64,000 nt of DNA from Clostridium sp. CAG:628 (lineage in GTDB: Bacteria; Bacillota_I; Bacilli_A; RF39; UBA660), in contig FR902240.1 of NCBI GenBank assembly GCA_000438415.1, forward strand, positions 52,307 through 116,306. Reading direction: 5' to 3'. The position numbers and the translations under genes are program-made. Of this stretch, positions 1-64,000 are shown piece after piece. Within the stretch, counting starts at the first letter, position 1. Every line of letters begins with the position of its first letter. The notes below the pieces were generated by a model. The model did not search any database. It was given only the letters and a program-made list of their open reading frames with translations, and was not told the DNA's origin.

Positions 1-97
1 TGGTTACACAAAAACCTCTTTAGGTAATAATGTACTAAGAACTGAAACAGTTTTATTAACTGTATGTTCTATTATTAATTATGTGAAGGGTGAGTAA
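1..97 (+). CDS. rsmE: 3' end of 16S rRNA m3U1498 methyltransferase RsmE (partial, runs off window start)
   Basis: Frame starting at nt 2 ends ...LGNNVLRTETVLLTVCSIINYVKGE*, resembling the RsmE C-terminus (LG.R.LRTET...ALS). The rsmE-mtaB synteny (yqeU-yqeV in Bacillus) supports the call. Confidence 0.4.
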   Translation, partial: GYTKTSLGNNVLRTETVLLTVCSIINYVKGE

Positions 98-100
98 ATA

Positions 101-760
101 ATGAAAGATGGAATTAATAATTTTATAGAATTACTAGTAAAAGGAGATTTCTTTCTAATATTTTTAATAATAATGATGATAGTAATTTTGTCTGTAATAA
201 TATATTTAATTAAATTACAAATAAATGAAAAATATTATTATGATAATGAAGAAGATGTTGATGATGATTTTATTGATAAGTTTGAAAATAAAGAAGAACT
301 TCCAGTAAAAGAGAGTATGAATAAAGAACCTGTTACAGAAACAATAAAAGAAACTCCTAGATTAGTAAATCAAACAAAATTTGATTTTGAAAAAAATGAT
401 GTAGTTGATTCCATAAAAAGTTATGAAACTGATCAAGAAGAAATGGCTATAATATCTGCTAGTGAACTAGAAAGTAGAATAAAAAACATGAAAGAAACTG
501 GAGAATATGAAAAACATTTTGATAAAATAAACGAATATGAAAGTGATCAAGAAAATCAAGCAATTATTAGTTATGATGAATTATTAAGAAGAGCTTCCTC
601 TAACAACATTAGTTACGAGAGTGAAGAAAATTTAGGTGGTATCAAAGTTAGTAAAGTTGATACTAGTAAAATAGAAATTAAAAGCGAAGAAAGTAATAAA
701 CCTTATTACAGGGAAGAATCTTTCTTAAATGCTTTAAAGGAGTTCAGGGAGAGTTTATAA
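101..760 (+). CDS. Hypothetical membrane-anchored acidic protein with an internal repeat (YE[TS]DQE..AIIS..EL occurs twice)
   Basis: ORF with a GGTGAG RBS, one N-terminal TM helix and an acidic repeat-containing tail. No recognisable family. Confidence 0.45.
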   Translation: MKDGINNFIELLVKGDFFLIFLIIMMIVILSVIIYLIKLQINEKYYYDNEEDVDDDFIDKFENKEELPVKESMNKEPVTETIKETPRLVNQTKFDFEKNDVVDSIKSYETDQEEMAIISASELESRIKNMKETGEYEKHFDKINEYESDQENQAIISYDELLRRASSNNISYESEENLGGIKVSKVDTSKIEIKSEESNKPYYREESFLNALKEFRESL

Positions 761-2016
761 TGAAATTTTGTATTAAAACATTAGGTTGCAAAGTTAATAC
801 ATATGAAAGTGAATTTATCCATGGCCTTTTCATTAGAAAAGGCTATACTTATAGTGAAGAAAATGCTGATATATATGTAGTTAACACATGTACTGTAACA
901 AATATGAGTGATAAAAAAAGTAGACAAATAATTAATAGTCTTAGAAAAAATAATGAAAATAGTATAATTGTAGTATGTGGATGTTTTTCACAAAATGCAT
1001 TTAATACTGGAAGATTAGAAGAAATAAATGCAGATATTATACTAGGTAACAAAGATAAAAGCAAAATAGTAGAATATGTAGAAGATTATATAAAAAATAA
1101 AAAACAGAAGAAAGTGTTTTATAATATAGAAGATGTTCCTTTTGAAGATATGGAATTAGATAGTATGAATAATAGAACTCGTGCTTTTGTTAAGATAGAA
1201 GATGGTTGTGAAAACTATTGTACTTATTGTATAATCCCTTATGTAAGAGGTAAAGTAAGAAGTAAAAGGCATGAGTTTGTAATTGAAGAAGTAACTAAGT
1301 TAGTATCTTTAGGGTATAAGGAAGTAGTATTAACTGGAATACATACTGGTCACTATATAGATGGTGAATATAAATTTGCAGATTTACTTAAAGATTTAGT
1401 TAAAATTGATGGCTTAGTAAGATTAAGAATAAGTTCTATTGAAATAAATGAATTAACAGATGAAGTATTAGATATATTCAAAGAAAGTAACATTCTAGTA
1501 CCTCACTTACACATACCACTTCAAAGTGGAAGCAATCATATATTAAAAGAAATGAATAGAAAGTATGATAAAGAATACTTTATAAATAGAATAGACTATA
1601 TAAAAAGTATAAAAGAAGATGTAAGTATTACAACTGATGTCATAACTGGTTTTCCAGGAGAAACTGATGAAGAACACATTGAATCTATAAAAACAATTAA
1701 AAGAATAGGTTTTACAAAAGTTCATGTTTTTCCATATAGTGATAGATATGGTACTGTTGCAAGCAAGATGCCTAATAAAGTTGATGGAAATATTAAAAAA
1801 TCTAGGGTTAGAGACTTACTAGAACTTAGTCAAGAATTAGAAAGTACTTTTTATAAAAAGTTTTATAATAGAACTATGAAAGTACTTATTGAAGAAGAAA
1901 AAGATGGCTACTTCTATGGACACACAGCTAATTTTATAAAAGTAAAGGTAAGTGGAAACTTTGTTCAAAATGAAATATATGATATATTATTAACTGAAGA
2001 TAATATAGTTAGTTAA
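760..2016 (+). CDS. mtaB: tRNA t6A37 methylthiotransferase MtaB (radical SAM, MiaB-like)
   Basis: N-terminus MKFCIKTLGCKVNTYESE and a radical-SAM CxxxCxxC (CENYCTYC). Length is 418 aa with no long TRAM extension, and the gene sits after rsmE as in Bacillus yqeV. Confidence 0.8.
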   Translation: MKFCIKTLGCKVNTYESEFIHGLFIRKGYTYSEENADIYVVNTCTVTNMSDKKSRQIINSLRKNNENSIIVVCGCFSQNAFNTGRLEEINADIILGNKDKSKIVEYVEDYIKNKKQKKVFYNIEDVPFEDMELDSMNNRTRAFVKIEDGCENYCTYCIIPYVRGKVRSKRHEFVIEEVTKLVSLGYKEVVLTGIHTGHYIDGEYKFADLLKDLVKIDGLVRLRISSIEINELTDEVLDIFKESNILVPHLHIPLQSGSNHILKEMNRKYDKEYFINRIDYIKSIKEDVSITTDVITGFPGETDEEHIESIKTIKRIGFTKVHVFPYSDRYGTVASKMPNKVDGNIKKSRVRDLLELSQELESTFYKKFYNRTMKVLIEEEKDGYFYGHTANFIKVKVSGNFVQNEIYDILLTEDNIVS

Positions 2017-2019
2017 ATA

Positions 2020-2046
2020 AAGCCTTGTAAAAGGCTTTTCTTTTTG
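2020..2046 (+). terminator. Rho-independent terminator after mtaB (AAGCCTT-gtaa-AAGGCTT plus U-tract); overlaps the next promoter
   Basis: A 7-bp stem with a 4-nt loop is followed by TTCTTTTTG. Confidence 0.6.
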
Positions 2047-2064
2047 TACCAAATATGGTATAAT
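2045..2064 (+). promoter_or_regulatory. Sigma-A-type promoter with the conserved 20-mer TGTACCAAATATGGTATAAT (extended -10)
   Basis: Identical 20-mer at 8380..8399. Close variants at 20861..20880 and 30790..30809. Each is followed about 20 nt later by a GGGGGA-type RBS and a gene. Confidence 0.55.
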
Positions 2065-2086
2065 CAATACATATGAGGGGGAAAAC

Positions 2087-3139
2087 ATGAATTATAAATT
2101 ATTAAATGATATAGATAAACTAAATAACTTTGGCGAAATAGAATTAAATGAAAGAGTATATATTTTTAAAGAAAATGATAAGTTATACATTTCCTCATTA
2201 CTTGAAGACTACAAAGAAGCAAAAGAAGTGTATCATTATTTAAAAAATAAAGGTTTTGATGTAATAATTATTAGTAGTGGTACTAAAATTCTAATCAGTA
2301 AAAAATTAAATAAACTTTATAATGGTATACCTAAAAAAGATTTAATTTACGCATATAATATATTTGAAGAAGATTTTGCGCGTTACACCTATGATGAACT
2401 TATAGGAGTAGAAGCATTAATAAAGTATTATAAAGATTTTATTCCTAAGACATTTTCTCCATTAGAAAAATTAATATTTGCATATGATATAGTTAAATCA
2501 GTTAAATGTAAAGAAAAAGAAGTAAACGAAGTATGGACAGGTAACATTAACTATTTTATGGATACAGGTTACATTGCATGTGCAGGTTTTAGTTCATTAC
2601 TTACTATGATTTTAGAAGATATTGACCCTGATTTATCCGTGAAAAATAACAGTTTAATGATAAATAGTATAGAAGGACATGCTAGAAATATAGTTTTAAT
2701 AAATGATAAAAAGTATAACTTCAAAGGAATATATACTATGGATGCAACATGGGATAGAAGTGAATTTAATAATGATAACTATAAATATTTCTTATTAAAT
2801 AATTCAGAACAAAAGAATAGTTATAACAAAATATCTAGTTTAATATTTAGTGATTATGATCATATCCTAAAAGAAAACAAAAAAGAAAATAAATTAAAAT
2901 TAACTAAAAGTTTTGAAGAAACTTTTTATAAAAGGATGAATAGAAAGTTAATGCTATCATACCTTAATGAAGAAAAAGATACTTTATTAATATTAAAAGC
3001 ACTTATAATAGTAAAAAAAGAAGAAGGCTATTCTGAACTAGATACAATTAGAAGTTTACATAGATATTTAAAAAATGATGAAGAAAGTAAAAAGTTATAT
3101 AGTAAAAAAGTTAGATCTTTAGTAAGTCAAATTTTTTAA
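2087..3139 (+). CDS. Hypothetical cytoplasmic protein (350 aa)
   Basis: ORF with AGGGGGAAAA RBS; no recognisable motif. Confidence 0.45.
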   Translation: MNYKLLNDIDKLNNFGEIELNERVYIFKENDKLYISSLLEDYKEAKEVYHYLKNKGFDVIIISSGTKILISKKLNKLYNGIPKKDLIYAYNIFEEDFARYTYDELIGVEALIKYYKDFIPKTFSPLEKLIFAYDIVKSVKCKEKEVNEVWTGNINYFMDTGYIACAGFSSLLTMILEDIDPDLSVKNNSLMINSIEGHARNIVLINDKKYNFKGIYTMDATWDRSEFNNDNYKYFLLNNSEQKNSYNKISSLIFSDYDHILKENKKENKLKLTKSFEETFYKRMNRKLMLSYLNEEKDTLLILKALIIVKKEEGYSELDTIRSLHRYLKNDEESKKLYSKKVRSLVSQIF

Positions 3140-3221
3140 CAATTATGACTTTTTTTCTTTTTAAATAAATGTTATAATTTACTTAGGAAGAGAAATAAAA
3201 TGTTTCGTAAGGAGGTTTAAC

Positions 3222-4817
3222 ATGAAAAAAGAAACAATAATCAGTTTAATTATTACTCTTGTGGTTGGATTAGTCACATTTTATATATTTTTGCCACCAA
3301 TAAATTTACATAGTTTAGGTTTTCTAACTTATTTATTATTTTTACTAATAGTATTTACTATCTGTAATTCACTAGGTAGTATTGTTTCAAGAAGAAAATT
3401 TAAAGACATAATGTTTGCAACTAAATATTTAGTAATTGGATGCATTATAATTTTTGCTTACATTTTTATAGGTAATATTGTATGTAGTCCAATATTTATG
3501 AGTAAAAGTTATAGTGAAAGAATAACTATAAATCAAGATAATGATTTTGTAACAGATGTAAAAGAAGTAGACTTTAATAAATTACCATTACTTGATAAAG
3601 ACAGTACAGAAAAACTAGGAGACAGAGTAATGGGTAGAATGCCTGAAATGGTTAGTCAATACTATGTAAGTGATTATTATACACAAATTAATTATGATGG
3701 AAAAATAGTTAGAGTAACACCATTAGAATACAATGGTTTCTTTAAATGGATTAAGAATAAAAGTAAAGGTATAGTAGGTTATATCACAGTAAATAGTGTA
3801 GACGGTTCTAGTGAGTTAGTAGAGTTAAAGAGTGGTATAAAATACTCTAACAGTGCATACTTTAGTAAATATTTAAAAAGACACTTAAGATTTAATTATC
3901 CAACTTTCATTTTTGGAGACGAGAACTTTGAGTTAGATAATGATGGTAATCCTTACTGGATAGTACCAGTTATAAAATATACTGCTGTTGGTTTAAAAAG
4001 AGATGTTAAAGGTGTAGTAATAGTAAACCCAATTAATGGAGAAACTAAATATTATTCAGTAGGTGAAGTGCCTAGTTGGGTAGACCATGTGTATGACGCA
4101 GACCTTATAATTGAACAAGCAGACGACTGGGGAATGTATCAAAAAGGATTCTTAAATACAATATTCAGTCAAACTGGAGTAGTAATGACAACTGATGGGT
4201 ACAATTATTTAGTACAAGATGATGACGTATACTTGTATACCGGAATAACTTCAGTTTCAAGTGACGAAAGTAATATTGGTTTCATATTAACTAATATGAG
4301 AACTAAAGAAACTAATTTCTATCAAGTACCTGGTGCAGAAGAATATTCAGCAATGGCAAGTGCAGAAGGACAAGTGCAACAAATGAAGTACACAAGCACA
4401 TTCCCACTTTTAATAAATCTAAACAACAGACCTACTTACTTAGTAAGTTTAAAAGACAATGCAGGACTTGTTAAAATGTATGGATTTGTTGACGTGGAAG
4501 ACTACCAAAAAGTAGTAGTAACTGACGCTTCTCTAGGAATAGAAAAAGCAAAAGAAAACTATTTAAATAATATGCCTTCAACTAGCACTGGAAAAGAAGA
4601 AAATAAAGTTATTACAATAGAAAATATAACTAGTGTAGTAATAGATGGTAATACATATTACTATATAACAGATACTGAAGGTAGTAAATATAAAGTTAGC
4701 ATAAAAGTAGAAAAAGACATCTTACCTTTCTTAAATAAAGGTAGTGTAGTAGAAGTGTACTATAACTCTAAAACTGATGTAACTAGCATTACAAAATTAC
4801 AAAAAGCACTAGATTAA
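3222..4817 (+). CDS. Hypothetical membrane protein with 3 N-terminal TM helices and a large extracytoplasmic domain
   Basis: ORF with AAGGAGG RBS and a hydrophobic N-terminus; no family recognised. Confidence 0.45.
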   Translation: MKKETIISLIITLVVGLVTFYIFLPPINLHSLGFLTYLLFLLIVFTICNSLGSIVSRRKFKDIMFATKYLVIGCIIIFAYIFIGNIVCSPIFMSKSYSERITINQDNDFVTDVKEVDFNKLPLLDKDSTEKLGDRVMGRMPEMVSQYYVSDYYTQINYDGKIVRVTPLEYNGFFKWIKNKSKGIVGYITVNSVDGSSELVELKSGIKYSNSAYFSKYLKRHLRFNYPTFIFGDENFELDNDGNPYWIVPVIKYTAVGLKRDVKGVVIVNPINGETKYYSVGEVPSWVDHVYDADLIIEQADDWGMYQKGFLNTIFSQTGVVMTTDGYNYLVQDDDVYLYTGITSVSSDESNIGFILTNMRTKETNFYQVPGAEEYSAMASAEGQVQQMKYTSTFPLLINLNNRPTYLVSLKDNAGLVKMYGFVDVEDYQKVVVTDASLGIEKAKENYLNNMPSTSTGKEENKVITIENITSVVIDGNTYYYITDTEGSKYKVSIKVEKDILPFLNKGSVVEVYYNSKTDVTSITKLQKALD

Positions 4818-4849
4818 AAGTGCCTTTTTGTATGTTAAACACAAAACTA

Positions 4850-5095
4850 CTTGACAAACAACTTAAAAGTAACTATAATTTAAGTATATTATTTATTTAG
4901 AGGAGTAATGTATTTACTATTTATAGAGAGTTAACGATAGGTGTAAGTTAATATTAAGTGGTACATGAAGACACTAAACTAGAAAGTAATCGTAATTTCT
5001 GCGTTAAAGAATTAAAGAGTATAGTATGACTATAAATTAAGGTGGTACCGCTGCTAACAAGCAGTCCTTAAGTTTATAGTCTTTTTATTTTAAGG
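4850..5095 (+). promoter_or_regulatory. T-box leader of aspS, putative Asp GAC specifier, with the conserved T-box sequence and a terminator hairpin
   Basis: AAGGTGGTACCGCTG (T-box consensus AGGGTGGNACCGCG) lies at about 5038..5055. It is embedded in the hairpin GACTATAAATTAAGG...CCTTAAGTTTATAGTC followed by TTTTTATTTT. GAC sits in the loop at 5026..5028. Confidence 0.65.
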
Positions 5096-5108
5096 AGAGT
5101 GAAAAAAT

Positions 5109-6848
5109 ATGGAAAACATTTACAGAAATGTATATTCAGGTGAAGTTGACGAAACTTACGCTGGAAAAGAAGTCAGAGTCGCTGGTTGGATTAATAGCAT
5201 TAGAAAACTAGGTGGTTTAACATTTGTTACTTTAAGAGACGAAAAAGGTATCGTACAAATCATAACAGAAGACGCTGATATGTTTAAAGGAATAACTAGG
5301 GAAAGCACAGTTACTATTACAGGTACAGTAAGGTTAAGAACTGAAGATATGATTAACCCTAACATGAAAACAGGAAAAATAGAAATTCTTGCAAGCAGTG
5401 TAGAAGTACTAGGAGAATGTGCGAGCATTTTACCTTTTGAAATAAATAGAAGTAGAGAAGAAGCAAGCGAAGAAACTAGATTAAAATATAGATATCTAGA
5501 TTTAAGAAACCCAAAAGTACATGATAACATGGTATTTAGGTTTAAAGTAATAGACTATATTAGAAGTCTTATGAAAAGTATGGACTTCACAGAAATATCT
5601 ACACCAATAATTACAACATCAAGTCCAGAAGGTGCAAGAGATTTTATAATTCCAAGTAGAAAATATAAAGGAAAATTCTATGCGCTTCCTCAAGCACCAC
5701 AAATATATAAACAATTACTGATGGTAAGTGGATTTAACAAATACTTCCAAATTGCACCTTGCTTTAGAGACGAAGACTGTCGTGCAGATAGAACTTTAGA
5801 GTTTTACCAACTAGACTTTGAAATGAGTTTTGTTACAGAAGAAGATGTATACAAAGTTGGAGAAAAAATATTCTATGATGTATTTAGTAACTTTACAGAT
5901 AAGTATGTAAGTCCTGCACCATTTAGAAGAATTCCTTATAGTGAAGCAATGCTTAAATATGGAAGTGATAAACCAGACTTAAGAAATCCATTAATTATAA
6001 GTGAGTTAACAAATATCTTTAAAAATACTACTTTCACTCCATTTATTGGCAGCACTGTAAGAGGTATTAAAGTTTCAAATATAGAAAAATCTAATAGCTG
6101 GTACAAGAAAATGGAAGAGTATGCTAAAGAAATCGGAATGAGTGGGCTTGCTTACTTAAAAGTAACAGAAGAAAATGCTTTAAAAGGAAGTTTAGACAAA
6201 TACTTAACTGATCAAGAAAGAAGTGAGTTATTTACTAGTCTTGAACTTAAAACTAACGATACATTATTTATTATAAGCGATAAAAAGAAATGTGAAAAAT
6301 ATGCTGGACTTTTAAGAACTAAACTAGGCGAAGAACTAGATCTAATTGATAAAGATAGATATGAATTTTGCATAGTAAACGATTTTCCATTCTATGAATG
6401 GAACGAAGAAGATAACAAGTGGGATTTTGGACACAATCCATTTAGTATGCCACAAGGTGGGTTAGATGCACTTAACAACGAACCTATTGAAAGTATTCTA
6501 GCATATCAATATGACTTTGTATGTAATGGTTGTGAAATGGCTAGTGGTGCAGTAAGAAACCATAGTATTGAAATAATGAAAAAAGCCTTTGAACTTGCTG
6601 GTTATGACGAAGAAGTAGTTAAAACTAAATTCAAGAGCTTGTATACAGCTTTTCAGTATGGTGCTCCACCACATGCTGGTATGGCTCCTGGAATAGATAG
6701 AATAATAATGCTTTTAACTGGAGAAGAAAATCTAAGAGAAGTTCAAATATTCCCACCAAACGTAAGTGGCCAAGACTTACTTATGGGTGGACCTACAGAA
6801 GTAACAGAAACTCAGCTAAGAGAAACTCACTTAAAAATTAGAGATTAA
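5109..6848 (+). CDS. aspS: Aspartyl-tRNA synthetase
   Basis: Class II aaRS motifs are present (QLDFEMSF, GGLDALN, GMAPGIDRIIMLL). It has an N-terminal OB fold and is 579 aa. Confidence 0.95.
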   Translation: MENIYRNVYSGEVDETYAGKEVRVAGWINSIRKLGGLTFVTLRDEKGIVQIITEDADMFKGITRESTVTITGTVRLRTEDMINPNMKTGKIEILASSVEVLGECASILPFEINRSREEASEETRLKYRYLDLRNPKVHDNMVFRFKVIDYIRSLMKSMDFTEISTPIITTSSPEGARDFIIPSRKYKGKFYALPQAPQIYKQLLMVSGFNKYFQIAPCFRDEDCRADRTLEFYQLDFEMSFVTEEDVYKVGEKIFYDVFSNFTDKYVSPAPFRRIPYSEAMLKYGSDKPDLRNPLIISELTNIFKNTTFTPFIGSTVRGIKVSNIEKSNSWYKKMEEYAKEIGMSGLAYLKVTEENALKGSLDKYLTDQERSELFTSLELKTNDTLFIISDKKKCEKYAGLLRTKLGEELDLIDKDRYEFCIVNDFPFYEWNEEDNKWDFGHNPFSMPQGGLDALNNEPIESILAYQYDFVCNGCEMASGAVRNHSIEIMKKAFELAGYDEEVVKTKFKSLYTAFQYGAPPHAGMAPGIDRIIMLLTGEENLREVQIFPPNVSGQDLLMGGPTEVTETQLRETHLKIRD

Positions 6849-6855
6849 CTATAAA

Positions 6856-6918
6856 AAATGATAAATTTTGTCAAAAAAAGCAGAAAATCACACACTTGAG
6901 ACAAATTTATCATTTTTA
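6856..6918 (+). terminator. Putative aspS terminator (long stem, large loop)
   Basis: AATGATAAATTTTGTC ... GACAAATTTATCATT followed by TTTAT. Confidence 0.4.
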
Positions 6919-6919
6919 T

Positions 6920-7099
6920 CTTGCATTTTCATAATTTATAGTATATAATACTAAATGAAAAGAGAAAGAAGTGTATCCACACTCGCCTGACTTACGAAAG
7001 TTCGTAGGCATAAAGCTTAAAGATTTATATCTTTTTTGTTCTATTAAAAAGTGGATGCATTTTGCATTCACTTTTTATATGTTTTTGGAGGTGTTTACA
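6920..7099 (+). promoter_or_regulatory. infC promoter (TTGCAT-17-TATAAT) plus a putative L20-binding autoregulatory leader
   Basis: -35 at 6920..6925 and -10 at 6943..6948. The leader contains the hairpin CTTACGAA-AG-TTCGTAGG and a short hairpin plus U-run (AAGATTTATATCTTTTTT). This resembles the L20 leader seen upstream of infC in Firmicutes. Confidence 0.4.
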
Positions 7100-7621
7100 A
7101 TAGCTAAACAAAATGATAATGTTCTAATAAATGAACAAATAAAATTCGATGAAGTAATGGTAATTGGACCTAACGGAGAAAAATTAGGGATTAAAAAAAG
7201 AGAAGATGCTCTAACATTAGCAAATTATGCTGGATTAGATTTAGTACTTATGTCTTCAAATGGAGTACCAGTTTGTAAAGTAATAGACTATAACAAATTT
7301 AAGTACGAAAAATTAAAAAAAGAAAAAGAGGCTAAGAAAAAGCAAAGAGAACAAAACCTTGAATTAAAAGAATACAGATTATCAGTAACAATTGACGTTC
7401 ATGATTTTGAAACTAAATTAAAAAATGCAAAAGCCTATATTGAAAAAGGACATAAAGTTAAAGTATCAGTTAGGTTTAAAGGTAGACAAATTGCTCATCC
7501 AGAACTAGGACGTGAAGTAATAGTAAAGTTTGCTGATAAGTTAAGTGATGTTGCAAGCATTACAGAACAACCAAAATTAGAAGGTAGAACTATTAGTTTA
7601 GTAGTAGCACCAAAAAAATAA
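7100..7621 (+). CDS. infC: Translation initiation factor IF-3, probable non-AUG (ATA) start
   Basis: IF-3 homology begins at IAKQNDNVLINEQIKFDEVMVIGPNGEKLGI. GGAGGTG lies 6 nt upstream of ATA at 7100. The 5' part of the listed ORF (6971..7099) overlaps the leader and shows no IF-3 similarity. Confidence 0.75.
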   Translation: MAKQNDNVLINEQIKFDEVMVIGPNGEKLGIKKREDALTLANYAGLDLVLMSSNGVPVCKVIDYNKFKYEKLKKEKEAKKKQREQNLELKEYRLSVTIDVHDFETKLKNAKAYIEKGHKVKVSVRFKGRQIAHPELGREVIVKFADKLSDVASITEQPKLEGRTISLVVAPKK

Positions 7622-7638
7622 TGAAGGAGGGTGGCATC

Positions 7639-7827
7639 ATGCCAAAACAAAAATCACATAAAGGAATAGCAAAAAAAGTAACTGTAAGACCTGGTGGAAG
7701 TACTAAAATTGGTAAACCAGGAGCAAATCATATGAGTGGTAAAAAACCAACAAGTTTCAATAGAAAATTTAGAAAAGGATCTGCTTTAAGTCAAGCTGAC
7801 ACAAACAGATACAAGAAAGCGTTATAA
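7639..7827 (+). CDS. rpmI: 50S ribosomal protein L35
   Basis: MPKQKSHKGIAKKVTVRPGGS... with RBS GAAGGAGGGTGG. Confidence 0.9.
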   Translation: MPKQKSHKGIAKKVTVRPGGSTKIGKPGANHMSGKKPTSFNRKFRKGSALSQADTNRYKKAL

Positions 7828-7839
7828 GGGGGGATATAG

Positions 7840-8340
7840 ATGACAAGAGTTAAAGGTGGAACAGTTTCAAGAGCAAGAAGAAAGAAAGTTTTAAACAGAG
7901 CAAAAGGTTATTTTGGAAGTAAACATAGACTTTATAAAACTGCTCAAGAACAATTAATGCACAGTGGTGTATATAGTTTCAATGATAGAAAGAAAAATAA
8001 AGGTAACTTCAGAAAATTATGGATAACAAGAATTAATGCTGCTTGTAGAATGAATAATATAAGTTATTCTAAGTTCATTGATGGTCTTAATAAAGCTGGA
8101 GTTGAAATCAATAGAAAGATGCTTAGTGAATTAGCAATTCAAGATATGAATGAATTTAATAAACTTGTAGAAGTTGCTAAAAAAGCATTAGAAAATGGAA
8201 AAGTTGAGACTGAAACTAAAACTGAAAGTAATGATTTAAGTAGTAAAACAGTTGCTGAATTAAAAGCACTTGCTAAAGAAAAAGGTATAGAAGGTTACAC
8301 AACTATGAAAAAAGCAGATTTATTAAATGCTTTAAAATAG
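7840..8340 (+). CDS. rplT: 50S ribosomal protein L20 with a C-terminal extension of about 45 aa ending in a Rho-N-like motif
   Basis: L20 core [18 protein letters not shown]...[11 protein letters not shown]. The extra tail ends ...[30 protein letters not shown]. Confidence 0.9.
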
Positions 8341-8341
8341 A

Positions 8342-8365
8342 AGAGTAAACTTCTTTTTTTATATA
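8342..8365 (+). terminator. Terminator after rplT
   Basis: AGAAG-agtaaa-CTTCT followed by a T-run. Confidence 0.55.
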
Positions 8366-8423
8366 TTAATTTGCATTTCTGTACCAAATATGGTATAATA
8401 TAAACAACTAAGGGGGAATGTAA

Positions 8424-9161
8424 GTGACACATGAAGAAAAATGGTTAGAACATTATAAATATGCAGTAGAATACTATAATAAACATCATGATTTAAAAAT
8501 ACCTACTAGTTATGAAGTAACAACAAGCCAAAATAAAACACTAAAGTTAGGTTGGTGGATATTTTATCAAAGAAAAGCTTATAAAGGAGACAAGTCCCCA
8601 CTATCCACTGAACAAATAAATTTATTAAATAAAATTGGCATGGTTTGGCAAATATATGATAAAGAAAAAATAAATGATACAGAAAAAATAAAAGAAAAAG
8701 AAATGAAAACATGGCTAAAGTATTATAAGGAATTATTAATGTATTACAAAAAACATGGAAATGTTCTAATGAATATTGATTATAAAGTGATAGATGAAAA
8801 TGGAGAAACTTTAGAACTTGGTAATTGGCTAACTATTCAACAATTTAAATATGAAAAAGGTAAATTGAGTTTAGAAAAAATAAAACTATTAAATGAAACT
8901 GGGATGAACTTAAATACTAGTGTTAAAATGAAATGGTTAGAAAACTATGAATATGCACGTCTTTATTATCTAGAAAATAATAACCTATTAGTACCACAAA
9001 AATTTAAAGTATACTTACCTAATAAAACTATTAATTTAGGTTCATGGATCAATACTCAAAGACAAAATTATAAGAAAAACATTTTAAATGTTGAACAAAT
9101 AAATTTACTAAATGATATTGAAATGGTATGGGATGTGAAAATATATAATAAAAAGTTATAA
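8424..9161 (+). CDS. Helicase-associated (HA) domain protein with three tandem HA repeats
   Basis: The unit W..YK....YY..H..L..P.......LG.W...Q...YK.....LS.E.I.LLN.IGM.W recurs three times. It has the conserved 20-mer promoter and a GGGGGAA RBS. Confidence 0.55.
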   Translation: MTHEEKWLEHYKYAVEYYNKHHDLKIPTSYEVTTSQNKTLKLGWWIFYQRKAYKGDKSPLSTEQINLLNKIGMVWQIYDKEKINDTEKIKEKEMKTWLKYYKELLMYYKKHGNVLMNIDYKVIDENGETLELGNWLTIQQFKYEKGKLSLEKIKLLNETGMNLNTSVKMKWLENYEYARLYYLENNNLLVPQKFKVYLPNKTINLGSWINTQRQNYKKNILNVEQINLLNDIEMVWDVKIYNKKL

Positions 9162-9171
9162 AGGAGAAAAT

Positions 9172-9531
9172 ATGTCCAGTGTAAAAAAAAGTCCAAATTA
9201 TTTAAGTATTATTAAGAATAAATATATTACAGAAATTCCAGAAAAAAAGAATTTATTATATTTGTTATGTTATATTATTGTTAAAAGAAAAGATTTAAGA
9301 AACTACGAAACTGCTTTAGCAAAATCTATACTTTTTGAGCTAATAAATAATGATAATAGATTTTTAATAGAAGAAACTAATCCATTATATAATGAATTCA
9401 ATATAAATGTGTTATGTTACTTAATGGATTATGCCAACTGGGCAGACTACACATTGAAAGAAACAAAAACTTCTGAAGGTATTTTATTAACTATTAAAAG
9501 AAAAGGAAAGTTTTTAGGATTAAAATTTTAA
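9172..9531 (+). CDS. Hypothetical protein (119 aa)
   Basis: ORF with AAGGAGAA RBS; no motif recognised. Confidence 0.35.
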   Translation: MSSVKKSPNYLSIIKNKYITEIPEKKNLLYLLCYIIVKRKDLRNYETALAKSILFELINNDNRFLIEETNPLYNEFNINVLCYLMDYANWADYTLKETKTSEGILLTIKRKGKFLGLKF

Positions 9532-9544
9532 AGGAGGGAAATTT

Positions 9545-9862
9545 ATGAATTACGAAAAATTACTTACAAGTAAACAAAAATTATATTTAAAAAATTTATA
9601 TTTTACTATTAAATTGAGAATACTAAATACTGTTAGAGAACAAATTAAAACAGATAAAAAAGTAGATTTAAATGTTTTAGAAACAGAATTAGTTTTAGAT
9701 AATATTAAATATAACTATTTTGAAGAACTATATCTAAAAAATTTAGCAGCTATAGATGGTATACAAATATATACTTATTTCATAGATAATAGAACATTAA
9801 TAAAGGCTAAATATGAAGAAATAGAAAAAACAAATACTAAAATAAAAAGAAGTGCTAGATAA
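9545..9862 (+). CDS. Hypothetical protein (105 aa)
   Basis: ORF with AAGGAGGG RBS; no motif recognised. Confidence 0.35.
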   Translation: MNYEKLLTSKQKLYLKNLYFTIKLRILNTVREQIKTDKKVDLNVLETELVLDNIKYNYFEELYLKNLAAIDGIQIYTYFIDNRTLIKAKYEEIEKTNTKIKRSAR

Positions 9863-9878
9863 AAATGCACTTCTTTTA
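9848..9878. terminator. Bidirectional terminator between convergent genes
   Basis: AGAAGTGC-11nt-GCACTTCT with T-runs on both sides. Confidence 0.55.
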
Positions 9879-11129
9879 CTATCTAATAAAAGTTTTATTT
9901 TCAAATTCCTTATGAAGCATCTTAGTACTCCAAAGTAAACTATATTTTGTCTGATTAATAATAAAATCAAATTCACCAATATACTCATATACTTTAGGAT
10001 TCCAACTTAACTTAAAATCATTAAGTCCTCTATATGGATTATCTTTACTAAAGTCTCCAGTAATACCATTTAAGTCTAAGAAAGAAAATCCTTCGTTTTT
10101 ATAATGATTAATTAAATTATAATGCAAGAAATGATTTGGAAGTAATTTACTAAATGTTTTATCAAAACCACTTGTATGAATATAAACTACATTATTATTT
10201 TTAATTACTAAAGCACCCGCAACTATCTCTTTAAGTACATTTGCTTGTATCTTTTTATTAACCCCACTTATTTCTTCATTAATTTCATATAACTTTCTAT
10301 CACTAATCATTTTTTCATTATAAATATTTTTATCACTTGGTTTCATCTGGAATATTCTATTAATCTTTTCATTAATAGTAGCCTCAGTTTGATAATCATC
10401 TTGTAAATTTAATAAGTACTCATGATAATCAACCTCAACCAAAAACAAATCTATCATATTCTTTTCATCAAACAATTTATACATAGTTTTATAAAAATCG
10501 CTTGTAATATCATCTTTTCTCTTAGTAAGTTCATATAAACTATTTAAATTATAAAAGTCTCCTTTAATAAGATTTAAACCTTTAGTACTAATTTTACTAA
10601 TCTTATTTTGAAGTTTAGAATCAAGTAACTCATATTTAAAATTCTTTAAATTAACAATGGGATTATATTTAGGTAACATACTTTCAAAATATACGTTATC
10701 CTTAAGTTTTTTATATCCTAAGTTTTCTAAATCAACAACTAATTTATTAGAAAGTGAATTAAGCATCTTAGTTCCATCAGAGTTTACTATATTTAATGTA
10801 ATAATAGGATTTATTTTAATAAAAGCAAACCCTTTCTTACTAAAATATTTTTTAATAGATAAACTAAAATCAGTAAGTAACTCATTATCAAAGTAGTCAA
10901 GTAAAAAACCACGTGGACTATATCCATACTTAACATTAATAGAAATAGACTTAGTTAACATCATGAATGCACATACTAATTTGTCGTTTTTATATCCCCC
11001 AACATACATATCTGTATATCCATATTTTCCAAGTAAAGTTCCGTATGTACTAGATTGAAAAAAACTACCTAACACATGATTCTTACTAAATGAATCAAAT
11101 TCACTTTTTGATATCTCTTTAATTACCAT
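9879..11129 (-). CDS. FemAB-family peptidoglycan interpeptide-bridge aminoacyltransferase
   Basis: 416 aa with the FemA-like layout: an N-terminal GNAT-like half, a central coiled-coil insert and a C-terminal YIHTSGFDKTF...FLDLNGITG region. Length and order match FemA/FemX. Confidence 0.75.
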   Translation of the reverse strand: MVIKEISKSEFDSFSKNHVLGSFFQSSTYGTLLGKYGYTDMYVGGYKNDKLVCAFMMLTKSISINVKYGYSPRGFLLDYFDNELLTDFSLSIKKYFSKKGFAFIKINPIITLNIVNSDGTKMLNSLSNKLVVDLENLGYKKLKDNVYFESMLPKYNPIVNLKNFKYELLDSKLQNKISKISTKGLNLIKGDFYNLNSLYELTKRKDDITSDFYKTMYKLFDEKNMIDLFLVEVDYHEYLLNLQDDYQTEATINEKINRIFQMKPSDKNIYNEKMISDRKLYEINEEISGVNKKIQANVLKEIVAGALVIKNNNVVYIHTSGFDKTFSKLLPNHFLHYNLINHYKNEGFSFLDLNGITGDFSKDNPYRGLNDFKLSWNPKVYEYIGEFDFIINQTKYSLLWSTKMLHKEFENKTFIR

Positions 11130-11193
11130 AAAATCCCTTCCTTTTTACTAAACAATTATACCATAAAAAGTACATAAAGTAAAAGAAAAAACA

Positions 11194-11514
11194 CTATTTT
11201 CTTAATTTTAGTGTTCTTACTTCTTTTAAAAGTTCTAAATAAGGACAACCCCACATATAGTCAGATTCTTCTTTATCATAAATAGTCTTATTTAACACCT
11301 TATCTAAATATTCACATTTTACTTCATACACTCCTAAATTAGTCTCACTTATAGTTTTAGAAAACTCACACGTTTTACTAGGTGAACAATTAATATTAGA
11401 TAACTCACTCTCTAACATAAGAAGTATTAATTTTTCATTTTCTTCACTCAAATTATAAGTATTATTCTTAATAGCATCAACTAAATTTCTAAGACTTTCT
11501 AATGATTTTTTCAA
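11194..11514 (-). CDS. Hypothetical protein (106 aa)
   Basis: ORF with RBS on the - strand; no motif recognised. Confidence 0.35.
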   Translation of the reverse strand: MKKSLESLRNLVDAIKNNTYNLSEENEKLILLMLESELSNINCSPSKTCEFSKTISETNLGVYEVKCEYLDKVLNKTIYDKEESDYMWGCPYLELLKEVRTLKLRK

Positions 11515-11628
11515 AAAAATTCCTCCTTTGTATTAAAATATTATACTATATTTACACAATTTGTCAATTTTCCTTGTTAAAATGAAGAAAATTATAGTAT
11601 AATTTAACTATAAGGGAGAGTGATTAAT

Positions 11629-12855
11629 ATGAGTAAAATTACTGATATTAAAGCCAGAGAAATATTAGATTCAAGAGGTAATCCTACGGTTGAAGTTAAA
11701 GTTTTCACTGAAAAAGGAAGTATTGGAGTGTTTTCAGTACCAAGTGGAAGTTCGACTGGTAAAAGAGAAGCCTTGGAACTAAGAGATAATGATGAAAGAT
11801 ATTTTGGTAAAGGAGTATTAAAAGCAGTTAATAATGTAAACACTATTATAAAGGAACATTTAATTGGAAAAGAAGTAACTGAACAAAAAACAATTGATGA
11901 TATAATGATTAAATTAGATAATACACCTAATAAAAGTAATTTAGGTGCTAATGCTATACTAGGAGTAAGTGTTGCATGTTTAAAAGCTTCTGCAATGGAT
12001 AATAATGAAGAAGTATATAGATACTTAAATAAAAGAGAAGTAAAAATACCTTTTTGTATGTTTAATATAATTAATGGTGGAAAACATGCTTCAAATAATA
12101 TAGATATACAAGAATTTATGATAGTACCAAAATTTAATACATTTAAAGAATCTTTAAGAGCTGCAAGTGAAGTATTTCATGCATTAAAAGGAATACTACT
12201 TGATAAAGGCCTTAATACTAATGTTGGAGATGAAGGAGGATATGCACCAGACTTAAGTTCAAACGAAGAGGCACTAAGTGTAATAGTAAAATCTATTGAA
12301 ACAGCAGGATACATTCCAGGGAAAAACATCTTTATTGCTCTAGATATAGCAGCAAGTAGTTTCTATAACGCTGAAACTGATACATACAATATTGATAACA
12401 CAAATAAAACTAGAGAAGAACTACTTAATTATTACATCGATTTACTTCAAAAATATCCAATAATAAGTATAGAAGACCCATTTGATGAAGACGATTATCT
12501 AGGATTTAAAATGATTACTGACTCTCTTGGAAAGAAAATAAGCATAGTAGGAGATGACTTATTCGTAACAAATAAAAATCTATTAAAAAAAGGAATAGAA
12601 GATGGTTTATGTAATGCAATACTTATTAAACCAAATCAAGTGGGAAGTTTTTATGAAACATTAGAGACTATTGTTCTTGCTAAACAAAATAAATATACTT
12701 GTATAATGAGCCATAGAAGTGGAGAAACAACAGACACATTTATAAGTGATTTAGCAGTTGCTTTAAATATTCCTTTTATGAAAAGTGGTTCAACTTCAAG
12801 AGGTGAAAGATTATCAAAATATAATAGACTACTTGAAATAGAAGAAGAATTATAG
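11629..12855 (+). CDS. eno: Enolase
   Basis: MSKITDIKAREILDSRGNPTVEVKV...SHRSGETTDTFISDLAV. AGGGAGAG RBS lies 8 nt upstream. The in-frame GTG at 11620 is less likely to be the start. Confidence 0.95.
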   Translation: MSKITDIKAREILDSRGNPTVEVKVFTEKGSIGVFSVPSGSSTGKREALELRDNDERYFGKGVLKAVNNVNTIIKEHLIGKEVTEQKTIDDIMIKLDNTPNKSNLGANAILGVSVACLKASAMDNNEEVYRYLNKREVKIPFCMFNIINGGKHASNNIDIQEFMIVPKFNTFKESLRAASEVFHALKGILLDKGLNTNVGDEGGYAPDLSSNEEALSVIVKSIETAGYIPGKNIFIALDIAASSFYNAETDTYNIDNTNKTREELLNYYIDLLQKYPIISIEDPFDEDDYLGFKMITDSLGKKISIVGDDLFVTNKNLLKKGIEDGLCNAILIKPNQVGSFYETLETIVLAKQNKYTCIMSHRSGETTDTFISDLAVALNIPFMKSGSTSRGERLSKYNRLLEIEEEL

Positions 12856-12880
12856 TAAAATATAACATGAGGGATGAAAA

Positions 12881-13093
12881 ATGGAAATATTATTAATAAT
12901 AGTAAGTATAGTTTTAATAGCATTAGTATTACTTCAAAGTAACAAGGCTAGTGAAGCTGGACAAATCATTACTGGAGGCAACTCTATGTTAATGGGTCAA
13001 ATGAAAGAAAGAGGAGCAGAAAAGTTTATAACAAGACTAACATATGCAACTGGTTTCTTATTCATTATACTTTCAATGATTATGGGATTATAA
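12881..13093 (+). CDS. secG: Preprotein translocase subunit SecG
   Basis: 70 aa, two TM helices, LLQ..K..G pattern, and the position after eno is conserved. Confidence 0.75.
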   Translation: MEILLIIVSIVLIALVLLQSNKASEAGQIITGGNSMLMGQMKERGAEKFITRLTYATGFLFIILSMIMGL

Positions 13094-13385
13094 TTTCTTA
13101 GAAATAAGAAATTTTTTCTTTTACCTGAATTTAACACATATATTTTACATAAGGAGTAAACTTGGTACTAATACGCCTGTTATAAGACCAGTAATAAGCA
13201 TAAAAAGTAACTCCATATGGAAAAGTGAAGATGAATCTGCTTCTAATCCATATGAAATAGAAATGAATTAAAAAAAACAAGAGAAATGTCTCTTACTTTT
13301 AACTTTATAAAACTTACAAAAGCTACGAAACAATTGACATTTCGTGCTTTTTATGGTACAATATATACATATTTATGGGGGATAT

Positions 13386-14159
13386 ATGTTTAGTAGTGAA
13401 TTAGAAAGTTTTATATTAAATAATATTTATACCAAAGATTTTATGAGTAAAGATGTGTTAGAAAATATTAGAATGCTTATAATAAAAAAAGTACCTGATA
13501 TTAAATATGTTTTAAGAGATACTATTATAGGAAAAGAATTCCAATGTGTAGGAACATATACTAATGGGAAAGTATACATTAATACTATAGAGATGAATGA
13601 ATTTTATTCTAACACACTAGAGATAAATAGAATTCAAAGTAATTTACTTGTAAAAAACTTACTCGTATTAAGTATTTACTTACATGAAACTGTACACGCT
13701 TTTCAAACTATGATTGATCTAACAGAAACAAAAGGTCTGATGAACGATTTAATAATAGACTCAAATAAAGTTTTGGATAGTAAACTATTTAGTGAAAAGA
13801 AATATGACTACTATCATGATATAATTCCAATTGAAAGAATAGCAGATGCATTTACTTTTGGTTTCTTGCTTAATATATATGATAAACTTGAATGTACTAA
13901 AGCTTATCCAAATTTTAAATCATCTGTAGTAAAACTAATGATGAAAGATTACGACATAATGCCTAGAAAGGTAGTGTCACCCATAGAAAAGTTTTATAAA
14001 ATATTCTTCATAACAAAAAGTATAAAAAGATATAATTTTGATTATTTTAGTGATAAAGATAAATTTCTACTAGGCGTATTAGATAGCGAAGAAAAAATAA
14101 ATAAGGTAGTAAGCGAGATAATAAATAATGATAGTTATTCTAAAAAGAGGGGTGTTTAG
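13386..14159 (+). CDS. HExxH...ERxAD (gluzincin-like) protein of unknown function, paralog A
   Basis: Contains HETVH and PIERIADAF. Start chosen at MFSSELE with a GGGGGAT RBS. It is a tandem paralog of the next gene. Confidence 0.5.
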   Translation: MFSSELESFILNNIYTKDFMSKDVLENIRMLIIKKVPDIKYVLRDTIIGKEFQCVGTYTNGKVYINTIEMNEFYSNTLEINRIQSNLLVKNLLVLSIYLHETVHAFQTMIDLTETKGLMNDLIIDSNKVLDSKLFSEKKYDYYHDIIPIERIADAFTFGFLLNIYDKLECTKAYPNFKSSVVKLMMKDYDIMPRKVVSPIEKFYKIFFITKSIKRYNFDYFSDKDKFLLGVLDSEEKINKVVSEIINNDSYSKKRGV

Positions 14160-14160
14160 G

Positions 14161-15006
14161 ATGTTTGAAAAAGAATTTATTAATTTTATAGCAGAAAATA
14201 TATGCGAGACCGATTTCTTATCAGAAAGGTTTATTAAATATTTTAAAGAATATTTATATAGATATAGTATATTTACTAATAAAGAAATTGAAACAATTGA
14301 AATAAATGATAAAGTAAAAAGTTATGTAGGAGGATATGAAGATAAAAATATAGTACTTTATAAAAATTCAATACAAAAATCATTTCCTTCGTTTGTATCA
14401 ATGTATCATATAAATGAAGTTAATCAGTTCAGCAAAAATACAGTCACTTTAATGTTTCTAATTCATGAAATTGCTCATGCTTATCAAGATAGTGATTTAT
14501 GTACTGGAGACTTATCCAAAATGTTTACTTTTGGTTATAAAGTACTAGCTGGTTTAAATTTAGAAAAAGTAGATACTTTATTAAACCATTTAACAAAACT
14601 AAGTGAAAAGGTATCTAAGGAAATAGCAATGTATTTAAAAGGTGTTGAAGGTATAAATATATATAACAAGTATTATGATATATTTCCTAATGAAAGACAT
14701 GCTGATGGGGTTTCTTATTCATTTTTATTAGATATTTATGACAAACTTGGAAGTGATAGTTTTATTTCTTATGAGGACTTTTTACACACAATTTATACTT
14801 ATGTAACAAGAAACTACTATGTAAATGGTTCCTTAGTAATAAGTCCAGTAGGAGAGTTTTATAAAAAAATAGGTAAATATGATGTATTCAAAAATTATGA
14901 TTTTAATTCTTTAAGTGATAAAGATAAAGTATTATTTGGTTTATGTGAAAACAAAAGTAGTTTAACAGAAGTAGTAAATACTAATATTTTAAAAAGAAAA
15001 ATCTAA
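14161..15006 (+). CDS. HExxH...ERxAD (gluzincin-like) protein of unknown function, paralog B
   Basis: Contains HEIAH and PNERHADGV. It shares FGFLLNIYDKL / YSFLLDIYDKL and the FDYFSDKDKFLLG / FNSLSDKDKVLFG C-terminal blocks with paralog A. RBS is AGAGGGG. Confidence 0.5.
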   Translation: MFEKEFINFIAENICETDFLSERFIKYFKEYLYRYSIFTNKEIETIEINDKVKSYVGGYEDKNIVLYKNSIQKSFPSFVSMYHINEVNQFSKNTVTLMFLIHEIAHAYQDSDLCTGDLSKMFTFGYKVLAGLNLEKVDTLLNHLTKLSEKVSKEIAMYLKGVEGINIYNKYYDIFPNERHADGVSYSFLLDIYDKLGSDSFISYEDFLHTIYTYVTRNYYVNGSLVISPVGEFYKKIGKYDVFKNYDFNSLSDKDKVLFGLCENKSSLTEVVNTNILKRKI

Positions 15007-15106
15007 CAAACACTTGCAAAAATCACGTATTTGTAGTATATTATATATGCTTAATCCGATGCATGAAGTTGTATGATTAAATAAAGCAAAAGAAAGGAAG
15101 ATTAGA

Positions 15107-15445
15107 ATGAATTTAATCGATAAGATTAACAAGAAACAAATTAATCCTAACGTTCCAGAATTTCGTGTTGGAGATACTGTAAGAGTAGATGTTAGAATTA
15201 AAGAGGGAAAAAGAGAAAGAATTCAAGCATTTGAAGGAATTGTAACAGCTAGAAAAGGTGGAAGTGTTAGTGAAACATTTACTGTAAGAAAAAAATCAGG
15301 AAGTGTTGGAATTAACAGAGTATTCCCAGTTAACAGCCCATTAATTGATAAAATTACAGTTATTAAAAAGGGTAAAGTTAGACGTGCTAAACTTAATTTC
15401 TTAAAAGATATTAAGGGAACATTCAAAATTAAAGAAAGAAACTAG
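15107..15445 (+). CDS. rplS: 50S ribosomal protein L19
   Basis: [11 protein letters not shown]...[26 protein letters not shown]. Confidence 0.95.
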
Positions 15446-15548
15446 TTATCTAGTTTTTTCTTTTTAATAAAATATCAAACAAATATATGAAAACACATTG
15501 ACAATACTATTCAGTTGTGGTATAGTTTTAAGTGTTAGGAGAGTATGT

Positions 15549-16034
15549 ATGAATAAGTTAAAAGAATTATATCCTTATATAGGAATAGTAATAGTGGTAG
15601 TATTAATTAGAAGTTTTTTATTTACACCAGCCATAGTAAATGGTTCATCAATGGAACCAACACTAAATGATAAAGAATTAGTTATTGTAAACAAAATTGC
15701 GCTTAAAACAAGTGAGTTAAAAAGATTTGACATAGTAACTGCAAAATATGAAAGTGATACCCTTATTAAAAGAGTTATAGGTCTTCCTAATGAAACAGTT
15801 GAGTATATTGATAATGAATTATATATTAATGGAAAAAAAGTAACATCTGACTTAGATTTTCAGTATACTCATGACTTTAAACTTGTAACTAAAGATGATG
15901 AGTATATACTTTTAGGCGATAATAGAAACATTAGTAAAGATTCAAGAGTTATAGGTGCATTTAACATAAAGAATATAAAAGGTAAAGTAGGATTTGTTTT
16001 ATTCCCATTTACTAAATTTGGAAGTGTTAAGTAG
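15549..16034 (+). CDS. lepB: Signal peptidase I
   Basis: Motifs GSSMEPTL, KRVIGLPNE and GDNRNISKDSR. Start at MNKLKELY has an AGGAGAG RBS. Confidence 0.85.
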   Translation: MNKLKELYPYIGIVIVVVLIRSFLFTPAIVNGSSMEPTLNDKELVIVNKIALKTSELKRFDIVTAKYESDTLIKRVIGLPNETVEYIDNELYINGKKVTSDLDFQYTHDFKLVTKDDEYILLGDNRNISKDSRVIGAFNIKNIKGKVGFVLFPFTKFGSVK

Positions 16035-16042
16035 AGAATGTT

Positions 16043-16573
16043 ATGAAAAATATTTTTATAGGTGGAGTTAGTAAGTCGGGTAAAAGCACTCTTAGTAAAA
16101 GATTAAAAGAAAACAATTATAACCATATACCACTAGATTATTTTGCATCGAGTTTTAAAAGAAACTTTCCAGAGACAAAAATAACAAGTAATGTATTAGT
16201 GACGAAAGAGTCTAGTGAGAACTTAAGTTTATTCATATCAAGAGTAATAGAAATAATAAATACAACTTCTGAACTTTTTATAATTGATTCAGCACATATA
16301 TTACCAGAAGATATAATAAAGTATTTAAATGCTGATAAATGGGATATATATTATTTAGGATACCCAAATACAACTAAAGAAGATAAATTAAAAGAAATAA
16401 GAAAGTATGAAACTGAAGAAGACTGGACTTATAAGAAAAGTAATGTTGAACTTTTGAGTATATTTGATGAATTGATTTCATTAAGTAAAAAAGAAAAAGT
16501 ATCATGTGAAAAACTAGGTATCAAATATATTGATGTAAGTGAAAATTTAATTGAAAAGTTAAACATAAATTAA
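16043..16573 (+). CDS. P-loop NTPase / small-molecule kinase-like protein
   Basis: Walker A GGVSKSGKST near the N-terminus; 176 aa; starts 9 nt after lepB. Confidence 0.5.
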   Translation: MKNIFIGGVSKSGKSTLSKRLKENNYNHIPLDYFASSFKRNFPETKITSNVLVTKESSENLSLFISRVIEIINTTSELFIIDSAHILPEDIIKYLNADKWDIYYLGYPNTTKEDKLKEIRKYETEEDWTYKKSNVELLSIFDELISLSKKEKVSCEKLGIKYIDVSENLIEKLNIN

Positions 16574-16585
16574 GGAGGTACTAAC

Positions 16586-16936
16586 GTGATAGGAAATTAT
16601 AAAATAGTTACCTTATGTGGTTCAACAAGATTTAAACGTGAATTTTTAGAAGTGCAAAAATGTCTTACACTTGAAGGAAATATAGTGATTTCTGTAGGTT
16701 TGTTTAGTCATTCAGGAGACTTTGAAGTATGGGAAAATATGGATGAAGGTACTCTTACAAAAACTAAAAATATGTTAGATGATATGCATAAAAGAAAAAT
16801 AGATTTATCTGATGCAATTTATGTAATTAATGTAGGTGGATATATTGGTGACAGCACTAAAAGTGAAATAGAATATGCAAAAATGACTGGTAAAGAAATA
16901 ATGTATTTAGAAAGTACGAAAGTTTTAAAGAGGTAG
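16586..16936 (+). CDS. Small protein, possibly nucleoside 2-deoxyribosyltransferase-like fold
   Basis: N-terminal IVTLCGSTRF and later INVGGYIGDSTKSEIEYA resemble NDT/YtoQ-like motifs. This is a tentative call. Confidence 0.35.
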   Translation: MIGNYKIVTLCGSTRFKREFLEVQKCLTLEGNIVISVGLFSHSGDFEVWENMDEGTLTKTKNMLDDMHKRKIDLSDAIYVINVGGYIGDSTKSEIEYAKMTGKEIMYLESTKVLKR

Positions 16937-17088
16937 TATGATATACAAATATGAACATATAACACCTAATAAATTTTATGTATAATTACTCCGAACCATA
17001 GAGTAATTGGTACAAATAATAAATTAATTGGTTATGGTGGAGGAATAAATAACAAAAAAAGAATTATTAATTCATGAGGTAAGTTATA

Positions 17089-17631
17089 ATGAATAGATGT
17101 AAATGGTGTAATTTAAAAAATCCTAAATATATTCTTTATCATGATAATGAATGGTGTCGTCTTAACTTTAATGAAGAATATTTAATAGAAATGTTTATTT
17201 TAGAAAGTTTTCAAGCAGGTTTATCATGGGAGTGTATTTTAAATAAAAGAGAAGCATTTAGATTAGCATTTGATAATTTTGATATAGATAAAATTAGTAA
17301 GTATAATGAGTGTAAGATAAATGAGTTGTTAGAAAATAAAAATATAATTAGAAATAAGTTAAAGATTACAAGCGCAATAAACAATGCTAAGTTAATTAAA
17401 AATATTAAAAAAGAGTATGGTTCATTTGCTAATTATATTAAAAAGTTTACAGGTAATAAAATAATATATGAGACCAATTTAACTACAAATAGTTTATCAG
17501 ATACTTTATCAAAAGATCTCCAAAAAAGAGGTATGAAGTTTGTAGGAAGTACTATAATATATTCTTTTTTACAGGCTATTGGTATAATTTATTCTCATGA
17601 TGAAGAATGCTTTTTATACAAAAATAAATAA
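17089..17631 (+). CDS. tag: DNA-3-methyladenine glycosylase I
   Basis: C.WC...P.Y..YHDNEWC and ...QAGLSW...KRE.FR..F..FD are the Tag signature. Confidence 0.8.
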   Translation: MNRCKWCNLKNPKYILYHDNEWCRLNFNEEYLIEMFILESFQAGLSWECILNKREAFRLAFDNFDIDKISKYNECKINELLENKNIIRNKLKITSAINNAKLIKNIKKEYGSFANYIKKFTGNKIIYETNLTTNSLSDTLSKDLQKRGMKFVGSTIIYSFLQAIGIIYSHDEECFLYKNK

Positions 17632-17664
17632 TTTAATTAATTGTTAGTAAGGATGTGTGAGGTT

Positions 17665-18237
17665 ATGGAAGAGTTTTATTTGGAAAAACCATCAATTAAA
17701 AGAGAAAAAGAAAGAATTGAGTATTGTGAAGAGTTAGTAAAATATAATTCTGATATAAATGGTATAGAGGTATTAACAGGTATACTTCATGGTCAAACTT
17801 TTCAAGAAACATTAGATTACTGTTTAAAATTAGAAACTGAAGAATATGCAAAAAGATTAAAAAAAGCCCAAGTGAAAACTTATTTACTGGTAAGAAAAAG
17901 TGACAATTCAGTAATAGGTGCTGTAAATATTCGTTGGAATCATATTGGTGGTATGAAAAAGTTTGATGGGAATATCGGTTATGGAATTAAGCCAACTGAA
18001 AGAAGAAAAGGATATAGCAAGGTTGCTTTATACTTGAGTTTATTAGAATGTAAAAAGTTAGGATTTAAGGAAGTAAGTTTAACCTGTGAAAATAGTAATA
18101 TAGCATCAAATAAAACTATTTTATCTTTGGGTGGAATGTTAAAATTATCAGAAGTTGACCCTAGTGATCAAATACTAACTAATGTATACACTATTAATAC
18201 AGAAAAAATAAAAAATAATAAAATTGATTTTAAATAA
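17665..18237 (+). CDS. GNAT family N-acetyltransferase
   Basis: Acetyl-CoA-binding-like block RRKGYSKVALYLSLLECKKLGFKEV. The start is uncertain; the ORF is open from 17641. Confidence 0.55.
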   Translation: MEEFYLEKPSIKREKERIEYCEELVKYNSDINGIEVLTGILHGQTFQETLDYCLKLETEEYAKRLKKAQVKTYLLVRKSDNSVIGAVNIRWNHIGGMKKFDGNIGYGIKPTERRKGYSKVALYLSLLECKKLGFKEVSLTCENSNIASNKTILSLGGMLKLSEVDPSDQILTNVYTINTEKIKNNKIDFK

Positions 18238-18474
18238 AATAATCAATGGAGCAGAAAAACATATAGATAATAAAAACTTACAAATGACTATCATGATAAA
18301 TATAATGTTAGAGTTGGTTCCTGATGAAAATAACATCGTCGGAAAACTGACACTGAAAAATTGAATTACTATAAAAAAAGTTATAAAAAAGTGTAAAATT
18401 TTTTTACTAAATAAGTTTTAATTTAAATTGATAAGTGTATGAATTATGAAAAACAAAAGGAAAGGAGAATATTT

Positions 18475-18882
18475 ATGGAAGACAATAAATTAATTATATA
18501 TAAAAATAGCGAAGGTAATATTGTAGTAGATGCTATTTATAAAGATGAAACATTATGGCTATCACAAAAAGGAATGTCAAAAGTTTTTGAATGTTCTACA
18601 GATAATATAAGTTTACACTCGAAACATATATTTGAAGAAAAAGAGTTAGATAAAAAATCAGTTACCGAGAAATGCTCGTTAACTGCCGATGACGGAAAAA
18701 ATTATAACACAACTATTTCTAGTTTAGATGCCATAATCGCTGTGGGTTATAGAATTAATTCGAAAAATGTGCAAGGTGAGAAAGAAGCAAAAGATGTACA
18801 TTATGAGGTAAGAAAAAAAGTTAGAAAGGCAATTGCTGATATTGGTGTAAATCTTCGTATCGTAAAACAGGTTGTAATTTAA
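18475..18882 (+). pseudogene. Truncated RhuM-family (virulence-protein-like) N-terminal fragment
   Basis: DETLWLSQKGMSKVF...ISLHSKHIFEEKELD...ISSLDAIIAVGYRINSKN matches the RhuM N-domain. It then diverges and stops after about 135 aa. Confidence 0.45.
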
Positions 18883-18910
18883 AATCAATTAGAAAAGATA
18901 TGCTAAAAAT

Positions 18911-19048
18911 ATGATACTAGTTGATATTAATGATAAATATAAAAAAGATTATAAAAAACTTAATAAGGATTTGGTAAATCAATATATAAAACAAATAGAA
19001 ATATTTGATAAAAATAGAGTAAAAATGGTATATAAATCTGATAAATAG
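18911..19048 (+). pseudogene. Possible RelE/ParE-family toxin N-terminal remnant (45 codons)
   Basis: MILVDINDKYKKDYKKLNKDLVNQYIKQIEIFDKN resembles the first half of RelE/ParE toxins. The C-terminal half is missing. Confidence 0.25.
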
Positions 19049-19114
19049 TGATATAATCAGTTTGCAAAGTTTCCAAAAACAAGTATTAACTATAAAATGA
19101 AAGAAGGTGAATAT

Positions 19115-29586: not shown

Positions 29587-29635
29587 TTTCCAAAACTAAG
29601 CAAAAAGATACACTTTTGGAAAAATCTTTCCAAAA
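29587..29635. promoter_or_regulatory. Inverted plus direct repeat TTTCCAAAA-N18-TTTTGGAAA-N4-TTTCCAAAA in a 415-bp non-coding gap upstream of cvpA
   Basis: Arms at 29587..29595, 29614..29622 and 29627..29635. This is a candidate operator. Confidence 0.3.
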
Positions 29636-29776
29636 CTTTACTTTGATTTTTTGTAAAAAATCATTATTGTATTGAACAACGTATTTACTTGTGGTAAACT
29701 ATGTATGAAAGTGCTAAACAAAAAAATATGAAAAAAATATTTGATTTAGTACATATTATAAAAAGGAGGAAAATTT

Positions 29777-30388
29777 ATGAATATTGTAGATGCTGTCTTA
29801 ATAATAATTATTATGATAGGTGCATTAGATGGTGTAAAGAAAGGGGCTGTAAGAAGTTTAGTAGGACTTTTTGGTAGTATAGTTGTTATCTTCTTATCAT
29901 GGATACTAAAAGGAAGTTTAGCAAATATTTTAATAGGTGCTTTACCACAACTTGGAGGAAATGCTGCTCTTAGTGTTGTAGTTTATCACATACTATCATT
30001 TATTATTCTTTTAATAGTATTTAGTTTAATCTATCAATTAATACTTAAAGTCACAGACGTTATTGAAAGATTATTAGACGCTACTGTTATATTAGGTTTT
30101 GTTTCTCGTATAGTAGGTGGATTAGTCGGAGCTATAACAACATATATAGTTTTATTCTTTATACTATTTATAATTAGTGTATTTAATATTAAATTTATAA
30201 ATGAAAGTAAAGTAAATAACTTTATGCTAGAAAAAACACCAATTGTCGCACCAGTAGTAAAAGATACATGGGAAGGTATAAAAGAAGTATATAAATCAAA
30301 TAATACCGAAGAAGCACTAAGAATACTTTTTGAAAAGAATTTAATAAATGAAAAGAATATGAATAAAATATTAAAGAAAGGTGAATAA
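29777..30388 (+). CDS. cvpA: CvpA-family membrane protein
   Basis: MNIVDAVLIIIIMIGALDGVKKGAVRSLVGL... It has 4 TM helices and the same position (after rnhC) as YshB in Bacillus. Confidence 0.7.
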   Translation: MNIVDAVLIIIIMIGALDGVKKGAVRSLVGLFGSIVVIFLSWILKGSLANILIGALPQLGGNAALSVVVYHILSFIILLIVFSLIYQLILKVTDVIERLLDATVILGFVSRIVGGLVGAITTYIVLFFILFIISVFNIKFINESKVNNFMLEKTPIVAPVVKDTWEGIKEVYKSNNTEEALRILFEKNLINEKNMNKILKKGE

Positions 30389-30390
30389 AA

Positions 30391-30690
30391 ATGATATATT
30401 ATAAAGGAGAAGATTTTGATAATTTAATTAGTAAAGGAAACTATTTAGTTGACTTCTATGCTGACTGGTGTGGACCATGCAAAATGCTTGGAAGTGTTTT
30501 AGAAACTATTAGTGACATTGAAATAATTAAAGTAAACGTTGATGAATATCCAGTACTTGCAAGTAGATTTAAAATAATGAGTATTCCTCATTTAAAGTTC
30601 TTTAATGATGGAAAAGAAATTGACCATATAGTAGGTTTTGTTGATAAAGAAACAATAGAAGAAAAAGTTATGGAATTAAATAATTTATAG
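30391..30690 (+). CDS. trxA: Thioredoxin
   Basis: WCGPC active site (DFYADWCGPCKML). 99 aa. Confidence 0.85.
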   Translation: MIYYKGEDFDNLISKGNYLVDFYADWCGPCKMLGSVLETISDIEIIKVNVDEYPVLASRFKIMSIPHLKFFNDGKEIDHIVGFVDKETIEEKVMELNNL

Positions 30691-30836
30691 TTATTATATG
30701 TTAGAAATTAAAAAATACTAAAAGATGTATTTCTAAAATGTATTTATTAATAGTAATAATGAATTAGTATTAATAAAAAATTGACAAAATGTACAAAATA
30801 AGGTATAATACACCTCATTAAATGGGGTGCTTTTTA

Positions 30837-31349
30837 ATGAAAGAATATTTAAATGTTAATAAAAGTAAATTTGGGGAAAATATGATAAAACATTATGAAA
30901 TGAAAAATGTTTTACAAATGTTTGATGCATATAATAAGAATGATTTAAAAATTAAAACAATTATATTGACTGATGATGCAATATTAGAAATGAATAACTT
31001 GATTAAAGAAGAAAAAGAAATAATATTAGATAAAAGTGTTTTTAAAATAGATAAAGTTATTAGAAAAAATATAAACCCATTAACTAGTAATTATATAATA
31101 ATGTTAAAATTAGTAAACTTAGATATTGTAACTACTAAAGATATCAGTTCTTATTTTATTATAAAAGAAGTAGATATTTATCTAAAAGAATTTACTAAAA
31201 AAAATATTAATATTACTTTAAAAATTGTAAGAGATTTATTAAAGAGTAATTTAAATGAAATTAAAAGAGTATTTGATATTACTAAAGTAAAAGATTATGA
31301 TATTACAAGTGTTAATGAGTATACTTATAAATTAACAAAGATTAAATAA
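30837..31349 (+). CDS. Hypothetical protein (about 170 aa)
   Basis: Downstream of TTGACA-17-TATAAT with the 20-mer variant. GGGGTG RBS lies 7 nt before ATG 30837. Confidence 0.4.
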   Translation: MKEYLNVNKSKFGENMIKHYEMKNVLQMFDAYNKNDLKIKTIILTDDAILEMNNLIKEEKEIILDKSVFKIDKVIRKNINPLTSNYIIMLKLVNLDIVTTKDISSYFIIKEVDIYLKEFTKKNINITLKIVRDLLKSNLNEIKRVFDITKVKDYDITSVNEYTYKLTKIK

Positions 31350-31377
31350 TGTGGTATAATTTTATGGGAGAAGAAAT

Positions 31378-32436
31378 ATGAAAGAAGATATATATGATAT
31401 TAATTATTATGATTATGACTTACCAGAAGAGTTAATCGCTCAGACACCACTTAAAGATAGAAGTAGTTCTAAGTTACTAGTGCTTGATAAAAATACTGGT
31501 GAAATAAAAGAAGAAGTATTTAAAAATATTGTTAATTATTTAAAACCTGGGGATGTTTTAGTTTTAAATGATACTAAAGTTATACCAGCAAGACTTATTG
31601 GAGTAAAAGAAAATACAGGTGCAGTTATAGAACTTTTACTTTTAAAGAATATTCTAGAAGATGAGTGGGAAGTTTTATCTCGTCCTCAAAAGAGGTTACA
31701 TGTAGGTGACATAGTTTCTTTCGGAGAAGGAAAGTTAAAAGCAGTTGTTACTGAAAAACTAAGTGACGGGATTACTCATGTTAAGTTAGAATATAATGGA
31801 ATATTATATGAAATACTTGACACACTTGGAACAATGCCACTTCCACCATACATTCATGAAAAGTTGACTGATCAAAATAGATACCAAACAGTGTATGCAA
31901 AAAACATAGGTAGTGCTGCTGCGCCTACTGCAGGACTTCATTTCACAAAAGAGTTACTTGAAAAAATTAAAAGTATTGGAGTAGATATAGAATACGTTAC
32001 ACTTCATGTTGGGCTTGGAACATTTAGACCAGTTACTGAAAGTAATGTACTTAACCATGAAATGCATAGTGAGTTTTATATGATAAGTAAAAGTGTTGCT
32101 GATAAACTAAACCTTGCTAAGAAAGAAAAAAGACGCATTATTGCAGTGGGTACAACTAGTACAAGAACACTTGAAAGCAATATTACTAAATATGGTGAGT
32201 TTAAAGAGTGTGCTGAAAACACTAGTATATTCATATATCCAGGTTACGAATTTAAGGGAATAGATGCACTTATAACAAATTTCCATTTACCAAAAAGTAC
32301 TTTAGTAATGTTAGTAAGTGCTTTAGCTGGAAGAGACAACATAATAAACGCTTACAAGTATGCAGTAGATAATAAATATAGATTTTTCTCATTTGGAGAT
32401 GCTATGTTTATAACAAATGATATTAATTCTAAATAA
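31378..32436 (+). CDS. queA: S-adenosylmethionine:tRNA ribosyltransferase-isomerase
   Basis: [26 protein letters not shown]...[14 protein letters not shown]. Confidence 0.9.
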
Positions 32437-32602
32437 TTCAGTAGTTGCAAAATTTGCAACTACTGAATTTATTTTTTAAAAACGAAACAAATAATTGATA
32501 AACAAAACTATCTATGCTAAAATGTAAACATACACATAATAAATAAACACTTTTGTGTAAAAGTTTAAAATTATAATAATTTTATGATAGGAGGTTTTGC
32601 AA

Positions 32603-33550
32603 ATGAAAAATGAAATTATATTATTTGAAAATCAGGATGTCAAACTAGAAGTAAATATGAAAGATGAGACTGTGTGGTTGTCACTAGATCAAATGGCTAA
32701 ATTATTTGATAGAGATAAATCGGTTATATCTAGGCACATCAAAAATGCTTTGGAAGAAGAAGCAGATAATTCAACTGTTGCAAAATTTGCAACAGTTCAA
32801 AATGAAGGAAATAGAAGCGTAACACGTAATGTCGAATATTATAACTTAGATGTTATAATCAGTGTTGGATATCGTGTTAAAAGTCAAAATGGTATTATAT
32901 TTAGAAAATGGGCTAATAAAGTATTAAAAGAATATTTATTAAAAGGTTATTCCATTAATCAAAAAAGACTAGAATATCTTGAAAAAACAATTAAATTAAT
33001 TGATATTGCAGGCAGAATTGAAGAAAATATTAGTGGTAATGATGCTAAAGAAATTATAAAAGTAATAAACACATATGCCAATGCACTTACTTTACTAGAC
33101 GATTATGACCATAGAACTGTTGTTAAACCAAATGGAATTAAAGACAATAAACAAATTACTTACAAAGAATGCATGGAAATTATTAGTAAATTAAAATTTA
33201 ATAGTGAAAGTGATATTTTCGCACTTGAAAGAAACCACGGTTTAAAATCTATAATAAATAATATATACTTGTCATTTGATGGCAAAGATGTTTACACAAC
33301 CATAGAAGAAAAAGCAGCAAATTTCTTATATTTAATAATTAAAAATCATACTTTTATAGATGGAAACAAAAGGATAGCCGCAACTTTATTTATATACTTT
33401 CTTAAATATTATGATATATTAATACGTGATGGCAAACAAGTAATAGATAATAATACTTTAGTTGCTATGACTTTGTTAATAGCGCAGTCTAATCCAAAAG
33501 AAAAAGAAATACTTGTAGATTTAGTAATGAATTTTTTAAAAGAAAACTAG
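32603..33550 (+). CDS. RhuM-family N-domain fused to a Doc (death-on-curing)/Fic-like C-terminal domain
   Basis: N-terminus DETVWLSLDQMAKLF...ISRHIKN...YNLDVIISVGYRVKSQNG...WANKVLKEYL is RhuM-like. The C-terminus has HTFIDGNKRIAA, the Doc/Fic HxFx(D/N)GNKR motif. AGGAGG RBS lies 8 nt upstream. Confidence 0.65.
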   Translation: MKNEIILFENQDVKLEVNMKDETVWLSLDQMAKLFDRDKSVISRHIKNALEEEADNSTVAKFATVQNEGNRSVTRNVEYYNLDVIISVGYRVKSQNGIIFRKWANKVLKEYLLKGYSINQKRLEYLEKTIKLIDIAGRIEENISGNDAKEIIKVINTYANALTLLDDYDHRTVVKPNGIKDNKQITYKECMEIISKLKFNSESDIFALERNHGLKSIINNIYLSFDGKDVYTTIEEKAANFLYLIIKNHTFIDGNKRIAATLFIYFLKYYDILIRDGKQVIDNNTLVAMTLLIAQSNPKEKEILVDLVMNFLKEN

Positions 33551-33590
33551 TATGTTCAAATCTAATAAAGAACATACTTTTTAATTGTAA

Positions 33591-34757
<1,167 letters not shown>

Positions 34758-34765
34758 GTGAATAT

Positions 34766-35062
34766 ATGAGTAAGAATAAATGTGGGTTAATACTTACTAT
34801 AACAGGTATATTAGTAATAATAATTACATCAGTTACTATAAGTATAAAAGAATATAATAAAAATAAAAAAGAAGACATAATAAAATCAAATTTACTAAGT
34901 TACTCTAAAAAATGTGTTTTAGATAAAAAATGCAGTGATACAGTAACAGTAAAAGAACTAATAGAAAAAGATTACATTAATGAAGAAACAATTAATTTAC
35001 TAAGTGATTATAGTACTAATAGTTATGTAATATATAGTTTAAGAGAAGTGTATTTAAAGTAA
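34766..35062 (+). CDS. Hypothetical small membrane-anchored protein
   Basis: One N-terminal TM helix. It is not YajC-like, although yajC normally follows tgt. Confidence 0.35.
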   Translation: MSKNKCGLILTITGILVIIITSVTISIKEYNKNKKEDIIKSNLLSYSKKCVLDKKCSDTVTVKELIEKDYINEETINLLSDYSTNSYVIYSLREVYLK

Positions 35063-35125
35063 TACACCTTTTTTCTTGACTAAAAAAATATTATATTCTA
35101 TAATAAACAACATTCAGGAGGTTTT

Positions 35126-37249
35126 ATGAGTATATTTAGTAAATTATTTAAAAAGAAAACAAACACTAATTTTAACCTAATTAACTTAAATGATATAATT
35201 ATCTTTCCTAAGAAAGAATTTTATAAAGAAAACAAAGAAAAATATAAAGAATATATGAATACTTATAACCTAATACTATCAAGTAAAAAATATATAACAA
35301 GTTTAGATTTAGAAATAAATAATATTGATATAAATTTTTATACAAATATCATTACTAAAACAACTTTAGAATTAGATAACATGTTAGATTTAGTAAACAA
35401 TAGCATTGAAAGAAGTGAAGAACTAGCAACAATATTAATATCAAAACTAAAATACTACCATAATGAATTAAATACATATAAAAATATATTATTTATAGAA
35501 CTAAAAGCATTAAAAGACATATTAAAATCAAAACCATTTCTATCAAAAAATAAAAAAGATACTATAAAAAATAGTATTAATTTAATAATGAATAAACTAA
35601 TTATAATAGAAACAAATATAAATGCAATAAATTGTGAAGTCTCTTCATATTTGAGTCTTATTAGTATAAGTAATTTACCTAGTAAAAATGAAGTAATAAT
35701 GACCAGATTTAATAAATACACAAAATACATGAGTGTATTTAATTTACCATATGAAGAACAAATATGCATTGATAACATTGTATATATGGAAGTACTTTTA
35801 GAAAAACATATACATAATTTAGAAATAAATATAAGTAACATCAATAGTACTGATATAAATTTGTTAAATGAATTAATACTTAAACTAACATGTCTAATAA
35901 AATTTAAACACACTACTTTAGATAATGCCAAGTTAGAAAAAGTTGTTAATTTAAAATGGAATATAATTAAAGAAAATTATAAAAATAATATATATAATTA
36001 CACTTTTGCTACTGATAACAAATTAGAAAAAGATATACTTAAACATCTTCTAGAACAAGAAATCAATAATGCTTTTAATCCAAAAACATATTTAGTAGAG
36101 GATGAAAAATACAAAAAAACTTTTCTTACATTATTAAGTAAAGTATTAAAATATAATGGTTTTTATGACATAGATAAATTACTATATGATGAATTAAAAC
36201 TAACTATATTATTTAATAGAAATAATATTCACAAAATAGAAAGTACTCTAAAAAAATTTAAAGAAGACTTAAGAACTTTTAAATTATTTGATGGAAAAAC
36301 ATATCCAGTTCCCACTCCTTGGGATAGAGAACTAGAGTCCTTTGATATAAGTATATATAGTTTATTTACATTAATTAAATATTCTAAAATAGATAAAACT
36401 AGTTACTATAACTTAAGAAATAGATTAGACTATTCTATTGTTAAAATCATTTTTTCTTCAAATAAAACACCTTCAAATTATGAAGAATATAAGTCAGTTT
36501 ACAATAAATCTATAGAAGACTTTCCATATAAAGACTTATATAACTTATTCTTGTACATTGATGAAAAAAATAATAATCAAACATTTACACCAATAAATGA
36601 AATAAAAATATTTGATACATCTTGGAAGTTAAAAACTCAGTTAGAATTAATAATTATAAATAATATATGTAAAGATTTAAGAAAGAAAAAGGCTTTTATA
36701 GCTAACAAAAGTCTTGAAAAAATAAATATAGAATATAATCTTTTCACAAATGAATTATCAAACGATACTGGTGAATTATCTTTTTATTTAAATAGTAGTG
36801 ATAAACTTAAAACAGTATATATAGAGTTAGGTAATAGAATGTATAATAAAAAAATTGATCGCATTATAATTAGCCCAAATATACAAACCTTGAGTATTTT
36901 AAGCCCATGCTCTAGTATTGAATTTACTGATTACAGAAATAGTTACATTTTAAATGATGATAAGACCTTAGAAAATTTTATATCAACTTATCTAATACAA
37001 AATTATTCTTTCTTAATCAAAAAAAACTTAGTAGAAACATACATAGTATTATCATCAAATGATAACAAACAATATAGTGTTCAAATTAATTTAAATAAAC
37101 TAATAAAAAAATATAAACGCATTTCTTCTGAAAAGTACACAAGCAAAATAACTTGTTCTAAATACATAACTTTAGAACTAAAAAAACTTATGAAGAAAAG
37201 TATGTATAAAGAAGGTCTAACTCTGTCTAAACCATCCCACCTTTCCTAG
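35126..37249 (+). CDS. Large hypothetical protein (707 aa), Asn/Lys/Ile-rich, no recognisable domain
   Basis: Long uninterrupted ORF with a GGAGG RBS. No TM helices or catalytic motifs were seen. Confidence 0.45.
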   Translation: MSIFSKLFKKKTNTNFNLINLNDIIIFPKKEFYKENKEKYKEYMNTYNLILSSKKYITSLDLEINNIDINFYTNIITKTTLELDNMLDLVNNSIERSEELATILISKLKYYHNELNTYKNILFIELKALKDILKSKPFLSKNKKDTIKNSINLIMNKLIIIETNINAINCEVSSYLSLISISNLPSKNEVIMTRFNKYTKYMSVFNLPYEEQICIDNIVYMEVLLEKHIHNLEINISNINSTDINLLNELILKLTCLIKFKHTTLDNAKLEKVVNLKWNIIKENYKNNIYNYTFATDNKLEKDILKHLLEQEINNAFNPKTYLVEDEKYKKTFLTLLSKVLKYNGFYDIDKLLYDELKLTILFNRNNIHKIESTLKKFKEDLRTFKLFDGKTYPVPTPWDRELESFDISIYSLFTLIKYSKIDKTSYYNLRNRLDYSIVKIIFSSNKTPSNYEEYKSVYNKSIEDFPYKDLYNLFLYIDEKNNNQTFTPINEIKIFDTSWKLKTQLELIIINNICKDLRKKKAFIANKSLEKINIEYNLFTNELSNDTGELSFYLNSSDKLKTVYIELGNRMYNKKIDRIIISPNIQTLSILSPCSSIEFTDYRNSYILNDDKTLENFISTYLIQNYSFLIKKNLVETYIVLSSNDNKQYSVQINLNKLIKKYKRISSEKYTSKITCSKYITLELKKLMKKSMYKEGLTLSKPSHLS

Positions 37250-37598
37250 TATTAATTCCAAACATTCCTCCAATCGTACTTGAAAGTATTAATATACCAT
37301 AATATAGAATTGATTTTAAACTAGGAACACTTCTTAATATAATACCCAAAAATAAAAGTACTAATATATTTATAACTCCAATAGTAATTCCACTCAAGTA
37401 ACCTCTTTTACTACTATTTTTTCCAGCCCTAAGACCACTTATAAAAAATAATAAACAAATAACTATAAAACTAATAATAGATACTATTTTATATGGTAGT
37501 ACATTTAAACTAGCAAGAATAGAAACTAAAACTAAATAAACTAATAAACTAATCAAAAAATAACCAATATTTAAAAAATAATTATTATATTTTTTCAT
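37227..37598 (-). CDS. Hypothetical small membrane protein (3-4 TM helices)
   Basis: Hydrophobic throughout; convergent with the preceding gene. Confidence 0.4.
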   Translation of the reverse strand: MKKYNNYFLNIGYFLISLLVYLVLVSILASLNVLPYKIVSIISFIVICLLFFISGLRAGKNSSKRGYLSGITIGVINILVLLFLGIILRSVPSLKSILYYGILILSSTIGGMFGINTRKGGMV

Positions 37599-37670
37599 AA
37601 ATCCTCCTATAAAAGTATATTAATTGATTAAAAAAATATTCTTTAGAACATAATAAATATAGGTGATATT

Positions 37671-38312
37671 ATGGACATACTAGTAGTTTTATTTAGAACA
37701 CTATTTTTCTACGTGTTTATATTAATAATTTATAGACTAATGGGTAAAAGAGAAGTAGGACAACTTTCTATTCAAGACTTAGTAGTAAGTATTTTAATTG
37801 CAGAAATGGTAGCAATAAGTATTGAAAACAAACATGACTCCATGTGGCTTACAATACTTCCAATAATTGTACTTGTTATATTAGAAATAGTGGCTAACTT
37901 TATTAGTTTAAAATTTAACTTTATAAGAAACATAATTGAAGGTAAACCTGCTTTAATAATAAATAAAGGTATAATTAATTTTAAAGAAATGATTAAACAA
38001 AGATATACTTTAGATGACTTACTTATGGAACTAAGAAGTAAAGATATAAAAAATTTAGCTGATGTAGAATATGCTGTACTTGAAAATAATGGAAAATTAA
38101 GTGTATTTAAATATAACTTTTTAAAGATTAAAAGCGAGAATCCTTTTCCATTAATATTAGATGGTAAAATACAAACTAGTGCTTTAAAATATATTAACAA
38201 AGATAAGACTTGGCTTTTAAATTTAATAGGTAATAAAGATGTAAGCGAAATATTTTATTGTTTCTATAAAAACAACAAGGCATATATAATAGATAAAAAA
38301 GATGTTAAATAG
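37671..38312 (+). CDS. DUF421 (YetF/YdfS-like) membrane protein
   Basis: YRLMGKREVGQLSIQDLVVSILIAEM and the C-terminal VEYAVLENNGKLSVF closely parallel B. subtilis YetF (VEYAILETNGMVSVL). Confidence 0.65.
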   Translation: MDILVVLFRTLFFYVFILIIYRLMGKREVGQLSIQDLVVSILIAEMVAISIENKHDSMWLTILPIIVLVILEIVANFISLKFNFIRNIIEGKPALIINKGIINFKEMIKQRYTLDDLLMELRSKDIKNLADVEYAVLENNGKLSVFKYNFLKIKSENPFPLILDGKIQTSALKYINKDKTWLLNLIGNKDVSEIFYCFYKNNKAYIIDKKDVK

Positions 38313-38471
38313 TACTTGAAAAGAGTACTATTTTTTTGTATAATTAATTTAGTTAAGGTAGAAGGAGGATATGTTATATGACTAATAAAATTAATAATAT
38401 AATAAATTATATGTCTTTACCTTTAGTGCAAAGTAAAGTACTAAAGGGGGGGGTATTATCTTCTAACTAAC
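38311..38471 (+). repeat. Degenerate copy 1 of a ~160-bp repeat (terminator-like hairpin, extended -10, strong SD, start of a small ORF), about 80% identical to 53598..53761
   Basis: Shared blocks are AGTACTTGAA..AGAGTACT, AGTTAAGGTAGAAGGAGGATATGT.ATATGACTAATAA ... and the identical 20-mer GTATTATCTTCTAACTAACT. The copy-1 small ORF is broken by a TAA after 8 codons. Confidence 0.6.
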
Positions 38472-39313
<842 letters not shown>

Positions 39314-39379
39314 AACTAATTTTAATTTGATTTTTAATCACATTATCTTGTTTTGAGAGAACAATTATGGTATAATTAT

Positions 39380-39487
39380 TTTGTAGGTGACGATAGCAAA
39401 GTGGACACACCTGTTCCCATCTCGAACACAGAAGTTAAGCACTTTAACGGCGAAGATAGTGTAAGCGAAAATAGCAAGTTGCCTACT
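39380..39487 (+). rRNA. rrf: 5S rRNA (rather short, with a reduced helix IV/V region)
   Basis: TTTGTAGGTGACGATAGCAAAGTGGACACACCTGTTCCCATCTCGAACACAGAAGTTAAGC... aligns with the Firmicute 5S 5' two-thirds. The terminal helix pairs GTAGG with CCTAC. Confidence 0.75.
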
Positions 39488-39556
39488 TTTTTTTGTACAA
39501 AAAATTCAATAAACTATTGATTTTTATATAAAGATAATGTATAATACATCTTACAT

Positions 39557-39633
39557 GGCGTTATTGGTGAAGTGGTTAACACGCCAGATTGTGGCTCTGG
39601 TATGCGTGGGTTCGATTCCCACATAGCGCCCCA
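39557..39633 (+). tRNA. tRNA-His (GTG anticodon) with encoded G-1 and CCA
   Basis: Cloverleaf: acceptor GCGTTAT/ATAGCGC plus an extra 5' G pairing with discriminator C73; anticodon stem CCAGA/TCTGG; loop TTGTGGC; T-arm GTGGG-TTCGATT-CCCAC; CCA encoded. Confidence 0.9.
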
Positions 39634-39715
39634 TGTTGAAATTAGAGTGCCTAATATAGGTGCTTTTTTTATTTATATTAATTAAAAAATATGCTATTAT
39701 TTAATCGGTAATAAT

Positions 39716-40621
39716 ATGAAAAAGAAAATTATAATTTCTTTAATATCTTTGATTGGCATAATATGTATAATATTTATTGTAGATTTAGTAAATATTAAAT
39801 TAAATGATAAACCTATTATTATTTTAAAAACTAAAGAAGGTAGTGATCAAATATATTATGGGTTATTCTATGATACATATAATTGCTTACTAAATAAAGG
39901 TGCAGTAATAAAATCAAAGAATTCTAAATATACTTGTCCAAAAGAAGAAATTAACGTATACACAATAGAAAATCAAACTAAATTAACAAATAATTTTAGT
40001 TGTGATGAAGCATTAGAAGAAATATATAAAACAGAAGAATATTCTTATAATCTTACATGCATTAAAAGTAAATATATTAACGTAATATATACAGATGGAA
40101 GTAAACAAAATATTAAAGAAGCATTAAAAAATAATAAAATATCTATTAATGATTTAAATAAATACAAAATTGAATACGTTAAAGTACCACTAAAAGAAGA
40201 TATTGAACCAATTGATCCAACAGAAGTAAAAGAAACTCCAAATATAGATAATAAACCAAGTTATAATACTGGAAATACTACTACTTCATCAACACAAAAT
40301 ACAAAAGATACAATAATAATAAGTCCAGAAATAAAAAAAGAATCAGTTAAAGAAAAACCATCACAAGATTATACAGTTTCAAACAAAACTATAGAAATAA
40401 TAGACAAAACAAAAGGAAAGTATTGTGCAGAAGCAATAGATTATTTCTATAAAAATTATTATTTTAGTTGTAAAAAAAGTAACTATGTATATGTTAAAAT
40501 AAATAATCAAGAATATTTACTAAAAGATGCATTAAGAGATAAAATTGTAACTATGGAAGAACTTGAAAGTGCTGGTTATAGATTTTTAAAAAACAAAAAA
40601 ATGGAATATGCAGATAGATAA
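39716..40621 (+). CDS. Hypothetical membrane-anchored or secreted protein (301 aa)
   Basis: N-terminal TM/signal segment with a Cys-containing extracytoplasmic domain; no family recognised. Confidence 0.4.
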   Translation: MKKKIIISLISLIGIICIIFIVDLVNIKLNDKPIIILKTKEGSDQIYYGLFYDTYNCLLNKGAVIKSKNSKYTCPKEEINVYTIENQTKLTNNFSCDEALEEIYKTEEYSYNLTCIKSKYINVIYTDGSKQNIKEALKNNKISINDLNKYKIEYVKVPLKEDIEPIDPTEVKETPNIDNKPSYNTGNTTTSSTQNTKDTIIISPEIKKESVKEKPSQDYTVSNKTIEIIDKTKGKYCAEAIDYFYKNYYFSCKKSNYVYVKINNQEYLLKDALRDKIVTMEELESAGYRFLKNKKMEYADR

Positions 40622-40722
40622 TTAAAAATAAAATTGAAGAGAAAATTATAACTCTTCTTTTTTAGTGCATGAACCCCTTCAATAAAAAAAAACTAACATA
40701 TAATATATTGGAGGTAATAAAA

Positions 40723-41043
40723 ATGATAGATTTAACATTACTAAAAAATATACTTATTGTTTCAGTAGCTTCTTCAATAATATCTACAGCATTAACACAG
40801 CGATTAAAAGAAGGAACTAAATGTAAAAATCACATTTGCTTAAAATGCCTAATAATATCTATGGTTATAGGAGTATTATTTAGTTTAACGTTTACTAACC
40901 TAAGTATAATTGAAACATTATGGGTAGGATTAATAAGTTTTATAGGTGCAGATGCAATATATAAAACTTTTGAAGACAAAATATTTGATTCATTAAGCAA
41001 AATAGATACCATAGAAGAAATAGAAAGGACTGATAAATCATGA
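40723..41043 (+). CDS. Holin-like small membrane protein (3 TM helices, charged C-terminus)
   Basis: About 106 aa. GGAGGTAATAAAA RBS precedes MIDLTLLKN. The stop overlaps the start of the M23 peptidase (ATGA). Confidence 0.4.
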   Translation: MIDLTLLKNILIVSVASSIISTALTQRLKEGTKCKNHICLKCLIISMVIGVLFSLTFTNLSIIETLWVGLISFIGADAIYKTFEDKIFDSLSKIDTIEEIERTDKS

Positions 41044-41714
41044 CACTGAAATATCCTACAAATTACGTTGCAATAACGCAATATTTTTCATCAAGTCACA
41101 AGGCATTAGATTTAGGTTGGAATTCCAATTATGGTGGTCCAAATATGCCAGTATATGCAAGTGAAGATGGAGTAGTTGTTAGTGTAGTAAAAAACTATAA
41201 CAAAACAGACACTGATACACCAAACTATGGAAACTACGTAAAAATAAAACATGATAATGATTATTATACACTTTACGCACATTTAGCATTTGGAAGTGTT
41301 ACATTAAACGTAGGTGATAAGATCAAAAAAGGCGACCAACTAGGTCTTATGGGAAATACTGGATACTCTACCGGAAATCATTTGCATTACGAAGTTTATA
41401 AAAATGGCACAAGAATAAATCCTCTAGAATGTACTTATGTTTATAGTAATCAAACCGTATCAAAAAATGCATCCGCTACTAATGGATTATTATATTTTAA
41501 AGAAGAATCAAAAATTGATGATACACTAGAAATATTACAAAAAGAAAACATAGAACTAACTACAGAAAATCAAAGATTAAAAACAGAAATTCAAACATTA
41601 AACGAACAAATAAAAGATTTAAGTTCTTACACTTTTACATACAAAGTTCCAAAAACATCTTACTATAAAATAAAATTATATGAAAAAGAAACACTAACAA
41701 TAAAGGACAGCTAA
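41040..41714 (+). CDS. Peptidase M23 (LytM-type) with a C-terminal coiled-coil tail; possible endolysin
   Basis: M23 signature GNYVKIKHDNDYYTLYAHL...GDQLGLMGNTGYSTGNHLHYEV with no signal peptide. The tail has heptad-like ELTTENQRLKTEIQTLNEQIKDL. Confidence 0.7.
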   Translation: MTLKYPTNYVAITQYFSSSHKALDLGWNSNYGGPNMPVYASEDGVVVSVVKNYNKTDTDTPNYGNYVKIKHDNDYYTLYAHLAFGSVTLNVGDKIKKGDQLGLMGNTGYSTGNHLHYEVYKNGTRINPLECTYVYSNQTVSKNASATNGLLYFKEESKIDDTLEILQKENIELTTENQRLKTEIQTLNEQIKDLSSYTFTYKVPKTSYYKIKLYEKETLTIKDS

Positions 41715-41726
41715 TAAAAAGTTGTC

Positions 41727-42596
41727 CTATTTTTCTATGTATAAACTAATTTTTCCCTCTTCATTTAATTTCAAAAGTTGATTATTAATTTCATTAATTA
41801 CATTTCTCTTCTTTTTTGGATGTACTAAATATCTAATATTCATACTAACATATTTATCATTAATATTTGTATAAATTATAGGCTCTAACTTATTATAATA
41901 TATTCTATAACTACTATTATTATTTAATTCATTTACCATCTTACCAGGTATACTCTTAATAATATCATTATTATTAACAATGCTATATAAAATTCCCTTA
42001 ACTTTTTTAATATCACTATCTATAGAAATCTTTACTTCTGTCTCATTCCATACATACTTAAACACTTTAACATAATTTATTAATGGCTCACTAATTACTT
42101 TAGAATTTGGAATATGCACGATACTACCAGTACTTTGAAAAGTATCATTATTAACCTCTAACACTTCAAAACTTAAATTACTTATATTTACCACATCACC
42201 AATATGATTACAAATCATAATTCTATCTTCTACCTGAAAAGGCTTAGCAAGCCTAATATAAATGCCTGCAAAAAAATTAATAATAGTATCTCTTAAACTA
42301 TAGGCTATCGCTGCAGTAACAAAACTAAAAAGTGTAATAAATTTTAATAAAAAATCTTCCCAAATAATAATTATAATAAAAACTAAAAATATATTACAGA
42401 CAAAACTAACTTTCTTCCTAAAATTAAACCTAGTTTTATTCTTTTTAAAAATTTTACTGAAAAAGAAGTTACTTACTTTTTGAACTATCTTAACAAAGAT
42501 AATAATAAGTAATGTATCAATAATTAAATTAGCATAAGGTCCTTCCATCCCAGTAACACTAGAAATTATTTTATTTATCTTATCAACATATTTCAT
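41727..42596 (-). CDS. Small-conductance mechanosensitive channel (MscS family)
   Basis: FFAGIYIRLAKPFQVEDRI...GDVVNISNLSFEVL...IVHIPNSKV. Start chosen at MKYVDKIN with an AAAGGAGG RBS. Confidence 0.75.
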   Translation of the reverse strand: MKYVDKINKIISSVTGMEGPYANLIIDTLLIIIFVKIVQKVSNFFFSKIFKKNKTRFNFRKKVSFVCNIFLVFIIIIIWEDFLLKFITLFSFVTAAIAYSLRDTIINFFAGIYIRLAKPFQVEDRIMICNHIGDVVNISNLSFEVLEVNNDTFQSTGSIVHIPNSKVISEPLINYVKVFKYVWNETEVKISIDSDIKKVKGILYSIVNNNDIIKSIPGKMVNELNNNSSYRIYYNKLEPIIYTNINDKYVSMNIRYLVHPKKKRNVINEINNQLLKLNEEGKISLYIEK

Positions 42597-42723
42597 ACTT
42601 AACCTCCTTTTTTTAAGCGCAAGAAACAAATTATACCACAATTAGTATATTAAAATCAAGTAAACTACTTTAAAAAAAAACTAACTTTTGATATAATTAA
42701 TATATGATAGAAAGAGGGAAAAA

Positions 42724-43485
42724 GTGAAAAGGATAATTATATATACAACACTAATAATACTATTTATATTTCTAGGAATAACAGGTTACAAAAATCAACC
42801 AAAAGAACTACCAAGTAGCGAAATAATTAATAACACATATTATATGTTTAACAAAACAACTGGCTTATATGACTCATTAAACATATCTAGTAATAAAGTC
42901 ACATATAAAGGTTCAACATTGAAAATTAATGATTGTAGCACCTACTCATACACACCAACAAATAGCATTTTAAAATTGGATTGTGGAAGTGCTTTTACCA
43001 TAACAGCAAGTTCAAAAGAATTACTAGGAATTAAAATGAGCGAAAACAATTATTACTTCTTTAAAGATAAAGATTCTTCTTTAAATAAAGAATTTATTAA
43101 AACATATGGAAGTAACATAAACGATTTTGCAAATACTGCTTTTACAAAAATTCAAAATAAACACATAACATTAGAAGAACTAAATAGACTAGTAACTGGA
43201 ACAACTACAAGTTACATCTATATAAAACAAGAAAATTGTTCATACAAATGTAGTATAGTAGAAAATAGTATTATAGATTTATCAAATTCATACTATATAA
43301 ACTATAACGAATTAAATACTTTCAATTACTATAACATAAACGATTTAAAAAGCGATAACCCAATAATACTAGTAATAAAAAATAACGGACAGACTAACAA
43401 TATTTATAAAAAACAAATATTATTTGATGGATTTAACATGAACAATATAAATACATATTTAGAAGGAGAAAATAATGAAAACTAA
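42724..43485 (+). CDS. Hypothetical secreted protein or lipoprotein (GTG start)
   Basis: N-terminal hydrophobic segment IIIYTTLIILFIFLGITG; AGAGGG RBS. Confidence 0.4.
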   Translation: MKRIIIYTTLIILFIFLGITGYKNQPKELPSSEIINNTYYMFNKTTGLYDSLNISSNKVTYKGSTLKINDCSTYSYTPTNSILKLDCGSAFTITASSKELLGIKMSENNYYFFKDKDSSLNKEFIKTYGSNINDFANTAFTKIQNKHITLEELNRLVTGTTTSYIYIKQENCSYKCSIVENSIIDLSNSYYINYNELNTFNYYNINDLKSDNPIILVIKNNGQTNNIYKKQILFDGFNMNNINTYLEGENNEN

Positions 43486-45802
43486 AATAACAAAAGAAGA
43501 AATAAATAATTTAAATAAATATTTTAGATTAGTAAACTATTTATCAGTAGGACAACTATACTTATTAGATAACCCACTTTTAAAAAGGCCACTTGATATA
43601 AAAGACATAAAACCAAATGTAGTCGGACACTGGGGAACTGCACCAGGACAAAACTTTATATATACTCATTTACAAAGAGTAATAAAAAAATATGACTTAA
43701 ATATGATATACATATCTGGTCCAGGTCATGGTGGACAAGCAATGATAGCAAACGATTATGCTGATGGTTCATATAGTGAAATTTATGAATACATAACAGA
43801 AGATGAAAAAGGACTAAAAAAGTTATTTAAGCAATTCAGTTTTCCAGGTGGAATAGGTAGCCATGTAACACCACACACTCCAGGAAGCATAAATGAAGGT
43901 GGAGAACTTGGCTACAGTCTAAGTCATGCCTACGGAGCAGTATTAGATAACAAAGACCTAATCGCAGCATGTGTGGTAGGAGACGGAGAAGCAGAAACAG
44001 GCCCATTATCAGCAAGTTGGCAAATAAACAAACTTATAAATCCTTGTGTAGATGGAACAGTATTACCTATACTTCACTTAAATGGTTACAAAATTGCAAA
44101 CCCAACAATACTATCAAGAATACCATCAGACGAACTAATAAGTTACTTTAAAGGGTTAGGCTACAAACCATATCTTGTTGAAGGAAATGACCCAGTTAAA
44201 ATGCATAGAAAAATGGCAAGTACTATGGATGAAATAATTTCTTACATAAATAAAATAAAAAAACAAAGCCGCCTTCACACCTTTAGACCATTTTATCCAA
44301 TGATAATACTAAGAACACCAAAAGGTTGGACTGGTCCTAAAGAAGTAGAAAATAGTTTTAAATCACATCAAGTTCCAATAATCGTTAATAAAGAAAACAC
44401 AGACAACGTAAAAATACTTGAAAAATGGATGAAAAGTTATAAACCAGAAGAATTATTTAATGAAGACGGAAGTATAAAAGAAGAAATAAAAAATATCTGT
44501 CCACCATTAGAAAAAACTATGGGACTAAACAAAAATGCTAATGGAGGTTTATTAATAAAAGAACTAAAATTACCTGAAAACTTAATGGATTATGAATTAC
44601 CTATTAAACGTGGACAAACACAAAATGAAGACATGCGATCTCTTGGTTCATATATAAGAGATGTAATGAATTTAAATAAAGATAACTATAGAATATTTGG
44701 TCCAGATGAAGCACTATCTAATAGACTTAACCATGTATTCGAAGTAACAAATAGAAAATGGGATACTAAAATAATTAAAACTGATGAATACTTAAGTAGA
44801 AATGGTCATGTAATAGATAGCATTTTATCAGAACATATTTGTGAAGGAATGCTAGAAGGCTACTTATTAACAGGAAGGCATGGATTTATCCACAGTTATG
44901 AAGCATTTGTAAGAATTATTGACTCAATGGTTAGTCAACATGCTAAATGGATTAAAATGGCTAAAGAACTACCTTGGAGAAACGATATATCAAGTCTAAA
45001 TATATTATTAACAAGTCACTGCTGGCAACAAGACCATAATGGTTTCACACACCAAGATCCAGGTTTCATTAATCACTTACTTCCAAAGAAAAGTGATACC
45101 ATAAGAATATACTTACCATTTGATACAAATACATTAATTTCAACATTTGATCATATTTCAAGAACAAAAAATTATATCAACTTAGTAATTGCTTCAAAAC
45201 ATATGAGACCTCAGTGGCTAACAATGGAAGAAGCAATTAAGCACTGTGCTAAAGGAATAGACGAATTGTCATGGGCAAGCACAACTAATGGTAAAACTCC
45301 AGATATAGTTCTAGCCTGTGCTGGCGACACTCCAACATTAGAAGTCCTAGCTGCTGTTTCTATTCTTAAAGAAAAAAAGCCTGAGTTAAAAATAAAAGTA
45401 ATAAATGTAGTAGACTTGATGAAATTAGAAAGTAATGATAAACATCCACATGGTTTAACTGACAAAGAATATGATAAACTATTTACTACAAACAAACCAA
45501 TACTATTTGCTTTTCATGGTTACCCTAACGTAATACATGAATTAACATACAATAGAACTAATAAAGATATGCATGTAAGAGGTTACATTGAAGAAGGAAC
45601 AATAACAACACCATTTGACATGAGAGTACTTAATAAAATTGATAGATATCACTTAATTCTAGATATAATCAAATATGTACCAAAACTTCAAAAAGATAAA
45701 AGCCTTCAAGAATATGCTATATCTATGTTAGAAAAACACAAAAAACACATAACAACATATGGATGTGACATGAAAGAAATAACTTATTGGAAATGGAAAT
45801 AG
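43475..45802 (+). CDS. xfp: Xylulose-5-phosphate/fructose-6-phosphate phosphoketolase
   Basis: GHWGTAPGQNF, NEGGELGYSLSHAYGA and a TPP-binding GDGE. 775 aa. Confidence 0.9.
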   Translation: MKTKITKEEINNLNKYFRLVNYLSVGQLYLLDNPLLKRPLDIKDIKPNVVGHWGTAPGQNFIYTHLQRVIKKYDLNMIYISGPGHGGQAMIANDYADGSYSEIYEYITEDEKGLKKLFKQFSFPGGIGSHVTPHTPGSINEGGELGYSLSHAYGAVLDNKDLIAACVVGDGEAETGPLSASWQINKLINPCVDGTVLPILHLNGYKIANPTILSRIPSDELISYFKGLGYKPYLVEGNDPVKMHRKMASTMDEIISYINKIKKQSRLHTFRPFYPMIILRTPKGWTGPKEVENSFKSHQVPIIVNKENTDNVKILEKWMKSYKPEELFNEDGSIKEEIKNICPPLEKTMGLNKNANGGLLIKELKLPENLMDYELPIKRGQTQNEDMRSLGSYIRDVMNLNKDNYRIFGPDEALSNRLNHVFEVTNRKWDTKIIKTDEYLSRNGHVIDSILSEHICEGMLEGYLLTGRHGFIHSYEAFVRIIDSMVSQHAKWIKMAKELPWRNDISSLNILLTSHCWQQDHNGFTHQDPGFINHLLPKKSDTIRIYLPFDTNTLISTFDHISRTKNYINLVIASKHMRPQWLTMEEAIKHCAKGIDELSWASTTNGKTPDIVLACAGDTPTLEVLAAVSILKEKKPELKIKVINVVDLMKLESNDKHPHGLTDKEYDKLFTTNKPILFAFHGYPNVIHELTYNRTNKDMHVRGYIEEGTITTPFDMRVLNKIDRYHLILDIIKYVPKLQKDKSLQEYAISMLEKHKKHITTYGCDMKEITYWKWK

Positions 45803-45985
45803 ACTTATTAACTAATCAAAATAATATATTAACATATAATATACTAGGAAGACAAAAAACTTCCTAAAAAAAATAAATCTTCCTCCTATAAACTTTAATA
45901 GGCGTCTATAAAAAATAAATTTTTAAAAAAACACTCCCATCTGGGAGTTTTAATATGGTAAAATATACTTAAAAGGAGGATAACC

Positions 45986-46270
45986 ATGCAAATTAATGGA
46001 AAAGATATAAATATAAATGACTTACTAACAGAAGTAGATTTAGATATAGATAAAAACATACCTAAGAAAAGAAATAATAATTTAGTATTAAGAGATTCAC
46101 AAATAGAAATACTAAAAAAATACAATATTGACTATGAAAAACATACAAATTTAAATAGTTTAATATTTGAAATAGAGGAAATACTAAACTATGAAACAGA
46201 TTTAGAAGACTTAGAAAACTTAAGTGAAGAATTACAAGAAATGAATTACTATAATTACACAAATAAATAA
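45986..46270 (+). CDS. Hypothetical small acidic protein (94 aa)
   Basis: AAGGAGG RBS; no motif recognised. Confidence 0.35.
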   Translation: MQINGKDININDLLTEVDLDIDKNIPKKRNNNLVLRDSQIEILKKYNIDYEKHTNLNSLIFEIEEILNYETDLEDLENLSEELQEMNYYNYTNK

Positions 46271-46388
46271 TCTTCATAAAAACTAGTATTAAAAATATAA
46301 CAATTGTTTTGAATTTAAAAATTATCAACTTTCTCTTTTTTAAAAAATGATACCATGATATAATATTAACAGAATAGGAAGTGCATAT

Positions 46389-49046
46389 ATGAAAGAAAAA
46401 TGGTATACTATTGATAAAAAAAATATATTTAAAATATTAAATACAAGAGTAGAAGGTTTAACAACAAAAGAAGTAAATATTAGATTAAAGCAATATGGAA
46501 AAAATGTACTTCCAAAAGCAAAACAAAAAACATTTATACAAGTATTCTTTGAACAATTTAAAAACCCTATAGTATATATATTACTAATAACTATGATTTT
46601 ATCATTTATAATTGGAGAATATATAGATGGTGCTTTTATATTATTTGTAATACTAATTGATGCCGTTTTAGGTTCAGTACAAGAATATAGAAGTAATAAA
46701 AATGCTGAAGCCCTAGCAAAATTAATAAGAATAGATGCACTTGTAATAAGAAACAATAAAGAAATATCTATTCCAAGTGAAGACTTAGTTCCAGGAGACA
46801 TTGTCTTACTAGAGTCAGGTTCAAAAGTTCCAGCAGATTTAAGATTAATCGAAACACAAAACTTAACAATAGATGAATCTCTTTTAACTGGTGAATCAAT
46901 TCCTAGAGAAAAAAGTGCTCACATATTAAGTGAAGAATGTTCACTAAGTGAAAGAACCAATATGGCTTATTTAGGTACCTCAGTCATGAGAGGACGTGCT
47001 AAAGGAATTGTTGTATCAACATCCTCGTTTACAGAAATAGGAAACATTGCAAAAGAAGTATTAGAAACCGATGACACAATAACACCTTTACAAATAAGAA
47101 TGCAAAAATTCACAAAACAATTAGGTATGTTAACCGCTATTCTAGCCCTTTTAGTAACAACTATATTATATTTTAAAGGATATGCAGCAAAAGAGATATT
47201 CTTCCTAGTAGTAGCACTTAGTATCTCATCAATTCCAGAAGGTCTTCCAGTAGTGATTACATTATCATTATCAATCAGTTCTAACAAAATGGCTAAAAGA
47301 AATGTTCTTGTAAAAAAACTAAATGCAGTAGAAGCCTTAGGTTCAGCAACAATAATTGCTAGTGACAAAACTGGGACACTTACACTAAATGAACAAACTG
47401 TAAAAAAAATAGTTTTACCAAATAATGAAACATATGAAGTAACAGGTGTTGGTTATAATGACAAAGGTGAAATTAAACCATTCAAAAATAGTAAACTAGA
47501 AAATATTGACAAACTAGTAAAAGAAGGTTTATATAACAACGAAGCAAGTTTATCATATATAGATAACTCTTGGGTAAACTTTGGTGACTCAATGGACACA
47601 GCACTTTTAAGTTTAGGTTACAAATATAACTTAGAATCTGAATCATTCAAAAATGATGTTTTAGGAAGAATACCATACGAGTCAGATGCAGGATACTCAT
47701 GTGCATTTTATAAAGAAGGAGAAAACATAAACGTTTCAGTTAAAGGAACATTAGAAAAAATATTAAGTTTCTGTACAACAAAAACAGACAAAGAAAAAAT
47801 AAGAAAACAAAATGAAGATTTAGCAAAAGAAGGATATAGAGTTCTAGCGTTTGCAACAGGTACAATAAAAAAATTTAAAATAAAAGACAATTATAAAGAA
47901 AATGATATACCTAAATTAACATTTTTAGGACTAGTTGCATTTGTTGACCCAATAAGACCTGATGCTAAAGAAGCAATAAAGTCATGCAAACAAGCCGGAA
48001 TAAAAACGGTAATGATAACAGGAGATCATCCATTAACAGCATTCAGTGTAGCAAAAGAATTAGAATTATGTACTAATGAAACAGAAATAACTACTGGTTT
48101 AGAATTAAAAGAAGTATACGAAAGTGGACTAGATAACTTTGACAAATACATAAAAACTAAAACAGTTTTCAGTAGAGTAAGTCCAATACAAAAATTACAA
48201 ATAGTAGAGTCATATAAAAGATTAGGTGAATTTATTGCAGTAACAGGAGATGGTGTAAACGATTCACCAGCATTAAAAGCAGCAAATGTAGGAATAGCCA
48301 TGGGTTCAGGAACAGATGTTGCTAAAGAAACAGGTGCACTTATTATAACTGATGACAAATTTTCTTCTATATTAAATGGAGTAGAAGAAGGAAGATGTGC
48401 ATATGATAACGTTAGAAAAGTAACGTACATGTTACTATCTTGTGGTGTCTCAGAAGTTGTATTCTATATCCTTTCAATAGCACTTAACTATGATATACCT
48501 TTAACAGCTGTTCAATTACTTTGGTTAAACTTAGTAACAGATGGAATACAAGATGTAGCACTTTCCTTTGAAAGTAGTGAAAAAGACATATTGAAAAGAA
48601 AACCAAGAGATCCAAAAGAATCACTATTTGATAGACTATTAAAAAATGAAATAATGCTAATAGGTTTAATTATGGGTATAACAGTATTTGGTGTGTGGAT
48701 TTATTTAATAGATGTACTAGGTTATGAAGTTTCAGTTGCAAGAAGTCATATATTATTACTAATGGTTTTCTTGCAAAACCTTCATTGCTTTAATTGTAGA
48801 AGTGAAATACATAGCATATTTAGTAAACCATTAAAAGAAAATAAACAACTAATAATAAGCATAGCAGTAGTACTATTTATACAATTTATTGTAGTAGAAA
48901 ATAGTTTCCTATCACATCTTTTAGATTCAAACCCAATACCTTTAGTTAGTGTATTATACTTATTTCTATTATCTCTTCCAATAATAATAGTTTCAGAAAT
49001 ACTAAAATACTTTGAAAGGGACAAAATAAGGAGGAATAAAAATTGA
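46389..49046 (+). CDS. Cation (probably Ca2+)-transporting P-type ATPase, type IIA/IIB
   Basis: Contains DKTGTLT, TGDGVNDSPALK and the PEGLP motif. 885 aa with 10 TM helices. Confidence 0.85.
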   Translation: MKEKWYTIDKKNIFKILNTRVEGLTTKEVNIRLKQYGKNVLPKAKQKTFIQVFFEQFKNPIVYILLITMILSFIIGEYIDGAFILFVILIDAVLGSVQEYRSNKNAEALAKLIRIDALVIRNNKEISIPSEDLVPGDIVLLESGSKVPADLRLIETQNLTIDESLLTGESIPREKSAHILSEECSLSERTNMAYLGTSVMRGRAKGIVVSTSSFTEIGNIAKEVLETDDTITPLQIRMQKFTKQLGMLTAILALLVTTILYFKGYAAKEIFFLVVALSISSIPEGLPVVITLSLSISSNKMAKRNVLVKKLNAVEALGSATIIASDKTGTLTLNEQTVKKIVLPNNETYEVTGVGYNDKGEIKPFKNSKLENIDKLVKEGLYNNEASLSYIDNSWVNFGDSMDTALLSLGYKYNLESESFKNDVLGRIPYESDAGYSCAFYKEGENINVSVKGTLEKILSFCTTKTDKEKIRKQNEDLAKEGYRVLAFATGTIKKFKIKDNYKENDIPKLTFLGLVAFVDPIRPDAKEAIKSCKQAGIKTVMITGDHPLTAFSVAKELELCTNETEITTGLELKEVYESGLDNFDKYIKTKTVFSRVSPIQKLQIVESYKRLGEFIAVTGDGVNDSPALKAANVGIAMGSGTDVAKETGALIITDDKFSSILNGVEEGRCAYDNVRKVTYMLLSCGVSEVVFYILSIALNYDIPLTAVQLLWLNLVTDGIQDVALSFESSEKDILKRKPRDPKESLFDRLLKNEIMLIGLIMGITVFGVWIYLIDVLGYEVSVARSHILLLMVFLQNLHCFNCRSEIHSIFSKPLKENKQLIISIAVVLFIQFIVVENSFLSHLLDSNPIPLVSVLYLFLLSLPIIIVSEILKYFERDKIRRNKN

Positions 49047-50002
49047 GTTTAATATTAACAACTATAATATTACTAATATTTGGTTTAACAATATTAATAA
49101 GATTCTCTGATATATTTGTAAGTGCAGCAAGTAGTTTATCTCTCTCTCTTAAAGTTCCCAAAATGTTAATTGCCTTAACAATTGCAGCCTTCGGAACCTG
49201 TGCTCCTGAACTTGCAATATCATTTAATAGTATCAAGTCAGGTGCTAGTGATATGACTCTTGCAAATGTAATAGGTTCTTGCATAGTAAATATTCTCTTA
49301 ATAGTAGGATTATCTGCTATAACTAGACCAATAAAAGTAAAAGAAAGAACAATAAAAAAAGAGTTACCATTATTAGTAATAATAACAACTGCATTCTTCA
49401 TATTAGTAACAGATTCATTATTTAAAAAAGGTGCAGTTAACTCTTTATCACGAGCAGATGCAATAATGTTACTAATTTGGTTTATACTATTTATGTTTTA
49501 TATAATAGGAATCGTAAGAAAAAATAAAAACAATGAATATGATATTCCAGAGTATTCTATTGTAAAATCAATAATTATAATAATACTTTCATTATTAGCA
49601 ATAACACTATCTTCAAACATAGTTGTAGACAATGCAGTATTACTTGCAAGTCAAATAGGAATAAGCCAAAAAATAATATCAATGACAGTAATAGTAATAG
49701 GAACATCTCTTCCAGAATTAACAATGACAATAAATGCTGCCAGAAAAGATGAATTTGATATGGCTGTTGGAAACATCATTGGAACTAATATATTTAATAT
49801 ATGCATAGTACTTGGTTTACCAATTGCAATATATGGTGGAGTAAGTTCTAGTTCATTTAGTGTAGTAGACACAAGTGTAGTATTATTATCTGCTTTAATG
49901 TTTTACATATTTGGAAGAAGTAATAAAGAACTCTCAAGAAGAGAAGGCATACTTATGGTTCTAGTGTTTATTTTATATTATATTTATATATTTATTATTT
50001 AG
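49043..50002 (+). CDS. Ca2+/Na+ (cation) antiporter, CaCA family (YrbG-like), TTG start
   Basis: Two alpha-repeat motifs, GSCIVNILLIVG and GNIIGTNIFNICIVLG. It overlaps the ATPase stop by 4 nt. AAGGAGG RBS. Confidence 0.75.
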   Translation: MSLILTTIILLIFGLTILIRFSDIFVSAASSLSLSLKVPKMLIALTIAAFGTCAPELAISFNSIKSGASDMTLANVIGSCIVNILLIVGLSAITRPIKVKERTIKKELPLLVIITTAFFILVTDSLFKKGAVNSLSRADAIMLLIWFILFMFYIIGIVRKNKNNEYDIPEYSIVKSIIIIILSLLAITLSSNIVVDNAVLLASQIGISQKIISMTVIVIGTSLPELTMTINAARKDEFDMAVGNIIGTNIFNICIVLGLPIAIYGGVSSSSFSVVDTSVVLLSALMFYIFGRSNKELSRREGILMVLVFILYYIYIFII

Positions 50003-50013
50003 GAGAAATAAAA

Positions 50014-50337
50014 ATGAATAAAATAAAGAAACTAATAAAAGATAATCCAATTACTTTTATTATAGTTATACTTGCTTTAAAAACTATGGATTGGGATTTA
50101 CTATTAACATTTTCTTGTTTCTTTATATTTTCTGGAAATATAAGTAGAATAACATTCATAAGTAATTTTTTAATTAACATGTTGTCAAAAAGTGTATTAG
50201 TAACAGGATTAAAAAGTTGTCAATTTATAAGTAACGTTCCAACTGCAGTACTATTAGCAAATTATATGTTAATGTTTACTGTAATTAATTTAGCCTTTTT
50301 AATAGTGCTCCTATCTTACACAGTATTGATGTCTTAA
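50014..50337 (+). CDS. Hypothetical small membrane protein
   Basis: Hydrophobic ORF; no motif recognised. Confidence 0.3.
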   Translation: MNKIKKLIKDNPITFIIVILALKTMDWDLLLTFSCFFIFSGNISRITFISNFLINMLSKSVLVTGLKSCQFISNVPTAVLLANYMLMFTVINLAFLIVLLSYTVLMS

Positions 50338-50421
50338 AATGTAACATAATTGTTACATTTTTCTTTACAAAATACCCATTTTAGTGTTATAATACTCTAG
50401 GTTTTTAAGGAGTGAAGAAGT

Positions 50422-52236
50422 ATGAAAATAAGAAACGTTGCAATAATTGCCCACGTTGACCATGGTAAAACTACATTAGTAGACGAATTACTAAATCAAA
50501 GTGGAACTTTTAGAGAAAATGAAACACATGACAAAAGAGTAATGGACTCAAATGATATAGAAAAAGAAAGAGGAATAACAATTTTAGCCAAAACAACTGG
50601 TGTACATTATAAAGATTATAAAATTAATATTGTTGATACTCCAGGACATGCTGACTTTGGTGGAGAAGTAGAAAGAATAATGCATATGGTTGATGGTGTA
50701 ATCCTTTTAGTTGATGCTAGAGAAGGTACTATGCCTCAAACAAGATTTGTTCTTAAAAAAGCATTAGAGGCTAATTTAAAACCAATAGTAGTTATTAACA
50801 AAGTTGATAGAGAAAATGTAAGAATTAGTGAAGTAATAGATGAAGTACTTGAATTATTTATTGACTTAGGTGCAAGTGATGAACAAATAGATTTCCCTAT
50901 AATTTATGCAAGTGCTTTAAACGGAACTAGTAGTTATGACGAAGACTTATCAACACAAAAACACACAATGGACCCAATATTTGAAACAATTATTAACACT
51001 ATACCTGAGCCAAAGGGAGACGTGAATGCCCCATTACAATTCCAACCAGCACTTTTAGACTATAACGATTATGTTGGAAGAATTGGTGTAGGTACTATTG
51101 CTAATGGTACAGTTAAAACTGGACAAATGGTTTCATGTGTAAGATTAGATGGTAGCATTAAACAATTTAGAATACAAAAATTATTTGGTTTTACTGGAAT
51201 AAAAAGGGAAGAAATAGAAAGTGCTTCAGCTGGAGAAATAGTTGGTATATCTGGACTTCCTGACATATCTGTAGGAGAAACAGTTTGTGAAATAGGAAAA
51301 GAAGAAGCTCTTCCTGTCCTTAGAATAGAAGAGCCTACTTTAAAAATGACATTTGGAGTTAACACAAGTCCTTTCTCTGGTAAAGAAGGTAAACTACTTA
51401 CTGCTAGAAAAATTGAAGAAAGATTAATGAAAGAACTAGAAAAAGATGTATCTTTAAGAGTAGAACAAAAAGATGCTGAAAACTGGATAGTAAGTGGACG
51501 TGGAGAACTTCACTTATCAATATTAATTGAAAACATGAGAAGAGAAGGTTTTGAACTTCAAGTATCAAAGCCAGAAGTAATTGTAAAAGAAATAGATGGA
51601 GTTAAATGTGAACCATATGAAGAAGTTTTAATAGAAGCACCTACTGACACAGTTGGTTCAGTAATAGAAAGTTTAGCAAGTCGTGATGGTCAAATGATTA
51701 ATATGAAACCTTTTGAAACAAATACTAAACTTGAATATTTAGTACCATCTAGAGGTTTAATTGGTTTTGTTAACGAATTTTTAATTCTAACTAAAGGTTA
51801 TGGAATAATTAACCATACATTTAAAGAATATGGACCAGTTAATCCTAACCCAGTTGGAGAAAGAAAACTAGGTGTATTAGTTTCTATGGAAAATGGAAAA
51901 GCTACTGCATATGGGTTAGGTGCTTTAGAAGACCGTGGTGTCATGTTTATCGAACCAGGTACTGAAGTATATGAAGGTATGATCGTTGGAGAAAACAATA
52001 GAGATAACGATTTAGCAGTAAACGTAACAAAAGCTAAAAACTTAACTAATACAAGAAGTGCTAGTAAAGACCATACTGTTGTACTTAAAAGACCTAGACA
52101 ATTAACTCTAGAAATAGCATTAGACTACATTAATACTGACGAACTTGTAGAAGTTACTCCAAAAAGTTTTAGATTAAGAAAGAAAATATTAAATACTGAA
52201 CTTAGAAAAAAAGAAGATGCTAAAAAACAAAAGTAG
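50422..52236 (+). CDS. typA: Translational GTPase TypA/BipA
   Basis: [19 protein letters not shown]...[12 protein letters not shown]...NKVD. Confidence 0.9.
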
Positions 52237-52242
52237 GTAATT

Positions 52243-52845
52243 ATGAAAACTAATTATGATAAAATATTAGAAGAAACAATTAACGAGTTAAAAGGGCGTA
52301 AGCCCTCTTTGCTTTTACACTCTTGCTGTGCACCATGTTCTACTGCCGTAATAACAAGATTAAAAGATTATTTTGATGTAACAATATTTTACTATAACCC
52401 AAATATTGAACCATTAGAAGAATACTTAAAAAGAAAAGAAGAACAAAAAAGAATAGTTAGTAAGTTTGGTATTAAGTTTTTAGATTGTGACTATGAAAAT
52501 GAAATATTTAAAAGTATATCAAAAGGACTAGAAGACTTACCTGAAGGTGGTTATAGATGTCATAAATGTTATGAATTAAGACTAACTAAAACAGCACTTA
52601 CTGCAAAAGAAAATAACTTTGAATATTTTGGTACTACTTTAACAGTAAGCCCATATAAAAATAGTCAAGTGTTAAATGCTATTGGAAAAGATATAGAAGA
52701 AATAACAAAAGTAAAATTCTTATATTCAGACTTTAAGAAAAAAGAAGGATATAAATTATCCATTCAATTATCTAAAAAATATAACTTATATAGACAAAAC
52801 TATTGTGGGTGTATATATAGTAAAAAACAAAGTAAGCAAAACTAA
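52243..52845 (+). CDS. queH: Epoxyqueuosine reductase QueH (DUF208)
   Basis: LLLHSCCAPCS...YYNPNIEP...GGYRCHKCYELRL. Confidence 0.75.
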   Translation: MKTNYDKILEETINELKGRKPSLLLHSCCAPCSTAVITRLKDYFDVTIFYYNPNIEPLEEYLKRKEEQKRIVSKFGIKFLDCDYENEIFKSISKGLEDLPEGGYRCHKCYELRLTKTALTAKENNFEYFGTTLTVSPYKNSQVLNAIGKDIEEITKVKFLYSDFKKKEGYKLSIQLSKKYNLYRQNYCGCIYSKKQSKQN

Positions 52846-52946
52846 ACTTACTTTGTTTTATTTTATGTAACATAATGTAAATATTAACAAAAACTACCTT
52901 GTATAAATTCCAAAAATTTACTATAATAATTATAGTAGGTGACAAT

Positions 52947-53591
52947 ATGAAGAATAAAAAGGAAAAAAGTACATTATATTTTATAACTAAGACAATATCT
53001 TGGTGTGTAATGGCAATATTGGTAATAATTGGTTTATTTTTAGTAAGTTATATTGCTATAAATAAAATAGCACTTGCTAAAGGCCAAAAACAACCTCTTG
53101 GTTTATATACAATAATAAGTCCTAGTATGACTCCAAATATACAAGTATATGATGTAGTATTTATAGTTAAAACAAATCCAGAAGATATAGAAGTTGGAGA
53201 TGTAATCTCATACTATAGTACTAATGCATTCTTTGGTAATACTCCAATAACACACCGTGTAGTAGAAAAATTTAGTACTAATCAAGGTTACACCTTTAGA
53301 ACAAAAGGAGATGCTAACCCAGTTGTAGATAACGAAATAATAAGTGAAGATAATGTTATAGGTGTTGAAAAAATGATAATACCACAACTAGGAAGAGTAC
53401 AATTCTTTTTAGCAAGCAAATTCGGTTGGTTCACAATAATACTAATACCAGCTGTAGGTGTAATTATATATGATATAATAAAATTAATTAAATTAATAAG
53501 AGTAAAAAATAAAATGTCTAAAGTAAAACAAGAAGAAGTAGATGAAGACTTACCAACACGAAAAAGAAAAAGAACAACATCAGTAAAATAA
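52947..53591 (+). CDS. sipW: Signal peptidase I, SipW type (archaeal/ER-like)
   Basis: ISPSMTPN (SxSMxP), ITHRVVEK and KGDANP, plus a C-terminal TM anchor. This matches the B. subtilis SipW pattern. Confidence 0.75.
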   Translation: MKNKKEKSTLYFITKTISWCVMAILVIIGLFLVSYIAINKIALAKGQKQPLGLYTIISPSMTPNIQVYDVVFIVKTNPEDIEVGDVISYYSTNAFFGNTPITHRVVEKFSTNQGYTFRTKGDANPVVDNEIISEDNVIGVEKMIIPQLGRVQFFLASKFGWFTIILIPAVGVIIYDIIKLIKLIRVKNKMSKVKQEEVDEDLPTRKRKRTTSVK

Positions 53592-53597
53592 TTAATT

Positions 53598-53761
53598 AAG
53601 AGTACTTGAATAAAGTATTCTTTTTTGATAAAATTAAACTAGTTAAGGTAGAAGGAGGATATGTAATATGACTAATAATTATGTAAATAAATTAAGTTAT
53701 ATATCTTCACTTATAGTACAAAATAAAGTACCAAATATGGAGTATTATCTTCTAACTAACT
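53598..53761 (+). repeat. Copy 2 (intact) of the ~160-bp repeat: hairpin after sipW, extended -10, strong SD AAGGTAGAAGGAGGAT, small ORF
   Basis: See copy 1 at 38311..38471. Confidence 0.6.
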
Positions 53762-53829
53762 TAAAAGAAGAAAATTTTTTGCATGAAATAAAATGGATAG
53801 GTGAAGTCTACCCATTTTTTGTTGTGTAA
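53668..53829 (+). CDS. Small ORF (53 aa) between sipW and the tasA-like gene; function unknown
   Basis: MTNNYVNKLSYISSLIVQNKVPNMEYYLLTNLKEENFLHEIKWIGEVYPFFVV. A very strong SD lies 7 nt upstream. Its 5' half is conserved in the degenerate copy at 38378. Confidence 0.4.
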   Translation: MTNNYVNKLSYISSLIVQNKVPNMEYYLLTNLKEENFLHEIKWIGEVYPFFVV

Positions 53830-53847
53830 TAAAAGGAGTTCATGTTT

Positions 53848-55381
53848 ATGCAGAAAAAACAAACAATATTAGTAGTTGCTAGTTTACTAGTAGTAGTACT
53901 AAGTGTAACACTAGCATACTTTACAGCTCAAATAATAGGAGAAGGAAAGAATATTTCATTTTACAGCACAAATAATTGGAGAAGGGAAGAATATTTCAGT
54001 AAGTAGTGCTGACTTGAAAATAGTATTTACTGATACAGATGGTAATATTGAAGGAAGTAATATAACACCAGGATGGAGTAATAGTAAAACTTTTACAGTT
54101 AAAAACGAGTCAAATGGTACATATAAGTATGATATTATAATAAAAGATTTAGTAAATACTTTTAAAACTTATAAATACTTACAATATAAAATAACTAGTA
54201 CTGATGTTAGTTTATCTAATACAGAAGCTATAGACGAAGACACATGTAAAACTAAATCACTATGTAATTTAGGTTTCCCTACGTATAAGGTTATCTTTGG
54301 CTTAACTCAAGCACAATGTCAAGAACTTGTAAAAAAGCACTCTTTTTCTCATGCTTATGAAGAGTCAGATTATAGTGAAGATTTAACTAATAGAACTTGG
54401 GTAACTGAACTAATTAAACCGATAAATAACTGGGTAAAGTTCGGAAAATATCAGAATGATTTGATTGGATATAGAGGATATAAATCAACCACAGATACTT
54501 CATATCACGAATATTCTACTATGGATGAATGTACATCAGCAAGTAGTTATAATACAAATTGTACTGAATATAAATATGCAAATACTGGTGATGATATATA
54601 CTGGAGAATAATAAGAACAAACTCAGATGGTAGTGTAAGACTTCTTTACCACGGTACAAGTACAACAACAACAGAAGCATATATAGGAGCATCAGCATTT
54701 AATACAACATATAATAACCCAATGTATGTAGGATATATGTATGGAACAAGTGGTTCATTAGTTAACAATAGAACAAATACAAATAATAGTACAATAAAAG
54801 GAATAATAGATACATGGTATGAAAATAATCTAAAAATAAACTATACAAAATACCTAAGTACAACAGCAGTATACTGTAATGATAGAAGTAACCCAGCAGG
54901 TGGATATAACACTGATAAAAAGACAGAATTCTACTATGGTGGATATACAAGACTAGGAACAAATAAAACACCAACCTATGACTGTACAAATGTAAATGAT
55001 AAATTCACAGTAGACACAAGTACAGGAAATGGAAAGTTAACATATCCCATAGCATTAATGACAGCAGACGAAGTAAGTTTTGCAGGTGGAGTATATTTTA
55101 CAAGCGCAGAAACATGGTATTATAAAAATAGTGCAAAGGGTAGCTCAACAGGCTCAACCTTGTGGTGGTTGTTGTCTCCTTCCAATTGGAATAACGGCAG
55201 CGCTAACGTGTTCCTCATGCACGGTTCGTCCGGCCATGGCAACTTGTCCAGCGTCTACGTCTTCATCAACGCGCATGGTGTGCGTCCCGCCATTTCTCTC
55301 AAATCTTGTGTCAAGACAAGTGGAGGAGATGGCTCGGCAAGTGACCCATACACAATAAAAGAAACTACAAGTGGGTGCTAA
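53848..55381 (+). pseudogene. TasA/camelysin-like secreted protein with a SipW-cognate signal peptide and a C-terminal DUF6273-like module. The frame is interrupted by a 40-bp tandem duplication; the downstream part is the 54014..55381 ORF.
   Basis: ATG 53848 has an AAAGGAG RBS and encodes MQKKQTILVVASLLVVVLSVTLAYFTAQIIGEGKNIS. The ..TLAYFT.. matches the SipW-cognate signal class of TasA/CalY. Removing one 40-bp unit joins this in frame to ...VSSADLKIVFTDTDGN. The C-terminal WWLLSP...GVRPAISL resembles DUF6273. Confidence 0.55.
53921..54000 (+). repeat. Direct tandem duplication, 2 x 40 bp (4 mismatches), inside the signal-peptide region of the tasA-like gene
   Basis: TTACAGCTCAAATAATAGGAGAAGGAAAGAATATTTCATT / TTACAGCACAAATAATTGGAGAAGGGAAGAATATTTCAGT. 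40 is not a multiple of 3, giving a +1 frameshift and a stop at 54004. Confidence 0.8.
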
Positions 55382-55453
55382 ACTGTAGATCTGAAGACCC
55401 CATTAACTTAACTGTGGAGTTTGTTAAATTCAGTTTAAATGGTAAAATAATAT

Positions 55454-55497
55454 GTAGGAAATCGGTAAATTTAAATGTCGGTTTTCCTACATTTTTT
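55454..55497 (+). terminator. Rho-independent terminator after the tasA-like gene
   Basis: GTAGGAAA...TTTTCCTAC followed by ATTTTTTT. Confidence 0.6.
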
Positions 55498-55703
55498 TAA
55501 TGATATAATTATACTTAATTTCTATATACTTCATGTTTTTTTATTAAATATTTTGTTCTTAAAATTGTTGATAAAAGTATGATTATGTGGTAGAATATTA
55601 GGTGCTTTGAAAAATAAACACCTTTAGGGATTTTACTTGCTAGTGCTTAATTGTGCAAGTATTTAGAACTATTGGGAAGAAAAACGAAAGGAAGAGTGAT
55701 ATT

Positions 55704-56609
55704 ATGACAGTTGTGTCAAAAAGTTATTTATTAGAAGCAGGTGTTCATTTTGGACATCAAACTAAAAGATGGAATCCTAAAATGAAGGAGTATATCTTTG
55801 CAGCAAGAGATGATATTTATATTATCGATTTAGAGAAAACAGTAAGAAAGTTAGAAGAAGCTTATAGTGCTTTATATGAAGCATGTAAGGATGGTGGAAA
55901 AGCTTTATTTGTTGGAACTAAGAAACAAGCTAGTGAAGCTAGTATTGAAGAGGCTACTAGATGTGGAGGATACTATGTAACTGAAAGATGGTTAGGTGGT
56001 ACTCTTACAAACTTTAAGACTATTAGAGAAAGAATTAATAGACTAGATGAAATTGAGAAAATGAAAAGTGAAGGTAAGTTTGAATTACTTCCTAAAAAAG
56101 AAGTTGCTAAACTACAAAAGGAATATGATAAATTAAATAAGATTCTTTGTGGTATTAGAGAAATGAAAAAATTACCTCAAGCAGTTATAGTAACTGACCC
56201 TAGAATAGAATTAAATGCAGTTAGAGAGGCTAAAAAATTAGGTATTCCTACATTTGGTATTGTTGATACTAATAGTGATCCTGATTTAGTAGATTATGTT
56301 ATTCCTGGAAATGATGATGCTGTAAGAGCAGTTAAAGTTGTACTTGGAGTACTTGCTAATGCTGTGTGTGAAGGAAATAATTTACCACTTGATGATTATA
56401 TAACTGAAGAAGAATTTGTTAAACCTAAAAAGAAAGAAACAAAAAAAGAAGAAGTAACTGTTACTGTTAAAGAAGTAGAAGAACCAGTTATGGAAGAAGC
56501 TAAATATGAAGATATGAAACTTAGTGAATTAAAAGCTATAGCTAAAGAACAAGGTGTTAAAGGTTACAGTTCTATGAAAAAAGAAGAACTATTAAATATT
56601 TTAAAGTAA
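55704..56609 (+). CDS. rpsB: 30S ribosomal protein S2 with a C-terminal extension of about 55 aa ending in a Rho-N-like motif
   Basis: [27 protein letters not shown]... S2 core. The tail ends ...[48 protein letters not shown]-17-TAGAAT promoter at about 55570..55598 with a structured leader. Confidence 0.9.
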
Positions 56610-56625
56610 GAAAAGGAGTGTAATT

Positions 56626-57504
56626 ATGGATATTAAAGCAAGTGATGTAAAAACTTTAAGAGATATGACTGGTGCAGGTATGCTTGACTGTAAAAAAGCA
56701 TTAACTGAAACTAATGGTGATATTGATAAAGCTGTTGATTATTTAAGAGAAAAAGGTATTAGTAAGGCTGCTAAGAAGCAAGATAGAATTGCTGCTGAAG
56801 GATTAGCTAATATTTATATTGATGGTAATAAAGCAGTTATTCTTGAAGTAAACTCTGAAACTGACTTTGTTAGTAAGAATCAAGAATTTCAAAATATGGT
56901 TAAAACTATAGGTGAAACTATATTAAAAAATGAAGTTTCTACTGTAGAAGAAGTATTAAATTTAAGTACAGGGTCTGGTACTGTTAATGATTTAATTATT
57001 AATGAAACAGCTACTATTGGAGAAAAATTAAGTTTAAGAAGATTTGCTCTTCTTACTAAAAATGATGATGAATTTTTTGGAAGTTATTTACATATGGGTG
57101 GAAGAATTGCTTCATTAGTTATTGTAAAAAATGGTAATGAAGAAATTGCTAAAGATGTAGCAATGCAAAGTGCTGCAATGAAGCCAAAATATGTTAATAG
57201 AGATGAAGTTCCTAATAGTGAAGTTGAACATGAAAGAACTGTTTTAACTGAACAAGCATTAAATGAAGGTGCTAAAAAAGAATTCGTAGATAGAATAATT
57301 GCAGGAAGATTAAATAAATTTTTTGCTGAAATTTGCTTGGTAGAGCAAGCATTCGTAAAGGATGGAGATTTGACTGTTCAAGCATACTTAGATAAGACTA
57401 ATAGTACAGTTATTAAAATGGTACGTTATGAAGTTGGAGAAGGTATGGAAAAGAGAAATGATGACTTTGCAAGTGAAGTTATGAGTCAAATTAACAATGC
57501 ATAA
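56626..57504 (+). CDS. tsf: Elongation factor Ts
   Basis: MDIKASDVKTLRDMTGAGMLDCKKAL... Confidence 0.9.
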   Translation: MDIKASDVKTLRDMTGAGMLDCKKALTETNGDIDKAVDYLREKGISKAAKKQDRIAAEGLANIYIDGNKAVILEVNSETDFVSKNQEFQNMVKTIGETILKNEVSTVEEVLNLSTGSGTVNDLIINETATIGEKLSLRRFALLTKNDDEFFGSYLHMGGRIASLVIVKNGNEEIAKDVAMQSAAMKPKYVNRDEVPNSEVEHERTVLTEQALNEGAKKEFVDRIIAGRLNKFFAEICLVEQAFVKDGDLTVQAYLDKTNSTVIKMVRYEVGEGMEKRNDDFASEVMSQINNA

Positions 57505-58081
57505 ATTAATTAAAATAAATGTTAGTAAAAGAAGCCTGTATGTTATTATAGGCTTCTTTTTAATTCTTCTATTTTATCAAGATATGAAAACACCTAAAGT
57601 GAATGATTTGGCTTTAGTAAATAATAAAATGCTTACGAATGTTAATGGACAAGAACTTTTAGATATACTTGAATCTAAAACTGGAGTTGTTTTGGTTGTT
57701 AATGATAAAGTAGATATTAATAGAATATTAGACATTTTAATAAATTATAAAACTAATGAGAATATTTATGTATATAATGCTAAATATGATGAAGTTGTTT
57801 TAGGACTAGATGATGAAGAAAATGTAATTATTAAGCAAGAACCTTCTAAAATATATAATAAAATCTTAGACGAACTTGGAAGTTATGCAGACAAATATTA
57901 TGTTTATGATAGTTGGAATACTCCAATTGATACTGGGTATTTGAGAATGTATACTCCTATGGTAATGTTTGTTAAAGAAGGTAATATATTATTTAGTAGT
58001 TCTATAGTGGATGATAGTATTACTGATGAAGATTTAAATGTTTTATATAAAAAAGGTTTTAGTTTACTTAAAGTAAGTTAA
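57497..58081 (+). CDS. Hypothetical protein; the N-terminal TM segment as listed overlaps the tsf terminator hairpin, so the true start may be downstream
   Basis: ORF MHKLIKINVSKRSLYVIIGFFLILLFY... No motif recognised. Confidence 0.3.
   Translation: MHKLIKINVSKRSLYVIIGFFLILLFYQDMKTPKVNDLALVNNKMLTNVNGQELLDILESKTGVVLVVNDKVDINRILDILINYKTNENIYVYNAKYDEVVLGLDDEENVIIKQEPSKIYNKILDELGSYADKYYVYDSWNTPIDTGYLRMYTPMVMFVKEGNILFSSSIVDDSITDEDLNVLYKKGFSLLKVS
57529..57563 (+). terminator. Terminator after tsf (9-bp stem AAGAAGCCT/AGGCTTCTT)
   Basis: Strong hairpin plus a T-run. It lies inside the 5' end of the listed ORF 57497..58081. Confidence 0.6.
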
Positions 58082-58104
58082 AGTGGATTTTTCCACTTTT
58101 TTTA
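58082..58104 (+). terminator. Terminator (AGTGGA-tttt-TCCACT plus T-run)
   Basis: Hairpin followed by TTTTTTTAT. Confidence 0.55.
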
Positions 58105-58288
58105 TTTATAAAAAAACACAATATAGAATTGTCTATTTTTGAACATAAGTTGGGCCAAAGATTTCTCTTCATTTTCATTATATCAAAAATATTTATAAAA
58201 AAAACTTTACAATTAAAATGTAAAGTAATGTGAAAATTTATTTTTTTATTAAAATGTACTTTACTTAGTAATAAGTTTAGAGTAAAAT

Positions 58289-58323
58289 AGTGGTAGGTAG
58301 TGGAGTGAAGTGGAAGAAAGTGG
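58289..58323 (+). promoter_or_regulatory. Putative MraZ operator: four AGTGG direct repeats at exact 10-bp phasing immediately upstream of mraZ
   Basis: AGTGG occurs at 58289, 58299, 58309 and 58319. MraZ is known to bind phased GTGG(G) direct repeats in its own promoter. Confidence 0.55.
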
Positions 58324-58332
58324 GGGATTACA

Positions 58333-58770
58333 ATGCTAATGGGTGAGTTTAATCATAGTATTGATGATAAGAATAGACTTATTATTCCTTCTAAACTTAG
58401 AAATGAACTTGGTAATGAAGCTGTTATTACTAGGGGACTTGATAAATGTTTATTCATTTATTCTAAGAAAGAATGGGAAAGTATTGTAAGTAAACTATCT
58501 AATTTACCATTTACTAAGAAAAGTGTAAGGGATTTTAATAGATTTTTCTTAAGTAGTGCTTCTACTATTGTATTCGACAAGATGGGTCGAGTAAATTTAT
58601 CTCAGTCTTTACTAAATTATGCTAATTTAACTAAAGAATGTGTTATTATTGGCGTAAATGATAGAGTTGAAGTTTGGGATAAAAATGAATTTGATACTTT
58701 CATATCTTCTAATTTAGATAATTTTAGTGATATGGCTGAAAATTTATTTGAAGGAGGACAAGATGCATAA
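58333..58770 (+). CDS. mraZ: Transcriptional regulator MraZ
   Basis: MLMGEFNHSIDDKNRLIIPSKLR and a second DxxxR repeat (FDKMGRVNL). Confidence 0.9.
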   Translation: MLMGEFNHSIDDKNRLIIPSKLRNELGNEAVITRGLDKCLFIYSKKEWESIVSKLSNLPFTKKSVRDFNRFFLSSASTIVFDKMGRVNLSQSLLNYANLTKECVIIGVNDRVEVWDKNEFDTFISSNLDNFSDMAENLFEGGQDA

Positions 58771-59665
58771 GAGTGTATTACTTATTGAGAGTATTAATGG
58801 ATTAAATATTAAACCAGATGGAACTTATATAGATTGTACATTAGGGTATGCTGGTCATTCAGGGGAAATATTAAAGAGATTAGAAACTGAGGGGTTTTTA
58901 TTCGCCTTTGATCAAGATGAGGAAGCTGTTAATTTTAGTTATGATAAGCTTTCTAAGATAGGTAATAATTTTAAAATATTTCATACTAATTTTAGAAATA
59001 TTAAAGAGTGTATTACTGATAAAGTTGATGGTATTTTATTTGACCTTGGAGTGAGCAGTCCTCAACTTGATGATGCTTCAAGAGGATTTAGTTTTCATAA
59101 AGATGCACCTCTTGATATGAGAATGGATAAGAGACAGGAGTTAGATGCTTATAAAGTAGTTAATACTTATCCTTTAGAAAAATTAATTGATATTTTATAT
59201 ATTTATGGAGAAGAAGTAAATGCTAAAAGTATTGCTAAGGGAATTATTAGTAATAGACCAATTAATACTACTTTAGAACTTGCTAATGTTATTAAAGAGA
59301 ATGTTCCTATTAGTTATAGAAAAAAGAGTAATCCATGTAGAAAAACTTTTCAAGCAATTAGAATTGAAGTTAATTCTGAACTTAGTATATTAGAAAAAAG
59401 TTTAATGGATGCGTTTAGTTTACTTAAATCTAATGGAAGAATGTGCGTTATTACTTTTCATAGTTTAGAAGATAGAATAGTTAAGAATGTTTTTAAAAAA
59501 CTATGTAGTGATGACATTAATAGTAAGAACTTACCAGTAGTTCCTCTTGAGATGAGGGCTAAGGCTAAACTTATTACTAAAAAACCTATTATACCTAGTG
59601 GTAGTGAACTAGAGTTAAATAATAGAAGTAGAAGTGCTAAATTAAGAATAATAGAAAAATTATAA
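58763..59665 (+). CDS. rsmH: 16S rRNA (cytosine1402-N4)-methyltransferase RsmH (MraW)
   Basis: MHKSVLLIESINGLNIKPDGTYIDCTLGYAGHS...FDLGVSSPQLD. GGAGGACAAG RBS. Confidence 0.9.
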   Translation: MHKSVLLIESINGLNIKPDGTYIDCTLGYAGHSGEILKRLETEGFLFAFDQDEEAVNFSYDKLSKIGNNFKIFHTNFRNIKECITDKVDGILFDLGVSSPQLDDASRGFSFHKDAPLDMRMDKRQELDAYKVVNTYPLEKLIDILYIYGEEVNAKSIAKGIISNRPINTTLELANVIKENVPISYRKKSNPCRKTFQAIRIEVNSELSILEKSLMDAFSLLKSNGRMCVITFHSLEDRIVKNVFKKLCSDDINSKNLPVVPLEMRAKAKLITKKPIIPSGSELELNNRSRSAKLRIIEKL

Positions 59666-59679
59666 AAAGGAGAATATTT

Positions 59680-59970
59680 ATGGCTAGAAAGAAGAATAAA
59701 AAGTTATTAAAGGGAGAAAGAGTACTAAGAACTTTTATATTACTATTAATTATTGGTAATATATTTGGTACATCTTTTAGTATGGCTCTTCTTTCTAAAA
59801 CTAATATAGAAGTTGAAAGTATTAGAAAAAAAATATCTAAGCAAGAAAGTTTAAATCAAAGTTTAGAGATGAAAATAAGTGAACTAGCAAGTTTTGATAA
59901 TGTAGAAGGTATTGCATCACTATATGGTTTGGAGTATAATAATAGTAATGTTAGAACAATAAATGAATAA
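59680..59970 (+). CDS. ftsL: Cell division protein FtsL-like (bitopic, coiled coil)
   Basis: 96 aa with a single TM helix followed by a coiled-coil segment. Its position between rsmH and pbp is conserved. Confidence 0.55.
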   Translation: MARKKNKKLLKGERVLRTFILLLIIGNIFGTSFSMALLSKTNIEVESIRKKISKQESLNQSLEMKISELASFDNVEGIASLYGLEYNNSNVRTINE

Positions 59971-59984
59971 GGAAGGTGTTAACA

Positions 59985-62114
59985 TTGAAGAAAACAAGAA
60001 CTGTAAAAATTAGTAAATATTTTTTACTTGTTGTTGTTTTTTTGTTTGGTCTTATAATTTTAAAACTTAGTTATATTGTATTAAGTCCTAAAGTAGATGG
60101 TATTAGTTTAAGTGAGTTTGCATCTAATAGGAATACTGTTAAAGAAACTATAGTAGCACCTAGAGGAACAATATATGATAGTTTAGGAAATACTCTTGCA
60201 GTTAATGTTAACTCTTATACAGTTATAGCATATTTAAGTGAATCTAGAGAAGACGATAGGGTTAAAGATAAAGAAGGTACTGCTAAAGCACTTAGTCCTC
60301 TTATTAATATGACTGAAGAGAGTATTCTTAGTTTACTTAATATTGAAGGAGTTTATCAAGTGGAACTTGGACCTGGTGGAAGAGGTATTACTGAATTAGT
60401 AAAGGAAAATATTGAAAAACTTAATTTACCTGGAATAGATTTTATTAAAAGTGTAAAGAGGTATTATCCTAATAGAAATTTTCTTAGTTATACTTTAGGT
60501 TATGCTAAAACTAATGATGATGGGGAAATTGTTGGAGAGATGGGACTTGAAAGACAATATAATAAAGATTTAACTGGTATTAATGGGTCAAGAACTTTTG
60601 AAAGTGATATATATGGTTATAAGATAGCGAATACTAATGAAGAAGTGATAGAAGCTAAGAATGGAAAGGATATTTATTTAACAATAGATACAAATATTCA
60701 GATGTTTACTGAACAAGCAATGAAAACATTAGAAACAGCAAGTTCTATGGAATGGGCTAGTATAAGTGTTGTTAATGCTAAAACCGGGGAAATTCTTGGA
60801 ATCAGTTCTAATCCTAGTTTTGATCCTAATATAAAAAATATAACTAGTTATTATGATCCTTTTATTAGTTATACTTATGAACCTGGTAGTACTATGAAAA
60901 CATTTAGTTTTATGGCTGCAATTGAAAATGGCTTATATGATGGAGAAGAAAAATATAATTCTGGAAGTATTAAAGTAGGAGAATATACTATAAAAGACTG
61001 GAATAAGACTGGATGGGGTAGTATTAGTTTTAATGAAGGATTTTATGGAAGTTCGAATGTTGCTGCAACTCTTCTTAGTCAAAGGTTAGGAAGAGATAAG
61101 TTAAAAGATTTTTATAGAAGTTTAGGTTTTGGTAAGAAGACTGGAATTGATTTACCTAATGAACAAAGTGGTAAGATAGACTTTAATTATGATATAGAAG
61201 TTGCTAATGCTAGTTTTGGACAAGGTATGAGTATTACTGCTATTCAAATGGTACAGGCTATGACTAGTATTAGTAATGGTGGGGAAGTAATAAAGCCTTA
61301 TATAGTTAAAAAGATAGTAGACTCTAATACAAAAGAAGTTTTAGTTGAAAATAAAAGAACTGTTGTTAAGAGAGTTGCTAGTAAAGAGACTGTTAATCAA
61401 GTTAGAGATTTACTTGATGGGGTAGTTAATAATTTGCAGTCTATTACAGCAAGTGGGCATAGGTATAGAACTGATAAAGTTAGGACTATTGGTAAAACTG
61501 GTACTGCTGAAATTGCTGGAGATGGTGGATATTTAACTGGTAGTATAAACTATGTAAGAAGTTTTGCTGGAATGTTTCCATATGAAGATCCTCAAATTAT
61601 TGTGTATGTTGTTGCAAGTAAGATAAGTGATAATTTATTAATTGCTAAAGCAACTAAACAACTAGTGGAAGATACTAGTACATATTTAGGAATAGTTAGT
61701 AGTGAAGTTTCTCCAACAGGTGATAATTATATACTTAAAAGTTATGTTAATAGAGATGTAGTTAGTTCTATAGAAGAGTTAAAAAGTATTAATTCTAATG
61801 TTATTTTAATAGGAGATGGTACTAAAGTAATTAGTCAGTATCCTAAAAAAGGAACAATTATTAATTCTAATGATAAAGTATTTTTGGTAACAAATGGTAC
61901 TAATTATAAATATACTAATATTGAAGGATTTTCTAGAAGTGACTTAGATGTGTATTCAAAGTTACTTGGTGTTAACTTTAACTATAATGGTTATGGATAT
62001 GCATTTGGTACTAATTTAAAAGGAAGAGATGTTGTTAAAGGAGAAACTATTGATATTAATTTAAAAGTAAAATATTTAGAAGTAGAAGATAATTCGACAA
62101 ATAGTGACTTGTAA
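59985..62114 (+). CDS. Class B penicillin-binding protein (FtsI/PBP2B/SpoVD-like) with C-terminal PASTA domains
   Basis: Transpeptidase motifs STMKTF (SxxK), SSN and KTGTA, plus two PASTA-like repeats at the C-terminus. TTG start at 59985 after AAGGAAGGTG; the in-frame GTG at 59976 lies within the RBS. Confidence 0.8.
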   Translation: MKKTRTVKISKYFLLVVVFLFGLIILKLSYIVLSPKVDGISLSEFASNRNTVKETIVAPRGTIYDSLGNTLAVNVNSYTVIAYLSESREDDRVKDKEGTAKALSPLINMTEESILSLLNIEGVYQVELGPGGRGITELVKENIEKLNLPGIDFIKSVKRYYPNRNFLSYTLGYAKTNDDGEIVGEMGLERQYNKDLTGINGSRTFESDIYGYKIANTNEEVIEAKNGKDIYLTIDTNIQMFTEQAMKTLETASSMEWASISVVNAKTGEILGISSNPSFDPNIKNITSYYDPFISYTYEPGSTMKTFSFMAAIENGLYDGEEKYNSGSIKVGEYTIKDWNKTGWGSISFNEGFYGSSNVAATLLSQRLGRDKLKDFYRSLGFGKKTGIDLPNEQSGKIDFNYDIEVANASFGQGMSITAIQMVQAMTSISNGGEVIKPYIVKKIVDSNTKEVLVENKRTVVKRVASKETVNQVRDLLDGVVNNLQSITASGHRYRTDKVRTIGKTGTAEIAGDGGYLTGSINYVRSFAGMFPYEDPQIIVYVVASKISDNLLIAKATKQLVEDTSTYLGIVSSEVSPTGDNYILKSYVNRDVVSSIEELKSINSNVILIGDGTKVISQYPKKGTIINSNDKVFLVTNGTNYKYTNIEGFSRSDLDVYSKLLGVNFNYNGYGYAFGTNLKGRDVVKGETIDINLKVKYLEVEDNSTNSDL

Positions 62115-62141
62115 ATATAGTATACTCTTAATGGTGATGTT

Positions 62142-62564
62142 ATGAGAGTGTACTATATTTTTTTAATTAAGAAAAGTGTTTATGATATAACTAAGAATAA
62201 TCCTGAAAAGTTATATAAGACTTTAGAAAATATTTATTTACTTGATAAAGAAGATATGTATTTAGGATATAAGATGTTTGATAAAATATGTAAATGTTTA
62301 CCTAAAAATAATTTTAATAAATTAGTAAGAGATACTAATATAGAGAATTTATGTTATTCAAATAATAAGAATACTCATGTTATTAATGATTTTTTAAATA
62401 ATGAAGTTACTAAAATGATTATTAAGAATAGTCATATAGTTGTTAAGAGTAATAGTATTTATCCAACACTTTTTAATAGTATTAAAAGTATTCCTAATTT
62501 GTTTGTATGTGATTTTGTTAATATGGATTATTTCTATTTAAAGAAGGTTAATTATATAAGATAG
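62142..62564 (+). CDS. Hypothetical protein (140 aa)
   Basis: ORF; no motif recognised. Confidence 0.3.
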   Translation: MRVYYIFLIKKSVYDITKNNPEKLYKTLENIYLLDKEDMYLGYKMFDKICKCLPKNNFNKLVRDTNIENLCYSNNKNTHVINDFLNNEVTKMIIKNSHIVVKSNSIYPTLFNSIKSIPNLFVCDFVNMDYFYLKKVNYIR

Positions 62565-62612
62565 TTGTATTTTGTTTAAAAATTTTATATAATGTTATTA
62601 GGAGGCGTAGAA

Positions 62613-62822
62613 ATGATTTGGGATATATTATATGTTCTAATAGGACTTATTGTAGGAATTATTGTTGGTTTTTTAATAGCGAGAAAAGTTATGACTAAAG
62701 AATTAAAGAAAAATCCACCAATTAATGAAGAAATGATTAAAACTTTAATGAAAGGGATGGGAAGAACTCCTAATCAAAAACAAGTTAATCAATTAATGAA
62801 ACAAATGAGCAAATTTAATTAG
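62613..62822 (+). CDS. UPF0154 / YneF-family small membrane protein
   Basis: [65 protein letters not shown] matches the YneF pattern (FxARK...L..NPP.NE.M....M.QMG.KPS.K..NQMMK.M). TAGGAGG RBS. Confidence 0.6.
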
Positions 62823-62848
62823 TTTGCTTAATTTTTTAGGAGGAAATA

Positions 62849-62944
62849 TGTTAAAAGAAGTATTAAGTGATTTACGTGAGTATTATTTAAATGAAGAGTA
62901 TTATGTTAACAAGGTTAAAGAATTAATTTTTGGTATTAAATAAA
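62849..62944 (+). CDS. Small ORF (31 aa) with a strong RBS; function unknown
   Basis: AGGAGGAAAT-ATG; MLKEVLSDLREYYLNEEYYVNKVKELIFGIK. Confidence 0.25.
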
Positions 62945-62991
62945 GTACTTGATATTATGTATAAAATTTGGTATAATTTTATATGTGTAAT

Positions 62992-63344
62992 GGGGCTGTA
63001 TTGATTCGACAGAGTAGTTGTACGTATGGATACAAGTAGTAGGCGTACTTAAAACGCAAAATAAAATAATCGGAAACGATTTTAATTTTGCTCCTAGTTT
63101 TGCCTAATTAATGGTACTGGAGGTTCAGTTTATTCTTTGTCCATGAGAATAAGTGCTGGACTCATAAAAATGGACTATACTATATAATTGTTTAGGTTAT
63201 ATAATGAAATTATTCTAAACTTATGCTAGTACTGGAATGTTGGCTCTCCATGGTACTAGATGAAAATTTAAACCAACTAAACTTGTAAAAACGTCTGTAT
63301 GGTTGATGCTTTGGACACGAAGTCGCACTTCGTCAGCTCCACCA
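62992..63344 (+). ncRNA. ssrA: tmRNA (SsrA), with a predicted tag peptide (A)GNDFNFAPSFA
   Basis: The 5' end GGGGCTGTATTGATTCGACAGAGTAG matches GGGGGCGTTACGGATTCGACAGGGATAG of B. subtilis. The acceptor stem has a G3:U70 pair and ends ...CAGCTCC-A-CCA. The tag frame GGA AAC GAT TTT AAT TTT GCT CCT AGT TTT GCC TAA follows AACGCAAAATAAAATAATC. TTGATA-17-TATAAT promoter at 62951..62977. A terminator follows. Confidence 0.8.
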
Positions 63345-63357
63345 AAAATAGTAAGTT

Positions 63358-63380
63358 ATCCCCTTTAATGGGGTTTTATT
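63358..63380 (+). terminator. Terminator after tmRNA (CCCC-tttaat-GGGG plus T-run)
   Basis: Hairpin followed by TTTTATT. Confidence 0.5.
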
Positions 63381-63435
63381 ATACATTTAATTTACAAAGT
63401 AAAACATATTGGAAGTAATATGTGGTATACTTATA

Positions 63436-64000
63436 ATGGATGGTGATATTGTGAAAGTTATAGTAACTGCTGGAGGAACTGGAGGACATATTTATCCTGC
63501 TTTAAGTGTTATTGAAAAAATATTAAGTGAAAAAGGTAATGAAGTATTATATATTGGTACTAAAAATAGAATGGAAAGTAAGTTAATTCCTGAAAAAGGT
63601 ATTCCTTATGTTGGACTTGATATTTATGGTTTATCTAAAACTAATATACCAAGAGATATTAAGAATATTTATTTAGTAATGAATTCATATAGTAAGTGTA
63701 AAAAAATTATGAAGGAGTTTAAACCAGATTATGTTATAGGTTTTGGAGGGTATGTGACTTTGCCTGTTTTACTTGCTGCTCATAAGTATAAAATTAGATG
63801 TGCTATACATGAACAAAATAAACTTCCTGGTAAAACTAATAGATTTCTAAGTAAATATGTTGATACTACTTTTGTTTCTTTTGATGAAAATAATAATTAT
63901 TTTAAAAATGAAGTTATATTAAGTGGTAATCCATGTGGGGAAAAGGCTATTACTACAAAAAAAGTTGATAAGACTACATTAGGTTTTGATAAAAATAAGA
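63436..64000 (+). CDS. murG: UDP-N-acetylglucosamine--LPS... i.e. lipid II synthase MurG (5' part; runs off window end)
   Basis: MDGDIVKVIVTAGGTGGHIYPALSV... is the N-terminal G-loop of MurG glycosyltransferases. Confidence 0.8.
   Translation, partial: MDGDIVKVIVTAGGTGGHIYPALSVIEKILSEKGNEVLYIGTKNRMESKLIPEKGIPYVGLDIYGLSKTNIPRDIKNIYLVMNSYSKCKKIMKEFKPDYVIGFGGYVTLPVLLAAHKYKIRCAIHEQNKLPGKTNRFLSKYVDTTFVSFDENNNYFKNEVILSGNPCGEKAITTKKVDKTTLGFDKNK

Follow-up and report, generated by a model that had tools for sequence, protein, structure and literature searches.

Variation between lineages in bacterial ribosomal proteins is usually thought to arise merely through short extensions that hug the rRNA. 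In the 50S subunit the C-terminal globular domain of bL20 lies on the solvent face, as does uS2 in its entirety in the 30S subunit, where it adjoins the mRNA exit and the docking region of bS1. SAP and HeH/LEM are helix-extended-helix families with related folds, and classical SAP domains are eukaryotic proteins' binders of double-stranded DNA. The Rho_N family (PF07498) takes its name from the N-terminal helix bundle of the termination factor Rho, and the only stand-alone Rho-N motif to have been tested biochemically is that of Arabidopsis RHON1, whose last 40 residues (the C-terminal Rho-N motif), on their own, shift fragments of 16S rRNA, 23S rRNA and mRNA with varying strength in gel-shift assays, making it the functional precedent for the tails described here (PMC3458557). 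A 2024 survey of Rho records that 421 species have 'Rho-like' proteins with a single Rho domain, and remarks on the lack of literature concerning the N-terminal domain. Full-text literature searches returned no study of Rho_N tails on ribosomal proteins, and the extensions of bL21 are not discussed in the paper on the F. johnsoniae ribosome (PMC7797042). The domain itself is known and its combination with ribosomal proteins had already been flagged by precomputed Pfam assignments in the protein database; what is new here is an architectural variant of ribosomal proteins built from this known domain.

The window analysed is a 64-kb stretch (64,000 nucleotides) of the genome of Clostridium sp. 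CAG:628, in which rplT (7840..8340, forward strand) encodes, according to its ORF translation, a bL20 protein of 166 residues followed by a stop codon, with 100% the same sequence as the NCBI entry '50S ribosomal protein L20 [Clostridium sp. CAG:628]'. Pfam matches Ribosomal_L20 (PF00453) to residues 3–109 with 151 bits, covering positions 1–107 of the 107 in the model. The canonical core (residues 1–118; 7840..8193, forward strand) is delimited by end-to-end alignment with solved bL20 chains, e.g., that of B. subtilis (3j3v_Q), which aligns at residues 1–117. It is followed by a linker (residues 119–133; 8194..8238, forward strand), recognised by its low pLDDT, variable length and fast divergence, and by a Rho_N-type module (residues 134–166; 8239..8337, forward strand) identified with Pfam, AlphaFold and Foldseek, the Pfam match itself extending over residues 132–165 (nucleotides 8233–8334). 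Solved bL20 chains matching this protein numbered 59, with lengths of 60–170 aa (112–129 aa for the bacterial ones), and since most of these alignments end by residue 121, and one at 125, some 45–48 residues of the window protein are extra. The initial annotation had drawn attention to an L20 of 166 aa with a tail beyond the usual length, and the reading frame does translate as it had quoted.

The genes for IF3 and bL35 (infC and rpmI; 6971..7827, forward strand) lie upstream of rplT, being identified by their IF3_N/IF3_C and Ribosomal_L35p domains and giving no match to an HMM of the tail, so that the context is the canonical infC-rpmI-rplT operon according to Pfam analysis of the neighbours. 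No Rfam match at the gathering threshold was obtained for an L20-leader autoregulatory RNA upstream of infC. The operon is preceded by an aspartyl-tRNA synthetase-type gene (5109–6848; tRNA-synt_2, anticodon OB and GAD domains), directly upstream of which lies a T-box leader (4889–5072, 98 bits), and the gene directly downstream of rplT (8424–9161) encodes a stand-alone protein of 245 aa with three Helicase-associated repeats (HA, PF03457) and without a helicase domain.

The second protein, uS2, is encoded by rpsB (55704..56609, forward strand) and comprises 301 aa plus a stop codon when counted from the database start (ATG, 55704), the mechanical ORF start being a GTG at 55653; the 301-aa form is that of the NCBI entry '30S ribosomal protein S2 [Clostridium sp. 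CAG:628]'. Ribosomal_S2 (PF00318) is matched over all of its model positions (1–216 of 216) with 315 bits, and the alignments of solved uS2 chains to this protein end by residue 255. An acidic linker with a net charge of −4 (residues 231–268; 56394..56507, forward strand) leads to a second Rho_N-type module, again assigned with Pfam (residues 269–301; 56508..56606, forward strand). These residue numbers refer to the 301-aa form, while the sequence queried against Pfam had 302 aa, where the module occupies residues 270–302. The gene for EF-Ts (tsf; 56626..57504, forward strand), which carries the EF_TS domain and gave no match to the tail HMM, follows downstream, making the context the canonical rpsB-tsf pair. 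Pfam gave no match at E ≤ 1e-5 for three sizeable ORFs flanking this pair, at 52899–53591 (230 aa), 54014–55381 (455 aa) and 57497–58081 (194 aa). The bL20 and uS2 of Clostridium sp. CAG:628 are genuine three-part proteins, in which a linker of low complexity joins the canonical core to a module at the C-terminus.

Other RNA genes of the window were identified with Rfam. Positions 38342–39630 include a bacterial LSU rRNA match in which model positions 1–2925 are spanned by just 978 nt, followed by a 5S rRNA (39383–39487) and a tRNA (39558–39630), no 16S rRNA being found in the window; the 23S rRNA gene is probably internally collapsed or deleted, as an assembly artefact of the rRNA operon. A tmRNA gene is located at 62992–63344 (111 bits).

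Both tails belong to the Rho_N family. The initial annotation had likened the tails to both Rho_N and SAP and proposed an HMM search with the two models, which gave a positive result for Rho_N: in the full proteins, PF07498 scores 40.0 bits in L20 and 38.9 bits in S2, rising to 43.0 and 42.1 bits, respectively, for the tails in isolation, against a Pfam gathering cut-off of 24.9 bits. The likeness to SAP (PF02037) stands only in a weaker form, with matches of 11.3–18.1 bits that remain below the cut-off of 23.9 bits, as do those to HeH/LEM (PF12949), at 14.4–18.6 bits versus 28.9 bits. Some of the bL21 tails described below do exceed the SAP cut-off (25.6–30.2 bits). When a profile built from the two tails was compared with all PDB sequences, the only significant matches were the N-termini of Rho, namely 8hsj (9.5e-6), followed by 7oqh and 3l0o.

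Structure prediction points in the same direction. AlphaFold predicts for the 36-aa module, with a pLDDT of 91, a short N-terminal turn, a helix (8–18), a nine-residue extended loop and a second helix (28–35); in the model of full-length L20 the tail has a pLDDT of 79–89 and residues 121–130 of the linker fall below 50. In Foldseek searches against the PDB the top matches are the E. coli Rho N-terminal domain (1a8v_B) and many other Rho entries, with TMq values of 0.84–0.85 and an rmsd of 0.8–0.9 Å. The alignment with 1a8v_B comprises 34 columns with 32% identity, a Foldseek probability of 0.98 and an E-value of 0.5, the E-values of these matches (0.5 or higher) being non-significant because a query of 36 aa is so short. 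The SAP domains of FAN1, Tho1, Hcc-1 and CDNF rank after Rho. Neither of the tailed proteins contains the OB domain of Rho (PF07497) or its ATPase domain according to Pfam, so they are not Rho factors themselves, the RNA-binding OB and ATPase domains being absent.

The two tails of the window are clearly related to each other. An identity of about 60% had been claimed for them, and BLASTP gives 18 identical residues out of 29 (62%) and 27 out of 29 positives (93%), with E = 6e-13 for the pair. The accompanying claim of similarity at the DNA level also stands as far as the count goes, with 77 identical positions among the last 111 nt of rplT and rpsB (69%), but this is no sign of a recent copy, since at the GC content of the window (26.7%) codon bias together with the protein identity predicts such a DNA identity. 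Recent duplication of the tail, or gene conversion between the two genes, was likewise considered and rejected: the identity of L20 and S2 tails is 0.65 within genomes versus 0.62 between genomes, and when the pairing of tails was permuted among the four genomes in which both could be read completely, the observed within-genome value was reached in 9 of 24 permutations. A custom HMM of the 35-aa tails, applied in six frames and combined with a regular-expression scan, finds exactly two copies in the 64-kb window, those of L20 and S2, and IF3, bL35 and EF-Ts, which are encoded in the same operons, have no tail according to this HMM.

The most trivial explanation of such extensions is an artefact, through the loss of a stop codon, a frameshift or misassembly, or else a neutral tail without function. 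Nothing was found in its favour, the collapsed 23S rRNA described above being a likely assembly problem in another part of the window. The same 166-aa L20 is found on more than 1000 contigs from independent assemblies, the longest being 1.25 Mb, and precomputed domain assignments combine PF00453 with PF07498 in 120 of the 120 L20 relatives listed (84–100% identical) and PF00318 with PF07498 in 119 of the 120 S2 relatives listed; sequencing error is excluded on these grounds. Dozens of species-level genomes retain this architecture, the fold is predicted with confidence and, as set out below, the tail diverges more slowly than the linker that carries it, which leaves this explanation effectively refuted. 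Absence of the tails from all relatives, a stop or frameshift error and a lack of similarity between the two tails had been named at the outset as outcomes that would undo the observation, and the reverse was found in each case.

The linker and the module behave very differently. In species-level genomes the length of the linker varies from 14 to 40 aa in L20, where it is rich in K, E and T, and from 38 to 81 aa in S2, where it is strongly acidic (mean net charge of −10 in relatives). The 33-aa module has a net charge of +1 to +4 and is positioned at the extreme C-terminus throughout, despite the variation in linker length. Divergence from the window protein was determined in relatives retrieved by full-length similarity, a choice that introduces no bias toward the tail, and amounts in L20 (85–89% identity group) to 7% for the core, 17% for the tail and 70% for the linker, and in S2 (91–95% identity group) to 3.6%, 10% and 27%, respectively. 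Compared with the extremely constrained core the tail thus diverges some 2.5 times faster, and compared with the linker some 3–4 times more slowly; this slower divergence than in the adjoining linker indicates that it is under purifying selection. Judged by sequence divergence, the pattern is that of a domain which is folded and selected and is borne by a flexible linker.

A search of 1.84 billion representative proteins with the tail profile yielded 4257 matches at E ≤ 1e-3 and 265 at E ≤ 1e-10, and all 142 of the top matches that were scanned with Pfam contain Rho_N. In addition, one genome per GTDB species was scanned and the best 80 loci were taken, which are of three kinds, bL20, uS2 and bL21 with the tail. 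Among these best 80 loci, tailed bL20 occurs in 24 uncultured Bacilli of low GC content (22–35%), including Acholeplasma sp. CAG:878 and Bacillota UBA11492, tailed uS2 occurs in five beyond the window, all of the same kind of Bacilli and including Mycoplasma sp. CAG:472, and tailed bL21 occurs in 48 Bacteroidota and relatives (Lutibacter, Tenacibaculum, other Flavobacteriaceae, Balneolaceae and Bacteroidales). Six of the best 80 loci were confirmed with Pfam, including that of the cultured Lutibacter litoralis JCM 13034. In four of the bL20 loci (L006, L016, L027 and L061) a tailed rpsB, additional to the uS2 loci counted among the best 80, directly follows the tailed rplT, the gene order being infC-rpmI-rplT immediately followed by rpsB-tsf, whereas the two genes are 47 kb apart in the window; this brings the genomes known to have both fusions to at least five, that of the window included. 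Within a clade of uncultured gut Bacilli with low GC content and small genomes, both are fixed and subject to purifying selection. Two of the loci (L001 and L006) come from MAGs titled 'uncultured Muribaculaceae bacterium', with a GC content of 25–27% and L20 tails 86–92% identical to that of the window; given this GC content, and in L006 the Bacilli-type order infC-rpmI-rplT-rpsB-tsf, these labels look wrong.

The bL21 tails are 71–92% identical to the L20 tail of the window, values that should not be taken too readily for horizontal transfer because the loci were selected by their tails and the sequences lie near the family consensus. For the same reason, the conservation of the tail across phyla is inflated, the loci having been picked by their similarity to it.

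The module is by no means confined to ribosomal proteins. The domains that accompany it among the scanned top matches include Ribosomal_L20 (in five), Ribosomal_L21p, Trigger_C, Sigma70_r1_1, Sigma70_r2, HTH domains and LptF/LptG; further carriers are fragments of sigma-70 region 1.1 or region 2, proteins with the N-terminal domain of DNA ligase, HMG-box proteins, eukaryotic or giant-virus-like proteins with multiple repeats, and numerous short proteins in which a hydrophobic segment lies at the N-terminus. At least 159 relatives are encoded on viral contigs (L081–L160 among the loci listed), where the module is always C-terminal on small proteins (39–190 aa). These viral proteins match, through the shared C-terminal module, PHROGs 2724 and 2250 (function unassigned), 3281 ('endonuclease VII') and 390 ('Arc-like repressor'). 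The initial annotation had called a module shared by two unrelated ribosomal proteins unusual, which holds relative to model organisms, but the module is fixed in a clade of Bacilli and is found as well on the bL21 of many Bacteroidota and on numerous proteins outside the ribosome. Two of the short carriers (P0358 and P0380) share an identical linker and tail with the L20 of Bacillota UBA11492 (L029), joined to unrelated N-termini, a lipoprotein-like signal peptide in one case and a coiled coil in the other, and are either chimeric gene calls or real cases of recent reuse of the module within that lineage. Another protein, P0359, was considered as a possible THX-like ribosomal carrier and rejected, Pfam having matched Rho_N alone.

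As to function, we lean, with modest confidence, towards the tail serving as a tethered auxiliary RNA-binding arm of low specificity (for rRNA, mRNA or nascent transcripts) on the surface of the ribosome, an interpretation that draws on analogy with the RHON1 motif. As both carriers are exposed to solvent, bL20 with its C-terminal domain and uS2 over its whole extent, the linkers are taken to hold the module above the ribosome. Being flexible, they could keep the small, mildly basic module some tens of Å, and up to about 100 Å or more, above the surface, from where it might clamp onto nearby rRNA, and in the case of uS2 might capture mRNA or the nascent transcript. A nucleic-acid role is supported by the other carriers of the module, which include sigma-70 fragments, HTH proteins and the phage PHROGs. 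The weak basicity of the module and the strongly acidic linker of S2 are not what is expected of a non-specific RNA clamp and speak against it. SAP-like folds can also bind protein, as exemplified by the BiP-bound C-terminal domain of CDNF among the fold matches, which is a further point against the arm being an RNA binder. None of the solved bL20, bL21 and uS2 chains in the PDB contains the module.

Two other readings of its function deserve to be weighed against this one. The module could instead bind double-stranded DNA in the manner of SAP domains and thereby anchor ribosomes to the nucleoid or keep them near RNA polymerase engaged in transcription, favouring the coupling of transcription and translation. 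Such a tether would be in keeping with the sub-threshold SAP and HeH/LEM matches, with the presence of the SAP domains of FAN1, Tho1 and Hcc-1 among the fold matches and with how common DNA-binding carriers are ('Arc-like repressor' and 'endonuclease VII' PHROGs, HTH proteins, sigma fragments, the N-terminal domain of DNA ligase and HMG-box proteins), but the best matches in both sequence and fold are to Rho_N rather than SAP and the RHON1 motif, the one stand-alone example with biochemical data, binds RNA (PMC3458557), making DNA tethering unlikely in our view. It is also conceivable that the module is a handle for docking to protein, recruiting a specific partner or pairing with other tailed proteins (membrane-anchored small proteins, trigger factor or another ribosome) and serving localisation, dimerisation or hibernation. 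The same tail stands at the end of trigger factor and of numerous short proteins for which an N-terminal transmembrane helix or signal peptide is predicted, CDNF, which is SAP-like, is bound to BiP in crystal structures, and the acidic linker of S2 argues against a simple binder of polyanions. Nevertheless, co-adaptation of the two tails to one shared partner is not apparent, given that tails are no more alike within than between genomes (the 9 of 24 permutations reported above), and some of the short carriers may be fragments or chimeric gene calls; we therefore consider protein docking a doubtful explanation, and an RNA-binding arm remains the reading adopted here.

The position of the carriers within the ribosome provides a further clue. 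In chloroplasts, the specific protein cL38 makes C-terminal contacts with both bL20c and bL21c (PMC5694952), and an early assembly class lacks uL13, bL20 and bL21 together with helices of domain II (PMC10460392); bL20 and bL21 are direct neighbours in the 50S subunit. That the module is carried by bL20 in one phylum and by bL21 in another therefore points to one patch of the 50S surface and suggests that the 50S site, rather than the carrier protein, is what matters. Taken to its furthest extent, this would mean that at least two phyla independently recruited a portable 'ribosome-surface arm' to the same 50S patch (on bL20 in gut Bacilli and on bL21 in Bacteroidota), as well as to uS2 near the mRNA exit, and that this arm links ribosomes to nascent transcripts, RNA polymerase, the nucleoid or each other, a speculative proposal that we regard as rather improbable in this full form.

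If it were true, the arm would be a convergent structural adaptation of bacterial ribosomes that had so far gone unrecognised, and it might replace factors that are often lost in reduced genomes, e.g., bS1 or Rho. These proteins are distinguished by a domain from a nucleic-acid-binding family that folds autonomously, is flexibly tethered to both subunits and recurs on the neighbouring bL21 in another phylum. Were the arm to bind mRNA, rRNA, DNA or a partner protein, it would add, in the abundant but uncultured Bacilli of the human gut and in marine Flavobacteriia, a layer of ribosome function particular to these lineages, with possible roles in localisation, transcription-translation coupling, assembly or hibernation. 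The bL21 version is present in cultured Tenacibaculum and Lutibacter, making the hypothesis directly testable.

Compared with known systems, the tails are closest to the N-terminal bundle of Rho, with which they share their Rho_N scores, the matches of the tail profile to Rho N-termini and a superposition on residues ~1–40 of E. coli Rho at 0.8–0.9 Å. They differ in being located at the C-terminus of ribosomal proteins, in being unaccompanied by the OB and ATPase domains and in having a shorter last helix (Pfam positions 1–34/36 of 43). The C-terminal placement is shared with RHON1, in which a Rho-N motif of about 40 aa likewise occupies the very C-terminus of an unrelated carrier (PMC3458557), but RHON1 is a free RNase E partner, eukaryotic and plastid-targeted, rather than a ribosomal protein. 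With SAP and HeH/LEM domains the tails have in common the architecture of helix, extended loop and helix, the sub-threshold Pfam matches and, for SAP, a place among the fold matches, whereas the scores of the window tails stay below the gathering cut-offs of both families.

The bL21 proteins of Bacteroidota offer a parallel in overall design, having the same layout of core, linker and module, a module of 71–92% identity to the L20 tail of the window and a carrier adjoining bL20. The carrier and the phylum are different, and the linkers are basic and rich in A, K and P. Such a linker-like extension can also stand alone, as in the bL21 of F. johnsoniae (7jil_R, 147 aa), which has a basic A/K/P-rich extension without the module, so that the module is not phylum-wide. 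Lineage-specific extensions of conserved ribosomal proteins, such as those of chloroplasts and of bS6 in Bacteroidetes, are similarly terminal additions found mostly on the solvent side (PMC5071890, PMC7797042), and the tails described here are themselves a conserved lineage-specific extension, present in the orthologues of related genomes and more conserved than the flanking linker. In contrast with those extensions, which are mostly extended or single-helix segments packed on rRNA, the Rho_N tails consist of a folded domain on a disordered tether, common to proteins of both subunits and reused outside the ribosome.

Follow-up and report, generated by a model that had tools for sequence, protein, structure and literature searches.

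A sipW gene beside a damaged, probably chimeric member of an expanded, apparently leader-gated family of TasA-like/lectin-like genes in Clostridium sp. CAG:628

We analyzed a window of 64,000 nucleotides from Clostridium sp. CAG:628, a bacterium of the human gut that is uncultured, low in GC and assigned to the GTDB genus CAG-628 and family UBA660, and not from an Erysipelotrichia-like genome as an earlier note on this DNA had proposed. Its features are listed in Table 1. The first gene of the locus, sipW, encodes a SipW-type signal peptidase, as that note had claimed: residues 19-178 of the product match TIGR02228 at 102.1 bits (cut-off 51.85, E 2.6e-29), hydropathy indicates hydrophobic membrane segments at both its N- and C-termini, and a Ser/His/Asp motif set (SxSMxP, HR, GDxN) is present instead of the bacterial Ser/Lys dyad. 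The motifs, read from the sequence, are SPSMTP (58-63), THRVV (102-106) and KGDAN (120-124), and by comparison with B. subtilis SipW we take Ser60, His103 and Asp122 to be the probable catalytic residues. The Bacillus SipW equivalog, NF046067, gave only 76.4 bits and is thus below its cut-off of 190; the window enzyme is of the same type as Bacillus SipW, with no orthologue-level match to it.

Downstream of sipW lies a terminator-like hairpin with a T-run. It extends over the -35 element of the promoter that follows, and a repeated cassette begins here. In a typical paralogue the order of this cassette is promoter, short leader ORF with a tract of seven to ten G residues (G7-G10), terminator-like hairpin, RBS and gene, and it also precedes paralogues elsewhere, away from sipW; both the conserved promoter and an upstream hairpin element of the post-sipW type are found with paralogous leaders. 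The small ORF that the earlier note had placed between sipW and its neighbor is present, but as the leader ORF of an attenuator rather than as a source of a gene product, and it matched no Pfam, NCBIfam or Rfam family. In the window this leader ORF is in its long frame and runs across the attenuator hairpin and T-run, which lie 12 nt ahead of the main gene's RBS.

Table 1. Features of the locus and of a second family cassette, in positions of the window.
Feature	Position	Strand	Basis
Second family cassette: terminator, promoter, leader ORF, G8 tract	38313-38473	+	
Leader ORF of second cassette, 30 codons	38378-38470		
G8 tract of second cassette	38446-38453		
sipW, ER/archaeal-type signal peptidase I, 214 aa	52947-53591	+	TIGR02228, motifs, hydropathy
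Terminator-like hairpin and T-run after sipW	53600-53626	+	fold -13.7 kcal/mol, z -4.8
Sigma-70-like promoter: TTGAAT, 17 nt, TAAAAT, TG before second hexamer	53606-53634	+	consensus scan
RBS of leader ORF, GAAGGAGGA	53651-53659		
Leader ORF, 53 codons	53668-53829	+	homologous leader ORFs before many paralogues
Degenerate G-tract position (CCAAATATGGAGTATTATC)	53731-53749	+	aligned with L089-L092, L001, L094
Intrinsic-terminator-like attenuator: A-run, hairpin, T-run	53790-53820	+	fold -13.6 kcal/mol, z -3.1
RBS of main gene, AAAGGAG	53832-53838		
Family-gene 5' fragment: signal peptide, predicted SipW site	53848-54006	+	start MQKK... matches P0001/P0002
Predicted SipW cleavage, TLA↓YF	53908-53922		
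40-bp imperfect tandem duplication, 36/40 identical	53920-53999	+	TRF
Duplication copy 1	53920-53959		
Duplication copy 2	53960-53999		
Family-gene body read in frame with copy 2; 473 aa, roughly the mature protein	53960-55381	+	
Annotated ORF, 455 aa (CDE99407.1)	54014-55381		
Junction of in-frame 147-aa deletion (KITSTD/VSL)	54197-54208	+	alignment to intact 644-aa alleles P0002/P0243
Terminator-like hairpin and T-run after family gene, upstream of rpsB	55457-55496	+	

The main gene starts with MQKKQTILVVASLLVVVLSVTLAYFTAQ. The signal peptide ending in TLAYFT that the earlier note had described does contain a predicted SipW-class site, with Phe at P2', but the reading frame that it opens is interrupted as assembled. 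In the stretch T-L-A-Y-F-T-A the Ala at -1 and the Phe at +2 of the SipW-cognate motif (G-G-T-x-A-x-F-[ST]-D) are kept, whereas its D is replaced by A. The frame is shifted by the 40-bp duplication, after whose first copy the 5' fragment leaves frame, so that the assembly encodes a 54-aa fragment and an ORF of 455 aa that lacks a signal peptide and is publicly annotated as an 'unknown' protein. Deletion of either copy in silico restores an ORF of 499 aa. Three of the four mismatches between the copies are synonymous third positions and the remaining one is the last base. The body consists of a TasA-like beta-sandwich that is truncated, an insert rich in Cys, and a C-terminal module that is DUF6273-like but divergent. 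The truncation is a deletion of 147 residues relative to intact relatives, which removes the last three N-terminal beta-sandwich strands (model strands 120-134, 139-148 and 164-172) and the linker. This deletion is common to the independent contigs L001 and L094, and from codon 83 to the stop the DNA of the window gene is 100% identical to L001. Because of the frame-shifting duplication and the loss of three sandwich strands, the coding sequence as given is non-functional.

The gene belongs to a large family. Our search gave 7,967 matches, and 419 genomic stretches with family genes were concentrated in about 15 gut MAGs; among the 80 loci kept, at least 19 are in CAKOIS01 and at least 18 in DOEC01. 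Family members have a signal peptide of the SipW class (...TLA↓YFTAQIIGxGK), followed by a TasA/BsaA-like beta-sandwich of eight strands and by one or two divergent DUF6273 modules, with the TasA-like and DUF6273-like labels holding through relatives only. Thus the combination of a TasA-like N-terminal region with a DUF6273-like C-terminal module which the earlier note had read in this protein was upheld at the level of the family, but the window protein itself has no direct HMM match. The note had named the lack of a significant TasA/camelysin match as evidence against its reading, and for the window protein that is what we found: at E<=1 the reconstructed 499-aa protein matched neither Peptidase_M73 (PF12389), TIGR04088 and TIGR04090 nor DUF6273 (PF19789), and PF12389 and PF19789 were also without a match in P0002. 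Solved TasA was not found in sequence searches with the family and N-domain profiles A2 and A7.

Support for the TasA-like label comes from the N-domain profile, which has 2,681 representatives; many of these stand alone as proteins of about 170 aa and have signals of the form G-x-T-Y-A-Y-F. Three of ten standalone proteins pass the M73 gathering score of 22.5 (P0359, 34.8 bits; P0390, 28.9; P0366, 23.6), and the N-domain profile finds these three at about 1e-24 to 1e-27. An hhalign comparison of profile A7 with TasA gave a probability of 57% (E 1.1e-4, 74 columns), although this match and those to M73 span only the signal peptide and about 50 mature residues. Sub-threshold matches of distant N-domain relatives were to the BsaA model TIGR04090, their best NCBIfam match (23-34 bits vs a cut-off of 60), and of one distant family member to TIGR04088 (17.8 vs 19). 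As for the C-terminal module, the DUF6273 gathering score of 23.5 is passed by P0006 (27.4 bits), P0044 (31.9) and P0049 (28.5), in matches that cover only the C-terminal half of the profile (positions about 87-172). The module was poorly modeled (pLDDT 40-60); DUF6273 has a C-type-lectin-like fold with a ligand-binding, diversifiable surface (PMC10743442).

We consider it probable, with a fair margin left for doubt, that the locus comprises sipW and one member of an expanded family of secreted TasA-like/lectin-like proteins gated by leader-attenuators, of which the window copy is damaged and probably chimeric. In such a system SipW would cleave the family preproteins, the newly exposed and conserved N-terminus would act as a donor strand through which the beta-sandwiches polymerize as in TasA/BsaA, and the lectin-like heads would serve as variable adhesins. 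A tentative extension, which we think has a modest chance of being correct, is a combinatorial, phase-variable adhesive pilus of SipW-dependent, TasA/BsaA-like donor-strand fibers, in which constitutive headless subunits (P0209, for example) and the sipW-linked copy make up the shaft and any of about 20 interchangeable lectin-headed subunits join it stochastically, each of the latter gated by its own poly-G leader-peptide/terminator switch. P0209 is a standalone N-domain protein with an ordinary promoter, encoded beside a phase-variable lectin-bearing paralogue.

Do these proteins polymerize at all? They may instead be monomeric adhesins or binding proteins, secreted or membrane-tethered, in which the N-terminal sandwich is merely a stalk; in variants of this alternative the hydrophobic N-terminus is kept as a signal anchor or SipW is a general signal peptidase. 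The AF2 models are compatible with it, because the N-domain beta-sandwich (pLDDT about 84-90) is complete without a donor strand and its fold matches are generic beta-sandwiches and carbohydrate-binding modules, albeit with the TasA fiber 8aur among them. The absence of a direct TasA HMM match also favors it, and we identified neither a cell-wall sorting signal nor an accessory TapA-like gene. Against it, the segment that follows the predicted cleavage site (YFTAQIIGxGK) ranks with the most strongly conserved parts of the family and yet is disordered in the monomer models, just as a donor strand would look; standalone N-domain proteins are abundant, one of them (P0209) beside a lectin-bearing paralogue; and proteins of the BsaA family polymerize by donor-strand exchange. 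We therefore regard the monomeric alternative as possible but doubtful, an estimate which applies jointly to its variants.

A second question is whether the damage belongs to the CAG:628 strain or to its assembly. The 40-bp duplication is most likely a chimeric assembly join between a sipW-linked paralogue and an rpsB-proximal paralogue. A misassembly is likely because there is a second chimeric junction at another leader on the same contig, where the second family cassette breaks off abruptly into sequence from the middle of a 23S rRNA gene; in addition, sipW is never upstream of the rpsB-proximal gene in the eight independent contigs that cover it. Alternatively, a true recombination between paralogues put the rpsB-proximal body behind the sipW-linked leader and left the duplication, in which case the locus would be a decaying pseudogene that also bears the 147-aa deletion. 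Such a recombinant is conceivable because the flanks of the rpsB-proximal gene really vary from strain to strain (L095 has a tRNA synthetase there, and L096-L100 have a DDE transposase), so rearrangements at these cassettes do occur. Moreover, the deletion allele is real, being present in four independent contigs, the sipW-linked cassette is interrupted by IS110 in L112/L113, and strain-to-strain differences are concentrated in the first 82 codons, a pattern suggestive of gene conversion. However, homologous recombination alone makes no 40-bp tandem duplication with four mismatches, the duplication was absent from every related locus compared and from the JGI metagenomes, and a junction from a leader to 23S sequence on the same contig is implausible. 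The assembly is also an early co-abundance-group MAG. On balance we find a genuine recombinant unlikely.

Most family copies appear to be switched on and off by the G run in their leader, by analogy with the pil1 operon of Streptococcus gallolyticus. In most paralogues the G7-G10 tract lies inside the leader ORF, and in 17 of 17 tract-bearing leaders examined a one-in-three rule holds: a single frame carries the leader ORF into the hairpin. By the same analogy, a ribosome in that frame would melt the terminator and turn the gene ON, and the other two frames would leave it OFF; we infer from pil1 which frame is the ON frame. Among relatives, though not in the window copy, the length of the tract is polymorphic. 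Identical genes with identical flanks from different metagenomes have tracts of G8/G9/G9/G10 (P0025) and G7/G7/G8/G8 (P0243). For a third such gene, the one after P0209, the tract is G10 in five contigs but G9 in L104, where two bases nearby are substituted as well. L001 and L094 have G7 and G10, but their leaders also differ elsewhere. Such differences between assemblies could partly be homopolymer consensus errors. The window leader is without a slippery tract, and this variant is also found in the independent contigs L111 and L112. Counting against the favored reading, the window leader is closer to that of L111 (192/195), which lies downstream of an HD-like gene, than to the sipW-linked leader of L112 (177/195). 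With the tract lost and the leader fixed in the long frame, constitutive read-through is predicted for the window copy.

The poly-G leader might act otherwise, through translational coupling or re-initiation, mRNA stability or a functional leader peptide. In the window and in leaders like that of L001, only 12-18 nt separate the end of the long frame from the main start codon, and the frame reaches into the RBS region, as would suit coupling. The hairpins are weak, AT-rich structures (-8 to -16 kcal/mol), the one in the window having gone unflagged by the consensus terminator scan. In most paralogues, by contrast, the long frame stops inside the hairpin (at +4 or +9). Some 45 nt then remain to the main start, too great a distance for coupling. 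The hairpin and U-run are also conserved: among 13 distinct leaders, 86.7% of cells in the hairpin are paired compared with about 45% when slid, there are compensatory changes at three pairs, and the covariation score is 0.196 vs 0.070, a value reached in 0 of 500 shuffles. Furthermore, the leader peptide sequences diverge strongly from one subfamily to another, yet the frame geometry is preserved, and pil1, a system proven by experiment, shares this layout. A mode of action other than antitermination thus seems distinctly improbable.

The proximity of sipW to a family gene is itself a recurrent feature, seen in the independent assemblies L112/L113, L019 and L119-121, with L112/L113 repeating the order sipW, tract-less leader, family gene; the upstream order typA-queH-sipW is conserved in L019 and L112-L121. 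The earlier note's proposal of a dedicated biofilm-matrix or spore-coat operon of sipW, the small ORF and a tasA-like gene, similar to tapA-sipW-tasA or sipW-bsaA, could draw on this adjacency, on the SipW-class signal peptide and on the remotely TasA/BsaA-like N-domain, but it is very improbable, because a terminator and an autonomous promoter-leader cassette interrupt what would have to be a co-transcribed unit, the same cassette drives unlinked paralogues (sipW is within 6 kb at only 1 of 80 family loci), lipid-metabolism genes come after sipW in L114-118, the supposed small gene serves as a leader ORF, the copy in the window is frameshifted and its sandwich truncated, a sporulation context was not seen, and a genome has at least 18-19 such paralogues, of which most seem phase-variable and this gene is only one.

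Several known systems resemble parts of this one. As in tapA-sipW-tasA of Bacillus subtilis and sipW-tasA/calY of B. cereus, an ER/archaeal-type SipW adjoins a secreted protein, and the signal peptide has the Bacillus TasA-type end T-x-A↓[AY]-F with an aromatic P2' residue (PMC10269814). The N-terminal region of the family aligns weakly with about the first 75 residues of TasA and has a beta-sandwich fold, and its predicted mature N-terminus is conserved, as expected for donor-strand exchange (PMC9674648). Unlike Bacillus tasA, however, the window gene forms no operon with sipW and its product has no direct M73/TIGR04088 match, its family has dozens of paralogues per genome with large lectin-like C-terminal modules fused and a phase-variable leader, and its host is a reduced-genome gut bacterium and not a spore-forming Bacillus. 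A second such system is sipW-bsaA-bsaB-bsaC of Clostridium perfringens, to which the sub-threshold TIGR04090 matches of the distant N-domain relatives point; the BsaA proteins are remote TasA homologues, SipW-processed and membrane-anchored, that polymerize by donor-strand exchange of a disordered N-terminal loop (PMC7395162). BsaA differs from the present family in lacking a C-terminal lectin-like module, multigene expansion and a poly-G leader.

The closest counterpart of the switch is S. gallolyticus pil1, where a leader peptide with GCAGA repeats and a premature terminator gives phase variation (Danne et al., 2014, PMC3894217). In both systems a short leader ORF with a simple-sequence repeat is followed by a stem-loop terminator upstream of a surface-fiber gene, the length of the repeat sets that of the leader, and only long leaders reach the terminator. 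They differ in the repeat, a G homopolymer here and a pentanucleotide there, and in the number of genes, many paralogues here and one sortase-pilus operon there. For the window copy the likeness in sequence extends to the stem-loop and not to the repeat, which is lost. DUF6273 (PF19789), for its part, occurs in DGR-diversified phage receptor-binding proteins, the 'tentaclins' (PMC10743442), and as the N-terminal domain of a secreted gut-bacterial protein, the IgA protease of Thomasclavelia ramosa (PMC12402451). The likeness holds for the paralogues whose C-terminal modules pass the gathering score, whereas the window protein is below Pfam detection, and in contrast to the DGR-diversified proteins the diversity here comes from many paralogues and recombination; no DGR was noticed in the window or among the loci examined. 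The variable surface proteins of the Mollicutes (Mycoplasma Vlp/Vsa/Vsp) are mostly lipoproteins controlled by poly-A tracts in the promoter spacer or by site-specific inversion. They too form a large surface paralogue family gated by hypermutable homopolymers in small-genome, low-GC, host-associated bacteria. The present family differs in that its members are secreted TasA-like/lectin-like fusions of the SipW type and in that the tract is inside a translated leader.

Bacteria related to CAG-628/UBA660, which have small genomes and are uncultured, are common in the human gut. If the favored reading of an expanded, leader-gated family is true, the 18-19 or more paralogues per genome would be their main variable surface repertoire, with a role comparable to that of the mycoplasma variable lipoproteins but built from different parts, and the leader-peptide/terminator phase switch would be a reusable module spread over a whole gene family. 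In the literature, which we did not search exhaustively, we found this switch only for one Streptococcus pilus operon; if the pilus reading is also true, the family would provide a second, homopolymer-based and genome-wide instance of pil1-type attenuation. Since G-tract states are readable directly from metagenomes, adhesin expression states could be followed in vivo. The lesson of the window is a cautionary one, as the family copy assembled at this locus is damaged and probably chimeric.

The arrangement reported in the earlier note for 52947-55381, namely sipW with its motifs, a 53-codon ORF and a gene encoding a signal peptide, is present on reading of the ORFs. The sipW product scores 102.1 bits on TIGR02228, the HMM for archaeal/ER-type signal peptidase I (cut-off 51.85), and 76 bits on the Bacillus SipW equivalog HMM, which requires 190. 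Because it exceeds the first cut-off and misses the second, we class it by HMM score as a SipW-type enzyme, below an orthologue-grade match. The proposal that these genes make up a sipW-tasA fibre operon fared less well: sipW and the family gene (the secreted TasA-like/lectin-like gene 3' of it) are not in an operon, because a terminator hairpin and a separate promoter intervene, and the small ORF, judged by its shared cassette and frame geometry, is a leader ORF. We also considered a TapA-like accessory gene for the small ORF, and this was ruled out since the subfamilies share the frame geometry of the ORF but not its sequence; the ORF has no match in Pfam or NCBIfam.

Features of the sipW region, the second cassette and RNA elements, in window positions
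Feature	Position	Strand	Details or basis
sipW	52947-53591	+	214 aa; SPSMTP (58-63), THRVV (102-106), KGDAN (120-124); hydrophobic segment at each end
Terminator hairpin between sipW and family gene	53600-53626	+	folding
Sigma-70-like promoter of family cassette	53606-53634	+	promoter scan
Small ORF (leader ORF), 53 codons	53668-53829	+	homologous position in paralogue cassettes
Family gene start	53842/53848	+	encodes MQKKQTILVVASLLVVVLSVTLAYFTAQ…
Second family cassette	38313-38473	+	terminator, promoter, 30-codon leader ORF 38378-38470, G8 tract 38446-38453
T-box leader	4889-5072		98.4 bits; upstream of ORF 5109-6848
tmRNA gene	62992-63344		111 bits

The upstream regions of the paralogues share a cassette of ~230 nt, in which the terminator of the preceding gene is followed by a sigma-70-like promoter, an RBS, a short ORF, a G run, an A-run/hairpin/U-run and finally the family gene's RBS and start. 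The length of the tract decides among three frames, and in every one of the 17 tract-bearing leaders examined a single frame takes the leader ORF into the hairpin. This long frame stops 4 or 9 nt into the hairpin or, in leaders of the type found in the window and in the related contig L001, at +33, just 5' of the main gene's RBS; the other two, short frames stop 31-44 nt 5' of the hairpin. That geometry is kept despite leader peptides that differ between subfamilies. The hairpins have folding energies of -8 to -16 kcal/mol (z -2 to -5), and across 13 distinct leaders 86.7% of cells pair, versus about 45% in slid controls; three pairs carry compensatory changes, and the observed covariation score was reached by no shuffle. 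An Rfam E-value search of three leader-bearing loci returned no known RNA family at the leaders.

The tract itself varies in length, evidence of hypermutability. The gene for one family protein, P0025, has an identical product and an identical 260-nt upstream region in four metagenomes with tracts of G8, G9, G9 and G10, as a result of which the leader ORFs called are 46, 31, 31 and 30 codons long. Copies of the P0243 locus carry G7, G7, G8 and G8 in otherwise identical leaders. Downstream of the gene for P0209 the tract is G10 in five contigs and G9 in L104, which also has two nearby base substitutions, and two contigs of the window's species, L001 and L094, have G7 and G10 in leaders that differ at other positions too. 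Assembled copies are mostly in a short frame.

What might such a leader do? Its layout is like that of S. gallolyticus pil1, the sole experimentally proven such system found in our literature search, where the length of the leader peptide depends on GCAGA repeats in its gene, and a ribosome translating a long leader destabilises a premature terminator (PMC3894217). By analogy with pil1, the long frame would be ON, and the G tract, working through ribosome-dependent antitermination, would be an ON/OFF switch for each paralogue. In the window leader the tract position (53731-53749) reads CCAAATATGGAGTATTATC, so that no slippery run is left, and the leader ORF, read in the long frame, crosses the hairpin and U-run and ends in a TAA at 53827-53829. 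This tract-less leader is a real, stable allele, since it is found in two independent contigs, L111 (192/195 identical) and L112 (177/195), and we predict constitutive read-through for the window copy. Runs of at least six Gs occur only twice in the window (25% GC), one of them in the second leader copy. A two-module subfamily from another genus (~815 aa; P0116, of 814 aa, at L082-L088) is without the poly-G leader, and in its place, upstream of the P0116 gene, is a divergently transcribed gene for an 88-aa HTH (HTH_3/HTH_31) regulator, which suggests that this subfamily is under a different mode of control.

The proteins encoded behind these cassettes belong to a large family, with 7,967 of the 8,000 candidates scored matching at E<=1e-3. 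When a single genome of each GTDB species was scanned, relatives turned out to be encoded in 419 stretches, with a concentration in some 15 MAGs of uncultured gut 'Bacilli/Tenericutes/Bacillota'; 80 loci were kept, many of them at contig ends, including 19 from MAG CAKOIS01 and 18 from DOEC01 (UBA11492). The reconstructed 499-aa window protein gave no match at E<=1 to Peptidase_M73/TasA, TIGR04088 or DUF6273 in Pfam and NCBIfam, and a PHROGs scan gave only a weak match of unknown function (E 2e-4). Is the proposed TasA-like N-terminal region nonetheless tenable? The AlphaFold model of P0002, an intact relative, has a beta-sandwich as its N-terminal domain (residues about 41-172, pLDDT 85-93), and a model of the N-domain only (P0135) is an eight-strand sandwich (mean pLDDT 84) with disorder in the stretch that follows the signal peptide. 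The N-domain profile matches 2,681 cluster representatives, many of them standalone proteins of ~170 aa with the signal peptide G-x-T-Y-A-Y-F. Three of ten standalone proteins pass the Pfam Peptidase_M73 gathering score, and several of the ten have their best NCBIfam matches, all sub-threshold, to the BsaA family (TIGR04090), TasA and TIGR04088. Alignment of the profile with TasA by hhalign covered 74 columns, comprising the signal peptide and first strands, at E 1.1e-4 and 57% probability, with a TasA sequence in which any errors could only lower the score; searches of PDB sequences with the whole-family and N-domain profiles found no TasA and nothing significant. On sequence similarity, the N-domain probably belongs, as a remote member, to the TasA/BsaA superfamily; its membership of Pfam M73 is not demonstrable. 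The TasA-like region thus survives as a remote link through relatives, but not as an HMM match of the window protein.

The DUF6273-like C-terminal module fared similarly: the paralogues exceed the gathering score in this module (27-32 bits versus 23.5, over the C-terminal half of the model), but the window protein itself does not match. DUF6273 is described as a C-type-lectin-like, DGR-diversified receptor-binding domain (PMC10743442), and a gut-bacterial IgA protease has it at its N-terminus (PMC12402451); only seven papers in our full-text literature searches mention it. The module is modelled poorly, at pLDDT 40-60, which is too low for a useful fold search. C-termini of the window subfamily (window 55366-55381; P0001, P0002, P0006, P0043) read ...SGGDGSASDPYTI.E.TSGC, with a terminal Cys, and those of the two-module subfamily ...SGDGTASSPYEI.TD, without one; no C-terminal sorting signal or membrane anchor was recognised in any of these.

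The family gene of the window is a damaged copy. Tandem Repeats Finder identified two copies of a 40-bp unit at 53920-53998, and as 40 bp is not a multiple of three, the frame is broken and the first ORF stops at 54006. The remainder (54014-55381) encodes 455 aa without a signal peptide, identical to CDE99407.1, annotated 'unknown [Clostridium sp. CAG:628]'. Removal of either copy in silico regains the 499-aa ORF, and independent metagenomes contain a duplication-free version of 497 aa, P0001 (98% identical). P0002 and P0243, intact versions of 644 aa (95% identical), have 147 extra residues; aligned to the P0002 model, the gap in the window allele amounts to loss of the last three sandwich strands and the following linker. 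This deletion is real, since it is common to L001 and L094, which come from different samples. The ~8 residues after the conserved YFTAQIIG (window 53941-53970, codons 32-39) are hypervariable between strains (EGKNISVSS, KGKNVTINS, KGKDVLVTS and KGKDVSVSS among the window, L001, L094 and L112). Another CAG:628 gene, that for P0146, has an identical N-terminus. A tblastn search of the window gave no other paralogous coding sequence; the second leader cassette came to light through DNA similarity.

Did the duplication arise in the organism or in the assembly? We favour, with some reserve, a chimera in which a sipW-linked paralogue supplied the 5' part, and the 497-aa allele of the rpsB-proximal gene, the family gene copy just upstream of rpsB, supplied the 3' part. 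The duplication is missing from every related locus compared. Its copies (53920-53959 and 53960-53999) are 36/40 identical, with three of the four differences at synonymous third-codon positions, and encode the same peptide, as expected of an end-to-end join between two paralogous sequences that share a 40-nt overlap. Relative to L001, the rpsB-proximal gene of another strain, the window has 13 differing codons, all within the first 82 (9 nonsynonymous, 4 synonymous), and is 100% identical from codon 83 to the stop (1,245 nt). All eight independent contigs covering the rpsB-proximal gene have an upstream flank other than sipW: unrelated sequence in L001 and L094, contigs that share their end point, a tRNA synthetase gene in L095, and a DDE transposase gene in L096-L098 and L100. 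Such varying left flanks suggest that the cassettes are either recombination/rearrangement hot spots or systematic assembly break points. The window also contains a second suspect junction, where the leader of the second cassette stops abruptly after ...TCTTCTAACTAACT and runs straight into mid-23S rRNA (GGACGGAAAGACCCC...). What follows of the 23S gene is roughly its 3' third alone, then 5S (39383-39487) and a tRNA (39558-39630), and the Rfam LSU model, over all its 2,925 positions (1-2925), aligns to a mere 978 nt; the contig is almost certainly chimeric at this junction, through a repeat. That the flanks of family genes truly differ between strains would fit a genuine recombinant pseudogene, which we nevertheless consider the less likely reading. 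JGI metagenomes also lack the duplication: an exact search for its junction gave 0 hits, a result uninformative on rare strains. Programmed frameshifting across the duplication was ruled out, because in every relative the frame is continuous and the extra 40 bp are missing. The window locus, damaged and probably misassembled, makes the original finding less interesting as it stands; the family-level phenomenon adds to its interest.

The order typA-queH-sipW is a conserved backbone across the loci compared. Two contigs of the same species, L112 and L113, are 98.4% identical to window 50833-53654 and have the same cassette promoter 3' of sipW; L112 then has an IS110 element at the equivalent of 53654, followed by the tract-less leader and 76 unbroken family-gene codons without the 40-bp duplication. 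The insertion (L112 2823-4457; L113 965-1061) splits the sipW-linked cassette between promoter and leader RBS; the L112 insertion carries, on the opposite strand, a gene for an IS110-family transposase, and L113 has the same junction and ends within the insertion. At L019 and L119-121, sipW is followed by a 151-170-aa membrane protein and a 560-643-aa protein that has the same C-terminal module (57-65% identity), a different N-domain and the signal …SY[AS]IFKVD. The 151-170-aa protein (L019 4536-4991; L119 5694-6206) is conserved in these two related lineages, has one N-terminal membrane segment and no match in Pfam or NCBIfam, and could be an anchor or accessory (TapA-like) component; the window has no counterpart. 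With lipid-metabolism genes 3' of sipW at L114-118, the adjacency of sipW and a family-type gene is recurrent, not universal, and among the 80 kept family loci sipW lies within 6 kb at just one (L019). Many close SipW homologues are on contigs of 1-5 kb; in the clusters examined (P0398 and its neighbours), one that is 99% identical to the window's SipW has 113 member sequences and a longest contig of 4.9 kb. Such short contigs are consistent with repeats (family cassettes, IS elements) beside sipW breaking assemblies.

How might these parts work together? Established here are the SipW-type peptidase, a SipW-class signal with Phe at P2', the multigene family, the cassette architecture, the tract-length polymorphism and the hairpin conservation. 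By analogy with TasA, which LepB processes poorly because of the Phe at P2' (PMC10269814), SipW would cleave at TLA|YF. The conserved, disordered YFTAQIIGxGK would then act as a donor strand through which the sandwiches polymerise as in TasA (PMC9674648) and BsaA, and the lectin-like modules would bind host or dietary ligands. At L101-L110, P0209 is a genuine standalone protein of 176 aa, signal peptide and N-domain only, encoded after an HD-domain gene under an ordinary promoter without a G tract; a terminator follows, and then a phase-variable (G10/G9), lectin-bearing paralogue of >500 aa. A constitutive shaft subunit may lie here beside a variable head subunit and, speculatively, this neighbourhood suggests a constitutive shaft with variable heads. 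Each component has precedent, in SipW/TasA/BsaA fibres, C-type-lectin-like variable domains and the pil1 leader switch; we found no description of their combination, that is, the fusion architecture, a ~20-copy expansion in a small genome and a homopolymer leader-peptide attenuator before many paralogues. Full-text searches found nothing linking RF39/UBA660 to SipW, TasA or variable surface proteins.

We take UBA660 to belong to the order RF39 of Bacilli. The genus CAG-628 is placed in the family UBA660 in a preprint (10.1101/2024.11.15.623857), a placement that replaces the Erysipelotrichia-like genome supposed for the window. The T-box and tmRNA of the window are ordinary housekeeping RNA elements.

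Follow-up and report, generated by a model that had tools for sequence, protein, structure and literature searches.

The cassette at the sipW locus

The window (the whole stretch of DNA that was analysed, 64,000 nucleotides in length) contains a gene for a SipW-type (archaeal-type) signal peptidase I at 52944..53591, followed by a gene for a secreted protein at 53842..55381, both on the forward strand. The name sipW had been given in an earlier annotation, made from the letters alone and referred to here as the sequence-only reading. It is supported by a match of 102 bits to TIGR02228 (archaeal-type signal peptidase I; cut-off 51.9), while the SipW equivalog model scores 76 bits, under its cut-off of 190. 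The second gene, designated the cargo gene, begins with the signal peptide MQKKQTILVVASLLVVVLSVTLAYFTAQ... and is split into ORFs of 54 and 455 amino acids. The frameshift is caused by a 40-nt imperfect tandem duplication (53920-53958 / 53960-53998), which had been overlooked before and which is absent from 147 loci.

The description of the downstream gene as tasA-like found no sequence support in Pfam, NCBIfam or the PDB. Whole cargo proteins gave no Pfam or NCBIfam match at E <= 0.1, no TasA or camelysin model was present among the weak Pfam matches of the two cargo domains (halves) at E <= 10, and no PDB entry was matched by sequence or by profile. The AF2 model of a 576-aa cargo protein is unusable (pLDDT 42). 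The position of the element had also been likened to that of tapA- or sinI-like accessory genes in matrix operons. In Bacillus subtilis the operon order is tapA-sipW-tasA, so that no accessory gene lies between sipW and tasA in that species.

The intergenic element at 53598-53829, here called copy 1, was confirmed as a genuine and conserved unit that has a promoter of its own, a strong SD and an ATG. All of its features lie on the forward strand. At its upstream end, the terminator-like hairpin that had been noticed before is found at 53598..53622 (dG -9.3 kcal/mol, z -3.9); it may terminate read-through from sipW, and its loop holds the -35 hexamer. The sigma-70-type promoter (53606..53634) consists of TTGAAT at 53606, a spacer of 17 nt and TAAAAT at 53634, with the TG extension of the -10 that had been pointed out. 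In a promoter scan of 53450-53950 this was the sole promoter-like site, and within that range no second promoter was found between the attenuator-like hairpin described below and the cargo ATG.

A conserved 5' box, AGTTAAGGTAGAAGGAGGATAT, is located at 53641..53662, near the predicted 5' end of the transcript, and includes the SD GAAGGAGG at 53651-53658; the stretch AAGGTAGAAGGAGGAT spans 53646-53661. The 22-nt core of this box has two exact matches in the window, with 0.00 expected. An ATG-TAA minicistron is indeed present at 53661..53666, but it is missing from most other copies. Since neither the sequence nor the length of the spacer from SD to ATG is constant among these (ATATAA, CACAAA, ACA...), a conserved minicistron was rejected and the motif is regarded as a chance feature of copy 1.

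The leader ORF of 53 codons, which the sequence-only reading had also identified, lies at 53668..53829 and, to judge from the sequence, is probably translated; its peptide sequence is not conserved as such. From 5' to 3' it contains the hairpin or palindrome P2, TAGTAC-N8-GTACCA (53714..53733), predicted in single-sequence and in alignment folds; a variable site (53734..53747), which reads AAATATGGAGTATT in copy 1 and carries a run of G7-G11 in two thirds of the copies; and the invariant box TCTTCTAACTAAC (53748..53760), which supplies a TAA to each of the two alternative frames and whose sequence complements that of the 5' box (5 + 7 pairs). Within its last 13 codons, an attenuator-like hairpin with a T-run, AAAATGGATAGG-TGAAG-TCTACCCATTTT, is present at 53790..53821, a feature of the 3' end of the ORF that had been overlooked. 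The SD of the cargo gene (AAAGGAG) and its ATG(s) follow at 53832..53850. Copy 1 is a "locked" allele, which is free of a G-run and in frame and has a broken cargo gene.

Copies of the cassette at other loci

On contigs from human-gut metagenomes, 144 copies of the cassette were identified behind 41 different upstream flanks. In each of them, a sigma-70-type promoter is followed by a very strong SD and an invariant ATG, and these by a small hairpin and the variable site. On the 3' side of the variable site the invariant box is followed by a hairpin with T-run and then by the SD and ATG of a secreted protein of ~490-590 amino acids. The identical 53-aa ORF has also been found in another context, in the order pheST-LemA-DUF2207-HD, leader, 576-aa gene and lepA. 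The cassette was found at 40 other loci without sipW, so a specificity for sipW/tasA is not seen, and the link to these genes is incidental. The earlier suggestion of a leader peptide of the operon comes close to the best reading presented here.

The cargo genes comprise intact proteins of 493-589 amino acids beginning with MQKKQ..., a pair consisting of an HTH protein and an 819-aa protein, and an 835-aa protein that has the same C-terminal domain. For the 576-aa cargo protein more than 6400 homologues were obtained. The element in the window is thus one copy of a multi-copy promoter-leader cassette that precedes the genes of a very large family of paralogous secreted proteins. The host of this family is a prevalent, uncultured, AT-rich (26.7% GC) human-gut Firmicute. 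In GTDB, a scan with the 22-nt 5' box gave no match, and a gapped pattern gave a single MAG contig.

Among 108 unique copies, the -35 CTTG and the -10 T..TA.A.T are invariant columns within variable upstream DNA. The upstream hairpin is present in ~73% of these copies, with GC<->AU<->UA changes on both sides at 5/8 pairs; the remaining copies have another inverted repeat, or none, around the same -35.

A truncated copy joined to 23S rRNA

A second copy downstream of the DUF421/YetF-like gene had been reported, and it was found as described, with 78% identity over 152 nt. This copy 2 (38310..38472, forward strand) consists of a hairpin (38310-38330), a promoter (TTGAAA at 38316 and TG-TATAAT at 38344), the 5' box (38351-38372), an ORF (38378-38470), a G8 run (38446-38453) and the TAA box (38459-38471). 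The ORF was believed to be broken by a stop after 8 codons; it actually runs for 30 codons and ends in the TAA box, being out of frame because of the G8 run.

Copy 2 had been called decayed, but decay alone does not describe it. The homology stops at 38472, where the 3' part of a 23S rRNA gene starts (38473..39319, forward strand, ~850 nt, Rfam model positions 2049-2912), which is followed by 5S rRNA (39383-39487) and tRNA-His (39558-39633). The native 23S sequence reads ...GCAACAGGACGG, so the microhomology at this junction is at most 3 nt. In other assemblies, the same allele continues into a full leader and a gene for 543-561 amino acids. Copy 2 is a G8 out-of-frame allele that is cut off by the rRNA junction.

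A whole-window Rfam match covering model positions 1-2925 had prompted the idea that the 5' box is a degenerate 5' end of 23S rRNA and copy 2 a "mini-23S". This was ruled out: a focused Rfam search aligned model positions 2049-2912 only, all other assemblies of the allele run on into the normal leader, and upstream of the junction the native 23S has a different sequence.

The leader reading frame

Conservation of the frame in homologous loci had been named beforehand as the check on which a small regulatory or accessory protein would depend. A sample of 119 copies was collected by a DNA pattern blind to the ORF. The frame was not conserved: 52 of the 119 are shifted before the TAA box, and about one third of this sample keeps the full frame. 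Of the copies that precede the main cargo family, 92 are non-redundant; in these the ORF has at least 50 codons in 33, 39-49 in 26 and 27-32 in 33. The frameshifted ORFs all stop in the TCTTCTAACTAAC box at 27-32 codons, and the others end within the hairpin or directly after the T-run, the last 8-10 codons being freely truncated by loop variants and 1-nt indels.

Outside the G-run, the frame is open from the ATG up to the hairpin. The SD and the sequence TATG are invariant in the 108 unique copies, although the spacer between them varies. From the ATG to P2, the frame is open in 73 of 73 unique sequences, with lengths of 61, 64 or 67 nt and indels of 3 nt only; the independent in-frame indel events 5' of the G-run are few. 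From the box to the hairpin, 44 of 46 unique linkers have an open frame 0; the linkers belong to three different sequence modules, and their frames 1 and 2 contain 2-5 stops each.

At the level of the peptide no constraint was detected. For the leader ORF, omega is ~0.9 and amino-acid changes are unconstrained; the variability by codon position (0.091/0.076/0.081) has no codon periodicity, and the ratio of synonymous to non-synonymous changes (14:45 observed, 37:132 possible) is that expected by chance. Substitutions creating a stop in frame 0 are somewhat rare, with 1 in 77 against 3.7 expected, a weak signal in the right direction that is not significant. The motif LLTN, which is encoded by the box, does not vary among 48 protein-derived homologues. 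When 1.84 billion representative proteins were searched with a profile, only 27 matches were returned, all of them variants or truncations of the same element, and no relative of the 53-aa peptide was found in Pfam, NCBIfam or the PDB. No confident fold was obtained with AF2 (pLDDT 60, pTM 0.22).

The G-run at the variable site

Runs of G7-G11 were identified in 92 of the 144 copies, copy 1 itself having none. The longest run is G8 in 29 copies, G9 in 40, G10 in 18 and G11 in 3. Of the 95 runs of at least seven G in 1.19 Mb of loci, 94 fall at the variable site, and the G8 of copy 2 is the only such run in the 64-kb window. Between the ATG and the box, all 48 copies with a longest run of up to five G stay in frame, while of the 96 copies with at least six G, 37 are in frame and 59 are out. 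Here, G9 is mostly in frame, and G8 and G10 are mostly out of frame. The in-frame share of these copies is 39%, near the 33% that an irrelevant frame would give, and this speaks against the switch proposed below.

The run also differs between alleles of the same locus that are otherwise identical. Differences in G number alone (G8/G9; G6/G8/G9, together with AG3; G9/G10; G10/G11) were seen between assembled consensus sequences of different samples, rather than within one clonal population. Three of these sets have zero or one other difference (L032/L094, L027/L106/L077 and L023/L127), and L017 and L020 have the same leader allele with G11 and G10, respectively. A homopolymer is thus over-represented at a position where it could change expression, and its length is polymorphic among near-identical alleles, as at a simple sequence repeat (SSR) contingency locus.

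Whether the leader is in frame or out of frame, the cargo genes behind it are intact to the same degree (18/20, 12/14 and 18/21), and therefore the out-of-frame copies are not decaying loci. The G-run breaks the small reading frame in most copies, so the element looks less like a protein-coding gene than like a switch that turns expression on or off.

A proposed switch

The arrangement found resembles that of a ribosome-dependent transcription attenuator in two respects: a promoter lies directly upstream with no other before the cargo gene, and a short ORF with initiation signals is open to the hairpin. The reading which we favour, with a probability of roughly 45%, is that a translated leader ORF overlaps an attenuator and is switched by slippage in the G-run. 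Transcription would start a few bases 5' of AGTTAAGG, and a ribosome would load at the near-perfect SD of the 5' end and translate the short leader ORF, the peptide product being irrelevant. This ORF would enter or cross the hairpin and U-run between the sole promoter and the cargo gene. A ribosome in frame would arrive at the hairpin and hinder its folding, so that transcription could read through into the cargo gene, and its release beside the cargo SD may help as well. In most copies, the run of G8-G10 lies in the middle of the ORF, and slippage by one G would shift the frame. The shifted ribosome would be halted by the TCTTCTAACTAAC box ~30 nt 5' of the hairpin, the hairpin would fold, and the cargo gene would be turned down. 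Each paralogue could in this way be turned on or off separately from the others, much like a contingency locus.

In Firmicutes such as B. subtilis, RNA polymerase runs ahead of the ribosome, for which reason attenuation by a coupled ribosome is uncommon there; this counts against the proposed switch.

The strength of the hairpin differs between modules. In the copy of the window it has a dG of -7.3 kcal/mol, with an A.C mismatch, in comparison to -10.5 to -12.6 in other modules. The hairpin of the commonest module, to which the window copy belongs, is weak (z -1.1), the A.C mismatch being present in 83 of 108 copies, and a consensus scan did not call the window hairpin a terminator, which also counts against the switch. 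A hairpin with T5-6 is present in every copy, and the version of L017 was scored as terminator-like. The arms are conserved, while the loop of 5 nt is free to vary, stop codons included.

Alternative explanations

The alternative that survives best, but is in our opinion unlikely, is a structured 5' leader that is untranslated or only incidentally translated. Here, the SD would be an mRNA stabiliser and/or the partner of the TCTTCT box, the hairpins would be RNA elements (or DNA operators), and the ORF would be a by-product; the G-run would be a tolerated, slippage-prone purine stretch in a loop or helix strand and would have no switching role. This would explain why constraint at the amino-acid level is absent, and why the conserved stretches of the peptide all correspond to nucleic-acid elements, with P2 encoding IVQNKVL, the box LLTN and the hairpin KWIGEVYPFF. 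It also agrees with the 61% of G-run copies that are out of frame in front of cargo genes that are still intact, and the upstream CUUCACC is able to pair with every G-rich or GGAG-type variant of the site. In B. subtilis, ribosomes bound to a strong 5' SD block RNase J1 (PMC5737220).

In favour of this alternative, 90% of the cells in the proposed helices are paired, compared to 34-53% in slid controls, and P2 reaches 95%, mostly with invariant pairs or G-U changes. Against it, as against the proposed switch, stands that no compensatory covariation was found in P1, P2 or the attenuator, where pairs are invariant or changed on one side; changes on both sides are restricted to the DNA/RNA hairpin upstream of the start site. 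For two of the three leader helices, the invariance is in part due to the search pattern, which demanded their presence, and since the columns are invariant, the covariation test is compatible with these helices but uninformative. It also counts against this alternative that no Rfam family matched the leader, the best E of 0.17 being at chance level and far under the gathering scores. What a structured leader would not predict is an ATG that is invariant at a functional spacing despite the variable spacer, a frame 0 that is open in three unrelated linker modules in which the other frames are full of stops, and the finding that all alleles with no G-run or an interrupted one are in frame. The persistence of G8-G11 runs at one site in a genome of 27% GC likewise argues against it.

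According to a second alternative, which is improbable, nothing regulatory exists beyond a strong promoter and SD, and the cassette is the shared 5' end of recently expanded paralogues that is homogenised by gene conversion, with the ORF and the G-run as passengers. Leader and cargo 5' end are indeed 100% identical between loci with unrelated flanks, mosaic and strongly differing leader alleles occur at one locus in different samples, and the 40-nt duplication in the cargo gene of the window resembles a recombination scar. However, cargo genes whose 5' ends are unrelated (the HTH and 819-aa pair; the 835-aa protein) still have the leader in front of them, and although the linker is replaced there, the hairpin and T-run, the box and the open frame persist. 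Conservation is also patterned rather than uniform, being concentrated on the promoter hexamers, SD, ATG, box and hairpin arms. A genuine small protein of ~53 amino acids, for instance one that regulates or assists the secreted-protein family, with many pseudogenised copies, would account for the strong SD and ATG, for 575 clusters of 52-55-aa ORFs called on the element in public protein collections and for the two helices suggested by AF2, but is very improbable and largely refuted by the loss of the frame in about two thirds of the unbiased copies, the dispensable last codons, the omega, the low-confidence model and the lack of homologues outside the element.

Implications and comparison to known systems

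If the proposed switch exists, an abundant uncultured gut Firmicute would vary its secreted or surface repertoire by a repeat in a leader ORF combined with an attenuator, which is not seen in classic contingency loci. The more than 140 natural alleles (G6 to G11, interrupted runs, three linker modules, weak and strong hairpins) would then be a ready-made mutant series. Even if it does not exist, annotating the hundreds of small-ORF clusters as a protein family would be wrong, since they do not form one, and the repeated cassette breaks and probably mis-joins metagenome assemblies at its loci. In the literature, nothing relevant was found on a switch of poly-G, leader ORF and attenuator, or on this family.

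As in B. subtilis tapA-sipW-tasA, a SipW-type signal peptidase gene adjoins a gene for a secreted protein, and the end of the cargo signal peptide, ...LAYFTAQ, is reminiscent of SipW substrates. In contrast to that system and to SinI, the cargo has no similarity in Pfam, NCBIfam or the PDB to TasA or camelysin, and neither has the 53-aa ORF to SinI or TapA.

The near-perfect SD close to the 5' end resembles the STAB-SD of Bacillus cryIIIA and hbs, where a ribosome shields the mRNA from RNase J1 (PMC5737220, PMC3997798). However, a STAB-SD needs no ORF, whereas the SD of the cassette is followed by an invariant ATG and a maintained open frame.

The proposed mechanism is akin to that of E. coli pyrBI and rph-pyrE, where an ORF without a role for its peptide reaches or crosses the hairpin of an intrinsic terminator in front of the regulated gene, and the site at which the ribosome stops sets read-through, as would be the case in the cassette. 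In rph-pyrE, expression of pyrE is set by the position of the upstream stop codon relative to the attenuator, and the rph-1 frameshift, which moves the stop upstream, lowers it (PMC2784333). Unlike in these operons, the frameshift in the cassette would stem from a hypermutable G-run and be reversible, and a nucleotide-sensing pause site is not apparent. Further differences are the Firmicute host and the weak hairpin.

The G-run itself resembles the poly-G/C contingency loci of Campylobacter, Neisseria and Helicobacter, and the upstream poly-G of Treponema tpr, in that G8-11 is over-represented at one functional position, that the tract varies by one between otherwise identical alleles and that it is tied to families of surface or secreted proteins (for SSR contingency loci in general, see PMC6321876 and PMC5953494). 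In those loci the tract lies in the regulated gene, its promoter or a spacer; in the cassette, it lies in a separate upstream leader ORF, and tens of paralogues are each preceded by a copy of one and the same switch cassette. Expression of Clostridioides difficile cwpV, a phase-variable cell-surface protein, is reported to be decided by terminator formation in the 5' leader (PMC2784873), between promoter and gene, where the switch point proposed for the cassette also lies. The cwpV switch depends on site-specific DNA inversion by a recombinase; the cassette involves neither inverted repeats nor a recombinase, its proposed trigger being slippage and translation.

The surface-protein multigene families vlp, vsp and vsa of Mycoplasma have a conserved 5' region (promoter, leader and signal peptide) and variable bodies, and show frequent intragenomic recombination and homopolymer-based switching, with a poly-A in the vlp promoter spacer. 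The cassette likewise heads a multigene family with a shared conserved 5' region; it differs in having its tract in the leader ORF and not in the promoter spacer, and the proteins and the lineage are others. The cassette might, as we tentatively suggest, represent a new build of a phase-variable surface repertoire in a gut commensal, in which a portable cassette in front of tens of paralogues would switch each of them independently by translation-coupled read-through, with the slippage of one base occurring in an upstream ORF instead of the gene or its promoter.

Two Copies of the Element in the Window

Upstream of the first copy lies sipW, which was confirmed to code for a SipW-type signal peptidase. 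The features described for 53598-53829 in a sequence-only reading were all identified: an upstream hairpin (53598-53622; dG -9.3 kcal/mol, z -3.9) with the -35 of the promoter TTGAAT-17-TG-TAAAAT in its loop, then AAGGTAGAAGGAGGAT, an ATG-TAA pair and a 53-codon ORF (53668-53829). A hairpin plus T-run within the 3' end of the ORF (53790-53821) had been overlooked. The second copy, behind the DUF421/YetF-like gene, is likewise present, with 38294-38445 aligning at 78%, and a 22-nt core of the element has two matches in the window, with 0.00 expected. This copy had been described as broken by a stop after 8 codons, which is incorrect; its ORF has 30 codons and, because of a G8 run at 38446-38453, is out of frame and ends in the next TAA.

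Copy 1 represents an in-frame allele without a G-run (ATATGGAG) at the sipW locus, where G9-type or other alleles with identical flanks were found in other assemblies. Copy 2 carries a G8 allele common to the loci L019, L022 and L149-L157, in which it runs on into a full leader and a gene for a protein of 543-561 aa. In the window, its homology breaks off at 38472/38473 and is followed by the 3'-terminal ~850 nt of a 23S rRNA gene. Half of the leader is thereby fused directly to a block consisting of the 23S rRNA 3' fragment (model positions about 2057-2912), 5S rRNA and tRNA-His (38473-39633), in which neither 16S nor 5' 23S rRNA is present. In other assemblies, the two sides of the junction belong to separate loci, with hisS located downstream of the YetF locus, and with the rRNA operon at a different place (DUF402 gene, ~5.7 kb without genes, 301-aa gene). 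Microhomology at the junction does not exceed 3 nt. The junction reflects either a rearrangement specific to the strain or a chimera of the assembly. In one assembly (L141), an inovirus-like block with Zot and Rep_trans genes (407-5641) lies upstream of the 301-aa gene, in the place occupied elsewhere by the rRNA operon and tRNA-His.

Organization of the Cassette

In an alignment of 108 unique copies, the -35 (CTTGA) and a TG-extended -10 are the only constant parts of the upstream DNA. The -35 is wrapped in a hairpin in about three quarters of the copies, and compensatory changes occur in this hairpin. The 5' element carrying the SD, AGTTAAG(G/A)TAGAAGGAGGA, is followed by a spacer of 5-10 nt varying in both sequence and length, of which the supposed ATG-TAA minicistron is one variant. 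After the spacer comes an invariant TATGAC, separated by ~45 nt of moderate variability from a small hairpin (TAGTAC-N8-GTACTA). Past this hairpin, a purine-rich site that varies between copies precedes the invariant TCTTCTAACTAAC box, which holds TAA in both alternative frames. The hypervariable linker 3' of the box occurs as three unrelated sequence modules and leads to the 3' hairpin, ATGGATAG(G/A)-N5-TCTA(C/T)CCA, and T5-6. The SD and ATG of the cargo gene follow after ~10 nt, and no second promoter-like site was found before this gene.

A palindrome, (A)GTAC-N7-9-GTAC(T), is present twice per cassette, around the -35 and inside the leader ORF (copy 1: 53602-53621 and 53714-53733; copy 2: 38311-38330 and 38424-38443). 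Instead of or besides RNA hairpins, the pair could form operators for a dimeric DNA-binding protein.

The Small ORF Is a Leader

Protein searches returned 575 clusters of 52-55 aa, a set ascertained through ORF calling. A scan of metagenome contigs used a DNA pattern defined by nothing but the SD box and the TCTTCTAACTAAC box, and hence independent of the ORF; it matched at least 117 stretches. Among the matches listed, 92 non-redundant pooled copies precede the main cargo family; here the ORF is full in 33, ends inside the hairpin after 39-49 codons in 26, and ends in the box after 27-32 codons in 33. At the YetF locus, eight assemblies of the window's species have small ORFs of 29-31, 44, 45 or 53 codons, and the cargo gene remains intact (493-576 aa). 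In the stretch from the ATG to the small hairpin, substitutions showed no third-position excess (0.091/0.076/0.081), and the observed ratio of synonymous to non-synonymous changes (14:45) equals that among all possible changes (37:132). Every conserved peptide stretch overlies a nucleic-acid element. When 1.84 billion representative proteins were searched with a profile, all 27 matches were full or truncated forms of this element, and the AF2 model of the peptide has a pLDDT of 60. The unit and most of the observation in the sequence-only reading are real. The ORF, its frame lost in many copies and its amino-acid sequence showing no constraint, is not a small protein gene; it forms the leader part of an expression cassette that occurs repeatedly.

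The leader ORF, NEVERTHELESS, is probably translated; the support for this is moderate, not strong. SD and ATG are invariant, unlike the spacer that separates them. In 73 of 73 unique sequences, the stretch between the ATG and the small hairpin (61, 64 or 67 nt) is open in frame 0 and closed in both other frames; a 1-nt deletion occurs in one more copy, L099. From box to hairpin, frame 0 is open in 44/46 unique linkers spanning the three modules, and frames 1 and 2 contain 2-5 stops each. Where a long G-run is lacking, the frame is kept in every copy (48 of 48). Support for translation is limited by the small number of independent indel events in the ORF, and avoidance of stop-creating substitutions in frame 0 (1/77, against 3.7 expected) was not significant.

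A Variable G-Run in the Leader

Among the 144 copies listed, 92 carry G7-G11 at the variable site (G8 in 29, G9 in 40, G10 in 18). G9 is mostly in frame and G8 and G10 mostly out, and all shifted frames terminate in the TAA box. Otherwise identical alleles of the same locus differ only in the number of G, as in L032 (G8) and L094 (G9), L027 (G6AG3), L106 (G8AG3) and L077 (G9AG3), L023 (G10) and L127 (G9), or L017 (G11) and L020 (G10). Of 95 runs of at least seven G in the loci retrieved (1.19 Mb), 94 lie at this site, and in the window, with a GC content of 26.7%, no further such run exists besides that of copy 2. The cargo gene is intact behind 18/20 full, 12/14 hairpin-stopped and 18/21 box-stopped leaders; a shifted leader frame therefore does not mark a locus in decay. 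The sole run away from the leader site, a G7 at L010 6781-6787, directly precedes an ATG (GAATGGGGGGGATTAATATG), where it could make a further SD region sensitive to slippage.

Cargo Genes

The usual cargo is a protein of 493-589 aa with the N-terminus MQKKQTILVVASLLVVVLSVTLAYFTAQIIG (MQKKQ family). Alternatively, an XRE-type HTH gene, the first cargo gene of some cassettes (L017 5874-6119), is found with a gene for an 819-aa protein. An 835-aa cargo protein (L118 285-2792, minus strand) has a different N-terminus and shares with the MQKKQ family a C-terminal domain of ~330 aa (motifs YWRIIRTN, AVYCNDR, LMTADE, WWSLSP and RPAISL), which has >6400 relatives and no Pfam model. The 576-aa cargo protein has >6400 homologues in the protein collection and no relative in Pfam, NCBIfam or PDB, so that the designation "TasA-like" is unsupported.

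A 40-nt imperfect tandem duplication (53920-53998) in the signal-peptide/N-terminal region, with three differences, all at synonymous third positions, breaks the frame of the gene downstream of copy 1. The duplication was found in none of 147 other related loci and resembles a scar left by recombination of two paralogue alleles.

Genomic Distribution

Many human-gut metagenome contigs encode the exact 53-aa sequence in a neighbourhood unlike that of the window, pheS-pheT-LemA-DUF2207-HD, element, 576-aa protein, lepA. From the ATG to the first ~100 cargo codons, this DNA matches the window save for a handful of single-base differences in the cargo gene and the 40-nt duplication, present in the window only; a few bases of the leader differ. 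Further homologues lie behind an MscS gene, a LytTR regulator gene and others. Pattern matches and other loci together give at least 144 copies behind at least 41 different upstream flanks; rather than being tied to sipW-tasA, the element is a multi-copy cassette. Among GTDB species representatives, a single match was obtained, in an "uncultured Clostridiales bacterium" MAG.

Compared with the window at 53.6-56.6 kb, the contigs L009, L010 and L012 agree on one cassette flank and differ on the other: the cassette lies between MscS and rpsB, or MscS and lexA, and in the window between sipW and rpsB. Either the genomes of strains have been rearranged by way of the cassettes, or the cassettes have given rise to chimeric joins in the metagenomes.

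Additional Features of the Window

Ribosomal protein S2 (55653-56609) has a C-terminal extension assigned to Rho_N by Pfam (precomputed annotation of L009). The last 84 nt of its gene are 81% identical to the 3' end (8256-8339) of an unrelated 166-aa ORF (7840-8340). A promoter-plus-SD-like repeat of ~43 nt (TTGTACCAAATATGGTATAAT...GGGGGAA) precedes three different genes (2041-2083, 8376-8418, 20857-20899). An ordinary T-box leader (4889-5072) and a tmRNA gene (62992-63344) both exceed Rfam gathering scores.

A Putative Switch

The cassette has the hallmarks of a simple-sequence-repeat switch. The order of promoter, ORF, hypermutable tract, two-frame stop trap, overlapped hairpin with U-run, and gene fits the mechanism that we infer, a translation-coupled attenuator whose ORF could undergo reversible frameshifting. 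A ribosome arriving at the hairpin would hinder its folding, and this holds for every in-frame form, with stops in the 5' arm, the loop or past the T-run; release of the ribosome at the box, ~30 nt upstream, would leave folding unhindered. Weak points are that the hairpin of the commonest module has only -7.3 kcal/mol and an A.C mismatch, that no covariation was found in the leader helices, that the proportion of G-run copies in frame, 39%, is near the neutral expectation, and that ribosome-coupled attenuation is unusual in Firmicutes. The main rival is a structured leader, untranslated or merely ribosome-binding, which would act as a 5' stabiliser and tolerate the G-run as a hot spot of slippage; it builds on the stabilising role of ribosomes bound at the 5' end (PMC5737220).

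For the attenuator model, the importance of the position of an upstream stop has a precedent in E. coli rph-pyrE (PMC2784333). A phase-variable terminator in a leader has a precedent in C. difficile cwpV, where it is driven by DNA inversion (PMC2784873). The closest kin of the cassette are contingency loci and translation-coupled attenuators, and, if the model is true, the cassette would combine these in a new way.
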